A DNA stretch of 34,744 nucleotides, from positions 1 to 34,744 of the forward strand of contig CAXGTB010000001.1 in the NCBI GenBank assembly GCA_964012565.1. The letters are read 5' to 3'. Numbering within the stretch: position 1 is the stretch's first letter; each line of letters starts with the position of its first letter. This document shows, in pieces, positions 1 through 34,744 of this stretch. The notes below the pieces were generated by a model. The model had not been told where the DNA came from. It saw nothing but the letters and a program-made list of their open reading frames with translations, and made no database searches. The translations under genes were made by a program, and so were the position numbers. The DNA is from an uncultured euryarchaeote (GTDB taxonomy: Archaea; Thermoplasmatota; Poseidoniia; Poseidoniales; Poseidoniaceae).

Positions 1-2943
1 ATGTTTGGTGATATCGATATCAAGTCACTTAACCAATTTTTAGAGGCAAGCAAAGAGTCTGAAGCAAGAATCGTACACACGAAGGTCCCGGTTCCATCTA
101 GATTGGGCATGAGCCTATACATGAGCACATTCGAAGATTTACTATCGATGAAAACTAGGGCGTTCCTAGTCAAAGATATAGACCCGGAAATTCTTAGAAG
201 ATTGTTAGGAAATAGAAGTTTAGCAACTGAATTAACCGAGGAACAGTTGGCAGATTACTACTCAAATAAGGTGCCAAAGCCCACAGATTCATCCGAGTTA
301 CTCAATTTGATGAGTAAAGGTGGTGGATTGGACAGGAAATGGGCTAATCCACTTTACGCTGCTAAACTGAAAGGTATTGAACACAATACTATTGAGCAAT
401 GGGTCAAAGAATTGGCAAGCCAAGGTAAAATTACCAAATTACGCTCAACCGGTGTTGAAGAACTCGATGATAAATGGTTTACAACATACATGGCTGAAAT
501 ACACGGCACATTGGGGTGCATTTCCGAGGCTGGTGGAAAGGACATGGAGGATATTCGTGACCTCTACACAAAAGGAATTTCATACGAAGTTGCTTCAAAC
601 TTTGATGGATTAAAGCCCACTTCTTGGGAAAAGAGAACGATTACGGATGCGCATGAAGCACTCAAGGTGAAGATTATCGAAATGCTTGGAAGCGAAGGTC
701 CAGCAAAAGGTGACCAGATCATTGATAGATTGCCTTTCCCGCAAGGCCAAATCGATTCAATACTCCACGAACTAGAAATGCGTAACGTTATTTCAGTAGG
801 TTTTTACAAACAAACCGAAGATGCAGAATATATTCTGAAAGTTGATGAGCATAAAATTACAGGTGGAGAAGAAGATGTTGTTGAATATCGATGGGTTCAG
901 AATTTAGTAATGCAGAAATCATTCGAACAATATAACGATGGCTTCACAGCTTTCGACCAACACATACTATTCCAAAAGCAGCAAGAAATGTTGTATCGTG
1001 TGGATGGATTCAGATATGCGGATTGGAAGGATTTACAACTAGATTCTGATGTCGTCATGGGTCGTTTATTACACAATAGAATTGGTTACACGACTAGAAA
1101 GAATATTCCTATGCTACTTGGATTAAAACCCGAACCCTGGCTGGGAGAAATGGAAAAACTCATTCTAGAAAAAATACCTAAAGGTGAGAATTTAACCAGG
1201 CAAGAGATTTTGGCAGACTTCCCTAAAGGAGAAGACCACAAGTCCTTACAACGTGATCTGAAAAATGCAATAAGCAACCTAGAGCGCCAACTCTGCCTCG
1301 TTAAACAATTTGAAGATGTTAGTGGAAGGCGGCGAAGATTATCCCTATTCCACAGAGTTATCGACGTCTATGAACCAATAGATTTCGAGGATGCTTTGGT
1401 TGAAGTTATCAAAAGAATGGGCCCTGTAAAAGCATTTACACTGCGTTATTATGTTTCAAGAAGTGTAGAGGAACTGGCTATAGCATTACGTAATTTGGAA
1501 AATCAAGGACGTATTGCAAAAATAATGGCATTAGTTCCTGAACCTGAAGCATTCTATGTATTGCCTGATGAAGTCTCCAAGTTAACCACTCAAAACCGAG
1601 AAGATAGAACATTACGTATCTTAACTCAATCAGACCCATACGTTTCTCGATTTATTTGGGAGGTTAGATCAATATTGGACAGAGGTTGGTATCTTCCTGT
1701 TTTCAAGGGTGTTGACCCTATAGGGAAGGTACTCATGTTCAAAATTAATGACTATCTTGAGATTAAAGATATGCACATCCCATATTCCTACTTAGATGAA
1801 TTCTGCGTGGCATTTGAGAAACTATTGGATAACCATTCAGATCAGTTGGTTGACGTAGCTGTTCTATCGCAATTTAATGGAATACCAGTAACAGAATTAG
1901 AAGAGGATTCTCGTACTGCATTGGAGAATATTGGATTCAAATTAGCAGGTGAGCGTATGATTAGGGGTGGAGTCGTTGACCCACAACCTAGAGAAATTGC
2001 TGAAAGAGCATTATTCAATCGCCACCATTTACACCAAAACTCACGGTTAGAAAATGAGATACAAGCTCTAGAATCTGTACAAGAAGTTCGAGATGATTTC
2101 GGCCTAAGAGGACGCGCAGAAGTATATCGCGTAAGTCTGAAAAATATGGCAAGCGCTAATCAATTACACCAAGGAATAAATCTCAGAGGACACCAAGTTT
2201 GGGCATCGTATGACCACTTCTCGACTCTACTAGCAATAAGAGGCGAAGATCCTAACGAGGAATTATTAGATGTGCTGGAATTCTTTGAGAATCACAGCGA
2301 CCCGAACCTGTTTATGGAGAGGCATGCAATGAAGAGGGCTGCGTTTAGAAAGCTAATTCAGCCACTTCTAAGAAGTGGCCATATGGTCCAAGACTATCGT
2401 GGAGGTTTCAGATCAGTAGCACCACGAAGAGGACTAGACAGAGTAATATTACGAAGAGAATATTTGCGAAGATTAGTATCGGATTTCCCAGTAATCACCC
2501 TCAAACAATTCACGCGATTGGCAGGAACTCCATTCAAACCGGAGGAATTGAAAGCGATTTTGACGGAGTTCGAAGAAGATTCCACTCTGATTAAGGGTTT
2601 CCTGATTCAAGATCTGCACGAAGTGTGCTGGGGTAGGAAGGACTTACTTGAAGAAGCCAAAAATGTACCACCTATTCGTGACTTCGTCATCCCGCCATCT
2701 GATCCCATAGCACCATATTTCTCAGAAGTCCTAAAGCAAAAGTTTGGATTTGGTAGCGCATACCTGGTATTCAGAAATGCTGAACCAGTAGCTGCATTCA
2801 AGGCCAATACAAGAGACAAGGTAATCGATGTAACCGATTACGAAGGTTCAGAAAAAGGTTGGAGAATCGTTAAAGAATTCGCATGGGAACATCAGATGCC
2901 ACTGAAAACAGATCTGCGTATTGGTGGCAAGAGAATAAAGTAA
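1..2943 (+). CDS. Large multi-winged-helix protein; probably the C-terminal ~980 aa of an Lhr-type ATP-dependent helicase (may be 5'-truncated by the window edge)
   Basis: Open frame from base 1 to TAA at 2941-2943. An ATG lies at base 1, but the ORF may continue upstream. No helicase motifs are visible. Several wHTH-like modules are present (e.g. QIIDRLPFPQGQIDSILHELEMRNVISVGFY). Two segments resemble the AlkZ/YcaQ (DUF1006)-type module of Lhr C-terminal domains: SDPYVSRFIWEVRSILDRGWYLPVFKG and PPSDPIAPYFSEVLKQKFGFGSAYLVFRN. The family call is from remembered motif patterns only. Confidence 0.5.
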   Translation: MFGDIDIKSLNQFLEASKESEARIVHTKVPVPSRLGMSLYMSTFEDLLSMKTRAFLVKDIDPEILRRLLGNRSLATELTEEQLADYYSNKVPKPTDSSELLNLMSKGGGLDRKWANPLYAAKLKGIEHNTIEQWVKELASQGKITKLRSTGVEELDDKWFTTYMAEIHGTLGCISEAGGKDMEDIRDLYTKGISYEVASNFDGLKPTSWEKRTITDAHEALKVKIIEMLGSEGPAKGDQIIDRLPFPQGQIDSILHELEMRNVISVGFYKQTEDAEYILKVDEHKITGGEEDVVEYRWVQNLVMQKSFEQYNDGFTAFDQHILFQKQQEMLYRVDGFRYADWKDLQLDSDVVMGRLLHNRIGYTTRKNIPMLLGLKPEPWLGEMEKLILEKIPKGENLTRQEILADFPKGEDHKSLQRDLKNAISNLERQLCLVKQFEDVSGRRRRLSLFHRVIDVYEPIDFEDALVEVIKRMGPVKAFTLRYYVSRSVEELAIALRNLENQGRIAKIMALVPEPEAFYVLPDEVSKLTTQNREDRTLRILTQSDPYVSRFIWEVRSILDRGWYLPVFKGVDPIGKVLMFKINDYLEIKDMHIPYSYLDEFCVAFEKLLDNHSDQLVDVAVLSQFNGIPVTELEEDSRTALENIGFKLAGERMIRGGVVDPQPREIAERALFNRHHLHQNSRLENEIQALESVQEVRDDFGLRGRAEVYRVSLKNMASANQLHQGINLRGHQVWASYDHFSTLLAIRGEDPNEELLDVLEFFENHSDPNLFMERHAMKRAAFRKLIQPLLRSGHMVQDYRGGFRSVAPRRGLDRVILRREYLRRLVSDFPVITLKQFTRLAGTPFKPEELKAILTEFEEDSTLIKGFLIQDLHEVCWGRKDLLEEAKNVPPIRDFVIPPSDPIAPYFSEVLKQKFGFGSAYLVFRNAEPVAAFKANTRDKVIDVTDYEGSEKGWRIVKEFAWEHQMPLKTDLRIGGKRIK

Positions 2944-2989
2944 AATTGACTTACACATCTCATAATCATCAATTTTTGTTCCTTTTATT

Positions 2990-3118
2990 ATGGGACTTTC
3001 CTGTGTTAGATTAAATAACAAGTTTATTCGTAAGCGAATTGTGAACCGCAAGGCGATACTCCTTACTGCCCTGATGCTATTGGTTTCAGCAAGCCCATTT
3101 GTAACCCCATCTTCTGCT
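2990..3118 (+). other. Predicted Sec signal peptide of the surface protein (aa 1-43)
   Basis: Lys/Arg-rich n-region, hydrophobic h-region ILLTALMLLVSA and an SSA-N candidate cleavage site. Confidence 0.55.
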
Positions 3119-6100
3119 AATGAAATAGAAGAAATCGAGGTCTTGCAAACTGTAGTTAATCCAAGTAACAACCATACCTACCATCTTCTTTCAGCATCAT
3201 CTTGGAGTGATGCTGCTTCTGTTGCTAGGAGTCTGGGTGGTTTTTTGGTAACAATTGATGATGCTAGTGAAGACGATTGGATATTCGATACTTTTGCAGT
3301 CGATAACGACACAACTCGACATTTATGGATTGGACTATCCGATCATCAAGATGAAGGAGATTTCAGATGGCATGACGGAACACCATTTACCTACAGAAAC
3401 TGGGGTGAAGGCCAACCTGGCGATGGAGATGATGAAGACTATGTTCATATCACTGGAACCAATATGGGTTCTATTGAACCAGCCACATGGAATGACCTAG
3501 AAGATGACCCACAGTACTTCCCAGTATACGGAGTTGTAGAAATTGGAGAGGGGGCAGATTACGCCCTAAGATTTGATGGTGATGACGACCACATCATTAT
3601 CGATGAAGAAATGCCTGATTGGAACGGAGAAATCGAAATAGAAGCGTGGGTAAATCTCGCTGAAACTGAAGGAATCCAGTTCATAACAATGTACGGTGAC
3701 TATGGATGGGGACTTTACCTAAACGACGGATACTTAGCATATTCAAACGAATATTCACTGTCAAGAAACCCTACATCTAACATATCTGTTCAACAAGGAG
3801 TTTGGACTCATGTGAAAGTGGTTGTCAACACCGAAAACGGTGGTGAATTTTTCATAGATAACCAATCAGCAGGAATGATTGACGTCAACAAATCTCAAAT
3901 TCCAAGTGGAGACTTTGGATCGAATGATTGCTTCCAATCCGGTGAAGAATGCGACGAATTGTACATTGGAAGAATGGGTGCAGGATGCGATTGCAACTAT
4001 TTCTATGGTTTGCTGGACGATGTAAGAATTGGAAATTCGAATAATGAATCAATATGGATGTTTACTGAAGGAGAAGGTGACATCACTGAAGATTCTCAAG
4101 GTTTGATGGGAGATATTCATGGAGCAGCATGGGTAATGCCTGATGGTACCATTATCGCCCAAGCAATAGAACTTGAAAATGGAGAATACTACTTTGACAT
4201 AAGTTCTAACGCTGGCGATACTCTGCTGTTTTTCATGGAGATTCCAGAAAATACTCAATATGTGACATTCTCAATGTATTCATATGACTACGGATATGAA
4301 GAGGATTACTATGAAGAACCAGAATATGAGATTTACATATCACAGGATGAAATCCCTTCCGCATGGGATCACGATTATGAAATCGAAACATATTACGGAT
4401 TGTATGTCTATGAATTCATCGAATGGCCAGAAGAAGGTGTTTATTGGATTACAGTCTCTTCAAATTATGATATTGGTGAGCTAGAGGTTAGTGCATATTG
4501 GGAAGAAGCACCAGAACCTCCCGAACTCGATGAGATGACAGAACTAAATGATGGAATTGCTATTACTAACCAAAGAATTCCAAGAAATAGTGGGGATCCT
4601 TTGTACTTCTATGTTGATTTAGAAGAAGAACTTGCAGAGTTAAGAGTCAATACATATGGAGGTCGTGGTGACTGCGAGTTACACATCGCCCTTGGTTCCC
4701 TACCATACATCGATGACTGGGGATGGTTAGAAGATGAATTCTTGATGGAAGGAAAATCTACCGAAGGCAGGCAACTTGGAGGCCAAGATGTTTCTGACCA
4801 CTCATACGGACCTGGTAACGATGAAAATGTACAAATTTTTGATGCACAACCAGGAATATATTATGTTATGATGACTACTTATAATCAATGCAGAGACGTC
4901 ACAATAAAGGCTGAATTCACATATAGTCCTGGAAATGTTGATCCTGAATCAGCAATTGAATTAACTGACGGAATTACCTATGGTCCACTAAGTGGGTTTG
5001 AAGGTTTAGATCAATACTTCTACATCGATGTACCTGTGGACACAGAAAGATTGGAAGTTGACTTGAGTAATGGTGATGGAGAAGCTAAACTGATGATGCG
5101 TCTAGAGCAATACCCTACTTGGACTACATATGACGAACATTCTAATGCACCTGGTGCAGGAGATAAGATTGGTTTCAACGACCCAACACCTGGAAGATGG
5201 TACATACTGCTTGGTAGTGAAGAATACTACAGTCGCATCGATATTACTGCATCTTTTGAGGACAGATATGTCTGGAGTTATGATGGTGAGCCAATTCAAT
5301 TATTCAACGATGAAGAAATTGGAGGAATTAGTGCTCCTGAAGGTGAAGAGTTGTACTTCTTTATCGACTTAGATGATTCATCTGCAATGGATTTGTCAAT
5401 AAAAACGTGGGGAGGTTCTGGGGACCTTGCGTTGTTTGCAGAAATCGAAGAAATCGACTGGGAGGACTTTGATGACGGACCAGGAGGAAGGCAATTTGGT
5501 GGAACAGAATTTGAATCGAATTCTGGTGAATCGAATGAAGAAATAAACATCTTTTTGGTCACAGGAAGAATTGACATCACAATTTATCCATATGCGGATA
5601 TTGATGAAATTACAATTCTCGCAACATGGGAAGAAATGGATATTCCTGGGCCAGATCCAGGACCAGATCCCCGACCAGATCCTCCAATAGGTGAAGAGAT
5701 TCTAACTTGCGATGAATACTCTGATTTCATCTTTGAGGACATGGATATGAATCAAGACGGAGATATCTCGAAAGATGAAATCATGTTTGAGGAAGATGAT
5801 GAATTCGAGGAATTTGACCGGAACAAAGACGGGGTTATTGACAAATCAGAACTCAAAACTCTCGCCTGCACATGTGAAAATGAGCTATACATTACGATTG
5901 AACAAATCTCGATGGATAATTGGGGATATAGCATTGAATATCTTGGCTCTATAGCTTGGAAAAACGAATACAATTTCTTCGAAATGGACTCAAACAATGA
6001 CATGGAACTCGATTATGAAGAAATAGAAGAGTACGCAGAAAATTGTGAAACAACGTATAATCCATTTGATAGAGATGGTGATGGCACTCCTGATGATAAG

Positions 6101-6454
6101 GACGCATTCCCTGATGATCCGGATGAAGATACCGATACAGACGGTGATGGAATTGGAGACAATGCAGATATCATCGCATCGGTTGATAATGACATAATCT
6201 GGGTTTCAGCAAGTGTTCTAGGAATTATCTTGGTTACTGTTCTTGGAATTCTCTTTGTTAGAGCACGTAGAGGTCCTGAATATGCTTGGGAAGAGTATCA
6301 GAAGGACAACATGTCTGAAGCAATGTTAGGTCAGATGTCAAATCCTGTCCAATCGCCACAGACCAACGTTCAAAACGTGCCACCAGCTCTAGATTTAGGA
6401 CCACCTGTAGAAAATGTACCTGAAGACATGACTGTATCAGATCTTTACGACTGA
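2990..6454 (+). CDS. Secreted, membrane-anchored mosaic surface/adhesion protein (C-type lectin + LamG + 4x PPC + EF-hands + TSP3 repeats + C-terminal TM helix)
   Basis: 1154-codon ORF. The N-terminus has a basic n-region plus hydrophobic core (KFIRKRIVNRKAILLTALMLLVSASPFVTPSSA). Domain motifs are listed as separate features. The composition is highly acidic, typical of Ca-binding extracellular proteins. Confidence 0.85.
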   Translation: MGLSCVRLNNKFIRKRIVNRKAILLTALMLLVSASPFVTPSSANEIEEIEVLQTVVNPSNNHTYHLLSASSWSDAASVARSLGGFLVTIDDASEDDWIFDTFAVDNDTTRHLWIGLSDHQDEGDFRWHDGTPFTYRNWGEGQPGDGDDEDYVHITGTNMGSIEPATWNDLEDDPQYFPVYGVVEIGEGADYALRFDGDDDHIIIDEEMPDWNGEIEIEAWVNLAETEGIQFITMYGDYGWGLYLNDGYLAYSNEYSLSRNPTSNISVQQGVWTHVKVVVNTENGGEFFIDNQSAGMIDVNKSQIPSGDFGSNDCFQSGEECDELYIGRMGAGCDCNYFYGLLDDVRIGNSNNESIWMFTEGEGDITEDSQGLMGDIHGAAWVMPDGTIIAQAIELENGEYYFDISSNAGDTLLFFMEIPENTQYVTFSMYSYDYGYEEDYYEEPEYEIYISQDEIPSAWDHDYEIETYYGLYVYEFIEWPEEGVYWITVSSNYDIGELEVSAYWEEAPEPPELDEMTELNDGIAITNQRIPRNSGDPLYFYVDLEEELAELRVNTYGGRGDCELHIALGSLPYIDDWGWLEDEFLMEGKSTEGRQLGGQDVSDHSYGPGNDENVQIFDAQPGIYYVMMTTYNQCRDVTIKAEFTYSPGNVDPESAIELTDGITYGPLSGFEGLDQYFYIDVPVDTERLEVDLSNGDGEAKLMMRLEQYPTWTTYDEHSNAPGAGDKIGFNDPTPGRWYILLGSEEYYSRIDITASFEDRYVWSYDGEPIQLFNDEEIGGISAPEGEELYFFIDLDDSSAMDLSIKTWGGSGDLALFAEIEEIDWEDFDDGPGGRQFGGTEFESNSGESNEEINIFLVTGRIDITIYPYADIDEITILATWEEMDIPGPDPGPDPRPDPPIGEEILTCDEYSDFIFEDMDMNQDGDISKDEIMFEEDDEFEEFDRNKDGVIDKSELKTLACTCENELYITIEQISMDNWGYSIEYLGSIAWKNEYNFFEMDSNNDMELDYEEIEEYAENCETTYNPFDRDGDGTPDDKDAFPDDPDEDTDTDGDGIGDNADIIASVDNDIIWVSASVLGIILVTVLGILFVRARRGPEYAWEEYQKDNMSEAMLGQMSNPVQSPQTNVQNVPPALDLGPPVENVPEDMTVSDLYD
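3152..3544 (+). other. C-type lectin-like domain (CTLD), cysteine-free variant
   Basis: WIGL motif (HLWIGLSD), FRWHDGTPFTYRNWGEGQPGDG (position of the QPD/EPN Ca/sugar loop), EDYVHI in place of EDCV, and WND (ATWNDLEDD). Confidence 0.65.
3551..4039 (+). other. LamG / concanavalin-A-like lectin domain
   Basis: ALRFDGDDDHIII ... IEAWVNL ... VWTHVKVVV ... LYIGR ... FYGLLDDVRIGN. This is the classic Laminin_G_3 pattern (ALxFDG..D.v ... W.hv ... G.iDevRi). Confidence 0.65.
4151..5635 (+). other. Four tandem pre-peptidase C-terminal (PPC)-like beta-sandwich domains
   Basis: A pattern recurs four times: acidic/aromatic strand, then l.v.l.g..GD.dL, then G.YYi.v. Examples: LYFYVDLEEELAELRVNTYGGRGDCELHIA...PGIYYVMMTTY; QYFYIDVPVDTERLEVDLSNGDGEAKLMM...PGRWYILLGS; LYFFIDLDDSSAMDLSIKTWGGSGDLALFA. 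The first copy is more divergent (YYFDISSNAGDTLLFFMEI...GVYWITVSS). Confidence 0.6.
5645..5686 (+). repeat. Imperfect tandem 12-nt repeat (ccagatccNNNa x3) encoding a PGPDPGPDPRPDPP linker
   Basis: Read directly: cct ggg cca gat cca gga cca gat ccc cga cca gat cct cca. Confidence 0.8.
5738..6169 (+). other. Ca-binding stalk: 2-3 EF-hand loops followed by thrombospondin type-3-like Asp-rich repeats
   Basis: Canonical EF loops DMNQDGDISKDE and DRNKDGVIDKSE, plus a degenerate DSNNDMELDYEE. TSP3-like stretch DRDGDGTPDDKDAFPDDPDEDTDTDGDGIGDNAD. Confidence 0.7.
6191..6259 (+). other. C-terminal transmembrane helix of the surface protein, followed by RARRG and a 64-aa tail
   Basis: IIWVSASVLGIILVTVLGILFV, then RARRG (positive-inside stop-transfer). 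The tail is Pro/Gln/Asn-rich and ends in DLYD. Confidence 0.75.
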
Positions 6455-7380
6455 TTGCGTTTCTTTCCAGGTGAAAGGCCCAAAGGCCGCATAAGAGATA
6501 GCACATGACGGTGCATTTGTGGTAGCATTTCAAACAATACTAGAGCAAGTAGGAACATTGCACCTAGAGAAACAAATCGTGCAGCATATGCATGTCCAAA
6601 TTCAAAAATTGACAAACCCATCCATCTCCAATCTGGATAACCCATCTGGAGCCAAATTAAGCCAGCATTTCTGAATAAATTCAGTATATGAATCAATGAT
6701 AATGCGATGAATAATGCCCTAACACGCTTTCTCCAATCCATTTCTAAGACAGATATTGCTCCGACGAAGATAATCATCGATTGAATAGCCGTACACGCTA
6801 AAACAAAGTTGATGTAGATTGGTTCTCCATTAACAAGCAATTCTGTGTGGAATGCGAATTCTGACATCTCCTCGCTGAGAAACCACTTATTTCCATCCCA
6901 AGTTTCCCAATTAACCGAAGGGCCATTCGAGGGGTTGACATAGGTGTCTCCAAGGGTCACATTCGCCCCACCTGCAAATGAAAGGAAGGCTGCAGATTGC
7001 CAAGCTACAAACCATATCGCTAGGACATTCAATATTGGAACATGAGCGATTAGAAGGTATGGCAAACCTGCTACTGCTACCGATCCTCTAAACCATCTTA
7101 ATGCACTAGCGTTTTTCTCTTCACTAACTCTCTTTTCCCAAAATGCAATCGCCACTGAACCAGGTAGTGTCAATCCACTCATCAAAACTAATACCCAATC
7201 ATCATGACTGAGGTAGAAACCAATGTCATTGAAGAAATAAAATCCTGTAAGTATCCAACCCACAGGAGCAATGGATTCAAATTTTCCAGTTCGACTTTTC
7301 CAGGCAAGAAAAAGTATTGACATTCCAATTGCACCAAGTATGGTGGCAATTGTTCTGTCAACCAAATAGTCGCCTGCCAT
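6445..7380 (-). CDS. Exosortase/archaeosortase-family membrane transpeptidase (ArtA-like)
   Basis: 311-aa polytopic membrane protein. It carries the family's ordered Cys / Arg / His signature: LACTAIQSM (compare exosortase ACSGxRS), ILNLFRNAGLIWL (N..R) and FEFGHAYAARF (His). A large extracytoplasmic loop precedes the Cys. The 3' end overlaps the adhesin gene by 10 bp (convergent). Confidence 0.55.
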   Translation of the reverse strand: MAGDYLVDRTIATILGAIGMSILFLAWKSRTGKFESIAPVGWILTGFYFFNDIGFYLSHDDWVLVLMSGLTLPGSVAIAFWEKRVSEEKNASALRWFRGSVAVAGLPYLLIAHVPILNVLAIWFVAWQSAAFLSFAGGANVTLGDTYVNPSNGPSVNWETWDGNKWFLSEEMSEFAFHTELLVNGEPIYINFVLACTAIQSMIIFVGAISVLEMDWRKRVRALFIALSLIHILNLFRNAGLIWLQMGYPDWRWMGLSIFEFGHAYAARFVSLGAMFLLALVLFEMLPQMHRHVLSLMRPLGLSPGKKRNQS

Positions 7381-7456
7381 GTATTAGGGCTGAATGATGC
7401 TTCATCTAATCTCTTCGCCTTAATGCACATAGGTGTGATTGATTTCCAAGGAACTA

Positions 7457-8053
7457 ATGGAAGGGCCAATAGCAGAGGTCAACCTGTCCAAAGTGGATTT
7501 GGACTGGAATGGGGCTATTGCATTTCTTGATAGAGACGGTGTACTGAATTATGGAAGTCCGAACTACATTAATTCACCAGAGGAATTAGAAATAATTCCT
7601 GGTGCAAAAGAAGCTGTTGAAGAATTACGTCGGCTTGGATTTAGAATCGCAATTACAACTAACCAATCGGCAATTATGCGGGGAAAATGGGGTGAGGATA
7701 CGATTCATGAAATTCATGAAAAATTGCAAAAAGAAATTGGAGTTATAGATGTGATAATGACCTGCCCCCATAGAAATCGAGATAATTGTAAGTGCCGAAA
7801 ACCTCAACCAGGTATGCTCAATAAAGCCTCAGAAATTATTCGTCAGAAATCGCATTCAACGGTAAATTGGTGGAAAGATAAACCCGAACCAATTCATGCC
7901 CTCGATTTAATGGTAGGAGACAGGAATTCCGATATGGGAGCAGGATGGGCAGTAGGTGCTAGATTATTCCAGGTTGATGAAAATCTAGGGATTCAACAAG
8001 TAATTGAGAGAATTAAAAATAATGAGAAAGGTGATTATTTTAATCCGGTGTGA
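7457..8053 (+). CDS. gmhB: HAD-IIIA phosphatase, GmhB-like (D,D-heptose-1,7-bisphosphate phosphatase / histidinol-phosphatase family)
   Basis: HAD motif I FLDRDGVLN, motif II ITTNQS, Zn-finger insert CPHRNRDNCKCRKPQPGML and motif IV VGDRNSDMGAG. The ORF opens at TTG 7439; ATG 7457 is preferred. Confidence 0.7.
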   Translation: MEGPIAEVNLSKVDLDWNGAIAFLDRDGVLNYGSPNYINSPEELEIIPGAKEAVEELRRLGFRIAITTNQSAIMRGKWGEDTIHEIHEKLQKEIGVIDVIMTCPHRNRDNCKCRKPQPGMLNKASEIIRQKSHSTVNWWKDKPEPIHALDLMVGDRNSDMGAGWAVGARLFQVDENLGIQQVIERIKNNEKGDYFNPV

Positions 8054-8057
8054 TATT

Positions 8058-9170
8058 ATGTGGCTAGGTATTGATGATACAGACTCATTGGAAGGTGGTT
8101 GTACAACCCTAGTATTCCATGAGTTGCTAAATTCACTACCATGTAAACACGGAGAACCTAGATTGACTAGGTTATGGCCATTTGCTGCTCAACGAACTAG
8201 AGGTAATGCTTCTCTATCTGTTGAATTATATACAGATGAATCAATAGTTGATTGGCTCGAAAATTACTGGCAGGAAAAAATTCTACCCCTGAAAGGAATG
8301 ATATCTGATTCCCAACATTCAGATAGGATGCAATACCCTTCAGACCCAGGTATGACCTTGTTTAGTGAAAAACCGGACGAAGAATACTACTGGAAAGCAG
8401 TAAGAGGAGAAGTTGACTATTTTGATGGAGGACACCAGTGGGGCGGTAAAGGGAGAATTGGTGCGGCAGCGTCTTGCGCTTGGAGGGCCAAAAACCCCAC
8501 CTGGGAAGGTATTGCATGGAGAGATGGAGAAAGGTATGTCAGTGAAGATGTCCTTTCGATTGTAGATGACATGGATGGTACATTCTTGTGCCGAGACCCT
8601 AGAAATAACAGAGGATTAATTGCACCAAGAGGTCCCTGTCCGGTTATGTTTGGTGTACGTGCAACAACAAGAGAAGTTGCACAAAAGGCAACTGATATCC
8701 TAGTTGGTGGTAGTGCATCGACTATAGGAAATCGTGTTTTTGCAACGAATCAAGCTTCTGGAGATCACATTGAATCTGTAGAAAAATTTGTAGTTGAGAA
8801 AAAAGATATTCTCCAGGGTGGGCACGTTATTCTCAATGACAAATATCTGGCATTTAGAGAATCAGGAGATTTGAACAAAATCGCCCAATGGTTGGAAATA
8901 GGAGATAATGTCAATTATATTGGTCTTTGTTACGAAGGAAAAATTCACCTTGAAGGCATCTACGTCACCGATTCAAAGGAAAAGGTCAGACCAATATGTG
9001 AATGTGGTACTAGAATGAAATCAATGGGTGCAGACCAGGGTGTTAGATGTCCAACTTGTAAGACGAGAAGTACAATTCAATGGACAACAGTGCAAAGGGA
9101 ACCTCCAATTTCGGGTTGGGTCCAACCGCCTTACGACAAACGTCGTCATTTGGCTAAGTCGATGTCATAA
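8058..9170 (+). CDS. tiaS: tRNA(Ile2) 2-agmatinylcytidine synthetase TiaS
   Basis: N-terminus MWLGIDDTDSLEGGCTT matches the TiaS signature (GIDDTDS..GMCTT). C-terminal Zn-ribbon CECGTRMKSMGADQGVRCPTCK. The track ORF start at 8004 overlaps gmhB; ATG 8058 lies 4 nt after the gmhB stop. Confidence 0.8.
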   Translation: MWLGIDDTDSLEGGCTTLVFHELLNSLPCKHGEPRLTRLWPFAAQRTRGNASLSVELYTDESIVDWLENYWQEKILPLKGMISDSQHSDRMQYPSDPGMTLFSEKPDEEYYWKAVRGEVDYFDGGHQWGGKGRIGAAASCAWRAKNPTWEGIAWRDGERYVSEDVLSIVDDMDGTFLCRDPRNNRGLIAPRGPCPVMFGVRATTREVAQKATDILVGGSASTIGNRVFATNQASGDHIESVEKFVVEKKDILQGGHVILNDKYLAFRESGDLNKIAQWLEIGDNVNYIGLCYEGKIHLEGIYVTDSKEKVRPICECGTRMKSMGADQGVRCPTCKTRSTIQWTTVQREPPISGWVQPPYDKRRHLAKSMS

Positions 9171-9210
9171 ATGCGTAAATCTTGATAGGCAAACACTCTC
9201 AGCGAGGGCC

Positions 9211-9450
9211 ATGGTAGATTCTACTGAACTAACTTACATCATTCTCGGATTGACTTTATTGGGCATGATTTGGTATGTAACCAACCGTGGTCGAGCAAAC
9301 CTAGCCCAAGCAAGAGAAGATGCTGCACCTGCAGTAGCTGGCGATGATGTGTTGGACGGTGCTGCGAAGAATCCCGAAGTTTTCGATGAGCCCGATGAGG
9401 AAGCCCTTGATGAGATGGCTAAATTACTAGGCGAAGATGAGGATCAATAA
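9211..9450 (+). CDS. Small N-terminally anchored membrane protein with acidic C-terminal tail (hypothetical)
   Basis: ATG 9211 lies within the longer track ORF 9028-9450. It has one TM helix (LTYIILGLTLLGMIWYV), then an Asp/Glu-rich tail ending in EDEDQ. The upstream part of the ORF overlaps the tiaS 3' end out of frame. Confidence 0.45.
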   Translation: MVDSTELTYIILGLTLLGMIWYVTNRGRANLAQAREDAAPAVAGDDVLDGAAKNPEVFDEPDEEALDEMAKLLGEDEDQ

Positions 9451-10013
9451 ACAAACCCTTCTTCCTTTAGAAGTAGATTTTCACTACTGTCATCCAGCCA
9501 AAGCACTCTTTTCGAATTAGATTCGGGACGAGTTAACAACCATACTTTATTTGTTTTCAATTTGTTTTTTCCACGAGCCACCAAAGGACTGGAATCCATT
9601 GCTGTCCCGCCTTTTGAGATCAATAAGGTAGTCCATGAAGTTTGAGCAATCAGATTATTCACAGCAGAGATCACATCTTTTGGAATTGTGCCAGATTCTG
9701 GACAATAGTCATCGAGTACCACAAGTGATACATTGGGAAGTGATTTTGCTGTTTTCAATAGAGATTCTAACGCCTGATCGATATTACCAACCAAGTTCAT
9801 CGCATGAAATCTAGATGATTCAACTGGAGAGATTTCGGCAAAGATTTGTGAAAAACGGACACCATCTGGTAATTCAGGAGACGCCCAAAGCACTCTACCT
9901 CCGTCAACAATTGATTGCTTAGCTGCTTGCAACCCTAGTGTAGTTCCACCGCACGAACCTTCAACTGCTAAGTGGATAGATGAATTATCAAATTCCATTT
10001 GCCAAAATTGCAA
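9444..10013 (-). CDS. RecA-superfamily (KaiC/RadB-like) domain protein with degenerate Walker A
   Basis: A beta-strand plus P-loop position reads IHLAVEGSCGGTTLGLQ, with no GK[ST] lysine. The Walker-B-like strand VSLVVLDD is retained. Length is 189 aa. Confidence 0.4.
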   Translation of the reverse strand: MQFWQMEFDNSSIHLAVEGSCGGTTLGLQAAKQSIVDGGRVLWASPELPDGVRFSQIFAEISPVESSRFHAMNLVGNIDQALESLLKTAKSLPNVSLVVLDDYCPESGTIPKDVISAVNNLIAQTSWTTLLISKGGTAMDSSPLVARGKNKLKTNKVWLLTRPESNSKRVLWLDDSSENLLLKEEGFVY

Positions 10014-10022
10014 TTTAATCCC

Positions 10023-10577
10023 TCAATCAAGCATAATCATAGAAGGAATATCGAGATCTTCTTCTTCTTTTTCTGCATCATTACCAAGAAGTAAATCGAG
10101 TAGATCCCCTTCTGAGTCATCATTTTCAATTTTTGCCTGCTTTATTGCTTTACGAGATTTAGATAGGCGTGAAACCATAAGCAGATGCGCCTCTAATCTT
10201 CGTGTTGCATCTCTGTAATCCTTTACTGAAAAGTATCCCAAGAATTCCCCATTACCGTCAACGACAATTACAACGTCAGTAGGTGTATTGCTCATTACAT
10301 TCAAGGCCTTAGATAACGGAGTATCTCCTTGAACTGCAAGTACATTTGTCCTCATAATTTTGTCAACTTTGACTTTGGTTGCATTCATTCCTTCAGCCAT
10401 TTTTGAAAAAATGTCTTTTGCTGTAACAACTCCAAGTATATCACTACCTTTCTTCACTAAAACAGCGTGTTCTGGGTTCACCGACAGTTCGGAACAAATC
10501 TCACTGACCCTTGTTTTTGATGCAACTACAATATGTTCGTCAGTAATCGACATATCGGCCACTGTTGGTTCGTCCAT
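10023..10577 (-). CDS. CBS-domain pair protein with acidic C-terminal tail
   Basis: Two CBS repeats: ILGVVTAKDIFSKM and GEFLGYFSVKDYRD, with VLAVQGDTPLSKALNVM between them. It lies 9 bp upstream of the RecA-like ORF on the same strand. Confidence 0.7.
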   Translation of the reverse strand: MDEPTVADMSITDEHIVVASKTRVSEICSELSVNPEHAVLVKKGSDILGVVTAKDIFSKMAEGMNATKVKVDKIMRTNVLAVQGDTPLSKALNVMSNTPTDVVIVVDGNGEFLGYFSVKDYRDATRRLEAHLLMVSRLSKSRKAIKQAKIENDDSEGDLLDLLLGNDAEKEEEDLDIPSMIMLD

Positions 10578-10605
10578 GGTGTGACCTAGGTATCCATAGA
10601 AGATA

Positions 10606-10881
10606 TTGGTTTCCCATCAAACTGATGACAATCCATATGACCTAATTGTCACTCACAGAGGTATGGCCGGGGAATTACGCAAAGGTGAAAGAATCCCAAG
10701 AAGACCCCTTCCTGACTTTGAAGAAAGCGCTGGCTTCGGCGCTGCTATCAAACGTGATGGCTTGGTTAAAACGGCCTTAGAAGATACAAATGAATACGGT
10801 CCACATTCAATGATCGTTCTTCTGATTATCGTAGCATCCATTACTGGTGGAATACTACTTTCTATCCGATATTTAATTTAA
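10606..10881 (+). CDS. Hypothetical small tail-anchored membrane protein
   Basis: The ORF has a TTG start; an internal ATG at 10663 is an alternative. A single hydrophobic helix lies at the extreme C-terminus (MIVLLIIVASITGGILLSI). No recognisable family. Confidence 0.3.
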   Translation: MVSHQTDDNPYDLIVTHRGMAGELRKGERIPRRPLPDFEESAGFGAAIKRDGLVKTALEDTNEYGPHSMIVLLIIVASITGGILLSIRYLI

Positions 10882-10950
10882 GTTTGAAAATCACAATTTT
10901 CGGTCGAAAATGAGGGCAATATACAAACCCCTTACGATTAAGCACTCATC

Positions 10951-11388
10951 ATGAGTGAAGGTTCTGTCAATGTCGAAAGCAGAACTTCATCCCAAGATAA
11001 AAGATGGACAATAATGGCGGCATTACTTGGTACAAGCACCGCAGTAATGCTTTTCCAAGGCATTGAGCAAGAGGCTAATCCGAAATATGAAAGAGAATTA
11101 GCTCTAACACTAATCGCTGCAACAATACCGTTTCAAGGAATTTACTTCCTGATTTACACATTCCTTCTAGAAAATAATGGGAAATTAACTGAAGAAATGA
11201 TGAATAAGCTCAACTTTGCATCTGCTTTGTGCCAAGTTATTGCATACTTTTCAATAATTGGAGTGATTGTACTCTGGTACAGTATGTCCAAAATGGTTGG
11301 AATAGCATTCACAATTTCAGCCCTAATTTCAATGGTGCTTGTTCGTTATTCAATGAATCAGAACGAACAAAATTCAGTTACTGAATAG
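10951..11388 (+). CDS. Hypothetical integral membrane protein (about 4 TM helices)
   Basis: 145-aa ORF with four hydrophobic segments. No recognisable family. Confidence 0.45.
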   Translation: MSEGSVNVESRTSSQDKRWTIMAALLGTSTAVMLFQGIEQEANPKYERELALTLIAATIPFQGIYFLIYTFLLENNGKLTEEMMNKLNFASALCQVIAYFSIIGVIVLWYSMSKMVGIAFTISALISMVLVRYSMNQNEQNSVTE

Positions 11389-12727
11389 CAGCCCTTGCCA
11401 AATCAACTGCTTCATCAACAATTTCTCCAGAAACCCCAATATGATTTGCTGGATCAAACATAGCCTCAAGTTCTTCAGCACTAAACGCTGCCGCAATAGC
11501 AGGAGTTCGAGCACATACATCGATTAATTCTTCACCATTAGCAATCGCTTCAAATGATGCTGAACGTAGAATTTCATGAGATTCATCACGCCCTATTCCA
11601 TGGCTGACTAATTCAATCATTACTTTTTCAGCCATAACCAATCCTTTCTGACTTGCAATGTTTGCAAGCATCCTTTCACCATCAACCCAAAGATTTGTCA
11701 AAACATTAGCAGTTTTTGCAATTACATCTTCGCACAAGGCAGATGCATGAGATAATGTAAAACGTTCAGAACTTGAATTCGCAAGATCTCTTTCGTGCCA
11801 CAAAAGTGCGTTCTCATATGTTGGAATGATAAATGCACGGACAATTCTAGCAAGACCAGATGCATTTTCTGATTTGATTGGGTTCTTTTTATGAGCCATT
11901 GTAGAGGAGCCGACTTGTTTCTTTACATCAAAACCTTCACCTGCTTCTGCGATTTCTGAACGCTGCAAATTTCTGATTTCTTGTAGAACTTTTTCACAAG
12001 TACATGCGACATTAGAAAGCCAAGATACATACTCAATATAGCGATCACGACCAACAACCTGGGTAGTTGCTAGAGGTACCTCTAGACCAAGATGTGTTAG
12101 AATGAGTCTTTGCAATTCTCGCGCTCTGTCGCCCTGTGCAGCTCCTGTCCCAACAGCACCTAGGAATTTACCAACTGCAATTCTTGGTGTGGCTTCATCC
12201 AATCTTATCAGTTGCCTTCTCATCTCGTCCAACCATACCGCTACCTTCAAACCGAACGTAATAGGAACTGCTGCTTGACCATGAGTTCTTCCGAGCATAA
12301 CTGTATCTCGCTCTTTCTCCGCTAAATTCGCAGTTACATCAATCAAATGACAAAGTTGTTTGCGAAGTAGGATAATTGAATCACGAAGTTGTAGACCAAC
12401 TGCTGTATCTACTATATCATTAGAAGTCGCACCAAGATGAATACACCATCCGGCTTCCTCTGCTGCTTCCGCCATGGCTTTTGTTAAGGCCATGATGTCG
12501 TGCCTTGTTTCAGCCTCAATTTCAGATACTCTTTCCTTAGTGACTATTGAAGGAACAGCTATTTGTGCAACCTTTGCATAATCTTCCTCTGAAACTTTAC
12601 CCATCTCTTTGTGAGCCCAAACTAAAGCCCTTTCAACTTCCAGTTGTCTCTGGTGCCTACCCAGTTCGGACCATATTTCTTTGAATTCTTGACAGCCATA
12701 TCGATAGTCGAGAGGACAGAACGCCAT
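11378..12727 (-). CDS. purB: Adenylosuccinate lyase
   Basis: N-terminus MAFCPLDYRYG (PurB-type PLxxRY). Fumarate-lyase signature GSSTMAHKKNP. Start moved to ATG 12727; the track ORF extends to 12781. Confidence 0.88.
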   Translation of the reverse strand: MAFCPLDYRYGCQEFKEIWSELGRHQRQLEVERALVWAHKEMGKVSEEDYAKVAQIAVPSIVTKERVSEIEAETRHDIMALTKAMAEAAEEAGWCIHLGATSNDIVDTAVGLQLRDSIILLRKQLCHLIDVTANLAEKERDTVMLGRTHGQAAVPITFGLKVAVWLDEMRRQLIRLDEATPRIAVGKFLGAVGTGAAQGDRARELQRLILTHLGLEVPLATTQVVGRDRYIEYVSWLSNVACTCEKVLQEIRNLQRSEIAEAGEGFDVKKQVGSSTMAHKKNPIKSENASGLARIVRAFIIPTYENALLWHERDLANSSSERFTLSHASALCEDVIAKTANVLTNLWVDGERMLANIASQKGLVMAEKVMIELVSHGIGRDESHEILRSASFEAIANGEELIDVCARTPAIAAAFSAEELEAMFDPANHIGVSGEIVDEAVDLARAAIQ

Positions 12728-12792
12728 ATCTGTGTCTCTCAAGGTATAGGAAATGAACATTCCGAGTGAAATCCAATTCAATTATTGTCATA

Positions 12793-13440
12793 TTAATTGA
12801 ATGAAAGATGGCCTCTAACTCCATCCCAATGAATTTCATAATCGAGTTCTATCCTTCCATTCATATGCGGTCCAGCAATTACTAAGGTTTCGTATTCTCC
12901 ACCTTCACCATCTACATGAAATCTATATTTCGCAGCATTAGCCTTCAATTCTTTCAAATTATTTTCATTCACAATACGACCAAGCCATTCCTTTCCTAAC
13001 CCTTCTGTAGAAACTCCAGTAATCATTACCTCGAATCCATTGGAGACTAAATTATCCATGTGAGATTCACTTGATTGATGCCAAAGAGGCGTGAACGATT
13101 TTATCTTCAATTCTTCACACATTCTCTCAAGTCGAGTTTTTTGATAATCTGAACGCAATGCGCCTGAAACAATACCATCTATGTTCAGATTCAAAAGTGC
13201 ATTCTTTAGATCTTCAACCTCTTCCTCTTCAATACCTTTTGTGGGAACTGAGAGCCACGAACAGCCACATAATTCCGCCTGCTTCTCAACCAGTGACGTT
13301 CCAGGTATTTGGAACATGAATGAGTCATCACCCACAACCAATACTGTGACCAAATGAGTAACATCCCATCCCTTGCACTGAGCCCACCAAATTGCGGCAC
13401 TACTGTCCTTGCCACCACTAGAGAGAACTGCTACCTTCAC
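12793..13440 (-). CDS. Diphthine-ammonia ligase (Dph6 / MJ0570-like N-type ATP pyrophosphatase)
   Basis: PP-loop VAVLSSGGKDS and C-terminal GEGGEYETLV motif. GTG 13440 gives the N-terminus (M)KVAVLSSGGKDS, like homologues. The longer track ORF (to 13572) would overlap psmA. Confidence 0.7.
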   Translation of the reverse strand: MKVAVLSSGGKDSSAAIWWAQCKGWDVTHLVTVLVVGDDSFMFQIPGTSLVEKQAELCGCSWLSVPTKGIEEEEVEDLKNALLNLNIDGIVSGALRSDYQKTRLERMCEELKIKSFTPLWHQSSESHMDNLVSNGFEVMITGVSTEGLGKEWLGRIVNENNLKELKANAAKYRFHVDGEGGEYETLVIAGPHMNGRIELDYEIHWDGVRGHLSFN

Positions 13441-13491
13441 ATACCTCCCATCCCGCCAAGGTTGATAAGACCCCGGCCCGGCCACACACCA

Positions 13492-13497
13492 GAGGTG
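13492..13497 (+). promoter_or_regulatory. Shine-Dalgarno-like GAGGTG, 6 nt upstream of the proposed psmA TTG start
   Basis: Read directly: agaGGTGgatactTTG. Confidence 0.4.
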
Positions 13498-13503
13498 GAT
13501 ACT

Positions 13504-14226
13504 TTGCAGCCGAGCGGAAGAGGATATGACCACGGGATTACTACATTCAGCCCAGATGGAAGATTGTTTCAAGTTGAATATGCCAGAGAGAGTGTTAAAC
13601 GAGGTACTACTACAGCAGGTCTGAAGTTTAGAGACGGTGTTGTTTTAGTTTGTGATAAGCGTATAGCAAGCCGTTTAATCATTCCAGAATCTATCGAAAA
13701 AATGTTCAAAATTGATGCACATGTTGGTATCGCAACAAGCGGCCTAGTCGCTGATGCAAGACAACTAGTTGCTAGGGCTCGTGTTGAAGCACAAATCAAC
13801 AGGATTACTTATGCAGCAACAGTCCCAGTTGACATTTTAACAAAGAAAATTTGCGACTTTAAGCAATCCTTTACCCAGTACGGTGGGTCAAGACCTTTTG
13901 GAACTGCACTTTTGATTGGCGGTGTTGACGACAACGGTATTCATCTGTTTGAAACCGATCCTTCAGGAGCTTACCAGTCTTACCATGCAGGAGCGATTGG
14001 AAGTGGCAGGAACACAGTTATTGACTACTTTGAGAAGAATTGGAAGGAAGGATTGACACTGAATGCTGCCATGAAACTTGGACTTGAAGCTCTAAGAAAC
14101 GCCAATGACCAGGAATTGAATCGAGAAGCAGTCGAAGTTTCAGTAATCGATTCCGAAGGTTACAGAATTCTAGATAGATCTGAGGTCAACAAGCAGATTG
14201 ACCGGTTGAAGCCTCTTGAGGAGTGA
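13504..14226 (+). CDS. psmA: Proteasome subunit alpha
   Basis: YDHGITTFSPDGRLFQVEYARE is the proteasome alpha N-terminal signature. There is no in-frame ATG upstream of it. TTG 13504 is preceded by GAGGTG (13492-13497); GTG 13495 is an alternative. Confidence 0.88.
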   Translation: MQPSGRGYDHGITTFSPDGRLFQVEYARESVKRGTTTAGLKFRDGVVLVCDKRIASRLIIPESIEKMFKIDAHVGIATSGLVADARQLVARARVEAQINRITYAATVPVDILTKKICDFKQSFTQYGGSRPFGTALLIGGVDDNGIHLFETDPSGAYQSYHAGAIGSGRNTVIDYFEKNWKEGLTLNAAMKLGLEALRNANDQELNREAVEVSVIDSEGYRILDRSEVNKQIDRLKPLEE

Positions 14227-14234
14227 AACTACTC

Positions 14235-14921
14235 ATGGTCAGCCTAGACGCAGCCGTCTTGGCGAGATATGAATACGGTGGTAAAAGATACGAAATTTTG
14301 GTTGATCCAGATCTTGTTGAGGCCTTTCGCCAAGATCCAGATTCAGTTGACATAGACGACTTTCTAGCCACTGACGAAGTTTGGCATGATGCGAGGGGAG
14401 GAGATAGACCCACAGAGGAGGCTATCGAATCAACATTTGAAACACAAGAAATTAATGAAATTGCTAAAATTATTCTTGAAAAAGGCAACATACAACTAAC
14501 TACGAATCAAAGAAAAGAGATGGTAGAACAAAAGCGTCAAATGATAATTCAAGAAATACATTCAACAGCAATTGATCCAAAAGCGAAAACTCCACACCCA
14601 AAAACAAGAATCGAACTAGCTCTTGAAGAGAGTAGATTTTCTGTCGATCCGTTTAAGCGACTTGAAGTACAGGTAAAAGATGCAATAAATTCACTGAAAC
14701 CACTAATTCCATTGTCATTTGAACCGGTAAGAATCGCGTTTAGAATTCCCGGTTCTGGATATGGCCAGGCAAGTAAATTCTTGCGGGCTTATTTGGACAA
14801 AGAAGAGTGGTTATCAAATGGTGATTGGGCATGTATAATCGAGTGCCCTCCCGGCATGACAGGCAATATAATCGGGAAAGTCAAGAGTGTAGATAGTAAC
14901 TCAGAAATTAAGGAATTGTAA
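14235..14921 (+). CDS. SBDS/Sdo1-family ribosome maturation protein
   Basis: N-terminus MVSLDAAVLARYEYGGKRYEILVDPD (FYSH domain pattern). Its position between psmA and rrp4 matches the conserved archaeal superoperon. Confidence 0.82.
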   Translation: MVSLDAAVLARYEYGGKRYEILVDPDLVEAFRQDPDSVDIDDFLATDEVWHDARGGDRPTEEAIESTFETQEINEIAKIILEKGNIQLTTNQRKEMVEQKRQMIIQEIHSTAIDPKAKTPHPKTRIELALEESRFSVDPFKRLEVQVKDAINSLKPLIPLSFEPVRIAFRIPGSGYGQASKFLRAYLDKEEWLSNGDWACIIECPPGMTGNIIGKVKSVDSNSEIKEL

Positions 14922-14947
14922 ACAATTTCGAAAGCGTCTGCTTTATC

Positions 14948-15670
14948 ATGGGTTGTCGAGTCGCCCGGCACGGAGACAAAGAGATGTCAGGAGCAAACAA
15001 AGGCGCCGAGCTGCGCCTCGTGACTCCTGGAGAGGCCATCGGGGCTTCATCAGGTGCGCGAGCAGGAACAGGTACCCTAATCACGGGAGACAACATAATC
15101 GCAACCAAAGTTGGTTGGGTAAGAGAAAACAATGGAGTCACTTCGGTTGACCCAATTCATTCAGCATATATGCCTAGGTCTGGAGACCTGGTAATCGGCG
15201 TAATCGAAAGTGTCAGAAACAACTTATGGTTTGCTGACGTAAACGGCCCATTCAACGGATTATTACCAATGTCATTAGCACCATGGAAAGTCGAATTTGG
15301 TGCGGCAAGACAGCACATGGATATCGGAGACATCATGTTAGCTAGAGTACAAGAAGTAGATGAAGCGCATAACATTGTTTTGACAATGAAAGGCGTAGGA
15401 CTTCGAAGATTGAAAGAAGGAGTGATGTCCAACATATCTATGAATCATATTTCACGCTTGAGAGGAGAAAACGATTCCATGCTCAGGCAATTAAAAGAAG
15501 TCAGCGATTGTAGAATTATCGTTGCAGAAAATGGAAGAGTTTGGGTCGACGGTGACTCAGACGGAATCGCATTCATGCGCACTATTCTTGAATTAGTGCG
15601 CAATGATGGCCACAAGGCCACGTTCAATGAATCGTTAGATGAATTGATCAACCAAAGGAGGAATGCCTAA
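14948..15670 (+). CDS. rrp4: Exosome complex RNA-binding subunit Rrp4 (S1 + KH)
   Basis: LVTPGEAIG N-terminal domain, S1-like GDLVIGVIESV...WFADVNG, and a KH-like C-terminus. An alternative start at ATG 14984 is preceded by GGAG. Confidence 0.82.
   Translation: MGCRVARHGDKEMSGANKGAELRLVTPGEAIGASSGARAGTGTLITGDNIIATKVGWVRENNGVTSVDPIHSAYMPRSGDLVIGVIESVRNNLWFADVNGPFNGLLPMSLAPWKVEFGAARQHMDIGDIMLARVQEVDEAHNIVLTMKGVGLRRLKEGVMSNISMNHISRLRGENDSMLRQLKEVSDCRIIVAENGRVWVDGDSDGIAFMRTILELVRNDGHKATFNESLDELINQRRNA
15657..15661 (+). promoter_or_regulatory. SD (GGAGG) for rrp41, inside the rrp4 3' end; stop/start overlap TAATG
   Basis: aaaGGAGGaatgccTAATGggc. Confidence 0.6.
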
Positions 15671-16407
15671 TGGGCGGATACGGAGATGTACAATTACTAC
15701 GTGAAGACGGATTGAGACTAGATGGTCGCAAAGTAGACGAAATGAGAGAAGTCAAAGTTGAGGCTGGAATTTTACCAGCAGCAGATGGTTCAGCATGGGT
15801 AAAACATGGCCTGAATGTGGCTGTTTGTGCAGTTTATGGACCAATGGAGGCACATCCAAGAAAAATCCAAAGGCAAGACAGAGCAGTTATTGATGTCAGG
15901 TACAATATGGCACCATTCTCTACCAGTGACAGAATACGACCGGGATACAATCGCCGTTCAAGAGAAATTAGCAAAGTAACTGCTGAAGCTCTAGAAAGTG
16001 TAGTTCTAGTAGAGCGATACCCTCGCTCCAAGATTCGGGTAGAAATCGAAATCCTTGCTGCTGAAGCAGGAACACGATGTGTCGGAATAACCGCTGCTGC
16101 TGTAGCATTAGCAGATGCTGGCATCCCAATGAGAGATTTGATTGTTGGAGTTGCAAGTGGTAAAATCGAAGATACTGTAGTATTAGATCTCGACAAGGCA
16201 GAAGATAACTATGGACAGGCCGACCTTCCGATGGGAATTCTGCCAACCACTGGAGAAATCGCTTTCCTGCAAATGGATGGCGACTTATCGGTTGAAGAAT
16301 ACAATACCTGCGTGGAATACAACATGAAGGCTGCTAAAGAAATTCACGAACTAATGGTAGATGCACTCAGGCGCAGATACATCGAAAAGAATGGAGGTGA
16401 AGCCTGA
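15670..16407 (+). CDS. rrp41: Exosome complex exonuclease Rrp41 (RNase PH-like, catalytic)
   Basis: LREDGLRLDGRKVDEMREVKVEAGILPAADGSAWVKHG is the RNase PH pattern. TAATG overlaps the rrp4 stop. Confidence 0.88.
   Translation: MGGYGDVQLLREDGLRLDGRKVDEMREVKVEAGILPAADGSAWVKHGLNVAVCAVYGPMEAHPRKIQRQDRAVIDVRYNMAPFSTSDRIRPGYNRRSREISKVTAEALESVVLVERYPRSKIRVEIEILAAEAGTRCVGITAAAVALADAGIPMRDLIVGVASGKIEDTVVLDLDKAEDNYGQADLPMGILPTTGEIAFLQMDGDLSVEEYNTCVEYNMKAAKEIHELMVDALRRRYIEKNGGEA
16393..16400 (+). promoter_or_regulatory. SD (GGAGGTGA) for rrp42, inside the rrp41 3' end; stop/start overlap TGATG
   Basis: aatGGAGGTGAagccTGATGgtt. Confidence 0.65.
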
Positions 16408-17189
16408 TGGTTGAACTAGTGCCAAACTTGCTAAGACAGGAACTTGAAGCTCTTGCAGCAAAGGACCAGAGAATCGATGGAAGAGGACAATGGGATTCAA
16501 GAGATATCAAATTGGAAACAAATTGCCTTTACAATGCTGAAGGTAGTGCTAAGGTCACATGGGGGGGCACCATAATTTATGCAGGTGTAAAGTTCGAAAT
16601 TAGAACTCCATGGCCAGATCGCCCCGCTCAAGGTTCACTGATGTGTGGAGCAGAACTTAGACCGGTCGCAGGACGCAAATATGAGCCAGGACCACCTTCT
16701 CCACAATCTATTGAATTAGGTAGAGTTGTCGATAGAGGAATCCGTGAATCTGGATGCATAGACATGGATTCTTTGTGTATCATCCCTGGAGAGAAAGTTC
16801 TAGGAGTTATGATTGATATTCACGTCCTTTCAGACAAAGGAAATATCTTCGACGCATGCGCTTTAGGTGCGATTGCTGCACTACGTACTGCAATTGTTCC
16901 AGCAGAAAGGTTCGATATCGGAGAAGACTATCCACTCGCAGTTTCTATGACTCCAACAATGTGCTCTTTCACAAGAGTAGGTGGAAGGTACGTATTAGAT
17001 GCTAACGAAGAGGAAGAATTGGGTGGAGATGAAAGAATTCATATCACTTTAGGAGACGAAGGACACCTACATTCTCTTCAGAAGGGGTTAAAGGGAACTT
17101 TCACTCCGGCGGAATTCGACGAGATACTCAAGATCGCTCAGCAACGTTGCGCAGAACTTGCAGAATTAGTCAACTCTAAGGAGGAATAA
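16407..17189 (+). CDS. rrp42: Exosome complex subunit Rrp42 (RNase PH-like, non-catalytic)
   Basis: RIDGRGQWDSRDIKLETN...AEGSAKVTWGGT. TGATG overlaps the rrp41 stop. Confidence 0.85.
   Translation: MVELVPNLLRQELEALAAKDQRIDGRGQWDSRDIKLETNCLYNAEGSAKVTWGGTIIYAGVKFEIRTPWPDRPAQGSLMCGAELRPVAGRKYEPGPPSPQSIELGRVVDRGIRESGCIDMDSLCIIPGEKVLGVMIDIHVLSDKGNIFDACALGAIAALRTAIVPAERFDIGEDYPLAVSMTPTMCSFTRVGGRYVLDANEEEELGGDERIHITLGDEGHLHSLQKGLKGTFTPAEFDEILKIAQQRCAELAELVNSKEE
17180..17184 (+). promoter_or_regulatory. SD (GGAGG) for rpl37ae
   Basis: taaGGAGGaataaacATG, 7-nt spacing. Confidence 0.6.
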
Positions 17190-17191
17190 AC

Positions 17192-17551
17192 ATGGCAAAA
17201 CGAACACAGAAGGCTGGAGCAACCGGCCGTTTTGGTGCAAGATATGGTGTTAGCGTTCGACGTAATGCTGGCATGGCCATGAAGAAAAAATCAGCAAGGT
17301 ACACATGTCCGACATGCCAGTACCGCACAGTAAGACGCAAGTCTGTTGGCATCTGGCATTGTACTAAGTGTGGATACACATTTGCAGGTGGAGCCTGGGA
17401 ACCATTCACACGAGCATCTGATGCTAACAGTAGAATCGTTCGCCGAAATGCAGACGGTGCAACCACTGCAGATATGGCATACATCGCACAGCAAGCTGCT
17501 ATCGAATACGAGAGAGCAATGAATGCTGGAGAACTTGACGAAGAGGAGTGA
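17192..17551 (+). CDS. rpl37ae: 50S ribosomal protein L37Ae (eL43) with about 30-aa acidic C-terminal extension
   Basis: MAKRTQKAGATGRFGARYG. Zn-ribbon YTCPTCQ...WHCTKCGYTFAGGAW. Extra tail ...AAIEYERAMNAGELDEEE. Confidence 0.88.
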   Translation: MAKRTQKAGATGRFGARYGVSVRRNAGMAMKKKSARYTCPTCQYRTVRRKSVGIWHCTKCGYTFAGGAWEPFTRASDANSRIVRRNADGATTADMAYIAQQAAIEYERAMNAGELDEEE

Positions 17552-17763
17552 TTGTATTGTGGTCTGTCCGCCTTTCGGTGGAGTCCCCGCATGCCAAATC
17601 ATTGGCATCTAGTCTTGTCAGTGAAGAAGACGTTATAGTAAACGAAAATAATTTCACATTTGTTCTAAATGAATCTAGGGCTAAAGATGCTAGAGCAATG
17701 TGGAATACAAGAATGAGGTCGCTGGTGATAGCAAGCAAGGTTATCGAAGTGATGGATTCTTGA
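17548..17763 (+). CDS. pcc1: KEOPS complex subunit Pcc1
   Basis: The C-terminal half, ESRAKDARAMWNTRMRSLVIASKVIEV, matches the Pcc1 pattern (A.D..ALR..vNS.LRwi..a..viEv). GTG start overlaps the rpl37ae stop (GTGA). The position upstream of prefoldin beta is canonical. Confidence 0.7.
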   Translation: MIVLWSVRLSVESPHAKSLASSLVSEEDVIVNENNFTFVLNESRAKDARAMWNTRMRSLVIASKVIEVMDS

Positions 17764-17787
17764 ACCCCCAATACCTGAGGTGAAACA

Positions 17788-18096
17788 ATGGAGTCAGCAC
17801 AACAACTGCAAATGGTCGTCGCAGAGGTACAAGCAGCAAGGCAACAAGTAGCCTCTCTCAATGCACAAGTTCGTGAATTAGAGGGAACTATTGCTGCTGT
17901 AAATAACCAACCAGATGACATGGCATTACATCGACAAATGGGGACAATTCTTGTGGAAGTAAAAGACAGAGTACAATTGTTATCTGACTTAGAAATGACT
18001 CTCAAACAAATGAAAGCCGCTGTTGAAACAATGGCAAATCGTGAATCTGAACTTGTGGCAACTTATGAGAAGCTTAAGCAATCTCTTGAGGGATGA
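17788..18096 (+). CDS. pfdB: Prefoldin subunit beta
   Basis: 102-aa coiled coil - beta hairpin - coiled coil (QQLQMVVAEVQAARQQV...MGTILVEV...LKQMKAAVETMANRESEL). SD GAGGTGA at 17777-17783. Confidence 0.82.
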   Translation: MESAQQLQMVVAEVQAARQQVASLNAQVRELEGTIAAVNNQPDDMALHRQMGTILVEVKDRVQLLSDLEMTLKQMKAAVETMANRESELVATYEKLKQSLEG

Positions 18097-19070
18097 ATTT
18101 GCAAGAACTGGCGGATTGGATCTCTGCAGCAACCTCTAATGGTGCTGTTCCAGTTCTCGCAGGAAGAAATGGTGACATGGATACTATCGGATCATCCATT
18201 GCTCTAGCATCTTCAAATCCAAAATTAATCGCATGTGGCTTGCACATTGGCAAACTAGCAAAACGACTCTGTACAGAATTAGATGCCCCATTTCGAAAAT
18301 TAAGCAAAGAGCCAAATTGGCCAAAACAGATTGGTGGAATAATAATTGTAGATGCTGCATCAGAAACTCAAACTGGTGTAGAAATCCCAAAAGATGTACC
18401 AATATGTGTAATCGACCATCATGATACTTGTGACTGGACTTTCAAAGAAGGAGATTTAGAAATTCGAAACAATGCTCGTGCAACTACTCAAATCGTTTTC
18501 GAATACCTGAAAAATAATTCTCCAAATTCATTAAGCGATGAAGTACGTAAACTCTTACTTGCTGGACTAATAACAGATACTGGTCGATTTAAACATGCTG
18601 ACAAAGAATCCTTACAATGCGCATCAATGCTTCTCGAGGGTGCAGGATTCGAATACCAAGAATTTGTTGAACATATACAATCAGAGGAAATTAATGCTAG
18701 TGAACGTGGTGCTATCTTGAAAGCTCTTTCTAGGTGCCAATCAACAGAATGCGGCAAATGGAATTTAGTTCACACACATGCAGGGATACATGAAGGGAAA
18801 GTAGCCGGAATAATTATCCAAACAGGGGCTGAAGTAGCATTAGTATCACGATTTAGAGATGGTGAAACAAGATTAACTGCCAGGGCACCTAGATCATCGA
18901 CACTATCAGGAATACATCTTGGTGAGATGATGAAAGACCTAGGAGAAAAAATAGGCGGAGAGGGTGGAGGTCACGACGGAGCCGCTGGATGGAGTGGTCG
19001 AAGCGATAGGATATCTGCTGAAACTGCATTCATCAATATTTTAGCTAATACGAGGAGGTCTGAGCATTAA
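18093..19070 (+). CDS. DHH/DHHA1-family phosphoesterase (NrnA-like nanoRNase / pAp phosphatase)
   Basis: DHH motifs GDMD, IIIVDAAS, VIDHHD and ITDTGRFKH. DHHA1 motif GGEGGGHDGAAG. ATGA overlaps the pfdB stop. Confidence 0.75.
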   Translation: MNLQELADWISAATSNGAVPVLAGRNGDMDTIGSSIALASSNPKLIACGLHIGKLAKRLCTELDAPFRKLSKEPNWPKQIGGIIIVDAASETQTGVEIPKDVPICVIDHHDTCDWTFKEGDLEIRNNARATTQIVFEYLKNNSPNSLSDEVRKLLLAGLITDTGRFKHADKESLQCASMLLEGAGFEYQEFVEHIQSEEINASERGAILKALSRCQSTECGKWNLVHTHAGIHEGKVAGIIIQTGAEVALVSRFRDGETRLTARAPRSSTLSGIHLGEMMKDLGEKIGGEGGGHDGAAGWSGRSDRISAETAFINILANTRRSEH

Positions 19071-19122
19071 TCCCGAAGAAATCATTCAAGCATACGAAAA
19101 TGGTGAACGTGATTTAGAACCA

Positions 19123-20097
19123 TTGCTGAAAAAAATCGGATGGAACAGTTGGCTTGGAGTCGCTGAATTAGGATTGGTATTGGGCAGCGACATCGTTGAA
19201 TTCTTGGAAGACAAATTGTCACCAGCTGAAACTAAAGTACTAGATTTGGTAAAGCAAAGACTGCAAGGTAATGTTAACATGGATTCTATAGAAGAGGCAT
19301 TACAAGTCGCAAGAACCCCTGAAACTAGAGATTTATCTTTGGAAGGTCGATTAAGAATGGAAAGGGGTTTAGTACATTTTGAAAATGGTCAGATTGAGGA
19401 TGCTAGAGACGACTTAACTTGGGCTGAAACAAGATTAAAGTCTGTTGCAAAAGCGAGTAGGGATCATGATATCTCTTTGCTAAACAAAGCTGCTTTTCAT
19501 CTTTCAATCGATGAACATATGATGGCATTACATGTACATGGAGAGATTTCCAGAAGTGCCGGTCATGCAAATGAAACAATAGCAATTTCAAGAATTCAAG
19601 CAGCACGAATACACTTGGCCTTCGGGCATATGTTTGATGCAGCAAGATGTTCATTCAATGCACATGCACATGCAATTATTGCGAAGCAAATGGAATTGGC
19701 TGTAGAATCAGGAGCTATATTTGTGGAAATTTCATCAGGATTTATCAATGATGAAGCAGACAAATTCGCTGACCAGATAATCGATGCTAAACCATTGTCT
19801 GCTGGTGAAAGCCAGCCTATTCTCCAAGTACATTCCGAGGATGTTAATGGAGTATTGGAATGGTGTATTGAAAATACTCAGAATGGTTATTCAGGTATCG
19901 AGAGACCCGATTTGCGTGCTTTAATGATGCTAGCAAAAAGGTTGGACAGAGGTGAGTTATTCGCAGATTTATTGTCCTCTCACGAGGAAGTTGAAGACGC
20001 TTTGCTGGCTGCACTGTGTGCATCAATTAGTGAAGGAGAAATTGCTAAAACTTGGACTGACAGAGTGACTGAAATAATGACACTGAGAGATGATTAG
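19123..20097 (+). CDS. Hypothetical alpha-helical repeat protein
   Basis: 324-codon ORF from TTG 19123. The frame is already open from 19045 and codes plausible sequence (INPEEIIQAYENGERDLEPL), so the true start is unresolved. No recognised family. Confidence 0.45.
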   Translation: MLKKIGWNSWLGVAELGLVLGSDIVEFLEDKLSPAETKVLDLVKQRLQGNVNMDSIEEALQVARTPETRDLSLEGRLRMERGLVHFENGQIEDARDDLTWAETRLKSVAKASRDHDISLLNKAAFHLSIDEHMMALHVHGEISRSAGHANETIAISRIQAARIHLAFGHMFDAARCSFNAHAHAIIAKQMELAVESGAIFVEISSGFINDEADKFADQIIDAKPLSAGESQPILQVHSEDVNGVLEWCIENTQNGYSGIERPDLRALMMLAKRLDRGELFADLLSSHEEVEDALLAALCASISEGEIAKTWTDRVTEIMTLRDD

Positions 20098-21071
20098 AGC
20101 ATTGATTGCGCTTTAGTCATCCATTCCTCAGCCCATTCTTCTCCAGAGGTAAACAAAGACCTTGCTAAGAAGAATGCTTCTGCTGCTTCACCTGCTTCAA
20201 TCAAATCTTCCAAACGTTTCAATTCAGAATTTGATTCAATAATCTCATCTTCATCTTCTTCAACTACAGGCACTGCTGAAACTGATTGAGAAAGGAGTTG
20301 CATTCTTTCCAAAAAATCTGCACGTGTTTCAAGAGAAGGACCGCTCCAGGGAACTGATTCTTCACCATCCATCGCTCTCTTCAACCGGTCTAGGAATAAA
20401 TCTCGTACTTCTTCAGTAGGGCGTATTTGCTGCACATGGTCATAGCACAACCATGCTTGATCGATTTCATTACGGCGCTCATGCAGCCTACCTAACTCCA
20501 TCCATAATTCATGATTTGCAGGCCTGTGGGCTAACAGATGGTGCACTAAATCGATGAACATATCTTCGTAACCAGCACTTCGAATTCTCTCCAATCTTCG
20601 TCCATATACAATATTTGCACGTTGGTCTGAAAAATCAAGACCTTTACATCTTAATGAAAAATTATTCAATCCTTCTTGATCGAGTTTTTCAAACCAATTT
20701 TCTGGTTCCAGTGAGTCGGTTAGAAATGCTGCTTCTAATAGTTCCAAACCCAATTCGAGATGATCAATATCCTTTAGTTGATTCAATTGATTGGGATCTC
20801 TTCCCAATACAACAAACAAATCTTCCAAGACTAAAGCCAACCCTGAGCCGTCATTTCTCATGTGCTTTATTTCCGCTAAACATCGCCAATTTCTCTCATC
20901 TGTAAAATCGTAAAGCACTGCTTGTTGTGCATTTTGTTCAGCCCAAGCCAAATTTTCATCCTGCCTATCAGGATCTTTTCTAGATAACTTGACAAAACGA
21001 TCTGCTTGGGAGCGATGTCTACTTCCTAGGTTCCTACGTGGATGCTGTAGAATGGAAGCACTATCCATCAT
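20094..21071 (-). CDS. Hypothetical TPR-like helical repeat protein
   Basis: 325-aa ORF. A TPR-like unit is present (ANHELWMELGRLHERRNEIDQAWLCYDHVQQIRP), and the C-terminal segment is acidic. It overlaps the preceding convergent ORF by 4 bp. Confidence 0.5.
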   Translation of the reverse strand: MMDSASILQHPRRNLGSRHRSQADRFVKLSRKDPDRQDENLAWAEQNAQQAVLYDFTDERNWRCLAEIKHMRNDGSGLALVLEDLFVVLGRDPNQLNQLKDIDHLELGLELLEAAFLTDSLEPENWFEKLDQEGLNNFSLRCKGLDFSDQRANIVYGRRLERIRSAGYEDMFIDLVHHLLAHRPANHELWMELGRLHERRNEIDQAWLCYDHVQQIRPTEEVRDLFLDRLKRAMDGEESVPWSGPSLETRADFLERMQLLSQSVSAVPVVEEDEDEIIESNSELKRLEDLIEAGEAAEAFFLARSLFTSGEEWAEEWMTKAQSML

Positions 21072-21077
21072 ATCAAC

Positions 21078-22343
21078 TCACTGAACAGACATAAAACCTG
21101 ATCGGTCATAACCCCATGGTATGGTTGCATCGATACCAATTTTTGCGGTATTTCCGTCATTAAGTCGTGACGGATCGAGGCTAGAACCCTTTTGATTTGA
21201 GAGAATGATTGAGTCTGTATCAGGTTGCCATCTTGTCATCATTGCCCATTCAACTCTAACAGGGTCGGTAATGTCAATATCTTCGTCAACTATTGTTACC
21301 ATCTTCATCGAGCGATGACCATCTAAAGCAGCTTGAATTGCTCTTTTTCCATCACCCTCTTTCTTCACTTTGATTTTGACTACTGCTGCAAGCCAGCCAC
21401 CGCCCCCTTCAGTCATGTGAACATCTAGACATTCACAGACTTCACTAACTGCAGATTTGATTGTTGGTGCCCTAGGTAAACCCATCAGGGTTTTGTGTTC
21501 TGCCTCTGCAGGGATTAATGCGTGAAAAATCGGGTTTGAACGATGGGTAATTCCATCGATTTCTATTACTGGCTCCTGGCGAATGTCATCGACAGTTCCT
21601 GTAATATCCACATATGGGCCTTCATCGTCATTTTCTGTAGTAACTCTTCCCCACATGGCGTATTCAGCATTTGCAGGGACTTGAATTCCGTTTGGTAATG
21701 TCACTAATTCCAAGGGACTGCCATGCACTTTTTCATGAAGTGCCGAAGCGATAGTTAATTCGTCAATATTTGTATCAAATGACATTGCTGCAGCCAGTAA
21801 AACGACTGGATCAGGGGCGTTAATTATTGCTACTTTTACTGAATCCCCTACAGATCTTGCCTCTTTTGTCATCGAATGTAGATGGCGAGGAACAATTCTA
21901 GCCACGAGATGATTATCATCTCTGAGTAGTTGTCTATGAAATGACATGTTTCTGATACCACCATATTCGGCAATAATTACGCTAGATGACATATATCTTC
22001 CACGATCTTCTCTCCAGTGATGAGGAATTGGCAATTTGGTCAATTCGGGTTTATTTTGGACATTTTCTAGGACCGGCCCAAATTCCACAATTTTTGGTTC
22101 TCTTGGATTTTCCATGGCCCACCCGAGTAGGTCAATAAAGTCCTCCGGCTCAATAGATAATGCTGCACATAATCGCGGCCTAGTAAGTAGATTAACTGCG
22201 ATTTTATGACCAGGTGTCTCAACAAGGTTTTCGAATACCAACAAGTCATGTCCTGTCGACTTGGACTTGTCAAAAACCCCATGCAGTATGCTTGTTGGCT
22301 CGTCTATAATTGAAGCCGCACCTAGCAGATCACGGAATGCCAT
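21078..22343 (-). CDS. UbiD-family (prenyl-FMN dependent) decarboxylase; candidate anhydromevalonate-phosphate decarboxylase
   Basis: About 420 aa with overall UbiD-like organisation: MAFRDLL... N-terminus, EYGGIRNMSFHRQ, VDITGTVD and GGGGWLAAVVKI segments. Start set to ATG 22343. The specific substrate is inference. Confidence 0.65.
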   Translation of the reverse strand: MAFRDLLGAASIIDEPTSILHGVFDKSKSTGHDLLVFENLVETPGHKIAVNLLTRPRLCAALSIEPEDFIDLLGWAMENPREPKIVEFGPVLENVQNKPELTKLPIPHHWREDRGRYMSSSVIIAEYGGIRNMSFHRQLLRDDNHLVARIVPRHLHSMTKEARSVGDSVKVAIINAPDPVVLLAAAMSFDTNIDELTIASALHEKVHGSPLELVTLPNGIQVPANAEYAMWGRVTTENDDEGPYVDITGTVDDIRQEPVIEIDGITHRSNPIFHALIPAEAEHKTLMGLPRAPTIKSAVSEVCECLDVHMTEGGGGWLAAVVKIKVKKEGDGKRAIQAALDGHRSMKMVTIVDEDIDITDPVRVEWAMMTRWQPDTDSIILSNQKGSSLDPSRLNDGNTAKIGIDATIPWGYDRSGFMSVQ

Positions 22344-22483
22344 TGCGCCTTCCTGTAGGATTAAAGCCAAGAACATTGGCCTATACTTTTGGCTGTGAGT
22401 GCATCATTTGATGGATACTTTTCAATCGGCATCATGAAATAGGGGGGGTAGGTCGGCAAGTTGCTTCTCTGGAGAGTTTAGAT

Positions 22484-22912
22484 ATGGGTCGTGGGTTGTT
22501 CGCAGGAACTAAGATGGCAAAAGACCGCCAAAAGTTTAGATGGTCTGATCGAAGATACAAGAAGCGTATGCTCAAGTCTAGAGCTAAGCACGACCCACTT
22601 GCAGGTTCAACACAAGCCAAGGGTATCGTTATCGAAAAAGTTGGTATCGAGGCTAAGCAACCTAACTCCGGAATTAGAAAGGCTGTGAAGATTTCACTAA
22701 TCAAGAACGGCAACAAATTAACAGCATTCGCACCAGGTGATGGTGCGATTAACTTCATCGATGAGCACGATGAAGTAATGGTAGAAGGTATCGGTGGACG
22801 CATGGGTCGTTCATACGGAGATATTCCAGGAGTCCGCTACAAGGTGATCCAAGTCAACGGCGTTTCATTAGATGAAATGGTACGTGGACGAAAAGAGAAG
22901 CCAGTTCGATGA
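22484..22912 (+). CDS. rps12: 30S ribosomal protein S12 (uS12)
   Basis: [12 protein letters not shown]...[50 protein letters not shown]...[18 protein letters not shown]. Confidence 0.92.
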
Positions 22913-22927
22913 GATGGAGTGATTGTG

Positions 22928-23557
22928 ATGAGTGATGAAGTCGAAACACAAGAGGAAGAAACACCCGTCGAAGAATCCAAGCCTATTGCTGGGATTGGAA
23001 CTCTGGTTTTTGGAAAATATGACGCAGCAGAAGTCGTCTGCCGTGATCCAGGATTAGCACCTTACATCAATCTCTCAACAGTTGGAGTACCTCACACAGG
23101 TGGACGTCATGCCAATGCATGGTTCGGAAAAGCAAAGCTATCCGTTGTCGAGAGATTCACAAACAAACTAATGCGAACTGGAAAGTACACTGGTAAGAAA
23201 ATGGGCGCTCTAAAGGCATTCGAAAATGCATTAGACTCAATCGCTGAAAGAAGTGGAGAAAACCCACTTCAAGCATTCGTAGATGCAATTTGCCACGCTG
23301 CTCCAATGGAAGAAATCACTCGTATCAAATTCGGGGCAGTTTCACAACCGAAGGCAGTCGATAGTTCTCCTTCTCGAAGACTTGATGTTGCTCTAGCAAA
23401 CCTTGCAAAAGGGGCACAACAAGGAACATCCAAGTCTAAACGTACCTTGACACAATGTATCATCAATGAGCTTACAAAAGCAAGCGTTGGTGATGTAACT
23501 TCATTCGCTGTCTCAAAGAAAGAAGAAGTTCAACGTATCGCAGCAAGCGCAAGATGA
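22928..23557 (+). CDS. rps7: 30S ribosomal protein S7 (uS7) with acidic N-terminal extension
   Basis: LVFGKYD...VERFTNKLMRTGKYTGKK...ITRIKFGAV...RRLDVALANLAKGA. ATG 22928 is preferred over GTG 22919. Confidence 0.9.
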   Translation: MSDEVETQEEETPVEESKPIAGIGTLVFGKYDAAEVVCRDPGLAPYINLSTVGVPHTGGRHANAWFGKAKLSVVERFTNKLMRTGKYTGKKMGALKAFENALDSIAERSGENPLQAFVDAICHAAPMEEITRIKFGAVSQPKAVDSSPSRRLDVALANLAKGAQQGTSKSKRTLTQCIINELTKASVGDVTSFAVSKKEEVQRIAASAR

Positions 23558-23626
23558 TTTTCAAATCAAAGATTTGGCGACCACCTAGCCCCAACAGTCA
23601 ATAACGTTACTCAGTGCGAACCCGTT

Positions 23627-24775
23627 ATGAGTGAGGAGCCACCATACCGAATTAACTGGTTAAATTCTGTGTTCTTAATTGTGACACCAATCTTGGCGAT
23701 AGCAGGAATTATCGGCCACTGGTCTTATTTTGGGCATCCTGGTCTAATTGAATTTTTTGTATTCCTATCGTTTTATTACGCCTGTGGATTGTCAATAACT
23801 GTAGGATATCACAGATTATTCTCACATCGTTCGCACAAAGCTAAATGGCCCCTAGTCCTATTTTACTCGTTTTTCGGAGCGGGTTCGTTTCAAAATTCGA
23901 TACTAGAATGGAGTTCAGATCATAGAAGACATCACAAAATGACCGATTCGGATGAAGACCCATACAGTGCCTCGAAGGGTTTCTGGTATTCCCACATGGG
24001 ATGGATATTGATTGAGGAAGAGAAGTTCGCAAATGATTTTTCAAATGTGAAAGACCTGCAGCAAAGCAAAATAATAATGTGGCAACACAGAAATATTTTC
24101 CTTATAGGTGCTATTTCTGGCTTCCTTTTACCCGCTTTAATTGGATTTCTTTTCGGAGGTATTTCTGCGGCAATAGGTTGTTTCGTCTGGGGTGGACTTG
24201 CAAGAATTGTATTCGTACATCACGGGACATTCTTGATCAATAGTGCTGCTCACATTTGGGGAACTCAACCATATTCTGAAAAGGATTCAAGCCGCGATTC
24301 ATTCTGGTTAGCATTCTTAACGTTCGGTGAAGGATATCATAACTTCCACCACACATTCCAAACCGACTACAGAAATGGACACAAGTGGTACCATGTCGAC
24401 CCTAGCAAATGGTGGATTAAATTATTCAACTATGCGGGATTAAACACAAGGCTGAAATCCACACCAAAGCATTCTATTGAAGTAGCCAAGGTAAATATGC
24501 GCTTCAAAAAGTCTGCAAAGAAATTGAAGGCGAAAAACATCAGCACCAACTCATTCGAATCAAGGTTGACAAATTGCAGAGACAAACTAAGATCATGCCT
24601 TTATGAAATTCAAAAGGCGAAAAGGGAATTGAAGAGTAAAGCCTCTAAGTCGAAAGAGGCAATCAAGATTCGAATAAATGAAATGAAGATTTCTAGTAAG
24701 AAAATTAGAAACGATTTAAGGCAAATATTCAGAGAAATGAAATTTGAATACAAGTCTGCCAAGACGGCTGTATAA
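23627..24775 (+). CDS. Membrane Delta-9 fatty-acid (acyl-CoA/acyl-lipid) desaturase with Lys-rich helical C-terminal extension
   Basis: Three His boxes in Delta-9 (SCD/DesC) context: GYHRLFSH, HRRHHKMTDSDEDPYS, and NSAAHIWGTQPY...GEGYHNFHHTFQTDY. Hydrophobic hairpins flank them. The last ~100 aa are K/R/E-rich. Confidence 0.85.
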   Translation: MSEEPPYRINWLNSVFLIVTPILAIAGIIGHWSYFGHPGLIEFFVFLSFYYACGLSITVGYHRLFSHRSHKAKWPLVLFYSFFGAGSFQNSILEWSSDHRRHHKMTDSDEDPYSASKGFWYSHMGWILIEEEKFANDFSNVKDLQQSKIIMWQHRNIFLIGAISGFLLPALIGFLFGGISAAIGCFVWGGLARIVFVHHGTFLINSAAHIWGTQPYSEKDSSRDSFWLAFLTFGEGYHNFHHTFQTDYRNGHKWYHVDPSKWWIKLFNYAGLNTRLKSTPKHSIEVAKVNMRFKKSAKKLKAKNISTNSFESRLTNCRDKLRSCLYEIQKAKRELKSKASKSKEAIKIRINEMKISSKKIRNDLRQIFREMKFEYKSAKTAV

Positions 24776-24858
24776 TCAGCACACAGCACCCGATTTACAA
24801 CTAAACTTTGTAGTCGATTTGATAAACCCCTTTAAGGTGGCGAGGACAGACGAGAGTC

Positions 24859-24864
24859 AGGTGA
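24859..24864 (+). promoter_or_regulatory. SD (AGGTGA) for the EF-2 gene
   Basis: tcAGGTGAttcaccATG, 6-nt spacing. An A/T-rich ctttaagg element about 30 nt further upstream could be a TATA box, which would give EF-2 its own promoter downstream of the desaturase. Confidence 0.5.
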
Positions 24865-24870
24865 TTCACC

Positions 24871-27078
24871 ATGGGCCGTAAAGAAGACAATATCAAGAAG
24901 GCAACAGAAGTTATGCACATACTCCCACAGATTCGTAATCTGTGCATTGCTGCTCACATCGACCACGGAAAAACAACTCTGTCTGACAACTTGATTGCAG
25001 GCGCAGGAATGATGAGTGAAGATCTAGCTGGAAAAAGCAGGGTTCTAGACTTCGACGAACAAGAAAGTGCTCGTGGAATTACTATCAACGCCGCATCAGC
25101 ATCTATGGTTCACGGTGTAGATGGAACCGATTTCCTGATCAACCTAATCGACACTCCTGGTCACGTTGACTTCGGTGGAGACGTTACCCGTGCTATGCGT
25201 GCTGTTGACGGTTGTTTCATTCTAGCATGTGCGGTTGAAGGACCAATGCCACAGACTGAAACTGTAGTTCGTCAAGCATTGAAAGAGAAGGTTAAGCCTG
25301 TTCTATTCATTAACAAAGTCGACCGACTTATCAACGAATTGAAGGTTACTCCTGAAGACATGTTGAAGCGTTTCGAAGAGACTATCATCAAGGTAAACAA
25401 GTTGATTCGTCAATTCGCTCCAGAAGAGAAGAAGAAAGAGTGGCAAGTAAGTGTACTTGATGGAACAGTAGCATTTGGTTCAGCATACCACAACTGGGGT
25501 ATAACAATTCCATACATGAAGAAATCTGGAGTTTCAATGACTGAGATTTTCGAGTATTGTAACAATGAAGACCAGAAGACACTGGCCCAGAAAGCACCTG
25601 TTCACGAAGTACTTCTAGACATGGCTGTAACCAAACTACCAGGACCTGTTGAGGCGCAACCATACCGTATTCCAAACATCTGGACAGGAGATCTAGAAAC
25701 TCCAATCGGTAAAGCGATGGTTAATTGTGATCCTGAAGCAGAACTTGCTATGATGATAACAAAGATTTGGATGGATCCTCACGCTGGTGAAGTTGCTGTA
25801 GGAAGATTGTACTCCGGTGCAATTAACCAAGGTGAATCTGTTTACGCAATCGGTGCTGCAAAGCCAGAGCGTGTCCAGCAGGTCAGCATGATGGTTGGCG
25901 GCGACAGAATCACTGTACCAAAGGTTGTAGCAGGAAACATTGCAGCAATCACAGGTATTCGTTCAGCTGCTGCTGGTGTAACATTGTCCAGGGACAAAGA
26001 TTTCACACCTTTCGAAGCAATTCGCCACTACTCTGACCCTGTAGTTACAGTAGCTGTTGAGCCAAAGAGTATGAAGGACCTTCCAAAGTTCATTGATGCA
26101 TTAAGATCTCTAGCTAAATCAGACGCATCTTTGCAAGTTAGTACTAACCAAGAAACTGGAGAGGCACTGCTAGCAGGTATGGGAGAACTTCACCTTGAGA
26201 TCACTGTTTACAGACTTGAAGAAGAACAAAATATCAAGGTAAAAGTAAGTCCACCAATCGTTGTATATCGCGAATCTGTTGAAGGCAACAACAAGGGAAG
26301 ATCATTCGAAGGAAAATCACCAAACCGTCACAACAGATTCATGATGGAGATTGAACCTCTTTCCGCAGAAGTAGTCGCTGCTCTAAGAGAAGGTCACTTC
26401 GGTAGTGGAAATGTAAGATCCGGAGATGCAAAAGAAGTTGGAAACAAATTCGGCGAATTCGGAATGGACAAAGACTTGATGCGCAAGATTTACTCTATCA
26501 ATGGAACAAACGTTCTGGTCAATGATACTAAGGGTATCCAAGGACTTCACGAAACCCGTGAGTTGATTATCGAGGCATTCAACGAAGTCTGTAAGAAAGG
26601 ACCTGTAGCAGATGAGCCAGTTATGGGAATGATGGTAAGACTAGTCGATGCAAAACTGCACGAAGATGCAATCCACCGTGGACCTGCTCAAACAATTCCA
26701 GCTGTAAGAAACGCAATCAAGGGTGCTATGCTACGTGCACGCACAGTATTGATGGAACCAATGCAGAGATCTCACGTCAGCGTACCAAACGACTGGCTAG
26801 GACAAGTAACTCGTGAAATCACAAACCGAAGAGGTATCATCGAAGATATGCCATCTGAAGGTGAGGCTACCACAGTTATCGGAACTCTACCTGTTGCTGA
26901 AACATTCGGATTCTCTAACGATATCCGTGCAGCATCACAAGGACGTGCTGTTTGGAACTCTGAAAACATCGGATTTGAGATGCTTCCTCCACAATTGTTC
27001 AACAAGGTCGTAGGCGATATACGAACAAGAAAGGGATTGAAGCCTGAACCAAATCCAGAATCATACTATTCTGATTGA
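24871..27078 (+). CDS. fusA: Translation elongation factor 2 (aEF-2)
   Basis: G1 AHIDHGKTTL, G3 DTPGH, G4 NKVD. Diphthamide-site loop HEDAIHRGPAQ. SD AGGTGA at 24859-24864. Confidence 0.95.
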   Translation: MGRKEDNIKKATEVMHILPQIRNLCIAAHIDHGKTTLSDNLIAGAGMMSEDLAGKSRVLDFDEQESARGITINAASASMVHGVDGTDFLINLIDTPGHVDFGGDVTRAMRAVDGCFILACAVEGPMPQTETVVRQALKEKVKPVLFINKVDRLINELKVTPEDMLKRFEETIIKVNKLIRQFAPEEKKKEWQVSVLDGTVAFGSAYHNWGITIPYMKKSGVSMTEIFEYCNNEDQKTLAQKAPVHEVLLDMAVTKLPGPVEAQPYRIPNIWTGDLETPIGKAMVNCDPEAELAMMITKIWMDPHAGEVAVGRLYSGAINQGESVYAIGAAKPERVQQVSMMVGGDRITVPKVVAGNIAAITGIRSAAAGVTLSRDKDFTPFEAIRHYSDPVVTVAVEPKSMKDLPKFIDALRSLAKSDASLQVSTNQETGEALLAGMGELHLEITVYRLEEEQNIKVKVSPPIVVYRESVEGNNKGRSFEGKSPNRHNRFMMEIEPLSAEVVAALREGHFGSGNVRSGDAKEVGNKFGEFGMDKDLMRKIYSINGTNVLVNDTKGIQGLHETRELIIEAFNEVCKKGPVADEPVMGMMVRLVDAKLHEDAIHRGPAQTIPAVRNAIKGAMLRARTVLMEPMQRSHVSVPNDWLGQVTREITNRRGIIEDMPSEGEATTVIGTLPVAETFGFSNDIRAASQGRAVWNSENIGFEMLPPQLFNKVVGDIRTRKGLKPEPNPESYYSD

Positions 27079-27114
27079 ATCAAATGATTTAATTTGCCGC
27101 AAGAAGGGAAATTT

Positions 27115-27546
27115 ATGGGTAGATTGTTGGGGATTTTTTCCTCCAATGGTGGAGTTCCCAAACTTCCAATAGAATCCGCACAAATTGACTCTAACGGAAT
27201 AATTGGTGACAGTTGTAACAATAAGAAGCACCATGGCGGGCCTATGAAGGCAATTTGTGTTTTGGAGAACGAACTTCTAGTAAAATTACAATCTGAAGGT
27301 CATCCAATCCAAGCTGGCTCAACTGGAGAAAATATCCTGGTTGAGGATTATAATTTGGAAGTTGGAAAGGTGTTTGATGTAGGTGAAGTTAGGCTCGAGG
27401 TTGTGTCTGATGCAACACCTTGTTGGAAAATCGCAGATTCATTTACAGAAGGAGAATATCACCGAATGTCAAATGAAAAACATCCCGGTGACACCAGATG
27501 GTATTGCAGGGTATTGAAAGAGGGCTCAATCAGAATATCCGATTGA
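27115..27546 (+). CDS. MOSC-domain protein
   Basis: HHGGPMKAICVLE...GSTGENILVE...VRLEVVSDATPCWKI, with the conserved MOSC Cys context. ATG 27115 is preferred over TTG 27094. Confidence 0.65.
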   Translation: MGRLLGIFSSNGGVPKLPIESAQIDSNGIIGDSCNNKKHHGGPMKAICVLENELLVKLQSEGHPIQAGSTGENILVEDYNLEVGKVFDVGEVRLEVVSDATPCWKIADSFTEGEYHRMSNEKHPGDTRWYCRVLKEGSIRISD

Positions 27547-29260
27547 GTTGGTAATCTGTTAACTCTCGCAATGCTCTTAGTGCTGGGCTTTCAACCAAAC
27601 GATCTAAGCAATCATGTGCTTTTCTATGATACGCCTCTGCCTTAGACTTAGCATATTCAATTGAACCTAAATCATGTAATGCTTGATGTCCTAGAGCAAC
27701 TTGCTCTGCAGTCACATTTTCACCTTTACCTAGCACAGCGAGTAAATCATCCTTTGATTGTGAAGAAGGCTGTCTTAGGGCATGAATTACCATAAGAGTT
27801 CTTTTTCCTTGAGCCACATCACTTCCACTAGGTTTTCCAAGTGTATCTGTATCTGACATCACGTCAATTATATCGTCCATTAACTGGAAACACAACCCTA
27901 GGGCTAGTCCCCAATCATGCATGCATTGAATTATTTCTTTGTCAGCTCCAGCAAGATGTGAACCAACCTCTGCACAAGTAAGGAACATTGCTGCAGTTTT
28001 ACCATGAATCATCTCAGTATATTCTTCTTCTGAAACTACTTCTCTAGATTCAAATTCGATATCTAACTGTTGACCTTCACTACACTTCCTAACCATTCTA
28101 CCAATTCTTTTCACCAAGAATGGAAGGAGCGCAGGTTCAATCCCCTCTGCAACTGCCATTGCCTCAAACGCAATTGCTAGCATTGCATCACCGGCATTAA
28201 TTGCTGTAGGCAAATCATAGGCCTTGTGAACTGCTGGGCGACCACGACGTACATCATCATCATCCATAATATCGTCATGAACTAAAGTAAAGTTGTGAAT
28301 AATTTCAATAGCAGCACCTACATCTAAAAGTCCTGAATGGGTATCTCCAACAGCTTTAGCCACTAACCATGGTAGTGTCGCACGTAGTCTCTTCCCTCCA
28401 CCTTCCAGTAGATGCATCATCGCACCAGATAATCGGTCTAGTTTTGTGTGAGTTAGAGCACGTTCAATTCTCTGTTCCACCAAATCTTTGACTTCACCAA
28501 TGCTAATTTCCAATCCTGCACCTTTTGCTGATGGAAGTAAATGTGAGACATCACCCATATCGTGAATCAGATCATCAGGCTTTGTACATCCAGGTCTCCA
28601 CCAGTCATCGGTCATTATTCGAGCCGCTATACATCTAAACCAAGGAGCAATGATGTTGTTGTCATCATCGGCAACAAGCATTTCTTCTAACTCATCTTTA
28701 GAAACCCACTTGATTTCTTCTACCTCGTTTGCATTTGGATTTACGTCCACATCAACATGGATGACTAAACAGTGATCGATCTCTCTCTCAATCCACTCCT
28801 CATCTTGTCGAGCTTGGTATCTCATTTTTGTAACAAAATCAAACTTTTCAATCGGGACTTGCGATGGGTGTATTCCTAATTCTTGTTCGAGTTTCCTTAT
28901 TGCCGCTCTTTTTACACCAAGTGCATCTTTCAATTCTAGTTCATCTTCAGAATATAGGGGGTGAGAGCAACATGAATTTGCCCAAACACCTGGGAAAGTA
29001 ATCTTGTGTGATGCTCTTTTTTGAAGCAATAAGCGACCTGATAAATCAAACAGAAGGACACTAAAGGCACGATGATATTTGCCTTCACCATAGTGACTAT
29101 TGAACTTGGAAATCGGACCAATAACCTCGTCGTTTTCTTCAACTTGAATCACGGCTTCAGACATTAGTGATTCTTGTATTGAATCCGAACCTTCCAGAGC
29201 GTGAGATGCATCCGAGTCCATTTGTATGGTTGGAACATCCTCTATCCCATATCCAGTCAT
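27530..29260 (-). CDS. Fusion protein: type-1 isopentenyl-diphosphate isomerase (Nudix) + short-chain trans-prenyl diphosphate (GGPP-type) synthase
   Basis: N-terminal half: YHRAFSVLLFD...LLLQKRASHKITFPGVWANSCCSHP...REIDHCLV...EVEEIKWVS (IDI1). C-terminal half: FARM LVHDDIMDDDDVRRGRP with Phe at -5, and SARM FQLMDDIIDV. It is a single uninterrupted frame. The ORF opens at GTG 29275; ATG 29260 is preceded by GGTGAG. Confidence 0.85.
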   Translation of the reverse strand: MTGYGIEDVPTIQMDSDASHALEGSDSIQESLMSEAVIQVEENDEVIGPISKFNSHYGEGKYHRAFSVLLFDLSGRLLLQKRASHKITFPGVWANSCCSHPLYSEDELELKDALGVKRAAIRKLEQELGIHPSQVPIEKFDFVTKMRYQARQDEEWIEREIDHCLVIHVDVDVNPNANEVEEIKWVSKDELEEMLVADDDNNIIAPWFRCIAARIMTDDWWRPGCTKPDDLIHDMGDVSHLLPSAKGAGLEISIGEVKDLVEQRIERALTHTKLDRLSGAMMHLLEGGGKRLRATLPWLVAKAVGDTHSGLLDVGAAIEIIHNFTLVHDDIMDDDDVRRGRPAVHKAYDLPTAINAGDAMLAIAFEAMAVAEGIEPALLPFLVKRIGRMVRKCSEGQQLDIEFESREVVSEEEYTEMIHGKTAAMFLTCAEVGSHLAGADKEIIQCMHDWGLALGLCFQLMDDIIDVMSDTDTLGKPSGSDVAQGKRTLMVIHALRQPSSQSKDDLLAVLGKGENVTAEQVALGHQALHDLGSIEYAKSKAEAYHRKAHDCLDRLVESPALRALRELTDYQLNRIF

Positions 29261-29295
29261 AGACTCACCATGCACTCGGTTTCGCGCCGACTACA

Positions 29296-30075
29296 TCAAC
29301 AGTTCCCTGCAATTATTCGAGTTCCAATGACTGATTTTCCTTCGATTGCAGCTAAAATACGATCATATTTCTCACCATTAACAAGTAATACATCGATACC
29401 TTGTTCAGCAATCATTGCGCCTCTTGACGCTTTGAGACCAATTCCTCCGGTTACATCAATTTCCGATGCATGCTCACCTTCAAACTCGAGGCCAGGGTGC
29501 CAGACATCAATCAAATCCTCTGGTTTTGCTTTATTTGGAGGAACTCGTAAAATTCCATCGACACCTCCTATTGCAAAGATTGCTCGCTCTACATTAGAGA
29601 TTTCAGTAGAGTACCTCAACATTATATCATCACCAGATAAAATTCCAAATTCTTTGTCATCATCATCGACCACATCTCCATACACAACAGTTACGCCGTT
29701 GTGTAGTGGCAAATTACCTGCGAATTGAGGACCTGTCCCTTTCGCCCATTCATGCGGTGGGAATGACTGAACATCCAATCCATGCGATCTTAATGCTGAA
29801 ACAACAATCTGGTTCAATTTAAGCATGTCATCTCTGACTTCTTTCACTGCTGAATCTTGATCTAACCCCTCGATTCGACCATCTGCAAGTCGATGTTTTT
29901 TGGCCTTCATATGTCCAAATGATCCTGCACCGTGAATGATTACTAGATTCTTGGATGTGTTTGAACAAATCTTAGCGAGAGAATCGATTACATCTTGATT
30001 TGCTGTACAAAGTTTGTCTTTGTGTGTAATTAGCCCGCCACCCCACTTGATGACGACGGTTCCGACCATGCACAT
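29296..30075 (-). CDS. ipk: Isopentenyl phosphate kinase
   Basis: Amino-acid-kinase fold with IPK motifs VIKWGGGLITHKD and IIHGAGSFGH. The stop is 35 nt upstream of the IDI-GGPPS start on the same strand. An alternative ATG lies at 30069. Confidence 0.8.
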   Translation of the reverse strand: MCMVGTVVIKWGGGLITHKDKLCTANQDVIDSLAKICSNTSKNLVIIHGAGSFGHMKAKKHRLADGRIEGLDQDSAVKEVRDDMLKLNQIVVSALRSHGLDVQSFPPHEWAKGTGPQFAGNLPLHNGVTVVYGDVVDDDDKEFGILSGDDIMLRYSTEISNVERAIFAIGGVDGILRVPPNKAKPEDLIDVWHPGLEFEGEHASEIDVTGGIGLKASRGAMIAEQGIDVLLVNGEKYDRILAAIEGKSVIGTRIIAGNC

Positions 30076-30137
30076 GCTAGAGGATTCCTACTAATGTGTG
30101 CATTGGATTTACATGGGAGTTTGGAATCGCCTGTGAC

Positions 30138-30476
30138 ATGACAGAGTCTCCGAGTGTGGATGAGTTCATTCGTCACATGCAAGCAGAATTGGATGCTTGT
30201 GAAGAGATTGTAGACAAGAAAGAGCGACAGAAGCGCCAATGGCAAATCGAATCATCATTATTAATGGCAATCGAATTTTCTAATCGTTTCAAAGAATTAT
30301 CTAAACTAGGACAGAATCCATTGAAAATAGTACAAGCACTTGCATCTCCAGATGCATCAAGCGCAGATATTGCAAAACAGGTAATTGCAATTGCGGGCGG
30401 TATGTGTCCGCATTGTGGTGCACCAATGGATGCAGACCTAGATTTCTGTTCTAGTTGCGGAAACTACGTGGAATAA
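30138..30476 (+). CDS. Hypothetical protein with C-terminal zinc ribbon
   Basis: CPHCGAPMDADLDFCSSCGNY at the C-terminus; the N-terminal part is helical. ATG 30138 is preferred over GTG 30096. Confidence 0.5.
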   Translation: MTESPSVDEFIRHMQAELDACEEIVDKKERQKRQWQIESSLLMAIEFSNRFKELSKLGQNPLKIVQALASPDASSADIAKQVIAIAGGMCPHCGAPMDADLDFCSSCGNYVE

Positions 30477-31202
30477 TCATTCCTCTTCCCAAATAGCAAT
30501 CATATCTTGGATTGAGGGATCTTCTTCCTCAACATGGTACAAATATTCTGATGGCATTTCTTCGCACAGGAATACTGTTTTTCCTGCTCTCCAAATAGTG
30601 TGACCATCTGCTATAGCTCTAGTTGTGTCAACCTCTAATATTGCTGGGCGACTGATTCTAACATGGCCTGCTTCCATCGCATTTGAAATGGTCTTAGAAA
30701 GATGAACATGCTTTCTATCGCCTGCTGTGATACCCAATTCCATGTGAGTGGAAACTGCTTCTGGGTCACAAGGCCAATAAAGAGCCTCAGGAATATCATC
30801 TGTTGGAAGATCTAATTCTAACTCAATAGAGTGACCATAAGTTGCTCTAATCATCTCCCCTTCAACTTGGTAACGTCCTTTGTCATCAGCGTTTGCAATT
30901 GCTTCAAAGTGCCAGCCCCTTAACCAATGGAAATGCCTTCTTTGCTTTTGTATTGCTTCTGATAGTTCACGAGAGTTTACCCAACCATTCAAATCCATCT
31001 CGACTCCAAACTTTTCAGGAGCGTGTCGCAGAACTAGCGCAAGAATTCTTCCCAAGCTGTTTGCTTCACGATCAGACATGATGAATTTACCTTCTTCGTT
31101 GCACTCAGGGCAATTACTGCCAGTAAAGTGACCGTTGTTAATTGAACAAGAGCGCTTCTTACATTGACGTAGCATGTTTTGGCCTGAAGGCAACCCCTTC
31201 AT
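30477..31202 (-). CDS. kptA: RNA 2'-phosphotransferase (KptA/Tpt1) with N-terminal zinc-ribbon extension
   Basis: LGRILALVLRHAPEKFGVEMDLNGWV, RATYGHSIELELD and HVHLSKT are the Tpt1 signature elements. An extra ~45 aa N-terminus carries CKKRSC...CPEC. Confidence 0.8.
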   Translation of the reverse strand: MKGLPSGQNMLRQCKKRSCSINNGHFTGSNCPECNEEGKFIMSDREANSLGRILALVLRHAPEKFGVEMDLNGWVNSRELSEAIQKQRRHFHWLRGWHFEAIANADDKGRYQVEGEMIRATYGHSIELELDLPTDDIPEALYWPCDPEAVSTHMELGITAGDRKHVHLSKTISNAMEAGHVRISRPAILEVDTTRAIADGHTIWRAGKTVFLCEEMPSEYLYHVEEEDPSIQDMIAIWEEE

Positions 31203-31269
31203 AATCAGTTCGATTAACTGAGATAAATTTCAGGGCAATGATGATGAAAGCAGTCTGTTTGGACATACC

Positions 31270-32409
31270 ATGCGAGCAGTTATTTCGGACTATGTTCGGA
31301 CACCGTTTCATCGAGCCCACAAGGGTGCACTTGCAAACTTTAGACCTGAGGATATGCTCGAAGCAATCGTTTCGGGGATTTTAGATAGAAATGATGTCAA
31401 CACAGAGGACATTGAAGATCTGATGTTAGGTTGTGCATATCCGGAAGGTGTTCAAGGTTTGAATCTTGGAAGAATTGCAACATATCTTCCAGGTCTGCCA
31501 AATACAATTCCAGGAATGACAACAAACCGTTTATGCGGTTCATCTATGCAGGTAGCTCATTCAGCAGCCGGTTCAATCAAATTAGGTTCGGGAGAAGTGT
31601 TCATTGCTGCAGGAGTGGAAACTATGTCCTTAGTACAACGAGGCGGATGGAATAGAGACCTACACCCGGGAATTGAAGAGAGATATCCTGATGCATACAT
31701 CTCTATGGGATTGACAGCAGAAAACTTAGCAAGAGATTACTCGATTTCTCGACTAGAGCAAGAGGAGTTTGCTCTTGGGAGTCACGAAAAGGCCCTTAGT
31801 GCCCAAAGTAACGGACTACTTACTGGTGAAATAATACCTGTTCAAACCGATGGAAACAAGATAGAAATCGATGGTTGTATGCGTTCAAGTTCAATAGAAA
31901 AAATGGCTAGACTACCAACCGCATTTTTGGAGGATGGAACCGTCACTGCAGCAACATCGTCCCCGTTAACCGATGGAGCAGCATGTAACCTAATATGCTC
32001 CGATTCTTATGTAGAAGAGAATAGTATGAATGGACTTGCTGAGATCATATCAACAGCAGTGGTTGGAGTCCCACCTCACATAATGGGAATTGGACCTGTT
32101 GATTCATCAACAAAAGCCCTTGAGAGGGCAGGTATTACCATGGATGATCTAGATGTTATCGAATTAAACGAGGCTTTTAGCGCTCAATCATTAGCAGTCA
32201 TGAAGGATCTAAATCTCAATTCCGACGATGAAAGAGTGAATATCGATGGTGGAGCACTAGCGATAGGTCACCCACTTGGAGCTAGTGGTGCGAGAATATT
32301 AGGAAAAGCAGCATCACTACTAAACCGAGAGAATGGAGAGTACGCTCTAGCCTCAATGTGTATCGGTGGCGGCATGGGAATTGCAACAGTATTACGCAAA
32401 TATCAATGA
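31270..32409 (+). CDS. Acetyl-CoA C-acetyltransferase / thiolase (class II, bacterial-type)
   Basis: Active-site Cys NRLCGSSMQ, GHPLGASGAR (His), CIGGGMG (second Cys), NEAFSAQ. Confidence 0.88.
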   Translation: MRAVISDYVRTPFHRAHKGALANFRPEDMLEAIVSGILDRNDVNTEDIEDLMLGCAYPEGVQGLNLGRIATYLPGLPNTIPGMTTNRLCGSSMQVAHSAAGSIKLGSGEVFIAAGVETMSLVQRGGWNRDLHPGIEERYPDAYISMGLTAENLARDYSISRLEQEEFALGSHEKALSAQSNGLLTGEIIPVQTDGNKIEIDGCMRSSSIEKMARLPTAFLEDGTVTAATSSPLTDGAACNLICSDSYVEENSMNGLAEIISTAVVGVPPHIMGIGPVDSSTKALERAGITMDDLDVIELNEAFSAQSLAVMKDLNLNSDDERVNIDGGALAIGHPLGASGARILGKAASLLNRENGEYALASMCIGGGMGIATVLRKYQ

Positions 32410-32444
32410 TAACCTTCATGAGATATCGCAATCCTACCTAAACC

Positions 32445-33446
32445 ATGGGTATCCGTAAAGGCCGTAGAGAAGCCTATGAAAATCTAAGTATTGCAGAGGA
32501 AGGAGATTGTCCTCGCTGTGGTGGAGAGTCTCAGCCATCAACTCTAGCTGGATACCTAAGTTGTGCTCGTTGTGGTTATGAATGGAAAGATCCTAATCAC
32601 GTAGCACAAAAAAGAGGGCCTCCTGAAACTTATCGTAGAGATGCTGAACTGATTGAAGAATTTAAACATGAAATGCAAAGCGGTGATTTGAGCAATGTCC
32701 TTGGCATTGACAGTGGCTTGTCTGGAGCTCAAGAAGCATCGCTAAAACGGTTAGAAGACAAATGGATGAGTGGAATGAGTGGACACTTTAATGCTGCAGC
32801 AGAAGAAAGAAAACCCTTGATGATTTCATTTGATGACGATGACAACTTAGTTGATACAACCATTGGAAGTATCACAATAGTTGCAAATGGATTTGATGGA
32901 GGAGAAGAAATTCGCTTAGAATACCCAGGTATCGGAACTGAATTTTACGCTTTTGATGAAGCAAGCGAGACAGGTTGGAGAAGAGGTAGGACTGCAGAAG
33001 ATACTGCAAGATCAATAACCAATGTAATCAATCGTCATTCGAATTTAGTCTATGCAAATCAGGAGGGGAGTGTGATTTTGCTTGAACTGAGAGGTGAACA
33101 ATTGAAAGCAGACTCTCTGGTAATTTTCGTAGATGACCCCGGAGGAACCGATATCGTTGCAGAGAAGTCAGGAGTTTCTATGGATCCAAGAGATGTTAGA
33201 ATGGTTGAAGACTACAAGGTTGTAGTTGAAATTTGTTTAGCAGATGGTATAATTTCTCCTTCAGAAGATCAGATGCTTTGGGCTATGCGTCAACAACTTG
33301 GCATCGACGATTACCTCCATGTTCAAATCGTTCAGCAAATTTTTGGAGAGCATGCTCTCAAAGAATGTACCAATTGTGGTGCAATGGCTGACCTTTATGC
33401 CGACTATGCTGCATGGTATTGTAAAGCATGCGAAAATTGGTGTTAG
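32445..33446 (+). CDS. Hypothetical protein with zinc ribbons at both termini and a TerB-like helical segment
   Basis: N-terminal CPRCGG...SCARCGYEW. C-terminal CTNCGAMADLYADYAAWYCKACENWC. The segment ICLADGIISPSEDQMLWAMRQQLGIDD resembles TerB/DjlA-N type helical domains (weak). The central ~110 aa are unassigned. Confidence 0.5.
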   Translation: MGIRKGRREAYENLSIAEEGDCPRCGGESQPSTLAGYLSCARCGYEWKDPNHVAQKRGPPETYRRDAELIEEFKHEMQSGDLSNVLGIDSGLSGAQEASLKRLEDKWMSGMSGHFNAAAEERKPLMISFDDDDNLVDTTIGSITIVANGFDGGEEIRLEYPGIGTEFYAFDEASETGWRRGRTAEDTARSITNVINRHSNLVYANQEGSVILLELRGEQLKADSLVIFVDDPGGTDIVAEKSGVSMDPRDVRMVEDYKVVVEICLADGIISPSEDQMLWAMRQQLGIDDYLHVQIVQQIFGEHALKECTNCGAMADLYADYAAWYCKACENWC

Positions 33447-33543
33447 TTAGTTGAAATATAGATTTATTTCATGTGCGTTCATAGTTCCTTTGTCAAGGTA
33501 TTATTCATAAGGTGAGAGCCAATCGCCTAAACTGGCGAGTATT

Positions 33544-34569
33544 ATGGCTGAAGAAGTACTATACATCGGAATTGACCTTGGAACCTTTCGCTCCGTAATG
33601 GTATCAAGCGATAGTCACGAAGAAGAAGAGCTCACTGTAATTGGAACCCCTAAGGACCCAATTGCACGAAATTTCCTGAAGAGAGATGTTCTCTTCGGCA
33701 ATGAAGCATTGAAGAACAGACTAGCTCTGAATCTGTTTAGACCTCTAGAACTTGGTGTAATTAAGGACACACCAGAAGATCGTGAATTCATTGCTCACTT
33801 CATTACCCACTTAATCGGTCTATCCGACCCTGAAGACTACGACCGTGTAGTTGCCGTAATTGGAGCACCTGCTGAAGCAAGTCACGTTGACAAGACTTCT
33901 ATCTTCGATGCTGCTGCTGGTTCAGTGAACGCTGCAATGATTATCTCAGAACCGTTCGCTGTTGCATATGCTCTTGACATGATTGAGCACACTCTTGTAA
34001 TCGATATTGGCGCTGGAACTACTGACTTGTGTAGAGTATACGGTACTATTCCAGGCCCAGGTGATCAGATGCACACTGGACATGCTGGAGATTTTGTTGA
34101 CAGACAAATAATTACTGAAGTACAGAAGAAGTACAACGGCGCACAAATCACAAAAGATATGGCTCGCCGCTGGAAGGAACAATATTCCTTTGTTTCAACT
34201 TCAACACCTGATGACCCAATAATGGTCGATTTCTCAATCGAAGGTAAGGCTATGACACTCGACATCACAGATTGTATTCAAGCAGCTTGTGAATCAATCG
34301 TTGACCCTATTGTTGAAAATGTTAAGCAATTAATCGCTGGTTCAAACCCTGAATTCCATGATGAATTCCGCAGGAACATGGTTCTAGCAGGCGGAGGATC
34401 GGGAATCAGAGGACTTGGTGCACTTATCGAGCGCCGTTTGTCCGATATGGGTGACGTGAATGTTCACGTTGTCGATGATCCTGTCAGACTAGGTGCAATG
34501 GGCGGTCTAAGACTTGCAATGGAAGTACCTGAAGATATGTGGAAGAACCTAACTCTAGCTTCTCGCTGA
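33544..34569 (+). CDS. Actin-fold ATPase, MamK-like (MreB/ParM superfamily)
   Basis: Phosphate-1 YIGIDLGTFRS, phosphate-2 LVIDIGAGTTDL, adenosine motif MVLAGGGSGIRGL. Additional stretches match my recollection of MamK rather than MreB: SEPFAVAYALD, YGTIPGPGDQ, WKEQYSFVS, DPVRLGAMGGLRLA. Confidence 0.75.
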   Translation: MAEEVLYIGIDLGTFRSVMVSSDSHEEEELTVIGTPKDPIARNFLKRDVLFGNEALKNRLALNLFRPLELGVIKDTPEDREFIAHFITHLIGLSDPEDYDRVVAVIGAPAEASHVDKTSIFDAAAGSVNAAMIISEPFAVAYALDMIEHTLVIDIGAGTTDLCRVYGTIPGPGDQMHTGHAGDFVDRQIITEVQKKYNGAQITKDMARRWKEQYSFVSTSTPDDPIMVDFSIEGKAMTLDITDCIQAACESIVDPIVENVKQLIAGSNPEFHDEFRRNMVLAGGGSGIRGLGALIERRLSDMGDVNVHVVDDPVRLGAMGGLRLAMEVPEDMWKNLTLASR

Positions 34570-34574
34570 GTCTT

Positions 34575-34744
34575 TCACTCTTCTTCTACTCCTAGTACCA
34601 ACGGAGAATCGCAATGAGGACATCTGTCCTTTGGTGACAATAGCAGAGGATTTACTGCTAGAACAGCTAAGCATGTTGGGCATGCTGCAAGCATTTCATT
34701 TGCTGGTAGATTGATTTGTTCATCATAAATCGAATGACCACTGT
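34575..34744 (-). CDS. 3' end of a minus-strand CDS (partial, runs off window) ending in a double CxxC zinc ribbon
   Basis: Hand translation of the reverse strand gives ...SGHSIYDEQINLPANEMLAACPTCLAVLAVNPLLLSPKDRCPHCDSPLVLGVEEE*. That is 55 codons open to the window edge, below the track's 60-aa cutoff. Confidence 0.35.
   Translation of the reverse strand, partial: SGHSIYDEQINLPANEMLAACPTCLAVLAVNPLLLSPKDRCPHCDSPLVLGVEEE

Follow-up and report, generated by a model that had tools for sequence, protein, structure and literature searches.

In canonical C-type lectin CRDs, the third residue of the QPx triplet is a ligand for calcium and sugar, and many C-type lectin-like domains (CTLDs) bind ligands that are not sugars. 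Animal CRDs (DC-SIGN, SIGN-R1, Mincle, the mannose-receptor CTLDs, and CEL-I) carry WIGL and WND motifs and two or three disulfides. Another type of Pfam Lectin_C member lacks the disulfide cysteines, is often arranged in tandem, and often carries PEP-CTERM or other bacterial anchors. The clostridial collagenases ColG and ColH have Ca-dependent collagen-binding domains of the PPC family, and the large bacterial adhesins that are stiffened by Ca2+ and bind their ligand at the tip include the Marinomonas ice-binding adhesin MpIBP and the LapA-type RTX adhesins. In archaea, the usual S-layer route is the archaeosortase A/PGF-CTERM system (TIGR04125/TIGR04126), with ArtA and the S-layer glycoprotein of Haloferax volcanii as its examples.

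Here, we analyzed a window of 34,744 nucleotides from an uncultured euryarchaeote (contig CAXGTB010000001.1), which probably belongs to Poseidoniaceae/MGIIa of Marine Group II (MGII). Two studies report that MGII genomes hold multiple adhesion domains and that proteins with Ca-dependent adhesin domains are enriched in particle fractions (PMC4511931, PMC6461757). A sequence-only reading of the window had proposed a single ORF at 2990..6454 (+) encoding a 1154-aa mosaic surface protein. The frame is real and open throughout (1154 codons plus stop); the product most likely has 1137 aa and starts at GTG 3041 (3041..6454, +), as judged by ortholog comparison. Distant orthologs have an ATG start at the position aligned to this GTG, and the same-genus orthologs L006 and L007 carry an in-frame TAG between the ATG equivalent and the GTG, so that the 17 N-terminal codons of the longer ORF are probably untranslated. 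The apparent conservation of "RLNNK" in this extension stems from the DNA itself, because loci L004-L008 of the same genus keep the string TTAAATAACAAG, including those in which the TAG interrupts the frame. A TATA-like box, TTAAATAA (3011..3018, +), lies ~27 nt upstream of GTG 3041 and may serve as the promoter. Residues below are numbered along the 1154-codon frame.

The signal peptide that had been proposed is recognizable in its n/h/c-region anatomy, without the 17 codons that precede the GTG. The putative Sec-type peptide MNRK-AILLTALMLLVSA-SPFVTPSSA (3041..3118, +) has a hydrophobic core at residues 21-41, modeled by AF2 as a helix at 20-38, and an S-x-A site that retains small residues at −3 and −1 across 36 homologs, suggesting cleavage after Ala-43, before Asn-44.

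The CTLD and LamG domains claimed for the N-terminal region were both recovered above Pfam thresholds. Residues 50-186 (3137..3547, +) form a CTLD with WIGL, QPG, EDY, and WND motifs; Lectin_C scores 46.3 bits against a cutoff of 22.6 on the whole protein (residues 69-169) and 50.8 bits on the segment alone. Its sequence matches in the PDB are Mincle, DC-SIGN, CEL-I, and MR CTLDs. It is the only CTLD in this genome, the gene being single-copy, and it lacks cysteines in 36/36 homologs. The following LamG/ConA-like domain (residues 187-372; 3548..4105, +) has four invariant cysteines (314, 321, 333, and 335). Laminin_G_3 scores 31.8 bits against a cutoff of 27.6 on the whole protein (residues 196-347) and 39.2 bits on the segment, and Foldseek matches it to the PTX3 pentraxin, agrin LG, neurexin LNS, and BACOVA_03559.

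Like animal CRDs, the CTLD has WIGL and WND motifs, Gln/Glu-Pro at the EPN/QPD position, and Glu where those have the "EDC" glutamate, and the head model shares the fold of DC-SIGN, SIGN-R1, and Mincle (target-normalized TM-score 0.62-0.79, 20-26% identity). Unlike them, it has none of their disulfides, the hairpin before WND is 9 residues longer, and the third triplet residue is neither Asn nor Asp. This residue varies across the family (G/S/V/D/T/A), which makes classical Ca-dependent monosaccharide binding by the CTLD uncertain. The long-loop region was modeled with low confidence in the full-length protein and with moderate confidence in a head-only model.

The combination of modules had been called metazoan-matrix-like, a description that our results do not support. 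Identity of the CTLD is 42-50% with tandem CTLDs that lack cysteines and show prokaryotic features, PEP-CTERM anchors among them, but no more than 30-35% with the cysteine-rich CTLDs of metazoans; with the former it shares the pattern H.Y.LL..SW..A...A...GG.L(V/A)TI.D..E..W...LWIGL.D...EG.F.W..G.P..Y.NW..G(E/Q)P......ED(Y/F)....WND....YGVVE. Among 139 top-ranking representatives whose CTLD was nearly complete, 61 were cysteine-free; the prokaryotic nature of the representatives is suggested by PEP-CTERM-like ends and by pentapeptide repeats, and by sequence the window's CTLD belongs to this widespread cysteine-free type, not to the metazoan one. The window's family differs from most of its members in having QP followed by a variable residue where they keep EPN or QPD, and these members usually form tandem arrays or small proteins. 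None of the prokaryotic-type CTLD proteins inspected had the CTLD-LamG-4xPPC-EF-TM order. LamG, PPC, EF-hand, and DxDxDG modules are nothing unusual among the other surface proteins encoded in this genome.

Four mutually homologous beta-sandwiches follow the head, in agreement with the four PPC domains first read from the sequence, and only the third (P3) passes the Pfam threshold. P3 (residues 649-760; 4934..5269, +) scores 27.4 bits in the whole protein (residues 675-741) and 33.4 bits as a segment, against a cutoff of 25.9. P2 (residues 509-648; 4514..4933, +) stays below it at 16.3 bits (E 0.019), and P1 (residues 373-508; 4106..4513, +) and P4 (residues 761-884; 5270..5641, +) have no direct Pfam PPC match. 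Profile-profile comparison nevertheless joined the four segments with 93-98.7% probability (E 1e-7 to 1e-16): hhalign gave 93-98% for P1 against P2, P3, and P4, 97.6% for P2 against P3, 98.7% for P2 against P4, and 98.0% for P4 against P1, whereas control comparisons with LamG and CTLD stayed below 0.5%. AF2 predicted a beta-sandwich in all four, and Foldseek retrieved the tandem PPC-type collagen-binding domains of ColG (5iku, E 3.9e-7). In contrast to ColG/ColH, the protein has no peptidase domain, and its four PPC copies include three that have diverged beyond the reach of the Pfam model. Taken as a whole, the AF2 models gave confident domains, with Foldseek matches to CRDs, pentraxin/LG domains, and ColG s3a-s3b.

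The proposed PDP-repeat linker, which follows the last PPC unit, can be read directly in the translation as PGPDPGPDPRPDPP (5642..5689, +); it has low pLDDT, and homologs have linkers of 11 to 17 aa. It leads into an EF-hand domain (residues 901-1022; 5690..6055, +) with four invariant cysteines (907, 960, 962, and 1019). Where 2-3 loops had been counted, we found three canonical ones (919-930, 943-954, and 1000-1011), whose ligand positions 1, 3, 5, and 12 are conserved in 36/36 homologs. EF-hand_5 reaches 26.2 bits on the whole protein against a Pfam cutoff of 25.9; on the segment alone, EF-hand_5 scores 38.6, EF-hand_1 34.1 (3 stretches), and EF-hand_6 31.8 bits, and AF2 gives a helix-loop-helix pattern. 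Two Asp-rich loops (6056..6187, +) lie next to the membrane; their D/G columns at 1027-1060 are invariant, and the genome encodes a further surface protein whose last repeats share 42% identity with them. The thrombospondin-type-3 assignment made for them holds at the level of the motif, as DxDxDGxxDxxD occurs twice and is invariant, and not at the level of the family: the segment scores 7.3 bits (E 5.1) against Pfam TSP_3, and in a genome-wide search with TSP_3 and TSP3_bac both models matched other genes and left this one unmatched at E ≤ 1.

A predicted transmembrane helix (residues 1067-1091; 6188..6262, +) with hydropathy up to 2.69, modeled by AF2 at 1067-1092, is followed by RARRG. The anchor and cytoplasmic tail agree with the initial description, except that the tail has 63 and not 64 aa (6263..6451, +). 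It is of the short form, contains W1100 and SEAML, and ends in DLYD; a ~45-aa terminal module present in 12/16 distant orthologs is missing. The whole protein is very acidic (pI 4.05, 22% Asp plus Glu), and only six N-glycosylation sequons, two of them conserved, occur in the ~1020 ectodomain residues. These data support a secreted, type I-anchored multi-module protein with several putative Ca-binding elements and a lectin-type head.

Conservation is uneven along the chain. Identity to distant genera is highest in the CTLD (69%) and reaches 58% in LamG; P3, the best conserved of the PPC units, has 62% and P1, P2, and P4 have 43%, followed by the EF-hand domain (35%) and the tail (21%). A head more conserved than the stalk agrees with an external ligand that is itself conserved and a spacer that is less tightly constrained.

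We searched a phyletic sample of 401 genomes for PF00059. It was present in 55 of 58 genomes from the family to which the window belongs, in 1/36 of a sister family, and in none of ~300 genomes from ~50 other families, so the suggested rarity of CTLDs holds in this phylum. Full-length orthologs occur in most genera of one Poseidoniales family (45-92% identity) and in two more divergent genera (33-37%). The order Lhr-target-ArtA-HAD-TiaS...PsmA is strictly syntenic, and the gene is vertically inherited with its frame intact throughout. In the sister families, and also in one or more genera of the window's family, the Lhr/ArtA site is empty and ArtA directly adjoins Lhr, indicating that the gene was inserted beside an ancestral ArtA.

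That neighbor (6445..7380, −) is a genuine archaeosortase A (TIGR04125, 87.1 bits against a cutoff of 75), which converges on the target with a 10-bp overlap of the 3' ends. Because the adjacency is kept in every genome carrying the target, one may ask whether the protein is its dedicated substrate, processed at a non-canonical C-terminal signal; both would involve archaeal surface proteins anchored C-terminally. We regard this as very improbable: TIGR04126 (PGF-CTERM) fails to match, there is no PGF motif, the TM helix is followed not by a few basic residues but by a long tail of 63 aa, proteins that look like canonical substrates are encoded elsewhere in the genome, and ArtA keeps its place in the same neighborhood where the target is missing. 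It is an ancestral neighbor and no dedicated partner. The same proximity recalls S-layer processing, and together with a syntenic, single-copy core gene and a head whose strong conservation would also suit a self ligand it could point to a structural, S-layer-associated envelope protein that binds the cell's own surface glycans for envelope organization or cell-cell holding, rather than external particles. This, too, seems unlikely, as the sister families and one genus within the window's family do without the gene, so that it cannot be essential to the envelope in this order, the sequons are few, and the protein lacks the PGF-CTERM with which other proteins of this genome end (...PGFGGILATISMLAAAFLLPRRDD and similar). 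For the same reasons, and in view of the archaeosortase A and PGF-CTERM-type proteins that provide this genome with the usual S-layer route, we do not retain the suggestion that it is the major cell-surface determinant; moreover, the text-searched passages of the MGII genomics and transcriptomics literature do not mention this protein or, where the term was searched, lectins.

The PPC units allow another reading, in which they would hold insoluble protein or polymer at the surface as an accessory to extracellular protein degradation and the lectin head would be secondary. PPC is by definition a C-terminal domain of secreted peptidases (Pfam PF04151), the ColG s3a-s3b match and the marked conservation of P3 relative to its neighbors suit such a role, and MGII are described as protein degraders (PMC6336850). 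Given that the protein has no peptidase domain of its own, that P1, P2, and P4 are among its least conserved parts, as spacers would be, and that the head is the most conserved module, we give this reading as little weight as the envelope role. Slighter still is the case for a signaling or endocytosis-like receptor that relays binding at the head through the TM helix to cytoplasmic partners. The motifs W1100, SExML, and DL[FY]D reappear in the tails of different genera, and the terminal module added in distant orthologs is conserved; yet no region is less conserved than the tail, whose query-aligned part ranges from 47 to 118 aa (12 orthologs add a further 40-50 aa) and which matches no Pfam family and has no linked partner gene, and the window's protein lacks that module.

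These sequence data are most reasonably read as pointing to adhesion or ligand binding, and an attachment protein is plausible. In the specific form that we consider probable, a type I membrane protein of an MGII archaeon would use a Ca-stiffened stalk to hold out the conserved CTLD-LamG head, which would bind a ligand or glycan. The mRNA, leaderless or with a short leader, would begin near GTG 3041, and the Sec signal peptide would be removed after Ala-43. One C-terminal helix would anchor the protein, leaving the short tail in the cytoplasm and an ectodomain of ~1020 residues outside as stalk and binding head. Near the membrane, the two Asp loops and the disulfide-braced, three-loop EF-hand domain may bind seawater Ca2+; the Pro/Asp hinge would sit between the EF-hand domain and the PPC units, which would act as a spacer and, like the ColG domains, may have affinity for protein or polymer as well. 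At the tip, LamG and the cysteine-free CTLD would recognize a ligand that is itself conserved, with a glycan carried by particles, algal exopolymers, or other cells as the likeliest candidate. The extended geometry of the stalk is an assumption, because the whole-protein pTM is 0.33.

Such an arrangement would resemble MpIBP and LapA-type adhesins in its logic, and we claim no homology: these combine a long spacer of repeated beta-sandwiches, dependence on seawater Ca2+, and distal sugar- or peptide-binding modules. The protein differs from them in its predicted C-terminal TM helix in an archaeal membrane, in having neither a T1SS retention module nor RTX repeats, and in its far smaller size. 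Most genera of one family of MGII, an abundant group of ocean archaea, have in common this predicted surface protein with a sugar-binding-type head, encoded at a fixed genome position; its domain types are widespread among marine prokaryotes and were apparently not taken over from animals.

The target gene occupies an uninterrupted plus-strand frame (2990..6454, 1154 codons), whose product is very acidic (pI 4.05; Asp and Glu together make up 22%). The product contains two hydrophobic segments (residues 21-41 and 1067-1095, counting from the ATG at 2990) and 11 cysteines, none of which falls between residues 6 and 313. This ATG was ruled out as the start codon by an in-frame TAG that separates its equivalent from the GTG codon of Val-18 (position 3041) in two orthologs of the same genus (loci L006 and L007). 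In the alignment of 36 homologs (A1), many sequences start at the Val-18 position. The DNA string TTAAATAACAAG lies just 5' of the GTG and is conserved even in the TAG-bearing orthologs. Because it is kept despite the stop codon in frame, the conservation of the peptide RLNNK is only apparent and reflects a TATA-like DNA box (3011-3018) about 27 nt upstream of the GTG. The product is likely to be a protein of 1137 amino acids translated from GTG 3041, with the N terminus MNRKAILLTALMLLVSASPFVTPSSA followed by NE. This N terminus resembles a textbook n/h/c signal peptide with predicted cleavage before NE, and the small residues at positions -3 and -1 are conserved across genera.

The sequence-only reading had made its proposal depend on the recovery of a C-type lectin-like domain (CTLD), a LamG domain, and PPC domains by domain searches. 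With the Pfam gathering scores as cutoffs (22.6 bits for Lectin_C, PF00059; 27.6 bits for Laminin_G_3, PF13385; 25.9 bits for PPC, PF04151), all three were recovered above threshold. Lectin_C scored 46.3 bits in the whole protein (residues 69-169), 50.8 bits in the segment alone, and 50.6 bits in the genome frame; Laminin_G_3 scored 31.8 bits in the whole protein (residues 196-347) and 39.2 bits in the segment alone. The full-length AlphaFold2 model was poor across CTLD residues 115-176. The head, which combines the CTLD (residues 50-186) and LamG (residues 187-372), was remodelled by itself (residues 44-372) from a broader alignment, giving a mean pLDDT of 78.7. Foldseek matched this model to the carbohydrate recognition domains of Mincle, SIGN-R1, DC-SIGN, Endo180, the mannose receptor, CEL-I, and SP-A with target-normalised TM-scores of 0.62-0.79 and 20-26% identity, and the CTLD is accordingly modelled as the alpha/beta fold with its long-loop region. 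The LamG half matched pentraxin PTX3, agrin LG, and neurexin LNS (target-normalised TM-scores of 0.45-0.67) as well as a Bacteroides carbohydrate-binding protein; the profile score and the model together point to a ConA-like jelly roll. Sequence searches of the PDB agreed with the Foldseek results for the head.

Several signature residues of the CTLD are retained. The WIGL and WND motifs, together with Gln-142, Pro-143, Asn-168, and Asp-169, are invariant across the 36 homologs, and Glu-149 is nearly so. Gln-142 and Pro-143 occupy the EPN/QPD position, in which the third residue of the triplet is variable (G/S/V/D/T/A), and Glu-149 takes the position of the Ca-ligand Glu, with the cysteine of the "EDC" motif replaced by Tyr or Phe. 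Four of the five canonical site-2 Ca2+ ligands are thus kept, making Ca-dependent sugar binding possible, although not assured. The canonical CTLD disulfides (C1-C4 and C2-C3) are absent, as the CTLD region of all 36 homologs lacks cysteine. Their absence does not exclude the target from the Pfam Lectin_C family, because a large prokaryotic subgroup is also cysteine-free.

The metazoan-like flavour attributed to the protein by the sequence-only reading did not hold. A search with the CTLD alone returned mostly fragments of the target's own family, in addition to a 199-aa protein with 47% identity, an EPN triplet, and a PEP-CTERM end, and another protein at 38%. We then searched the head exhaustively against 1.84 billion representatives and obtained 16,592 matches at E ≤ 1e-3. 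CTLD and LamG shared one stretch in two groups only: proteins of 1133-1279 aa, constituting the target's family, and shorter ones (156-566 aa), which appear to be fragments of that family. Of the 139 top-ranking representatives whose CTLD is nearly complete, 61 are free of cysteine; they typically carry two to four tandem copies with EPN or QPD and share 42-50% identity with the target CTLD, and PEP-CTERM-like ends or pentapeptide repeats are found on some of them. A further 58 are rich in cysteine, resemble mannose receptors, and are only 30-35% identical. The higher identity to the cysteine-free domains places the target CTLD, as far as its sequence indicates, in a common prokaryotic type for which a metazoan link is not needed, and a metazoan origin is disfavoured by this comparison of identities.

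Below the head, residues 373-884 form four units described earlier as PPC domains. Pfam detected PPC at 27.4 bits in the whole protein (residues 675-741). In the segment scan, unit 3 was the sole unit above the cutoff (33.4 bits), unit 2 was sub-threshold at 16.3 bits, and units 1 and 4 gave no direct match. We cut the four segments from alignment A1 and compared them profile against profile with hhalign: all six pairs were related (probability 93-98.7%, E 1e-7 to 1e-16), and control comparisons of the PPC segments with the LamG or CTLD blocks remained below 0.5% probability. AlphaFold2 predicted all four units as confident beta-sandwiches, and Foldseek aligned the full model with the s3a-s3b tandem collagen-binding domains of ColG collagenase (E 3.9e-7), which are PPC-family and Ca-dependent. 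The hhalign, AlphaFold2, and Foldseek evidence, together with the Pfam match of unit 3, justifies speaking of four PPC-like modules.

Of the two to three EF-hand loops proposed previously, three are present, each of 12 residues (919-930, 943-954, and 1000-1011). EF-hand_5 exceeded its gathering score in the whole protein (26.2 bits), and in the isolated segment EF-hand_5 (38.6 bits), EF-hand_1 (34.1 bits, three stretches), and EF-hand_6 (31.8 bits) all exceeded theirs. Loop positions 1, 3, 5, and 12 are D, N/D, D/N, and E in all 36 homologs save for rare substitutions, namely one Ser at position 5 of loop 1, one Gly at position 1 of loop 2, and one Leu and one Ser at position 3 of loop 2. In loop 3, position 6 is not Gly. 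The segment therefore shows both the profile and the 12-residue loop of an EF-hand, with putative Ca2+ binding. Cysteines 907, 960, 962, and 1019 are invariant in the family alignment and probably brace this extracellular domain. The adjoining Asp segment, called thrombospondin type 3 (TSP3) by the sequence-only reading, kept only part of that assignment: the DxDxDGxxDxxD motif is present twice and is invariant, but the Pfam profiles fail. TSP_3 (PF02412) scored 7.3 bits on the segment (E 5.1, below threshold), and in the genome-wide search with TSP_3 and TSP3_bac (PF18884) the target was never matched at E ≤ 1, whereas many other genes of the genome were, with scores of up to 47.2 and 32.2 bits, respectively. 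The segment aligns to the last repeats and transmembrane (TM) helix of a TSP3-bearing paralog with 42% identity (E 1.9e-7).

The succession of Asp repeats, TM helix, and tail is common to at least 10 large proteins of the same genome and is the organism's house style of membrane anchoring. These type I proteins (contigs C19, C35, C36, C37, C38, C76, C145, C201, and others) carry Asp-rich DxDxDG/TSP3 arrays and a single TM helix at the C terminus. Their cytoplasmic tails span 24-132 aa, and in many of them a Trp with acidic flanks follows shortly after the basic stop-transfer (YAWEE, DDWVSE, KDWNAG, SVWDGDD, GDDWMNE). In the window's clade (20 of the 36 sequences), the tail is short, with DL[YF]D at its end. 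Of the 16 most distant orthologs, 12 extend it by a terminal module, conserved and about 45 aa long (PPxxLMGM..DG.E.IE[WY]P..SG..W.R....W in homologs P0072-P0121), that is missing from the window's protein; two further surface proteins of the genome, on C201 (plus strand, 840-aa frame) and C38 (minus strand, 253-aa frame), have ends that resemble this module. Its identification as a WW domain is not supported, with no Pfam match at E ≤ 10. We also ruled out the C-terminal DLYD as a proteasome-docking HbYX motif, because DL[FY]D is internal in other genera, where the protein continues for about 45 residues beyond it. NCBIfam returned nothing significant on the target protein.

Conservation differs markedly between the modules. 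Against the 16 most distant homologs, identity was 69% for the CTLD, 67% for the Asp loops, 62% for PPC unit 3, 58% for LamG, 43% for PPC units 1, 2, and 4, 35% for the EF-hand segment, 24% for the TM helix, and 21% for the tail. Two of the six ectodomain sequons are conserved. The strongly conserved tip and looser spacer would fit a binding protein that is raised on a stalk and whose ligand is conserved, and this pattern argues against hypervariable or immune-evasion roles. The CTLD as a target of a diversity-generating retroelement was likewise ruled out, since it is the best-conserved module.

The homologs, labelled Euryarchaeota, Poseidoniaceae, or Thalassarchaeaceae by their source, are full length and 46-92% identical. 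Among 301 genomes of the order, the window's family gave full-length matches in most of its genera (g1-g7 and g12); its genera g9-g11 and the two other families gave weak, module-level matches only. Across 401 genomes of the phylum, PF00059 was found in 55 of 58 genomes of the window's family, 1 of 36 of the sister family, and none of the approximately 300 others. The target is single-copy and the sole CTLD in its own assembly (87% complete). Genus g2 (genomes G003, G012, G016, G028, and G044) has an additional small stand-alone Lectin_C ORF at another locus, in frames of 106-193 aa. Short fragments of the target gene (P0134, P0153, P0166, P0175, and P0177) lie on contigs of 0.24-1.36 Mb, and P0166 is identical to P0075 until a frameshift; these fragments are due either to indels in the assemblies or to pseudogenisation that occasionally affects some populations. 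Archaellin was found in 10 of 10 sampled genera of the window's family but, in the large sister family, in only 5 of 13. Rinke et al. (PMC6461757) describe the same pattern for Poseidoniaceae versus Thalassarchaeaceae, and the window's family is therefore probably MGIIa.

The gene downstream, orf311 (6445..7380, minus strand), overlaps the 3' end of the target by 10 bp and encodes archaeosortase A (ArtA; NCBIfam TIGR04125, 87.1 bits, cutoff 75). Such a neighbour could make the two genes a dedicated archaeosortase-substrate pair. However, the target was not matched in a genome-wide search for PGF-CTERM (TIGR04126), and its C terminus has no PGF motif and runs 63 residues beyond the TM helix. 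PGF-CTERM-like ends occur on two other proteins encoded on other contigs, the ORF at 3..677 of locus L014 (NMPGFGGILATISMLAAAFLLPRRDD) and an ORF of locus L015 (GGLPSLGMFATIVAMLGAALLLRRD, a PSLG variant of the motif). Furthermore, Lhr and ArtA stand directly tail to tail around an empty gap in three sister-family genera, one third-family genome, and, within the window's own family, one genus. These empty sites and the substrates elsewhere in the genome rule out a dedicated pair, and the adjacency of ArtA is no evidence of a functional one. The empty site indicates instead that the target gene was either inserted beside an ancestral ArtA or deleted from that site elsewhere.

The remaining neighbours are archaeal (TiaS, diphthamide synthase, and proteasome alpha, with an Lhr-type C-terminal region upstream), and the order Lhr - target - orf311 - HAD - TiaS - ... 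- ADSL - Dph6 - PsmA is kept in five genomes from several genera. Across these genomes the target is 32-57% identical, compared with 67-84% for Lhr. The upstream frame (1-2943, plus strand) contributes 980 residues from the C terminus of an Lhr-type helicase that has an AlkZ-like domain (34.2 bits); this helicase is strongly conserved, at 54-84% identity, and its position is syntenic in all three families of the order. In one genus (genome G092, locus L011, 11587-16221), a second large surface-protein gene lies in the gap directly 3' of the lectin gene and encodes 1544 aa with an SBBP beta-propeller repeat and TSP_3 at 43.9 bits. The Lhr-ArtA gap seems to collect surface-protein genes.

Together, these data bear out nearly every detail of what the sequence-only reading observed, from the frame to the CTLD, LamG, PPC, and EF-hand assignments recovered through Pfam, and its Ca-binding surface adhesin stands as a candidate; the further suggestion of a major surface determinant is unsupported. 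The target is an uncharacterised but ordinary addition to those prokaryotic surface proteins that are Ca-stiffened and carry a lectin tip. A bolder reading, which we regard as improbable, would make it an archaeal counterpart of eukaryotic type I lectin receptors, in which binding of external glycans by the head is coupled to the cell interior through the tail motifs (W-acidic, SExML, and DL[FY]D, and elsewhere also the module of about 45 aa). Were this the case, one contribution to the ecological separation of particle- or bloom-associated MGIIa from free-living MGIIb would come from acquisition of the gene by part of MGIIa.

In the portions of the MGII literature covered, we found no description of this protein beyond generic mentions of adhesion or thrombospondin genes, and no mention of "lectin" in the searched parts of those papers. 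These papers mention adhesion domains and thrombospondin genes, and they describe adhesin domains of the Ca-dependent type as enriched in particle fractions (PMC4511931, PMC6461757). The target is neither an animal-like protein nor a new kind of system, its modules being widely shared among the surface proteins of marine prokaryotes, and its interest lies mainly in the abundance and unculturability of its host. Archaella and generic "adhesion domains" are the only basis on which attachment of MGII to particles or phytoplankton has been inferred. The target provides a concrete, conserved, single-copy candidate for this role with a defined, expressible binding head, and its presence in most genera of one family versus the empty site in sister families offers a testable link to niche.

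Follow-up and report, generated by a model that had tools for sequence, protein, structure and literature searches.

The window analysed here is a 34,744-nucleotide stretch of DNA from a Poseidoniales (Marine Group II) MAG of 272 contigs, which is 87% complete and has an estimated contamination of 2.9%. On its forward strand, rps12 (ribosomal protein S12/S23; 22484-22912; Pfam PF00164, 147.7 bits) opens an S12-S7 unit and is followed by rps7 (ribosomal protein S7/S5e; 22919-23557; PF00177, 114.6 bits). Further downstream lies the EF-2 gene (aEF-2, fusA-type; 24871-27078, forward strand), whose product contains five EF-G/EF-2 Pfam domains. Between rps7 and EF-2, on the same strand, is an ORF of 382 aa at 23627-24775 that encodes a predicted membrane di-iron acyl desaturase of the SCD/DesA type. 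It is separated from rps7 by 69 bp (23558-23626) and from EF-2 by 95 bp (24776-24870), in agreement with the layout described in an earlier note on this DNA. Across same-genus loci, rps7 is 88-97% and EF-2 87-99% identical. Two isoprenoid genes were placed near the desaturase by a Pfam profile search, namely UbiD at 21078-22376 and an IDI-GGPPS fusion at 27530-29275. No Rfam families were found in the window, and the desaturase-EF-2 spacer folded no better than its shuffles (z 0.14).

The catalytic core of the desaturase spans residues 1-285 (23627-24481, forward strand) and contains the three Delta-9 His boxes that the earlier note had recognised. These are HRLFSH at residues 62-67 (23810-23827; H62, H67), HRRHH at residues 99-103 (23921-23935; H99, H102, H103) and HNFHH at residues 238-242 (24338-24352; H238, H241, H242). 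Their spacing, HX4H, HX2HH and HX2HH, is the one that defines the SCD/Ole1/DesC class. An NSAAH motif at residues 205-209 (24239-24253) aligns with the identical motif of mouse SCD1. In SCD1, NSAAH lies in the fourth membrane helix and is the source of additional metal ligands. All nine histidines of these four motifs, including H209, as well as N205, are invariant in an alignment of 56 homologues.

Profile and structure comparisons agreed with this assignment. The protein scores 69.2 bits with the Pfam FA_desaturase profile (PF00487), whose cut-off is 29.7, and its best solved relatives are mouse SCD1 (E-value of 7e-47) and human SCD1 (3e-46), with the SCD1 match spanning residues 5-283. The AlphaFold2 model (pLDDT 95.4, pTM 0.90) had SCD1 structures 4ZYO, 4YMK and 6WF2 as its top Foldseek matches (E-value of ~1e-16), to which the predicted structure aligned with a TM-score of 0.79-0.85 (normalised to the target), an rmsd of ~3 Å and ~30% identity. 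The SCD1 fold that the model reproduces is a bundle of membrane helices topped by a cytosolic cap in which the di-metal site lies. Public records already name the protein an acyl-CoA desaturase. Between close relatives, the gene is under purifying selection (dN/dS 0.03-0.07). Judged from its sequence, the gene is real, intact and of the bacterial/eukaryotic kind, and its identification as a first acyl desaturase of that type stands. Its predicted activity is most likely a Delta-9-type reaction in which saturated C16/C18 acyl chains receive their first cis double bond; the regiospecificity, like the substrate carrier and the electron donor, is something that we infer. The predicted fold and the His and Asn ligands are shared with SCD1 and yeast Ole1. 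The window protein has no cytochrome b5 domain and differs in its additional Lys-rich tail of three helices. A search of the genome, which is 87% complete, yielded no b5 gene, and no conserved redox-partner gene lies beside the desaturase in archaeal or bacterial neighbourhoods.

The tail comprises the final ~97 residues (286-382; 24482-24772, forward strand), consistent with the Lys-rich helical extension of about 100 aa that had been noticed before. Its helices are predicted by AlphaFold2 at residues 281-301, 308-337 and 340-381 (pLDDT 90-98 over the tail). Foldseek returned no informative match to the tail, and its dN/dS is 0.04-0.17. Bacterial homologues of about 366-390 aa carry a tail of the same length at the same position in the 56-sequence alignment, which rules out that it is an archaeal addition.

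Homologues from the genus Shewanella are 39-41% identical to the window desaturase over their full length, tail included. They too are about 366-390 aa long and have three His boxes, the NSAAH motif and a helical C-terminal tail of ~95 aa. This comparison used other Shewanella species than S. oneidensis, whose DesA (SO0197) has been shown genetically to produce unsaturated fatty acids (PMC4273635). By sequence similarity, the window desaturase is assigned to a tailed, bacterial DesA-like subfamily that includes the Shewanella homologues. The archaeal desaturases nevertheless form their own clade apart from the Shewanella/gammaproteobacterial DesA, and a FabR-like TetR gene found beside the gammaproteobacterial homologues (15 loci) is absent at the archaeal loci. 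The Pseudomonas-type DesA family (NCBIfam NF049918, DesA_fam_desat) belongs to the same superfamily and is of similar length, but the window protein matches it only partially (residues 55-369) and scores 85.2 bits, below the curated equivalog cut-off of 400.

A gene annotated as 'alkB' has been reported in Marine Group II/III MAGs (bioRxiv 10.1101/2025.10.24.684404), and AlkB alkane 1-monooxygenase shares the PF00487 superfamily with the window desaturase. We rejected the identification of the window desaturase with the published gene. None of the AlkB motifs HE[LM]xHK, EHxxGHH, NYxEHYG[LM] and LQRHSDHH occurs in it, and AlkB-type motifs are found instead in a PF00487 gene elsewhere in the genome (contig C34, 649-1671; HESGHR, EHNHGHH and NYMQHYGL). 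From these motifs, the C34 gene is probably the reported 'alkB'.

We next consider how the desaturase came to lie at this position. The earlier note proposed that it was acquired horizontally, and one reading is that a bacterial desaturase was recently inserted into an S12-S7-EF-2 operon and is co-transcribed with the translation genes. The shared strand and short spacers favour this reading, as do the low GC content of the gene (3rd percentile) and the bacterial affiliation of its nearest non-archaeal relatives, which are 37-44% identical. Because these relatives are bacterial, an origin by horizontal transfer from bacteria is likely. The phylogeny, however, argues against a recent event. In a careful tree of 89 rows, 36 Poseidoniales desaturases formed a single archaeal clade beside bacterial clades (support 100/99, recovered in 100% of bootstrap trees), and no bacterial sister group of this clade was singled out. 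An earlier, quick tree of 137 rows had given the archaeal clade 80-89% support, which was lower because of long rows. Composition was rejected as a sign of recent transfer, as GC is low but synonymous codon choice is typical (54th percentile); the low GC may be due to a Lys- and Phe/Ile-rich composition.

The distribution of the gene likewise speaks against a recent insertion. The desaturase was detected in 99 of 301 Poseidoniales genomes (82 of 149 in family f1, both genomes of f2 and 14 of 149 in f3). The arrangement S7-desaturase-EF-2 is shared by over 30 relatives from two families, comprising genera g1, g16, g20 and part of g12 as well as, in f3, genera g3, g9, g11 and g23. The earlier note had named an ancestral position, a native composition and an archaeal phylogeny as observations that would count against its reading, and with these genomes, the typical codon usage and the well-supported clade this is largely what we observed. 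The bacterial ancestry of the gene is therefore retained as likely, but not the idea of a recent or unusual insertion. On these comparisons, the desaturase appears to be an old gene of the Poseidoniales.

An assembly chimera or bacterial contamination at the desaturase position would provide another explanation, and the MAG is fragmented into hundreds of contigs with some estimated contamination. Both junctions, S7-desaturase and desaturase-EF-2, recur in dozens of independent assemblies, some of them on single contigs of 0.17-1.5 Mb, and the identical protein has been recorded from several sources on contigs of up to 228 kb. This recurrence refutes a chimeric contig, and the probability that we assign to such an artefact is close to nil.

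The gap between S7 and EF-2 differs among relatives. In three species of the same genus and five f3 genomes, S7 and EF-2 are 100-160 nt apart with no gene between them, genus g13 has a different ORF at this place, and in other genera the desaturase is located elsewhere in the genome. Genus g16 has an inverted UbiD-S12-S7 block, which leaves S7 no longer upstream of the desaturase and EF-2 and speaks against a single operon. The S7/EF-2 gap is a variable, permissive slot between two putative transcription units, and the position is not special in itself.

Sequence signals in the spacers allowed us to address the suggestion that the desaturase is co-expressed with the translation operon. Upstream of the desaturase, a conserved box, AACAGTCAATAA (23593-23604, forward strand), recurs in 80% or more of the 20 spacers compared within the genus, and its GTCAATAA portion lies at -30 to -23 relative to the ATG. 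The box, in the general form A(A/C)nGTCAA(A/T)A at about -33 to -22, accompanies the desaturase in every context, including other genera, family f3 and relocated copies. Over the whole genome, TATA-like heptamers are most frequent at -30 relative to start codons, and the desaturase box sits at this genome-wide TATA position for leaderless genes. No Shine-Dalgarno sequence was found before the desaturase ATG. The box may therefore be a TATA-like promoter element that gives rise to a leaderless transcript.

Upstream of EF-2, a promoter-like block, AGTCGATTTGATAAACCCCTT..GGTGGC (24812-24841, forward strand), is nearly invariant at 20 same-genus loci, with TTTGATAA at -53 to -46. It keeps a constant distance from the EF-2 ATG in both families, whether the desaturase is present or absent. 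A Shine-Dalgarno-like GGTGAT (24860-24865, forward strand) lies 5 nt before the EF-2 start, and such motifs peak at -15 to -6 of start codons genome-wide. The layout matches that upstream of rps12, where a TATA-like TCATGAAAT (22432-22440) is combined with GGTCGGC (22451-22457). EF-2 would accordingly form a separate transcription unit.

Terminator-like sites were absent from both spacers in a scan for bacterial-style intrinsic terminators, a model ill-suited to archaea. Read-through from rps7 is therefore possible, which agrees with a recent operon insertion. A sigma-70 promoter scan, again using a bacterial model ill-suited to archaea, found nothing in the spacers above shuffled expectation, and the transcript-table supplements of PMC9723583 contain no entry for the desaturase. 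Co-expression with the translation operon is nonetheless not favoured, as the EF-2 block is conserved independently of the desaturase and relocated desaturases retain their own upstream box. Because of this putative promoter, we regard the desaturase as a probably autonomous gene outside the translation operon. Considering the phylogeny, the distribution and these signals together, we find a recent insertion into a co-transcribed operon very improbable.

An acyl desaturase had seemed unexpected in an archaeon. The surprise is smaller in view of the lipid genes known from Marine Group II, in which glycerol-1-phosphate (G1P) dehydrogenase is missing and glycerol-3-phosphate (G3P) dehydrogenase, plsC and fatty-acid genes are present (PMC6461757, PMC7852524). 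In the genome studied here, we identified a PfaA-like megasynthase of 2907 aa with the domain order KS-AT-KS-ACPx3-KR-DH. Beside it, on contig C8 (6700-16871 for the whole set), are genes for a FabI-like reductase and for a phosphopantetheinyl transferase (PPTase). Bacterial contamination was rejected as the source of this contig, as it also carries an archaeal TBP gene and 81 of 121 Poseidoniales genomes have the synthase (among them 58 of 59 in f1 and 20 of 59 in f3). When the genome listings of desaturase and megasynthase were combined, the desaturase occurred in 48 of the 81 genomes with a megasynthase versus none of the 40 without, a co-occurrence behind which there are few independent events. 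The megasynthase-free genomes represent six f3 genera and one g13 genome. Conversely, whole genera bear the megasynthase without the desaturase, including g13 (0 of 43 genomes). The genome also encodes a PlsC-type acyltransferase. PlsY was not found and GpsA had no clear match in this 87%-complete MAG.

This gene complement bears on the question of which acyl chains the enzyme acts upon. The desaturase might be real but serve scavenged fatty acids, that is, the assimilation or turnover of exogenous acyl-CoA rather than self-built lipids. Fatty-acid degradation is encoded in every genus of the Poseidoniales, which are thought to be lipid consumers (PMC6461757). Acyl-CoA is the substrate of the closest solved relatives, and scavenging would also fit the failure to find PlsY or a clear GpsA in this MAG and the possession of a megasynthase without a desaturase in g13. 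Beta-oxidation, however, has no desaturation step, and the absence of the desaturase from all megasynthase-free genomes and the presence of a PlsC-type acyltransferase also argue against this possibility. Strong purifying selection on the protein, its tail included, is in keeping with a housekeeping role in the membrane. We therefore consider scavenging unlikely, though it retains some weight.

The substrate could also differ from ordinary fatty acyl chains. It might be an isoprenoid or alkyl chain, or else what the PfaA-like synthase makes, if that is the precursor of a hydrocarbon or a secondary lipid. The FA_desaturase superfamily also includes hydroxylases and ketolases, and an AlkB-like member is encoded in the same genome. 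The nearby IDI-GGPPS fusion and UbiD, together with the uncharacterised tail and electron donor, may be read in the same direction. In genera where the desaturase lies elsewhere, however, it is no longer linked to isoprenoid genes, and all metal ligands and the predicted SCD1 fold are conserved. The full-length identity of 37-44% to the tailed bacterial subfamily with the Shewanella homologues, and the genetic link of S. oneidensis DesA to unsaturated fatty acids (PMC4273635), make a different substrate highly unlikely, and we give this reading scarcely any credence.

The explanation that we consider probable is that an SCD-type desaturase, acquired once in the distant past, persists as an autonomous gene in a variable slot and supplies unsaturated acyl chains. 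The ORF product would be a working, O2-dependent membrane di-iron desaturase of the SCD/Ole1 type. A single ancient acquisition by the Poseidoniales lineage, probably from bacteria, would have been followed by inheritance, moves within the order and repeated loss. In the source genome, the gene would occupy the gap between the rps12-rps7 and EF-2 transcription units and be expressed from its own promoter-like box as a leaderless mRNA. Its likely role would be to furnish ester-type lipids with unsaturated acyl chains. These could come from the PfaA-like megasynthase with the FabI-like reductase and the phosphopantetheinyl transferase, or from uptake, and the PlsC-type acyltransferase would attach them.

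A more specific proposal, which we put forward only tentatively and hold to be possible rather than probable, is that Poseidoniales have natural fatty-acyl membrane lipids. Saturated chains would be made by the PfaA-like type I synthase, helped by the PPTase and by the FabI-like reductase acting in trans, then desaturated aerobically by the DesA/SCD-type enzyme and esterified to glycerol-3-phosphate by PlsC. A 'mixed membrane' gene set has been described for the same group of organisms (Villanueva et al. 2017; Rinke et al. 2019, PMC6461757), and, as far as the accessible parts of these sources go, the desaturase fits beside its G3P dehydrogenase, plsC and bacterial-like fatty-acid genes. Neither a desaturase nor a PfaA-like synthase is mentioned in the accessible parts of the Marine Group II literature, among them the supplementary files of Rinke et al. 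2019 (PMC6461757).

The desaturase thus bears on the question of whether Marine Group II use fatty-acyl lipids. These archaea are uncultured and among the most abundant in the surface ocean. With an intact, strongly constrained desaturase found across the order, these cells may well maintain and tune acyl chains, and not just burn them as food. The 'mixed membrane' hypothesis gains a concrete, clonable gene and a marker in the form of monoenoic acyl lipids. If the more specific proposal is true, abundant ocean archaea would have bacterial-type membrane lipids whose fluidity is tuned by O2-dependent desaturation, which would make the Poseidoniales a living exception to the lipid divide.

The window contains rps12 (22484-22912, + strand; Pfam S12, 147.7 bits) and rps7 (22919-23557, +; Pfam S7, 114.6 bits), followed by a 382-aa ORF (23627-24775, +; Pfam FA_desaturase) and the EF-2 gene (24871-27078, +), which encodes five EF-G/EF-2 Pfam domains. 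Spacers of 69 bp and 95 bp separate the ORF from rps7 and EF-2, respectively. These coordinates and the Pfam assignments of the flanking genes agree with the same-strand arrangement described in an earlier note, made from the sequence alone. The three histidine boxes reported there (HRLFSH, HRRHH and HNFHH) all occur in the translation, and the Lys-rich C-terminal tail corresponds to its last ~97 residues. The feature is genuine and was rightly described.

The protein matched Pfam FA_desaturase (PF00487) with 69.2 bits (cut-off, 29.7), and its only relatives among solved structures were mouse and human SCD1 (E-values of 7e-47 and 3e-46; residues 5-283). An AlphaFold2 model built from 56 homologues (pLDDT 95.4, pTM 0.90) retrieved the SCD1 entries 4zyo, 4ymk and 6wf2 in a Foldseek search (TM 0.79-0.85, rmsd ~3 A). 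Every histidine of the three boxes is invariant, as are the NSAAH-motif residues N205 and H209, in these 56 homologues. The equivalog cut-off of NCBIfam DesA_fam_desat was missed (85 vs 400 bits), and public records name the protein either 'acyl-CoA desaturase' or 'stearoyl-CoA desaturase (delta-9)'. An AlkB identity was rejected, as AlkB motifs are absent from the sequence. A second, distinct PF00487 gene of 340 aa on contig C34 of the same genome (649-1671, locus L141) does carry the AlkB-type motifs HESGHR, EHNHGHH and NYMQHYGL, and probably corresponds to the 'alkB' described in Marine Group II/III MAGs (bioRxiv 10.1101/2025.10.24.684404). Our literature searches found no report of a characterised archaeal enzyme of this desaturase class.

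Searches detected the desaturase in 27 of 41 relatives and in 99 of the 301 Poseidoniales (Marine Group II) genomes, including 82/149 in family f1, 2/2 in f2 and 14/149 in f3; among high-quality genomes, 27/66 contained it. Its presence tracks genus (g14, 19/19; g15, 8/8; g1, the genus of the window, 14/17), and it was not found in g13 (0/43) or in the small-genome f3 genera g5, g7, g8, g10, g25 and g26. In the one-contig complete genome of a g12 member (G041:C1:825630-826633), the desaturase match is split into two parts (residues 5-85 and 142-369). As the part with the second histidine box is missing, this copy is a probable pseudogene and looks like ongoing decay. Beyond the Poseidoniales, we detected only distant, tail-less, SCD-like versions of ~300-340 aa (31-35% identical) in the sister family f4 (genomes G549-G583; 13/32 in genus g29) and in the Thermoplasmatota families f10, f28 and f29. 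These form a separate, distant clade in the phylogeny; archaeal acyl desaturases are therefore less rare than usually assumed.

In an unrooted IQ-TREE phylogeny of 89 rows (LG+C20 PMSF), a single branch (support 100/99, recovered in 100% of the bootstrap trees) sets all 36 sampled Poseidoniales copies apart. The opposite side holds Verrucomicrobiota, Bdellovibrionota, Gammaproteobacteria and allies, and Elusimicrobiota, with no resolution of the branching order among them; the nearest bacterial proteins are 37-44% identical to the desaturase. One old acquisition is the simplest reading. Because this desaturase family is overwhelmingly bacterial and eukaryotic, the donor was likely bacterial, although the unrooted tree names none. 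The horizontal acquisition proposed in the earlier note thus holds as to a likely bacterial source, but the single order-specific clade argues against a recent event. Within this clade f2 is basal, copies from f1 and f3 in the S7-EF-2 context form a loose group (83/62), and f1 copies in other contexts make up a second lineage.

A foreign composition was not borne out: the GC of 0.392 is low (3rd percentile of 954 genes) and GC3 somewhat raised (94th percentile), but the gene's choice among synonymous codons is ordinary for the genome (54th percentile). Pairs of close species gave dN/dS values of 0.03-0.07 overall, 0.006-0.06 in the core and 0.04-0.17 in the tail. The codon choice is thus that of a native gene, and the dN/dS values indicate strong purifying selection. 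Overall, this is a long-established desaturase of the DesA/SCD type that is specific to the order and kept by selection.

The string of a minus-strand UbiD gene followed by S12-S7-desaturase-EF-2 is repeated in the window's genus, g16, g20 and part of g12, and in g3, g9, g11 and g23 of a second family, f3. The site itself is variable. In three species of the window's genus (G001, G015 and G124) only 108-141 nt separate S7 from EF-2 with no desaturase between them, and the two genes are likewise close, without a desaturase, in five high-quality f3 genomes. A 526-nt gap in a g13 genome (G045, locus L150) holds a different 129-aa ORF (MTSTVFVKF...) with no Pfam match. The desaturase has other, genus-specific neighbourhoods in g14, g15, g17, g19, g22, f2 and part of g12. 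Copies from two g12 genomes (L127 in G200 and L128 in G257) and one MAG (L032) are nested in the g1 clade; they are 68-70% identical to the window's desaturase and retain an upstream ACCCCAAnGGTCAATAG box. Since these g1-clade copies occur in a non-ribosomal context, they point to movement, by transfer or relocation, inside the order. In two independent g16 MAGs (L120 in G092, and L036 in UBA60), the UbiD-S12-S7 block is inverted relative to desaturase-EF-2, which stay together; UbiD, the desaturase and EF-2 consequently share a strand, and S7 no longer precedes the desaturase and EF-2. Rather than a fresh insertion into the S12-S7-EF-2 operon, the location between S7 and EF-2 is a permissive gap between two putative transcription units, occupied by a maintained, order-specific gene that recurs there in f1 and f3.

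Two further genes lie beyond EF-2. Directly 3' of it is a 150-aa stand-alone MOSC-domain protein (27094-27546, +), whose position is conserved within the window's genus and in some of the family, at 41-68% identity. Convergent to EF-2 is the gene of a 581-aa protein (27530-29275, -) in which a NUDIX-type isopentenyl-diphosphate isomerase domain is fused to a polyprenyl synthase; this arrangement is conserved across the order, with 47-89% identity in the loci checked.

Genome-wide, TATA-like heptamers are most frequent at position -30 relative to start codons, a leaderless pattern, and a minority of genes have Shine-Dalgarno-like motifs, with a peak at -15..-6. No Shine-Dalgarno sequence precedes the desaturase start. 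A conserved box, AACAGTCAATAA in the window, lies upstream with its GTCAATAA part at -30..-23, and versions of it are also seen with the desaturase of other genera, with that of f3 and with relocated copies. In 20 same-genus loci the desaturase-EF-2 spacer contains a nearly invariant block, AGTCGATTTGATAAACCCCTT..GGTGGC, then GGTGAT just before the EF-2 ATG. Its f3 counterpart is TTTATGAACC..GGTCGCC, and in both families the block keeps a constant distance from EF-2, desaturase upstream or not. A similarly placed TCATGAAAT..GGTCGGC precedes rps12. The simplest reading of these motifs is three putative units: rps12-rps7, a leaderless desaturase and EF-2. As no terminator-like sites were seen in the spacers, some transcriptional read-through may occur. 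Immediately past the desaturase stop is a conserved stretch, AATCAGCACACAGCAC (24776-24800); same-genus genomes without the desaturase have a related CACAGTAA.GCGATT ahead of the EF-2 promoter-like block.

The tail (residues ~286-382) was predicted with confidence by AlphaFold2 as three helices and had no informative Foldseek match. Bacterial homologues of ~366-390 aa have a tail equal in length and character, with weak sequence conservation in the 56-homologue alignment, so it is no archaeal novelty. A cytosolic docking or oligomerisation element would be a guess at its role.

Gammaproteobacterial genes of this tailed subfamily, including those of at least six Shewanella species, adjoin a FabR-like TetR gene. 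The closest characterised relative is S. oneidensis DesA (SO0197), although our comparison used other Shewanella species, not SO0197 itself. DesA shares 41% identity with the desaturase domain of Ole1, and a fabA desA double mutant requires oleate (PMC4273635). Outside the window, contig C8 of the same genome (6700-16871, locus L158) encodes a FabI-like enoyl reductase, a 2907-aa protein and a phosphopantetheinyl transferase side by side, with an archaeal TBP gene ahead of the set. The 2907-aa protein is organised as KS-AT-KS-ACPx3-KR-DH, and its best NCBIfam match is PfaA (935 bits, below the cut-off of 1010). This PfaA-like synthase is native to the order, being present in 81 of 121 genomes (including f1 58/59, f2 2/2, f3 20/59). 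By hand tally, the desaturase occurs in 48/81 genomes with the synthase vs 0/40 without; as 39 of these 40 come from six f3 genera and the remaining one from g13, independent events are few.

A mixed membrane has been proposed for Marine Group II from MAGs that lack G1P dehydrogenase and encode G3P dehydrogenase along with plsC and fatty-acid genes (PMC6461757 with supplement, PMC7852524). Neither the desaturase nor the PfaA-like synthase is named for these archaea in the literature searched. The window's genome (87% complete) encodes a PlsC-type acyltransferase; searches of it found neither PlsY nor cytochrome b5, and the sole PF01210 match is weak. The desaturase, the PfaA-like synthase and PlsC make up a testable acyl-lipid route in an archaeon, and it is in this lipid question that the value of the desaturase lies.

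Follow-up and report, generated by a model that had tools for sequence, protein, structure and literature searches.

A natural gene fusion of type-1 isopentenyl diphosphate isomerase and a short-chain prenyl diphosphate synthase, downstream of isopentenyl phosphate kinase, in Poseidoniales archaea

The window analysed here is a stretch of 34,744 nucleotides from an uncultured euryarchaeote of the Poseidoniaceae (GenBank assembly GCA_964012565.1, contig CAXGTB010000001.1), whose source genome is metagenome-assembled, consists of 272 contigs and is 87% complete. On the reverse strand, a gene for isopentenyl phosphate kinase (IPK) is followed by a single frame in which a type-1 IPP isomerase (IDI1) is joined to a short-chain prenyl diphosphate synthase of the GGPP synthase (GGPPS)/IdsA type (Table 1). 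The identification of the upstream gene as IPK in the initial annotation is upheld by a score of 159 bits against NF040647 (IPPK_Arch; cut-off 120), and Pfam AA_kinase matches the same frame.

Table 1. Features of the fusion locus and its pathway context, with residue numbers in the 581-amino-acid frame
Feature	Coordinates	Strand	Basis
IDI1::GGPPS fusion gene	27530..29260	-	576 aa from ATG; single open frame; start from congener stop and homologue length
Short-chain trans-prenyl diphosphate synthase domain, archaeal GGPPS/IdsA type, residues 262-579	27539..28492	-	PF00348; 5jfq, 1wy0
Junction/linker LPSAKGAGLEIS, residues 247-258	28502..28537	-	Junction alignment; predicted disordered
Type-1 (Nudix-fold) IPP isomerase domain, residues 42-216	28628..29152	-	TIGR02150, NF002995, 2dho match, motifs
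IPK-to-fusion spacer, 35 nt	29261..29295	-	IPK stop at 29296 to fusion ATG; sequence inspected
Isopentenyl phosphate kinase (IPK), 259 aa, IP to IPP	29296..30075	-	NF040647, Pfam AA_kinase
UbiD-family decarboxylase (context)	21078..22376	-	Pfam UbiD and UbiD_C

The reverse strand is open from 27530 to 29275, giving one frame of 581 amino acids with no internal stops, and residues are numbered throughout in this frame, which opens at a GTG at 29275. The true start of the fusion gene is nevertheless assigned to the ATG at 29258-29260, because the codon of residue 5 is a stop in two congeners and 576 amino acids is the length of most homologues. The in-frame stops seen in some relatives were considered as possible gene breaks and rejected, since residue 5, where they sit, precedes the assigned ATG. 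The distance of 35 nt from the IPK gene, as first described, proved exact; just 5' of the fusion ATG the spacer contains GGTGA, a ribosome-binding-like motif, and a terminator scan found no terminator-like site within it.

The linker between the two halves is short and falls inside the interval of about 28500-28620 in which the junction had been placed. In the junction alignment, stand-alone IDI1 proteins stop just upstream of it and stand-alone GGPPS proteins start just downstream, and among relatives its length and sequence vary with the frame always kept. Both the linker and the N-terminus of the protein are predicted to be disordered, with AlphaFold pLDDT below 50 over residues 247-263. 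The AlphaFold2 model of the whole protein, built from a shallow input alignment, has a mean pLDDT of 68 and a pTM of 0.49 and does not give the relative facing of the domains.

An assembly or sequencing error that merged two neighbouring genes would be a natural suspicion in so fragmented a metagenome-assembled genome, but the comparative data refute it and leave it practically no probability. Twenty other genera, all of the further fused ones examined, have the fused frame immediately behind IPK; they belong to two Poseidoniales families, share the gene order EF-2/fusion/IPK/Tpt1 with the source genome and in some cases are known from closed or near-closed genomes. In 52 further sampled genomes of these two families in which IDI1 was found, it is without exception (52/52) part of an open frame longer than 500 amino acids, and homologues of 565-581 amino acids are encoded on independent metagenome contigs that number in the hundreds and come from ENA, JGI, Tara and NCBI. 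An artefact would also be hard to reconcile with a linker that changes in sequence and never loses frame. The claim that the two enzymes share one frame without a stop or frameshift at the junction is confirmed by comparison with relatives, and the fusion itself is prevalent in both families. Across 17 genera 155 positions are invariant, including all IDI1 catalytic and metal residues and both Asp-rich motifs; dN lies at 0.05-0.13, synonymous sites are saturated, and each half has a median dN/dS of about 0.03.

By family, the N-terminal half is a type-1 IPP isomerase and would be expected to act as one. It exceeds the cut-offs of TIGR02150 (NCBIfam IPP_isom_1; 154.6 bits vs 105.8) and NF002995 (137.9 bits vs 127), and its alignment with human IDI1 (2dho) spans about 196 residues (E = 3.7e-51). 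The eukaryote-like character that had been suggested from the NSCCSHP motif (residues 100-106, 28958-28978) is borne out by bit scores of 177 for human IDI1 vs 53 for E. coli Idi and by a clade shared with the eukaryotic enzymes. A second motif, EREID, lies at residues 163-167. The key IDI residues H61, H68, C103, H105, E132, Y153, E163, E165 and W212 are all invariant across the 17 genera and aligned with human IDI1; from the E. coli and human enzymes, C103 and E165 are presumably catalytic and the three histidines and two glutamates presumably form the metal site, accompanied by the tyrosine and the tryptophan. The fusion's N-terminal half resembles human IDI1 (PDB 2dho, 2icj) in its catalytic Cys/Glu pair, metal ligands and long IDI box, and differs from it in belonging to an archaeon and in being followed by a second enzyme on the same chain.

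The Nudix fold, which Pfam NUDIX detects at residues 66-204, could also belong to a hydrolase of diphosphates or to a ligand sensor with a regulatory role, and Nudix hydrolases that act on prenyl diphosphates exist. Such a function is very improbable for this domain, as two curated IDI1 equivalog cut-offs are passed, the catalytic and metal residues do not vary, and the mevalonate route needs an IDI, yet none else was found in these genomes. In addition, residues 104-135 carry the IDI-type box S-x7-E-x14-RKLEQELGI, matching the form S-x7-E-x14-R[RK]LxxExGI given for human IDI1 (PMC5389931), and a motif search detected no hydrolase-type Nudix box in the isomerase half.

The presence of a type-1 enzyme is unusual in this phylum, as had been remarked for archaea in general. 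In the phylum sample, IDI1 above cut-off was present in 35/35, 17/18 and 8/8 genomes of three Poseidoniia families, compared with 3/189 other Thermoplasmatota. Type-2 IDI was found in 0/61, 0/39 and 0/19 genomes of the IDI1-bearing families and was not found in the source genome; since no type-2 IDI was found in fused lineages, the fused domain is, as far as their genomes tell, the only isomerase found there. In the IDI1 tree the fusion isomerase lies within the clade of the eukaryotic enzymes, as a long, eukaryote-type IDI1, and this clade is separated from the short IDI1 of bacteria, DPANN and Patescibacteria at 100/100 support, the branching order of archaeal and eukaryotic sequences within it being undecided.

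The C-terminal half matches PF00348 (polyprenyl_synt) over residues 282-520 with 221.7 bits (cut-off 27), and two GGPP synthase structures align with it at full length (5jfq, E = 2.5e-58; 1wy0, E = 3e-54); both halves of the protein are about 40-45% identical to the solved human IDI1 or archaeal GGPP synthase structures. The Asp-rich motifs reported initially are present, with the FARM DDIMD at residues 334-338 (28262-28276), Phe329 at -5 (context FTLVH-DDIMD), and the SARM DDIID at residues 467-471 (27863-27877). The invariant residues of this half comprise K295, R298, F329, D334, D335, D338, R343, R344, K426, D467, D468, D471, K481 and K491. Its scores lie below the cut-offs of the NCBIfam equivalogs IdsA_Meth (NF040698; 289.2 bits vs 468) and GGPP_syn (NF041003; 258.2 vs 500), so the half is assigned to the broader family PF00348 and not to these equivalogs, and its product length is predicted from the Phe at -5 and the similarity to 5jfq and 1wy0.

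A bulky aromatic residue at -5 before the first Asp-rich motif is the chain-length rule for archaeal type-I GGPP synthases, and few residues set chain length in the prenyl synthase family. This dependence on few residues, together with a top NCBIfam match to IdsA rather than to GGPP_syn, both below cut-off, would allow an IdsA-like enzyme that makes both FPP and GGPP, or a synthase with another product length, in place of a dedicated GGPP synthase. That alternative is considered unlikely, because Phe329 is invariant, the FARM has no insertion within the motif, and the FARM context HNFTLVHDDIMD is the same as in the 5jfq GGPP synthase. It is further opposed by the gene content of the source genome, which encodes a GGGP synthase, an enzyme that needs GGPP, and in which the sole other prenyl synthase found has Ala at -5 and is long-chain-like. 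Compared with the archaeal type-I GGPP synthases/IdsA that these structures represent, the C-terminal half shares the FARM context and the -5 aromatic, and differs in standing behind an isomerase and in scoring below the equivalog cut-offs.

The surrounding pathway is partly visible in the same genome. The UbiD-family gene in the window is presumably a candidate anhydromevalonate-phosphate decarboxylase of the published archaeal mevalonate pathway, which would be the source of isopentenyl phosphate for IPK; an AcnX-type dehydratase gene is also present, and no MDD-family decarboxylase was found in this genome.

Several known systems resemble the fusion in part. A natural fusion of IDI with squalene synthase occurs in diatoms and stramenopiles, with examples from Cafeteria (P0163, P0228), and its occurrence in diatoms has been discussed (PMC12168105, PMC6330534). 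As in the archaeal protein, a long IDI1 lies N-terminal to a downstream isoprenoid enzyme; unlike it, this fusion has a eukaryotic host and, as partner, squalene synthase (PF00494), which acts two steps later. An engineered IDI-(GGGGS)2-GGPPS protein, designed expressly to place isomerase and GGPP synthase in proximity, raised the yield of a GGPP-dependent product in yeast (PMC6786277). Its domain order is that of the natural fusion, from which it differs in being man-made, with an artificial linker and two source organisms. The full-text literature searched, in journals open without subscription, contained no description of a natural IDI1::GGPPS fusion and reported engineered IDI-GGPPS fusions only. 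An IDI1::IdsA-like fusion was detected in Patescibacteria (loci L055-L058 and L065) as single open frames of 515-537 amino acids. Its Pfam architecture and domain order match those of the Poseidoniales fusion, but it is only about 30% identical and carries a short isomerase of the bacterial/DPANN type; because this isomerase falls in the other major IDI1 clade, the Patescibacteria fusion is judged from the tree to have arisen independently. A eukaryotic fusion of IDI with a type-III GGPPS (P0132), seen once, on a metagenome contig of 4 kb, was not counted: the matches of its two halves are to a stramenopile IDI-SQS protein and to stand-alone GGPPS proteins, and the fused frame may have been produced by faulty gene calling.

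Gene order in relatives points to how the Poseidoniales fusion arose. Marine Group III and one Marine Group IIa genus (g19) carry separate, overlapping idi1-ggpps pairs, which encode orthologous proteins in the same order as in the fusion, and in g19 these have the IPK and EF-2 neighbours of the fusion locus; in both lineages the two genes are parted by a stop codon at the place where the fusion has its linker. At the matching position, two other families have IDI2-GGPPS pairs. By this comparison the fusion is derived from adjacent idi1 and ggpps genes, and the pathway does not require it, as g19 and Marine Group III use separate genes. A type-1 IDI would first have replaced the type-2 IDI in place, within an IPK-IDI-GGPPS gene string, and in Poseidoniales the stop codon between the overlapping idi1 and ggpps genes would then have been lost. 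Separate trees of the two halves were built, as the initial annotation had proposed; in addition to the placement of the IDI1 half in the eukaryote-type clade, the GGPPS tree nests g19 inside its own family with moderate support. The concatenated tree is a polytomy in which one clade of all fused sequences is not rejected (AU p = 0.53), and the gene trees cannot show whether the split state of g19 is a kept ancestral state or a reversion.

Taken with the domain assignments, this arrangement suggests that the fusion gene probably encodes a natural bifunctional enzyme. IPK, encoded upstream and probably co-transcribed, would convert isopentenyl phosphate to IPP, part of which the metal-dependent type-1 isomerase of the N-terminal domain would turn into DMAPP, with Cys103 and Glu165 serving the protonation and deprotonation steps. 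The C-terminal synthase, with its two Asp-rich Mg-binding motifs, would then add three IPP units to DMAPP and so yield the C20 product GGPP, perhaps alongside some C15, and GGPP would pass to GGGP synthase for ether-lipid synthesis. The short flexible linker, joining the domains end to end, would fix their ratio at 1:1 and set the source of DMAPP beside its consumer, which may bring a kinetic benefit.

Whether the fusion brings such a benefit is the point at which a neutral account competes, according to which the loss of a stop between overlapping genes was an accident that was simply retained. The overlap of the ancestral genes, with which one small change is enough to fuse them, the short, variable and predicted disordered linker, the continued existence of split lineages and the gene trees, undecided between an ancestral and a reverted g19 (AU p = 0.53), all agree with it. 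Against it, almost every genome sampled from the two families retains the fused state despite about 50% sequence divergence, a matching domain order arose independently in Patescibacteria, and GGPP supply rose in engineered fusions (PMC6786277); a neutral origin is accordingly regarded as possible but doubtful. At the other extreme, the fusion could be a channelling machine that carries IPP to GGPP without release of DMAPP, and the last steps of the archaeal mevalonate pathway could have been remodelled in this lineage: a eukaryote-type IDI1, shared by lateral exchange among Poseidoniia and marine eukaryotes, would have taken over from the type-2 IDI within the IPK-IDI-GGPPS string and then been joined to GGPP synthase. 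This fuller scenario appears unlikely, and a natural bifunctional enzyme remains the preferred reading.

As both halves are textbook enzymes and the protein is already present in public databases under half-names, the gain in knowledge is incremental. The fusion would nevertheless offer a natural, ready-made counterpart of the protein that metabolic engineers have built by hand. Marine Group II archaea, which rank among the most abundant archaea in surface ocean waters, are uncultured, and their lipid synthesis is known from genomes alone. Since one protein unites the isomerase and the short-chain prenyl synthase, each the sole one found in these genomes, it may provide a simple handle on the entire supply of lipid precursors in these organisms. 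The succession of IDI2 with GGPPS, then IDI1 with GGPPS, then IDI1::GGPPS within one conserved neighbourhood would represent a clean case of in-place replacement followed by fusion.

The fused gene lies downstream of the isopentenyl phosphate kinase (IPK) gene, as the initial annotation had described; IPK scores 159 bits on the curated family profile NF040647 (cut-off 120), and a single frame joins a type-1 (Nudix-fold) IPP isomerase, IDI1, to a GGPPS/IdsA-type prenyl diphosphate synthase. The frame measures 586 aa from stop to stop, and residues are numbered here from its GTG. Since two congeners carry a stop at the codon of residue 5 and most homologues have 576 aa, the true start is placed at the ATG at 29258-29260, which is preceded by GGTGA and separated from the IPK stop by exactly 35 nt, the spacing originally given. 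A terminator scan found no terminator-like site in this spacer, and the two genes are likely transcribed together. At its 3' end, the fusion gene (27530-29260) overlaps a convergent MOSC-domain gene by 17 nt, a neighbor present in this position in some genera only. Between ribosomal protein S7 and EF-2 lies a gene of the fatty-acid desaturase family (Pfam FA_desaturase).

Coordinates of the fused gene, its neighbors and the compared loci
Feature	Location	Strand	Remarks
IPK gene	29296-30075	-	259 aa; upstream of fusion
Fused frame, GTG to stop	29275 to 27530	-	581 aa, without internal stop
MOSC-domain gene	27094-27546	+	
Fatty-acid desaturase family gene	23627-24775	+	
UbiD-family decarboxylase	21078-22376		
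AcnX-type match	G000:C18:2622-3824 (L136)		608-aa open frame; model of 400 positions
Second prenyl diphosphate synthase	G000:C7:7739-8677 (L002)		Ala at -5, Ser at -4 before DDIND
Separate, overlapping idi1 and ggpps, genus g19	L012:803-2472; L013; L044		between IPK and EF-2
IDI2-GGPPS pair, family f2	L014:1492-3595		IDI2 of 369 aa
IDI2 and GGPPS, family f5	G062:C3:77288-79431		about 240 nt apart
Second IDI1-like Nudix genes, family f3	G035:C34:4053-4538; G030:C14:33555-34019; G031:C18:32457-32927		
Single-frame fusions, Patescibacteria	L055:2998-4542; L056:2740-4326; L057:2197-3777; L058:2938-4542; L065:2926-4536		515-537 aa

The isomerase half (Pfam NUDIX, residues 66-204) exceeds the curated cut-offs of two type-1 IPP isomerase models, TIGR02150 (154.6 bits vs 105.8) and NF002995 (137.9 vs 127). 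The eukaryote-like character claimed from its NSCCSHP motif was borne out: the motif is present together with EREID, and human IDI1 (2dho) aligns with this half at 177 bits (E = 3.7e-51), whereas E. coli Idi reaches only about 53 bits. A motif search of the fused frame found no hydrolase-type Nudix box, and the half carries the long IDI form, S-x7-E-x14-RKLEQELGI, a motif type reported for human IDI1 (PMC5389931). The synthase half (Pfam polyprenyl_synt, residues 282-520) gives full-length alignments to two archaeal GGPP synthase structures, 5jfq (E = 2.5e-58) and 1wy0 (E = 3e-54), and possesses both expected Asp-rich motifs, DDIMD with Phe329 at -5 and DDIID. Because it scores below every NCBIfam equivalog cut-off (IdsA, 289 bits vs 468; GGPP_syn, 258 vs 500), it is named here only as a GGPPS/IdsA-type short-chain synthase, for which we infer a C20 product. 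Across 17 genus representatives, 155 residues of the fused protein are invariant, including H61, H68, C103, H105, E132, Y153, E163, E165, and W212 in the isomerase and K295, R298, F329, D334, D335, D338, R343, R344, K426, D467, D468, D471, K481, and K491 in the synthase.

The fusion, whose spread the initial annotation had proposed to survey, is real and conserved. Protein searches returned hundreds of homologues, 565-581 aa long and 83-98% identical, in assemblies from ENA, JGI, Tara, and NCBI; those with names are labelled after one half or the other and assigned to Poseidoniales. Among 301 genomes of the class Poseidoniia, a full-length match at 50-90% identity occurs in nearly all members of the window's own family (f1) and of family f3, and in a separate sample IDI1 lies inside an open frame longer than 500 aa in all 52 other f1 and f3 genomes where it was found. 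IPK directly precedes the fused frame in each of 20 further genera (one locus per genus), EF-2 flanks the opposite end in 18, frequently set apart by a MOSC gene, and Tpt1 follows beyond IPK in 10. Within the window's genus, dN ranges over 0.09-0.13 in the isomerase half and 0.05-0.10 in the synthase half with synonymous sites saturated, and the median dN/dS, where dS was estimable, is about 0.03 in both halves, indicating that both are under selection.

The mevalonate route requires an IPP isomerase. The FMN-dependent type-2 enzyme, IDI2, was not found in the window's genome (87% complete), nor in 61, 39, and 19 genomes of at least 85% completeness from the three IDI1-bearing families, so the fused domain is the sole isomerase found. 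Some f3 genomes contain a second, distant IDI1-like Nudix gene with about 30% identity to the fused domain, below the IDI1 cut-off. A type-1 enzyme had been called notable for an archaeon, and within the phylum this proved apt: IDI1 exceeds the cut-off in 35/35, 17/18, and 8/8 sampled genomes of these three families and in 3 of 189 other sampled Thermoplasmatota. In family f2, an FMN-type IDI2 lies directly upstream of a stand-alone GGPPS, flanked by an IPK fragment and EF-2, and in family f5 an above-cut-off IDI2 precedes GGPPS; this occupation of the IDI1 position in sister families suggests that, before the fusion, IDI1 took over from IDI2 in place. In the literature consulted, archaeal IDI1 is described from Haloarchaea and Thaumarchaeota only and ascribed to transfer from bacteria (PMC3533463). 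In a tree with a narrow bacterial sample and with these two archaeal groups left out, Poseidoniia IDI1 falls together with eukaryotic sequences (human, Albugo, Seison, and stramenopile IDI-squalene synthase fusions) in a long IDI1 clade, whose inner order lacks resolution; support of 100/100 sets this clade apart from the short IDI1 found in bacteria, DPANN archaea, and Patescibacteria. The tree supports a eukaryote-like isomerase half; no donor is claimed.

Family f4 of Poseidoniia, taken to be Marine Group III, has separate idi1 and ggpps genes in three genera, and so does g19, a Marine Group IIa genus within f1, in three genomes; in both groups the two genes are direct neighbors, follow the order of the fusion, and overlap. 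In the junction alignment, the stand-alone isomerases stop at the position of fusion residues 237-246 (IHDMGDVSHL) and the stand-alone synthases start about a dozen residues further on, flanking a short linker of variable length and sequence in the fused proteins, a pattern explained by an overlapping idi1-ggpps pair losing its stop codon and thereby becoming fused. AlphaFold predicts disorder in the linker, with pLDDT <50 across residues 247-263. The trees are compatible with g19 having either retained separate genes from its ancestor or split the fusion again.

The genome also encodes GGGP synthase and an AcnX-type phosphomevalonate dehydratase match, whose frame may combine the large and small subunits; no MDD-family decarboxylase was found at 87% completeness. 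Together with UbiD, this set fits the archaeal mevalonate pathway ending in isopentenyl phosphate. The second prenyl diphosphate synthase scores about equally on short-chain and heptaprenyl/solanesyl models and shares its Ala and Ser with medium- and long-chain enzymes; it is probably a longer-chain enzyme, which leaves the fused protein as the sole short-chain synthase found.

When 1.84 billion cluster representatives were searched exhaustively, two represented the Poseidoniales fusion and three were more distant proteins of the same architecture, which is thus not unique to Poseidoniales. Two of these, P0222 and P0252, belong to a family seen as single open frames in five Patescibacteria genomes (with labels such as Saccharibacteria, Nealsonbacteria, and Paceibacterales), with about 30% identity to the archaeal fusion; they combine an IdsA-like synthase with a short, bacterial-type IDI1, which makes this an independent fusion. 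At L059-L063, loci from related DPANN and Patescibacteria, the match is not covered by one continuous open frame, so the halves are unfused. The third, P0132, a lone eukaryote-like sequence, is not trusted. The stramenopile natural fusions that surfaced in the searches differ in their partner, squalene synthase. Two metagenome representatives join long-type IDI1 to other partners: DUF6962 in P0179 (468 aa) and a CHU_C type-IX secretion sorting domain in P0265 (343 aa). Both are known from one short contig apiece and are possibly artefactual.

Engineered idi-ggpps fusions of the same order, made to co-locate the enzymes, raised GGPP-dependent yield in yeast (PMC6786277). Full-text literature searches turned up no account of the fusion as it occurs naturally in archaea, and database entries carry the name of one half only. 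New here are the IDI2 at the equivalent position in sister families, the split genes in Marine Group III and g19, the fused protein as the only IDI and only short-chain synthase found, the independent Patescibacteria fusion, and the placement of the isomerase half in the long, eukaryote-type clade. Real and conserved, the fusion unites members of two well-known families in a predicted bifunctional enzyme of natural origin that is apparently uncharacterised, with putative activities and product length and possible channelling.

Follow-up and report, generated by a model that had tools for sequence, protein, structure and literature searches.

The characterized archaeal actins are few: crenactin, Ta0583, salactin, volactin, and the Asgard actins. 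Filaments of the magnetosome actin MamK are two-stranded, non-staggered, and ATP dependent, and BeeR of Opitutus terrae (PDB 8R2N) makes three-stranded tubes and has as its hallmark a disordered N-terminal extension of 30 to 50 residues. Marine Group II ranks among the most abundant archaea of the surface ocean; to our knowledge, it is uncultured and without an isolate. MamK and BeeR both assemble ATP-dependent filaments, and BeeR sets a precedent for MamK relatives outside magnetotactic bacteria that polymerize with ATP and have other functions (PMC11929497). The closest subfamily to salactin is MamK, according to the salactin paper (PMC10746226).

Here, we describe a MamK-like actin gene of Marine Group II (Poseidoniales). 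We found no description of it in the literature that links MamK to archaea, Thermoplasmatota, Poseidoniales, or Marine Group II or that links MamK-like proteins to non-magnetotactic organisms. We put at roughly 0.6 the probability that it encodes a chromosomal, core, ATP-dependent filament-forming MamK-like actin of this lineage. It would then join BeeR as another example of a MamK-branch actin at work outside magnetosomes and would be, it seems, the first one from a major lineage of archaeal plankton.

The window and its host

The window, by which we mean the whole 34.7-kb stretch of DNA that was analyzed, comes from a genuine Marine Group II chromosome. The archaeal surroundings claimed in the original prediction are borne out by genes for aEF-2 (1,014 bits), archaeal S7 and S12, isopentenyl phosphate kinase (IPK), and archaeosortase A and by a proteasome/SBDS/exosome block. 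That prediction had also named a contig chimera as a way in which it could fail. A chimera is ruled out because the exact 341-aa protein occurs in the same arrangement on 15 contigs, the eight shown spanning several separate ENA, NCBI, and JGI assemblies, and because G+C is flat across the window (0.41 to 0.44). Homologs of the actin carry Poseidoniaceae or Thalassarchaeaceae names. No tRNA or Rfam match was found anywhere in the window. The features discussed below are as follows.

31270-32409, + strand: thiolase gene (Pfam Thiolase_N and Thiolase_C), 35 bp upstream of the zinc-ribbon gene
32445-33446, + strand: ORF for a 333-aa double zinc-ribbon protein with weak family matches only, the candidate partner of the actin
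33447-33543, + strand: 97-bp spacer, probably the actin promoter and leader (from aligning nine spacers that span the order)
33544-34569, + strand: 341-aa MamK-family actin-like ATPase, Poseidoniales paralog A (NCBIfam, solved-structure sequences, and AF2 fold)
34575-34744, - strand: C-terminal 55 codons of a convergent membrane zinc-ribbon protein (reading frame to the window end)

A divergent MamK-like actin by profile, fold, and tree

The actin ORF is complete, with the coordinates and the actin-fold motif set that had been read from the DNA: the phosphate-1 motif GIDLGT (D11), the phosphate-2 motif DIGAGTTD (D154), and the adenosine motif AGGGS (AGGGSGIRGL). E136 of the SEPF motif aligns to the conserved E143 of MamK, and D154 aligns to MamK D161. 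The stretches that had been singled out as specific to MamK can all be seen in the HMMER alignment to 5LJW, namely, AVIGxPAxAS, SEPFxVxYxLD, GTxPGPxDQ, KEQxSFV, NxVxAGGGSxIRGL, and DPxxxGxxGxLRLAxExPxxxW.

MamK of Magnetospirillum (5LJV/5LJW/5JYG) is the best match by HMM, sequence, and fold and is of the same length class, with no terminal extensions and all ATPase motifs. The best NCBIfam model is MamK (359.9 bits, E = 1.2e-107), and the sequence of solved MamK is matched at E = 1.6e-74, well beyond chance, with 38% identity to AMB-1 MamK over 333 residues. An AF2 model (pLDDT 82) found filament-state MamK 5LJV as its best Foldseek match (TM 0.87, rmsd 2.4 Å). BeeR is the second-best family throughout (211.5 bits, E = 1.3e-42, TM 0.82); the score falls far short of the BeeR cutoff of 530 bits, and the actin core starts at residue 6, without the disordered N-terminal extension of BeeR.

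Strict membership in the MamK subfamily, defined as a score of at least 400 bits with NCBIfam NF040964, is likewise denied by the score of 359.9. With the same model, relatives from Desulfamplus (476), Omnitrophota (424), Planctomycetota (420), Nitrospira (425), and Methanoperedens (395) all score higher, and a second Poseidoniales paralog, B, scores 324 to 338. The two Marine Group II paralogs are the most divergent among the family members scored, compared with 420 to 476 for homologs from magnetotactic bacteria and Planctomycetota. Because of this divergence and the score under the cutoff, the filament architecture may differ, as it does in BeeR. The A278D mutation, which stops MamK from polymerizing, concerns a residue that aligns to Asp273 here. 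As a clue to polymerization, Asp273 is uninformative: the column holds Asp or Glu in half of the aligned sequences, including the Desulfamplus and Omnitrophota homologs.

Both JGI and NCBI label the homologs MreB, and the best Pfam match of the actin is MreB_Mbl at 89.7 bits (Pfam is without a MamK model). These names would fit an archaeal MreB that sets cell shape as bacterial MreB does; MreB has the same actin fold and a similar size, and a general role in cell shape is conceivable. MreB orthology, however, is refuted by the profile scores (PRK13927, 91.7 bits against a cutoff of 293; TIGR00904, 80.8 bits against 365.75; MamK, 360 bits), by the match to solved MreB (E = 1.4e-14 versus 1e-74 for MamK), and by the tree, in which MreB is a distant outgroup separated from the MamK-like family by a long branch with 100% bootstrap support. 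In addition, the host is archaeal, and the window plus the 10 kb beyond it contains no mreC, mreD, rodA, or PBP genes, so that no elongasome genes lie near the actin. We regard the MreB reading as quite improbable, and the public names "MreB / rod shape-determining protein" are wrong at the family level.

Salactin and volactin are also archaeal actin homologs, and the window protein belongs to neither family. It scores 63.6 bits with the NCBIfam salactin model (cutoff, 400) and 26.5 bits with Pfam Volactin (cutoff, 35). With Pfam Salactin, it scores 56 bits, above that model's own cutoff of 27.1, yet MreB_Mbl scores higher, and MamK much higher still. On profile, sequence, fold, and tree evidence, the 341-aa protein belongs to the wider MamK-like family (MamK, BeeR, and uncharacterized homologs) as a divergent branch and is not a magnetosome MamK ortholog. 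The original call of a MamK-like protein, rather than MreB, crenactin, or Hsp70/FtsA, agrees with all four lines of evidence.

Since MamK is the closest characterized family, one could imagine an archaeal true MamK that organizes magnetosomes or an organelle resembling them. The 38% identity to AMB-1 MamK is no lower than that between AMB-1 MamK and its homologs in Desulfamplus and Omnitrophota MAGs (also 38%), which we take to be magnetotactic. Against this, the earlier observation that magnetosome genes are absent proved correct for the window and the 10 kb beyond: the check covered nearly all window ORFs and genes up to 10 kb beyond, and these fell to housekeeping or other families or were without a match, none going to a Mam family. 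Partners of the MamJ, MamY, or McaA/B type are likewise missing near the window actin. The protein also differs from MamK in its archaeal host, its score below the curated cutoff, and its separate branch, AMB-1 MamK being found in a different part of the tree. Moreover, Planctomycetota, Acidobacteriota, and Nitrospirota that are not magnetotactic widely carry MamK-like genes. We give a magnetosome function hardly any credence.

Two paralogs in Poseidoniales and their probable origin

Poseidoniales have two MamK-like paralogs that are ∼46% identical to each other and occur in the same MAGs (L013 with L033, L011 with L034, and L020 with L037). Paralog A, the window gene, evolves more slowly and is 75 to 95% identical across the order. 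Among the neighboring genes compared in 14 genomes, the actin is the most conserved, with a mean pairwise distance of 0.12 versus 0.33 for Tpt1, 0.43 for the zinc-ribbon protein, and 0.79 for IPK. In L022 and L025, the actin gene seems split only because of scaffold gaps, which are filled with N. A strongly conserved MamK-family actin pair would offer a concrete handle on the organization of Marine Group II cells, one open to heterologous expression.

A neighbor-joining tree with 100 bootstraps, which places the actin outside MreB as the original prediction had expected, joins paralogs A and B as sister clades (bootstrap, 89) and has BeeR branching basally. A duplication gave rise to the pair, in the ancestor of Poseidoniales or earlier. 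Apart from ANME-2/Methanoperedens, where MamK-like genes are also found, the family is mostly bacterial and includes many non-magnetotactic bacteria; acquisition from bacteria is most likely, a direction that we infer from this distribution. Because its deep nodes have bootstraps of 0 to 46, the tree establishes neither the donor lineage nor which way the gene was transferred.

Conserved synteny with a zinc-ribbon gene

The original prediction combined the actin with zinc-ribbon adaptors, encoded on either side of it, into a filament system and proposed co-occurrence across related archaeal MAGs as a check. Upstream, the 333-aa protein with CxxC ribbons at both termini is indeed co-oriented with the actin across a 97-bp gap. 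The actin gene is immediately preceded by the gene for this protein, in the same orientation, in each of the 16 GTDB species representatives, in three Thalassarchaeaceae contigs, and in five loci from a reciprocal search that started from the zinc-ribbon gene, i.e., in every Poseidoniales locus examined, whichever the direction of the search. An HMM of the 333-aa protein run against all ORFs of 98 loci matched only the orthologs beside paralog A.

As evidence of partnership, this adjacency is confounded because thiolase, zinc-ribbon gene, and actin keep their order as one conserved block. Most of the other lineages checked also have a thiolase gene ahead of the zinc-ribbon gene, either of the classical type or of the archaeal Thiolase_C_1 type with a 277-aa gene, and the zinc-ribbon gene is closer to the thiolase (35 bp) than to the actin (97 bp). 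Alignment of the spacers revealed two A/T-rich motifs that are conserved, AAATATAGATT (33454-33464) and TTCATAAGG (33504-33512), the latter 36 nt before the ATG, and several relatives have a GGTGA-like Shine-Dalgarno sequence ahead of the actin start. The spacer is probably the actin's own promoter and leader, and we infer that its motifs represent an archaeal TATA/BRE element. The partial mirror-tree correlation between the actin and the zinc-ribbon protein is 0.34 versus 0.36 between the actin and Tpt1, indicating no co-evolution beyond shared phylogeny (14 genomes). Among the nearest relatives are proteins of 500 to 1,300 aa, which are bacterial and carry a C-terminal MamK-like actin behind an N-terminal coiled coil and a disordered linker; these N termini are unrelated to the 333-aa protein and so lend no gene-fusion support to a partnership.

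These observations leave somewhat less than an even chance that a genuine MamK-type filament is flanked by two zinc-ribbon genes unrelated to it in function, with the 333-aa gene adjacent through inherited order. That gene may belong with the upstream thiolase in an isoprenoid-lipid gene set, given that a polyprenyl synthase and IPK are encoded near the block; zinc-ribbon proteins are, moreover, common in the window. What speaks for a partnership is that the zinc-ribbon/actin junction is never broken, although the thiolase is swapped for a non-orthologous type and the 277-aa gene is variable, and that the pair stays intact through at least three kinds of rearrangement downstream of the actin. 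The 333-aa protein is also without an enzyme-like fold. Partnership of the actin with the 333-aa protein is plausible and remains unproven because of the block order, the promoter-like motifs in the spacer, and the lack of a specific co-evolution signal. Of the system first proposed, the upstream gene and its synteny stand, and the downstream gene, which stays with coaBC, probably drops out.

The double zinc-ribbon protein

The ribbon cysteines of the 333-aa protein are CPRC (22-25) with CARC (40-43) and CTNC (308-311) with CKAC (326-329). Among 32 homologs reaching as low as 65% identity, seven of the eight are invariant; the other one, C40, is conserved at 90% or more. From the N terminus, the protein consists of a basic arm plus an L37ae-like zinc ribbon (4-48), a helical linker modeled at low confidence (63-112), a confidently modeled alpha/beta core (∼135-250), TerB-like helices (254-303), and a C-terminal zinc ribbon (305-332). 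The AF2 model has a pLDDT of 76 overall and of ∼90 for residues 135 to 330.

Family matches are weak: 24.7 bits to Pfam Zn_ribbon_IS1595 and 17.1 bits, below the cutoff, to TerB. A profile of the protein matches L37ae at E = 0.006 over residues 9 to 59 only. Some homologs are named ribosomal protein L37ae/L43e by JGI, an assignment that we reject for a protein of 333 aa with three further domains, compared with ∼70 to 116 aa for solved L37ae chains. The model had no match at E ≤ 0.001 in a fold search of the PDB, and the protein had none in PHROG. The core bears a weak likeness to the decoration domains found in phage tail proteins and flagellin, and matches in a viral structure library cover only this decoration-type domain of 100 to 135 residues. 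We found the protein in Poseidoniales only: clustering at 90% identity gave 307 clusters, and the named ones among the 120 listed are all Poseidoniales or "Euryarchaeota."

The two-gene layout follows the same logic as ParM/ParR, AlfA/AlfB, and crenactin/arcadins, in which an actin gene is kept next to the gene of a partner specific to the lineage. Unlike ParR, AlfB, and the arcadins, the candidate partner lies upstream, has 333 aa, and is unrelated in sequence and fold, and the locus is a chromosomal, housekeeping one. A ParM/Alp-type motor that segregates a plasmid, a virus, or an integrated element and uses the zinc-ribbon protein as its DNA-binding adaptor would account for this layout, for the nucleic-acid-type (L37ae-like) ribbon, and for a weak match of the actin to a PHROG partition protein (E = 5e-8). 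We think it very improbable, since the ParM model yields 15.7 bits against a cutoff of 417 (E = 0.0064), the actin gene sits in a housekeeping chromosomal block in all Poseidoniales examined, G+C is uniform, and neither an integrase nor any other mobile-element gene was found near the actin. Such an adaptor would also be encoded upstream and be roughly three times as large as ParR or AlfB.

A predicted filament and its candidate partners

The reading that we prefer is a core chromosomal actin whose polymerization is argued by analogy with MamK and BeeR. Its nucleotide-binding motifs and the residues aligning to MamK E143 and D161 are intact, and its AF2 model is closest to a filament-state subunit. 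Like MamK and BeeR, the protein would bind and hydrolyze ATP and assemble multi-stranded filaments, which would serve as an intracellular track for positioning or scaffolding, neither as a magnetosome organizer nor as an MreB-type guide of cell-wall synthesis. Segregation of the chromosome is a possible role within this explanation.

Judging from synteny, the 333-aa protein is the foremost candidate to adapt or regulate the actin in a lineage-specific manner, a role that we suggest tentatively, with the odds somewhat against it. Its basic, L37ae-like N-terminal ribbon would suit nucleic acid or other cargo. A bolder proposal, which we consider unlikely, is a hitherto undescribed two-filament MamK-family cytoskeleton, probably from bacteria, in which each filament would have a lineage-specific partner (the 333-aa zinc-ribbon protein for paralog A and a 420-aa coiled-coil protein for paralog B) and would position chromosomes or other cargo.

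The convergent downstream gene

On the other side of the actin, the convergent ORF described earlier as ending in CPTC...CPHC is present: its stop is at 34575, 5 bp past the actin stop, and its end reads CPTC...CPHCDSPLVLGVEEE before the stop. The full copy in L001 (7620-8300) encodes 226 aa, with three to four hydrophobic segments that probably span the membrane and, after them, the CPxC...CPHC ribbon, and the full-length protein has no Pfam family. Among the 16 species representatives, the gene is displaced by 2 kb in one (L016) and missing from the 6 kb that follow the actin in five more (L009, L010, L013, L015, and L023), so the co-occurrence proposed for both flanking genes does not extend to this one. 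It is most likely an unrelated neighbor outside the actin system. The protein evolves fast (29 to 56% identity across the order), and its gene, where found, lies beside coaBC. Another of the zinc-ribbon proteins common in the window, a DUF7575 protein, is encoded at 30096-30476.

Sequence and predicted structure place the window actin in the MamK family

Three open reading frames (ORFs) occupy the right end of the window, with exactly the coordinates and motifs originally claimed for them.

32445-33446, + strand: 333-aa zinc-ribbon ORF, CxxC pairs at residues 22-43 and 308-329
97-bp spacer: between the 333-aa ORF and the actin, upstream of the actin start
33544-34569, + strand: actin ORF, 341 aa, with GIDLGT, DIGAGTTD and AGGGSGIRGL
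Stop at 34575, - strand: convergent ORF extending past the window end, terminal part ...CPTC...CPHC...

The original prediction held that the 341-aa protein resembles MamK, the magnetosome actin, rather than MreB, and NCBIfam, solved-structure sequences and Foldseek all uphold it. The NCBIfam MamK model scored 359.9 bits (E = 1.2e-107), followed by BeeR (211.5 bits), MreB (91.7), salactin (63.6) and ParM (15.7). Among solved-structure sequences, MamK (E = 1.6e-74) came ahead of BeeR (1.3e-42) and MreB (1.4e-14), with eukaryotic actin at an E of about 1e-3. Foldseek matched the AF2 model (pLDDT 82, pTM 0.80) best to filament-state MamK (5LJV; TM 0.87, rmsd 2.4 Å), then to BeeR and thirdly to MreB. 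Every MamK-type stretch named in the prediction is present in a residue-by-residue alignment to MamK 5LJW, and MamK E143 and D161 are kept as E136 and D154. Since three independent comparisons favor MamK over MreB, we assign the window actin, on sequence and modeled fold, to the MamK family; its MamK-type ATPase fold is intact. The JGI/NCBI label "rod shape-determining protein MreB" on homologues is wrong at the family level, as MamK outscores MreB, and probably reflects the lack of a MamK model in Pfam.

Could this be a magnetosome MamK? The window actin falls below the NCBI curated cut-off for the MamK model (359.9 versus 400 bits). Homologues from a Desulfamplus MAG, Nitrospira, an Omnitrophota MAG and Planctomycetota scored 476, 425, 424 and 420 bits, a Methanoperedens homologue 395, orthologues of the window actin (paralogue A) 360 to 366, and a second Poseidoniales gene (paralogue B) 324 to 338. 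A neighbor-joining tree (76 sequences, 335 columns, 100 bootstraps) set the MamK-like family apart from MreB on a long branch (bootstrap 100%), so the window actin does not nest inside MreB. The tree placed MamK of Magnetospirillum AMB-1 elsewhere in the family than the Marine Group II actins and BeeR near its base; its deep nodes have bootstraps of 0 to 46 and leave the branching order unresolved. The window actin is 38% identical to AMB-1 MamK, as are the homologues from Desulfamplus and Omnitrophota, so functional classes cannot be told apart by identity alone. As predicted, no Mam family was found among the window ORFs or in the 10 kb past the window end. Cut-off, tree position and gene content thus argue against a magnetosome MamK.

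The actin is a conserved chromosomal gene of Marine Group II

The archaeal surroundings noted earlier are borne out by aEF-2 (1014 bits), archaeal S7 and S12, isopentenyl phosphate kinase, archaeosortase A, a TiaS-like gene, the proteasome alpha subunit, SBDS and the exosome subunits Rrp4, Rrp41 and Rrp42. Because the actin homologues are named Candidatus Poseidoniaceae, Thalassarchaeaceae or Poseidoniales, the window is Marine Group II DNA. A chimeric contig is ruled out: 15 contigs, Tara contigs and NCBI assembly GCA_002698545.1 among them, carry an identical actin in this arrangement, and G+C along the window is flat (0.41 to 0.44).

Orthologues share 75 to 95% identity (one genome per GTDB species). 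Across 14 genomes of both Poseidoniales families, the actin was the slowest evolving of four genes compared, with a mean pairwise distance of 0.12 versus 0.33 for Tpt1, 0.43 for the 333-aa protein and 0.79 for IPK. Slow evolution is typical of polymer-forming cytoskeletal proteins. The actin is thus a chromosomal core gene, extremely conserved and with an invariant upstream neighbor.

Paralogues and relatives

Paralogue B (334 aa; e.g., locus L033 5989-6993 and L024 5995-6999) is 44 to 48% identical to the window actin. Both genes occur together in three MAGs: UBA255 (L013 and L033), ETNP17_MAG_14 (L011 and L034) and ERR599166_bin.80 (L020 and L037). Their clades are sisters (bootstrap 89), and the sequences are therefore consistent with a duplication in or before the Poseidoniales ancestor. 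Among 17 paralogue B loci (L033, L024 and 15 others in the range L024-L041, L047), an S8 subtilase of 1000 to 1300 aa lies upstream in all 17 and a 420-aa protein, coiled-coil almost throughout, downstream in 14; FtsY, prefoldin and PcrB are nearby. One such locus, L039 (NZEQ01000025.1), is labeled Verrucomicrobiales bacterium ARS100 and has the gene order of L034 (FtsY, prefoldin, subtilase, actin, coiled-coil gene); this contig is probably mis-binned.

Other MamK-like genes, at 39 to 48% identity, come from Planctomycetota, Thermoanaerobaculia, Nitrospirota, Brocadiaceae, Omnitrophota, ANME-2 and Methanoperedens. The nearest clade to the Marine Group II actins (weak support, 46) consists of bacterial proteins of 500 to 1300 aa (L092 8001-10364; P0244-P0259 and P0418-P0422), the closest outside Poseidoniales at 46 to 49% identity. 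They combine a conserved N-terminal helical domain (∼110 aa, EKxKFEEWARYFG) and a MamK-like actin at the C terminus, joined by a long disordered linker rich in K, S and E. At the one locus examined (L092, P0246), UvrC, D-Ala-D-Ala ligase and M23 peptidase surround the gene, and one homologue is named "KSB1." Most MamK-like genes are bacterial, which makes acquisition from bacteria the likelier history, though unproven by the tree.

In Methanoperedens (L052 5947-7608), the MamK-like gene (395 bits) is followed without a gap by the gene of a 203-aa protein that carries an Arch_fla_DE (ArlD/E-like) domain (52.9 bits) and has a coiled-coil at its C terminus; this protein may be another lineage-specific actin partner.

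The upstream gene is adjacent at every locus examined, the downstream gene is not

Both zinc-ribbon neighbors had been proposed as actin partners. Co-occurrence supports the upstream 333-aa gene, which is beside the actin at every locus examined, whereas the downstream convergent gene is displaced or missing nearby at several. In 16/16 species representatives, the 333-aa gene lies directly upstream on the same strand (gap, 48 to 160 bp); the same adjacency holds on three Thalassarchaeaceae contigs, where the zinc-ribbon protein is 58% and the actin 82% identical, and at five loci found with the zinc-ribbon protein as query. The junction stays intact despite a swap of the upstream thiolase for a different type, the coming and going of a 277-aa gene between thiolase and zinc-ribbon gene, and at least three arrangements downstream of the actin. 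Of the eight ribbon cysteines, seven show no variation, and the remaining one, like much of the core, is conserved at 90% or more.

Other observations weigh on the opposite side. Most of the lineages checked have a thiolase ahead of the zinc-ribbon gene, and the window thiolase is nearer to that gene (35 bp) than the actin is (97 bp). Two A/T-rich spacer motifs, consensus TTCTATAGATT (33454-33464) and TTCATAAAG (33504-33512), are conserved across the order, and several relatives have a Shine-Dalgarno-like GGTGA in the spacer; these putative promoter or leader elements suggest that the actin has its own promoter. In a mirror-tree test, the actin correlates no better with the zinc-ribbon protein (partial correlation, 0.34) than with Tpt1 (0.36). 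Having zinc-ribbon neighbors also counts for less than it may appear, since such ribbons are common in this genome. We put a functional partnership of the actin and the 333-aa protein at roughly one chance in three.

A DUF7575 zinc-ribbon protein (126 aa, window 30096-30476) is encoded 2 kb upstream. The thiolase shows non-orthologous replacement within the order (window 31270-32409, L013 2919-4807, L016 2855-4824, L094 1990-4004): the window and Thalassarchaeaceae have a classical thiolase, and other Poseidoniaceae an archaeal Thiolase_C_1-type enzyme beside a 265- to 281-aa gene with a weak DUF35/OB-fold match.

The 333-aa protein gave only subthreshold family matches (Zn_ribbon_IS1595, TFIIB, TFS, TerB), and in a profile search residues 9 to 59 resembled ribosomal protein L37ae (E = 0.006). 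Its AF2 model (pLDDT 76 overall, about 90 for residues 135 to 330) begins with a ribbon and an ill-defined helical linker, continues through an alpha/beta core and a TerB-like helical segment, and closes with a second ribbon at the C terminus. No PDB structure matched at E ≤ 0.001; predicted viral structures matched only a 100- to 135-residue domain, of the kind decorating phage tail proteins and flagellin. Named homologues, among 120 listed, are all Poseidoniales or "Euryarchaeota," and the family HMM found no match beside other MamK-like genes.

The downstream gene, complete at 226 aa in L001 (7620-8300), encodes a protein with a CPxC...CPHC ribbon at its C terminus and three to four hydrophobic segments that probably span the membrane; the full copy matched no Pfam family. 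It evolves fast (29 to 56% identity) and adjoins coaBC wherever found. In L016 three inserted genes, including Sir2, separate it from the actin by 2 kb, and in L009, L010, L013, L015 and L023 it is absent within 6 kb downstream. Among strains with 100% identical actin, its called length is 226 (L001 7620-8300), 95 (L002 11032-11319) or 189 aa (L003 11032-11601), and the tail after the ribbon differs between the window and L001; this variation points to a hypervariable or decaying gene, which most likely lies outside any actin system.

A predicted archaeal filament

MamK forms two-stranded ATP-dependent filaments and BeeR, from a non-magnetotactic bacterium, three-stranded tubes, indicating that MamK relatives act outside magnetotactic bacteria (PMC11929497); the nearest subfamily of salactin is MamK (PMC10746226). 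By analogy, the window actin would polymerize with ATP to give a filament in the cytoplasm, serving to position or scaffold a cargo. If the zinc-ribbon protein were its adaptor, nucleic acid (the chromosome) would be the first candidate cargo, because the ribbon is basic and L37ae-like. Paralogue B has conserved neighbors of its own, and the Methanoperedens gene lies next to an ArlD/E-like one; MamK-like genes may thus repeatedly sit beside lineage-specific partners, a lead rather than a result.

Our literature search found no description of such an actin for either Marine Group II or Thermoplasmatota. The kind of protein is already known; the novelty lies in a branch of the MamK family that is archaeal, duplicated and highly conserved, with a neighbor found, among the homologues listed, only in Poseidoniales.

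Two further features of the window concern its surface and lipid genes. Archaeosortase A (6445-7380, - strand) adjoins a 1154-aa protein (both within 2990-7380) whose domains are C-type lectin, LamG, PPC and EF-hand; this protein may be a sorted cell-surface adhesin. At 27530-30075, a 581-aa polyprenyl synthase with a fused N-terminal NUDIX domain lies beside the archaeal isopentenyl phosphate kinase; with the thiolase, these make the actin neighborhood rich in isoprenoid-lipid genes.
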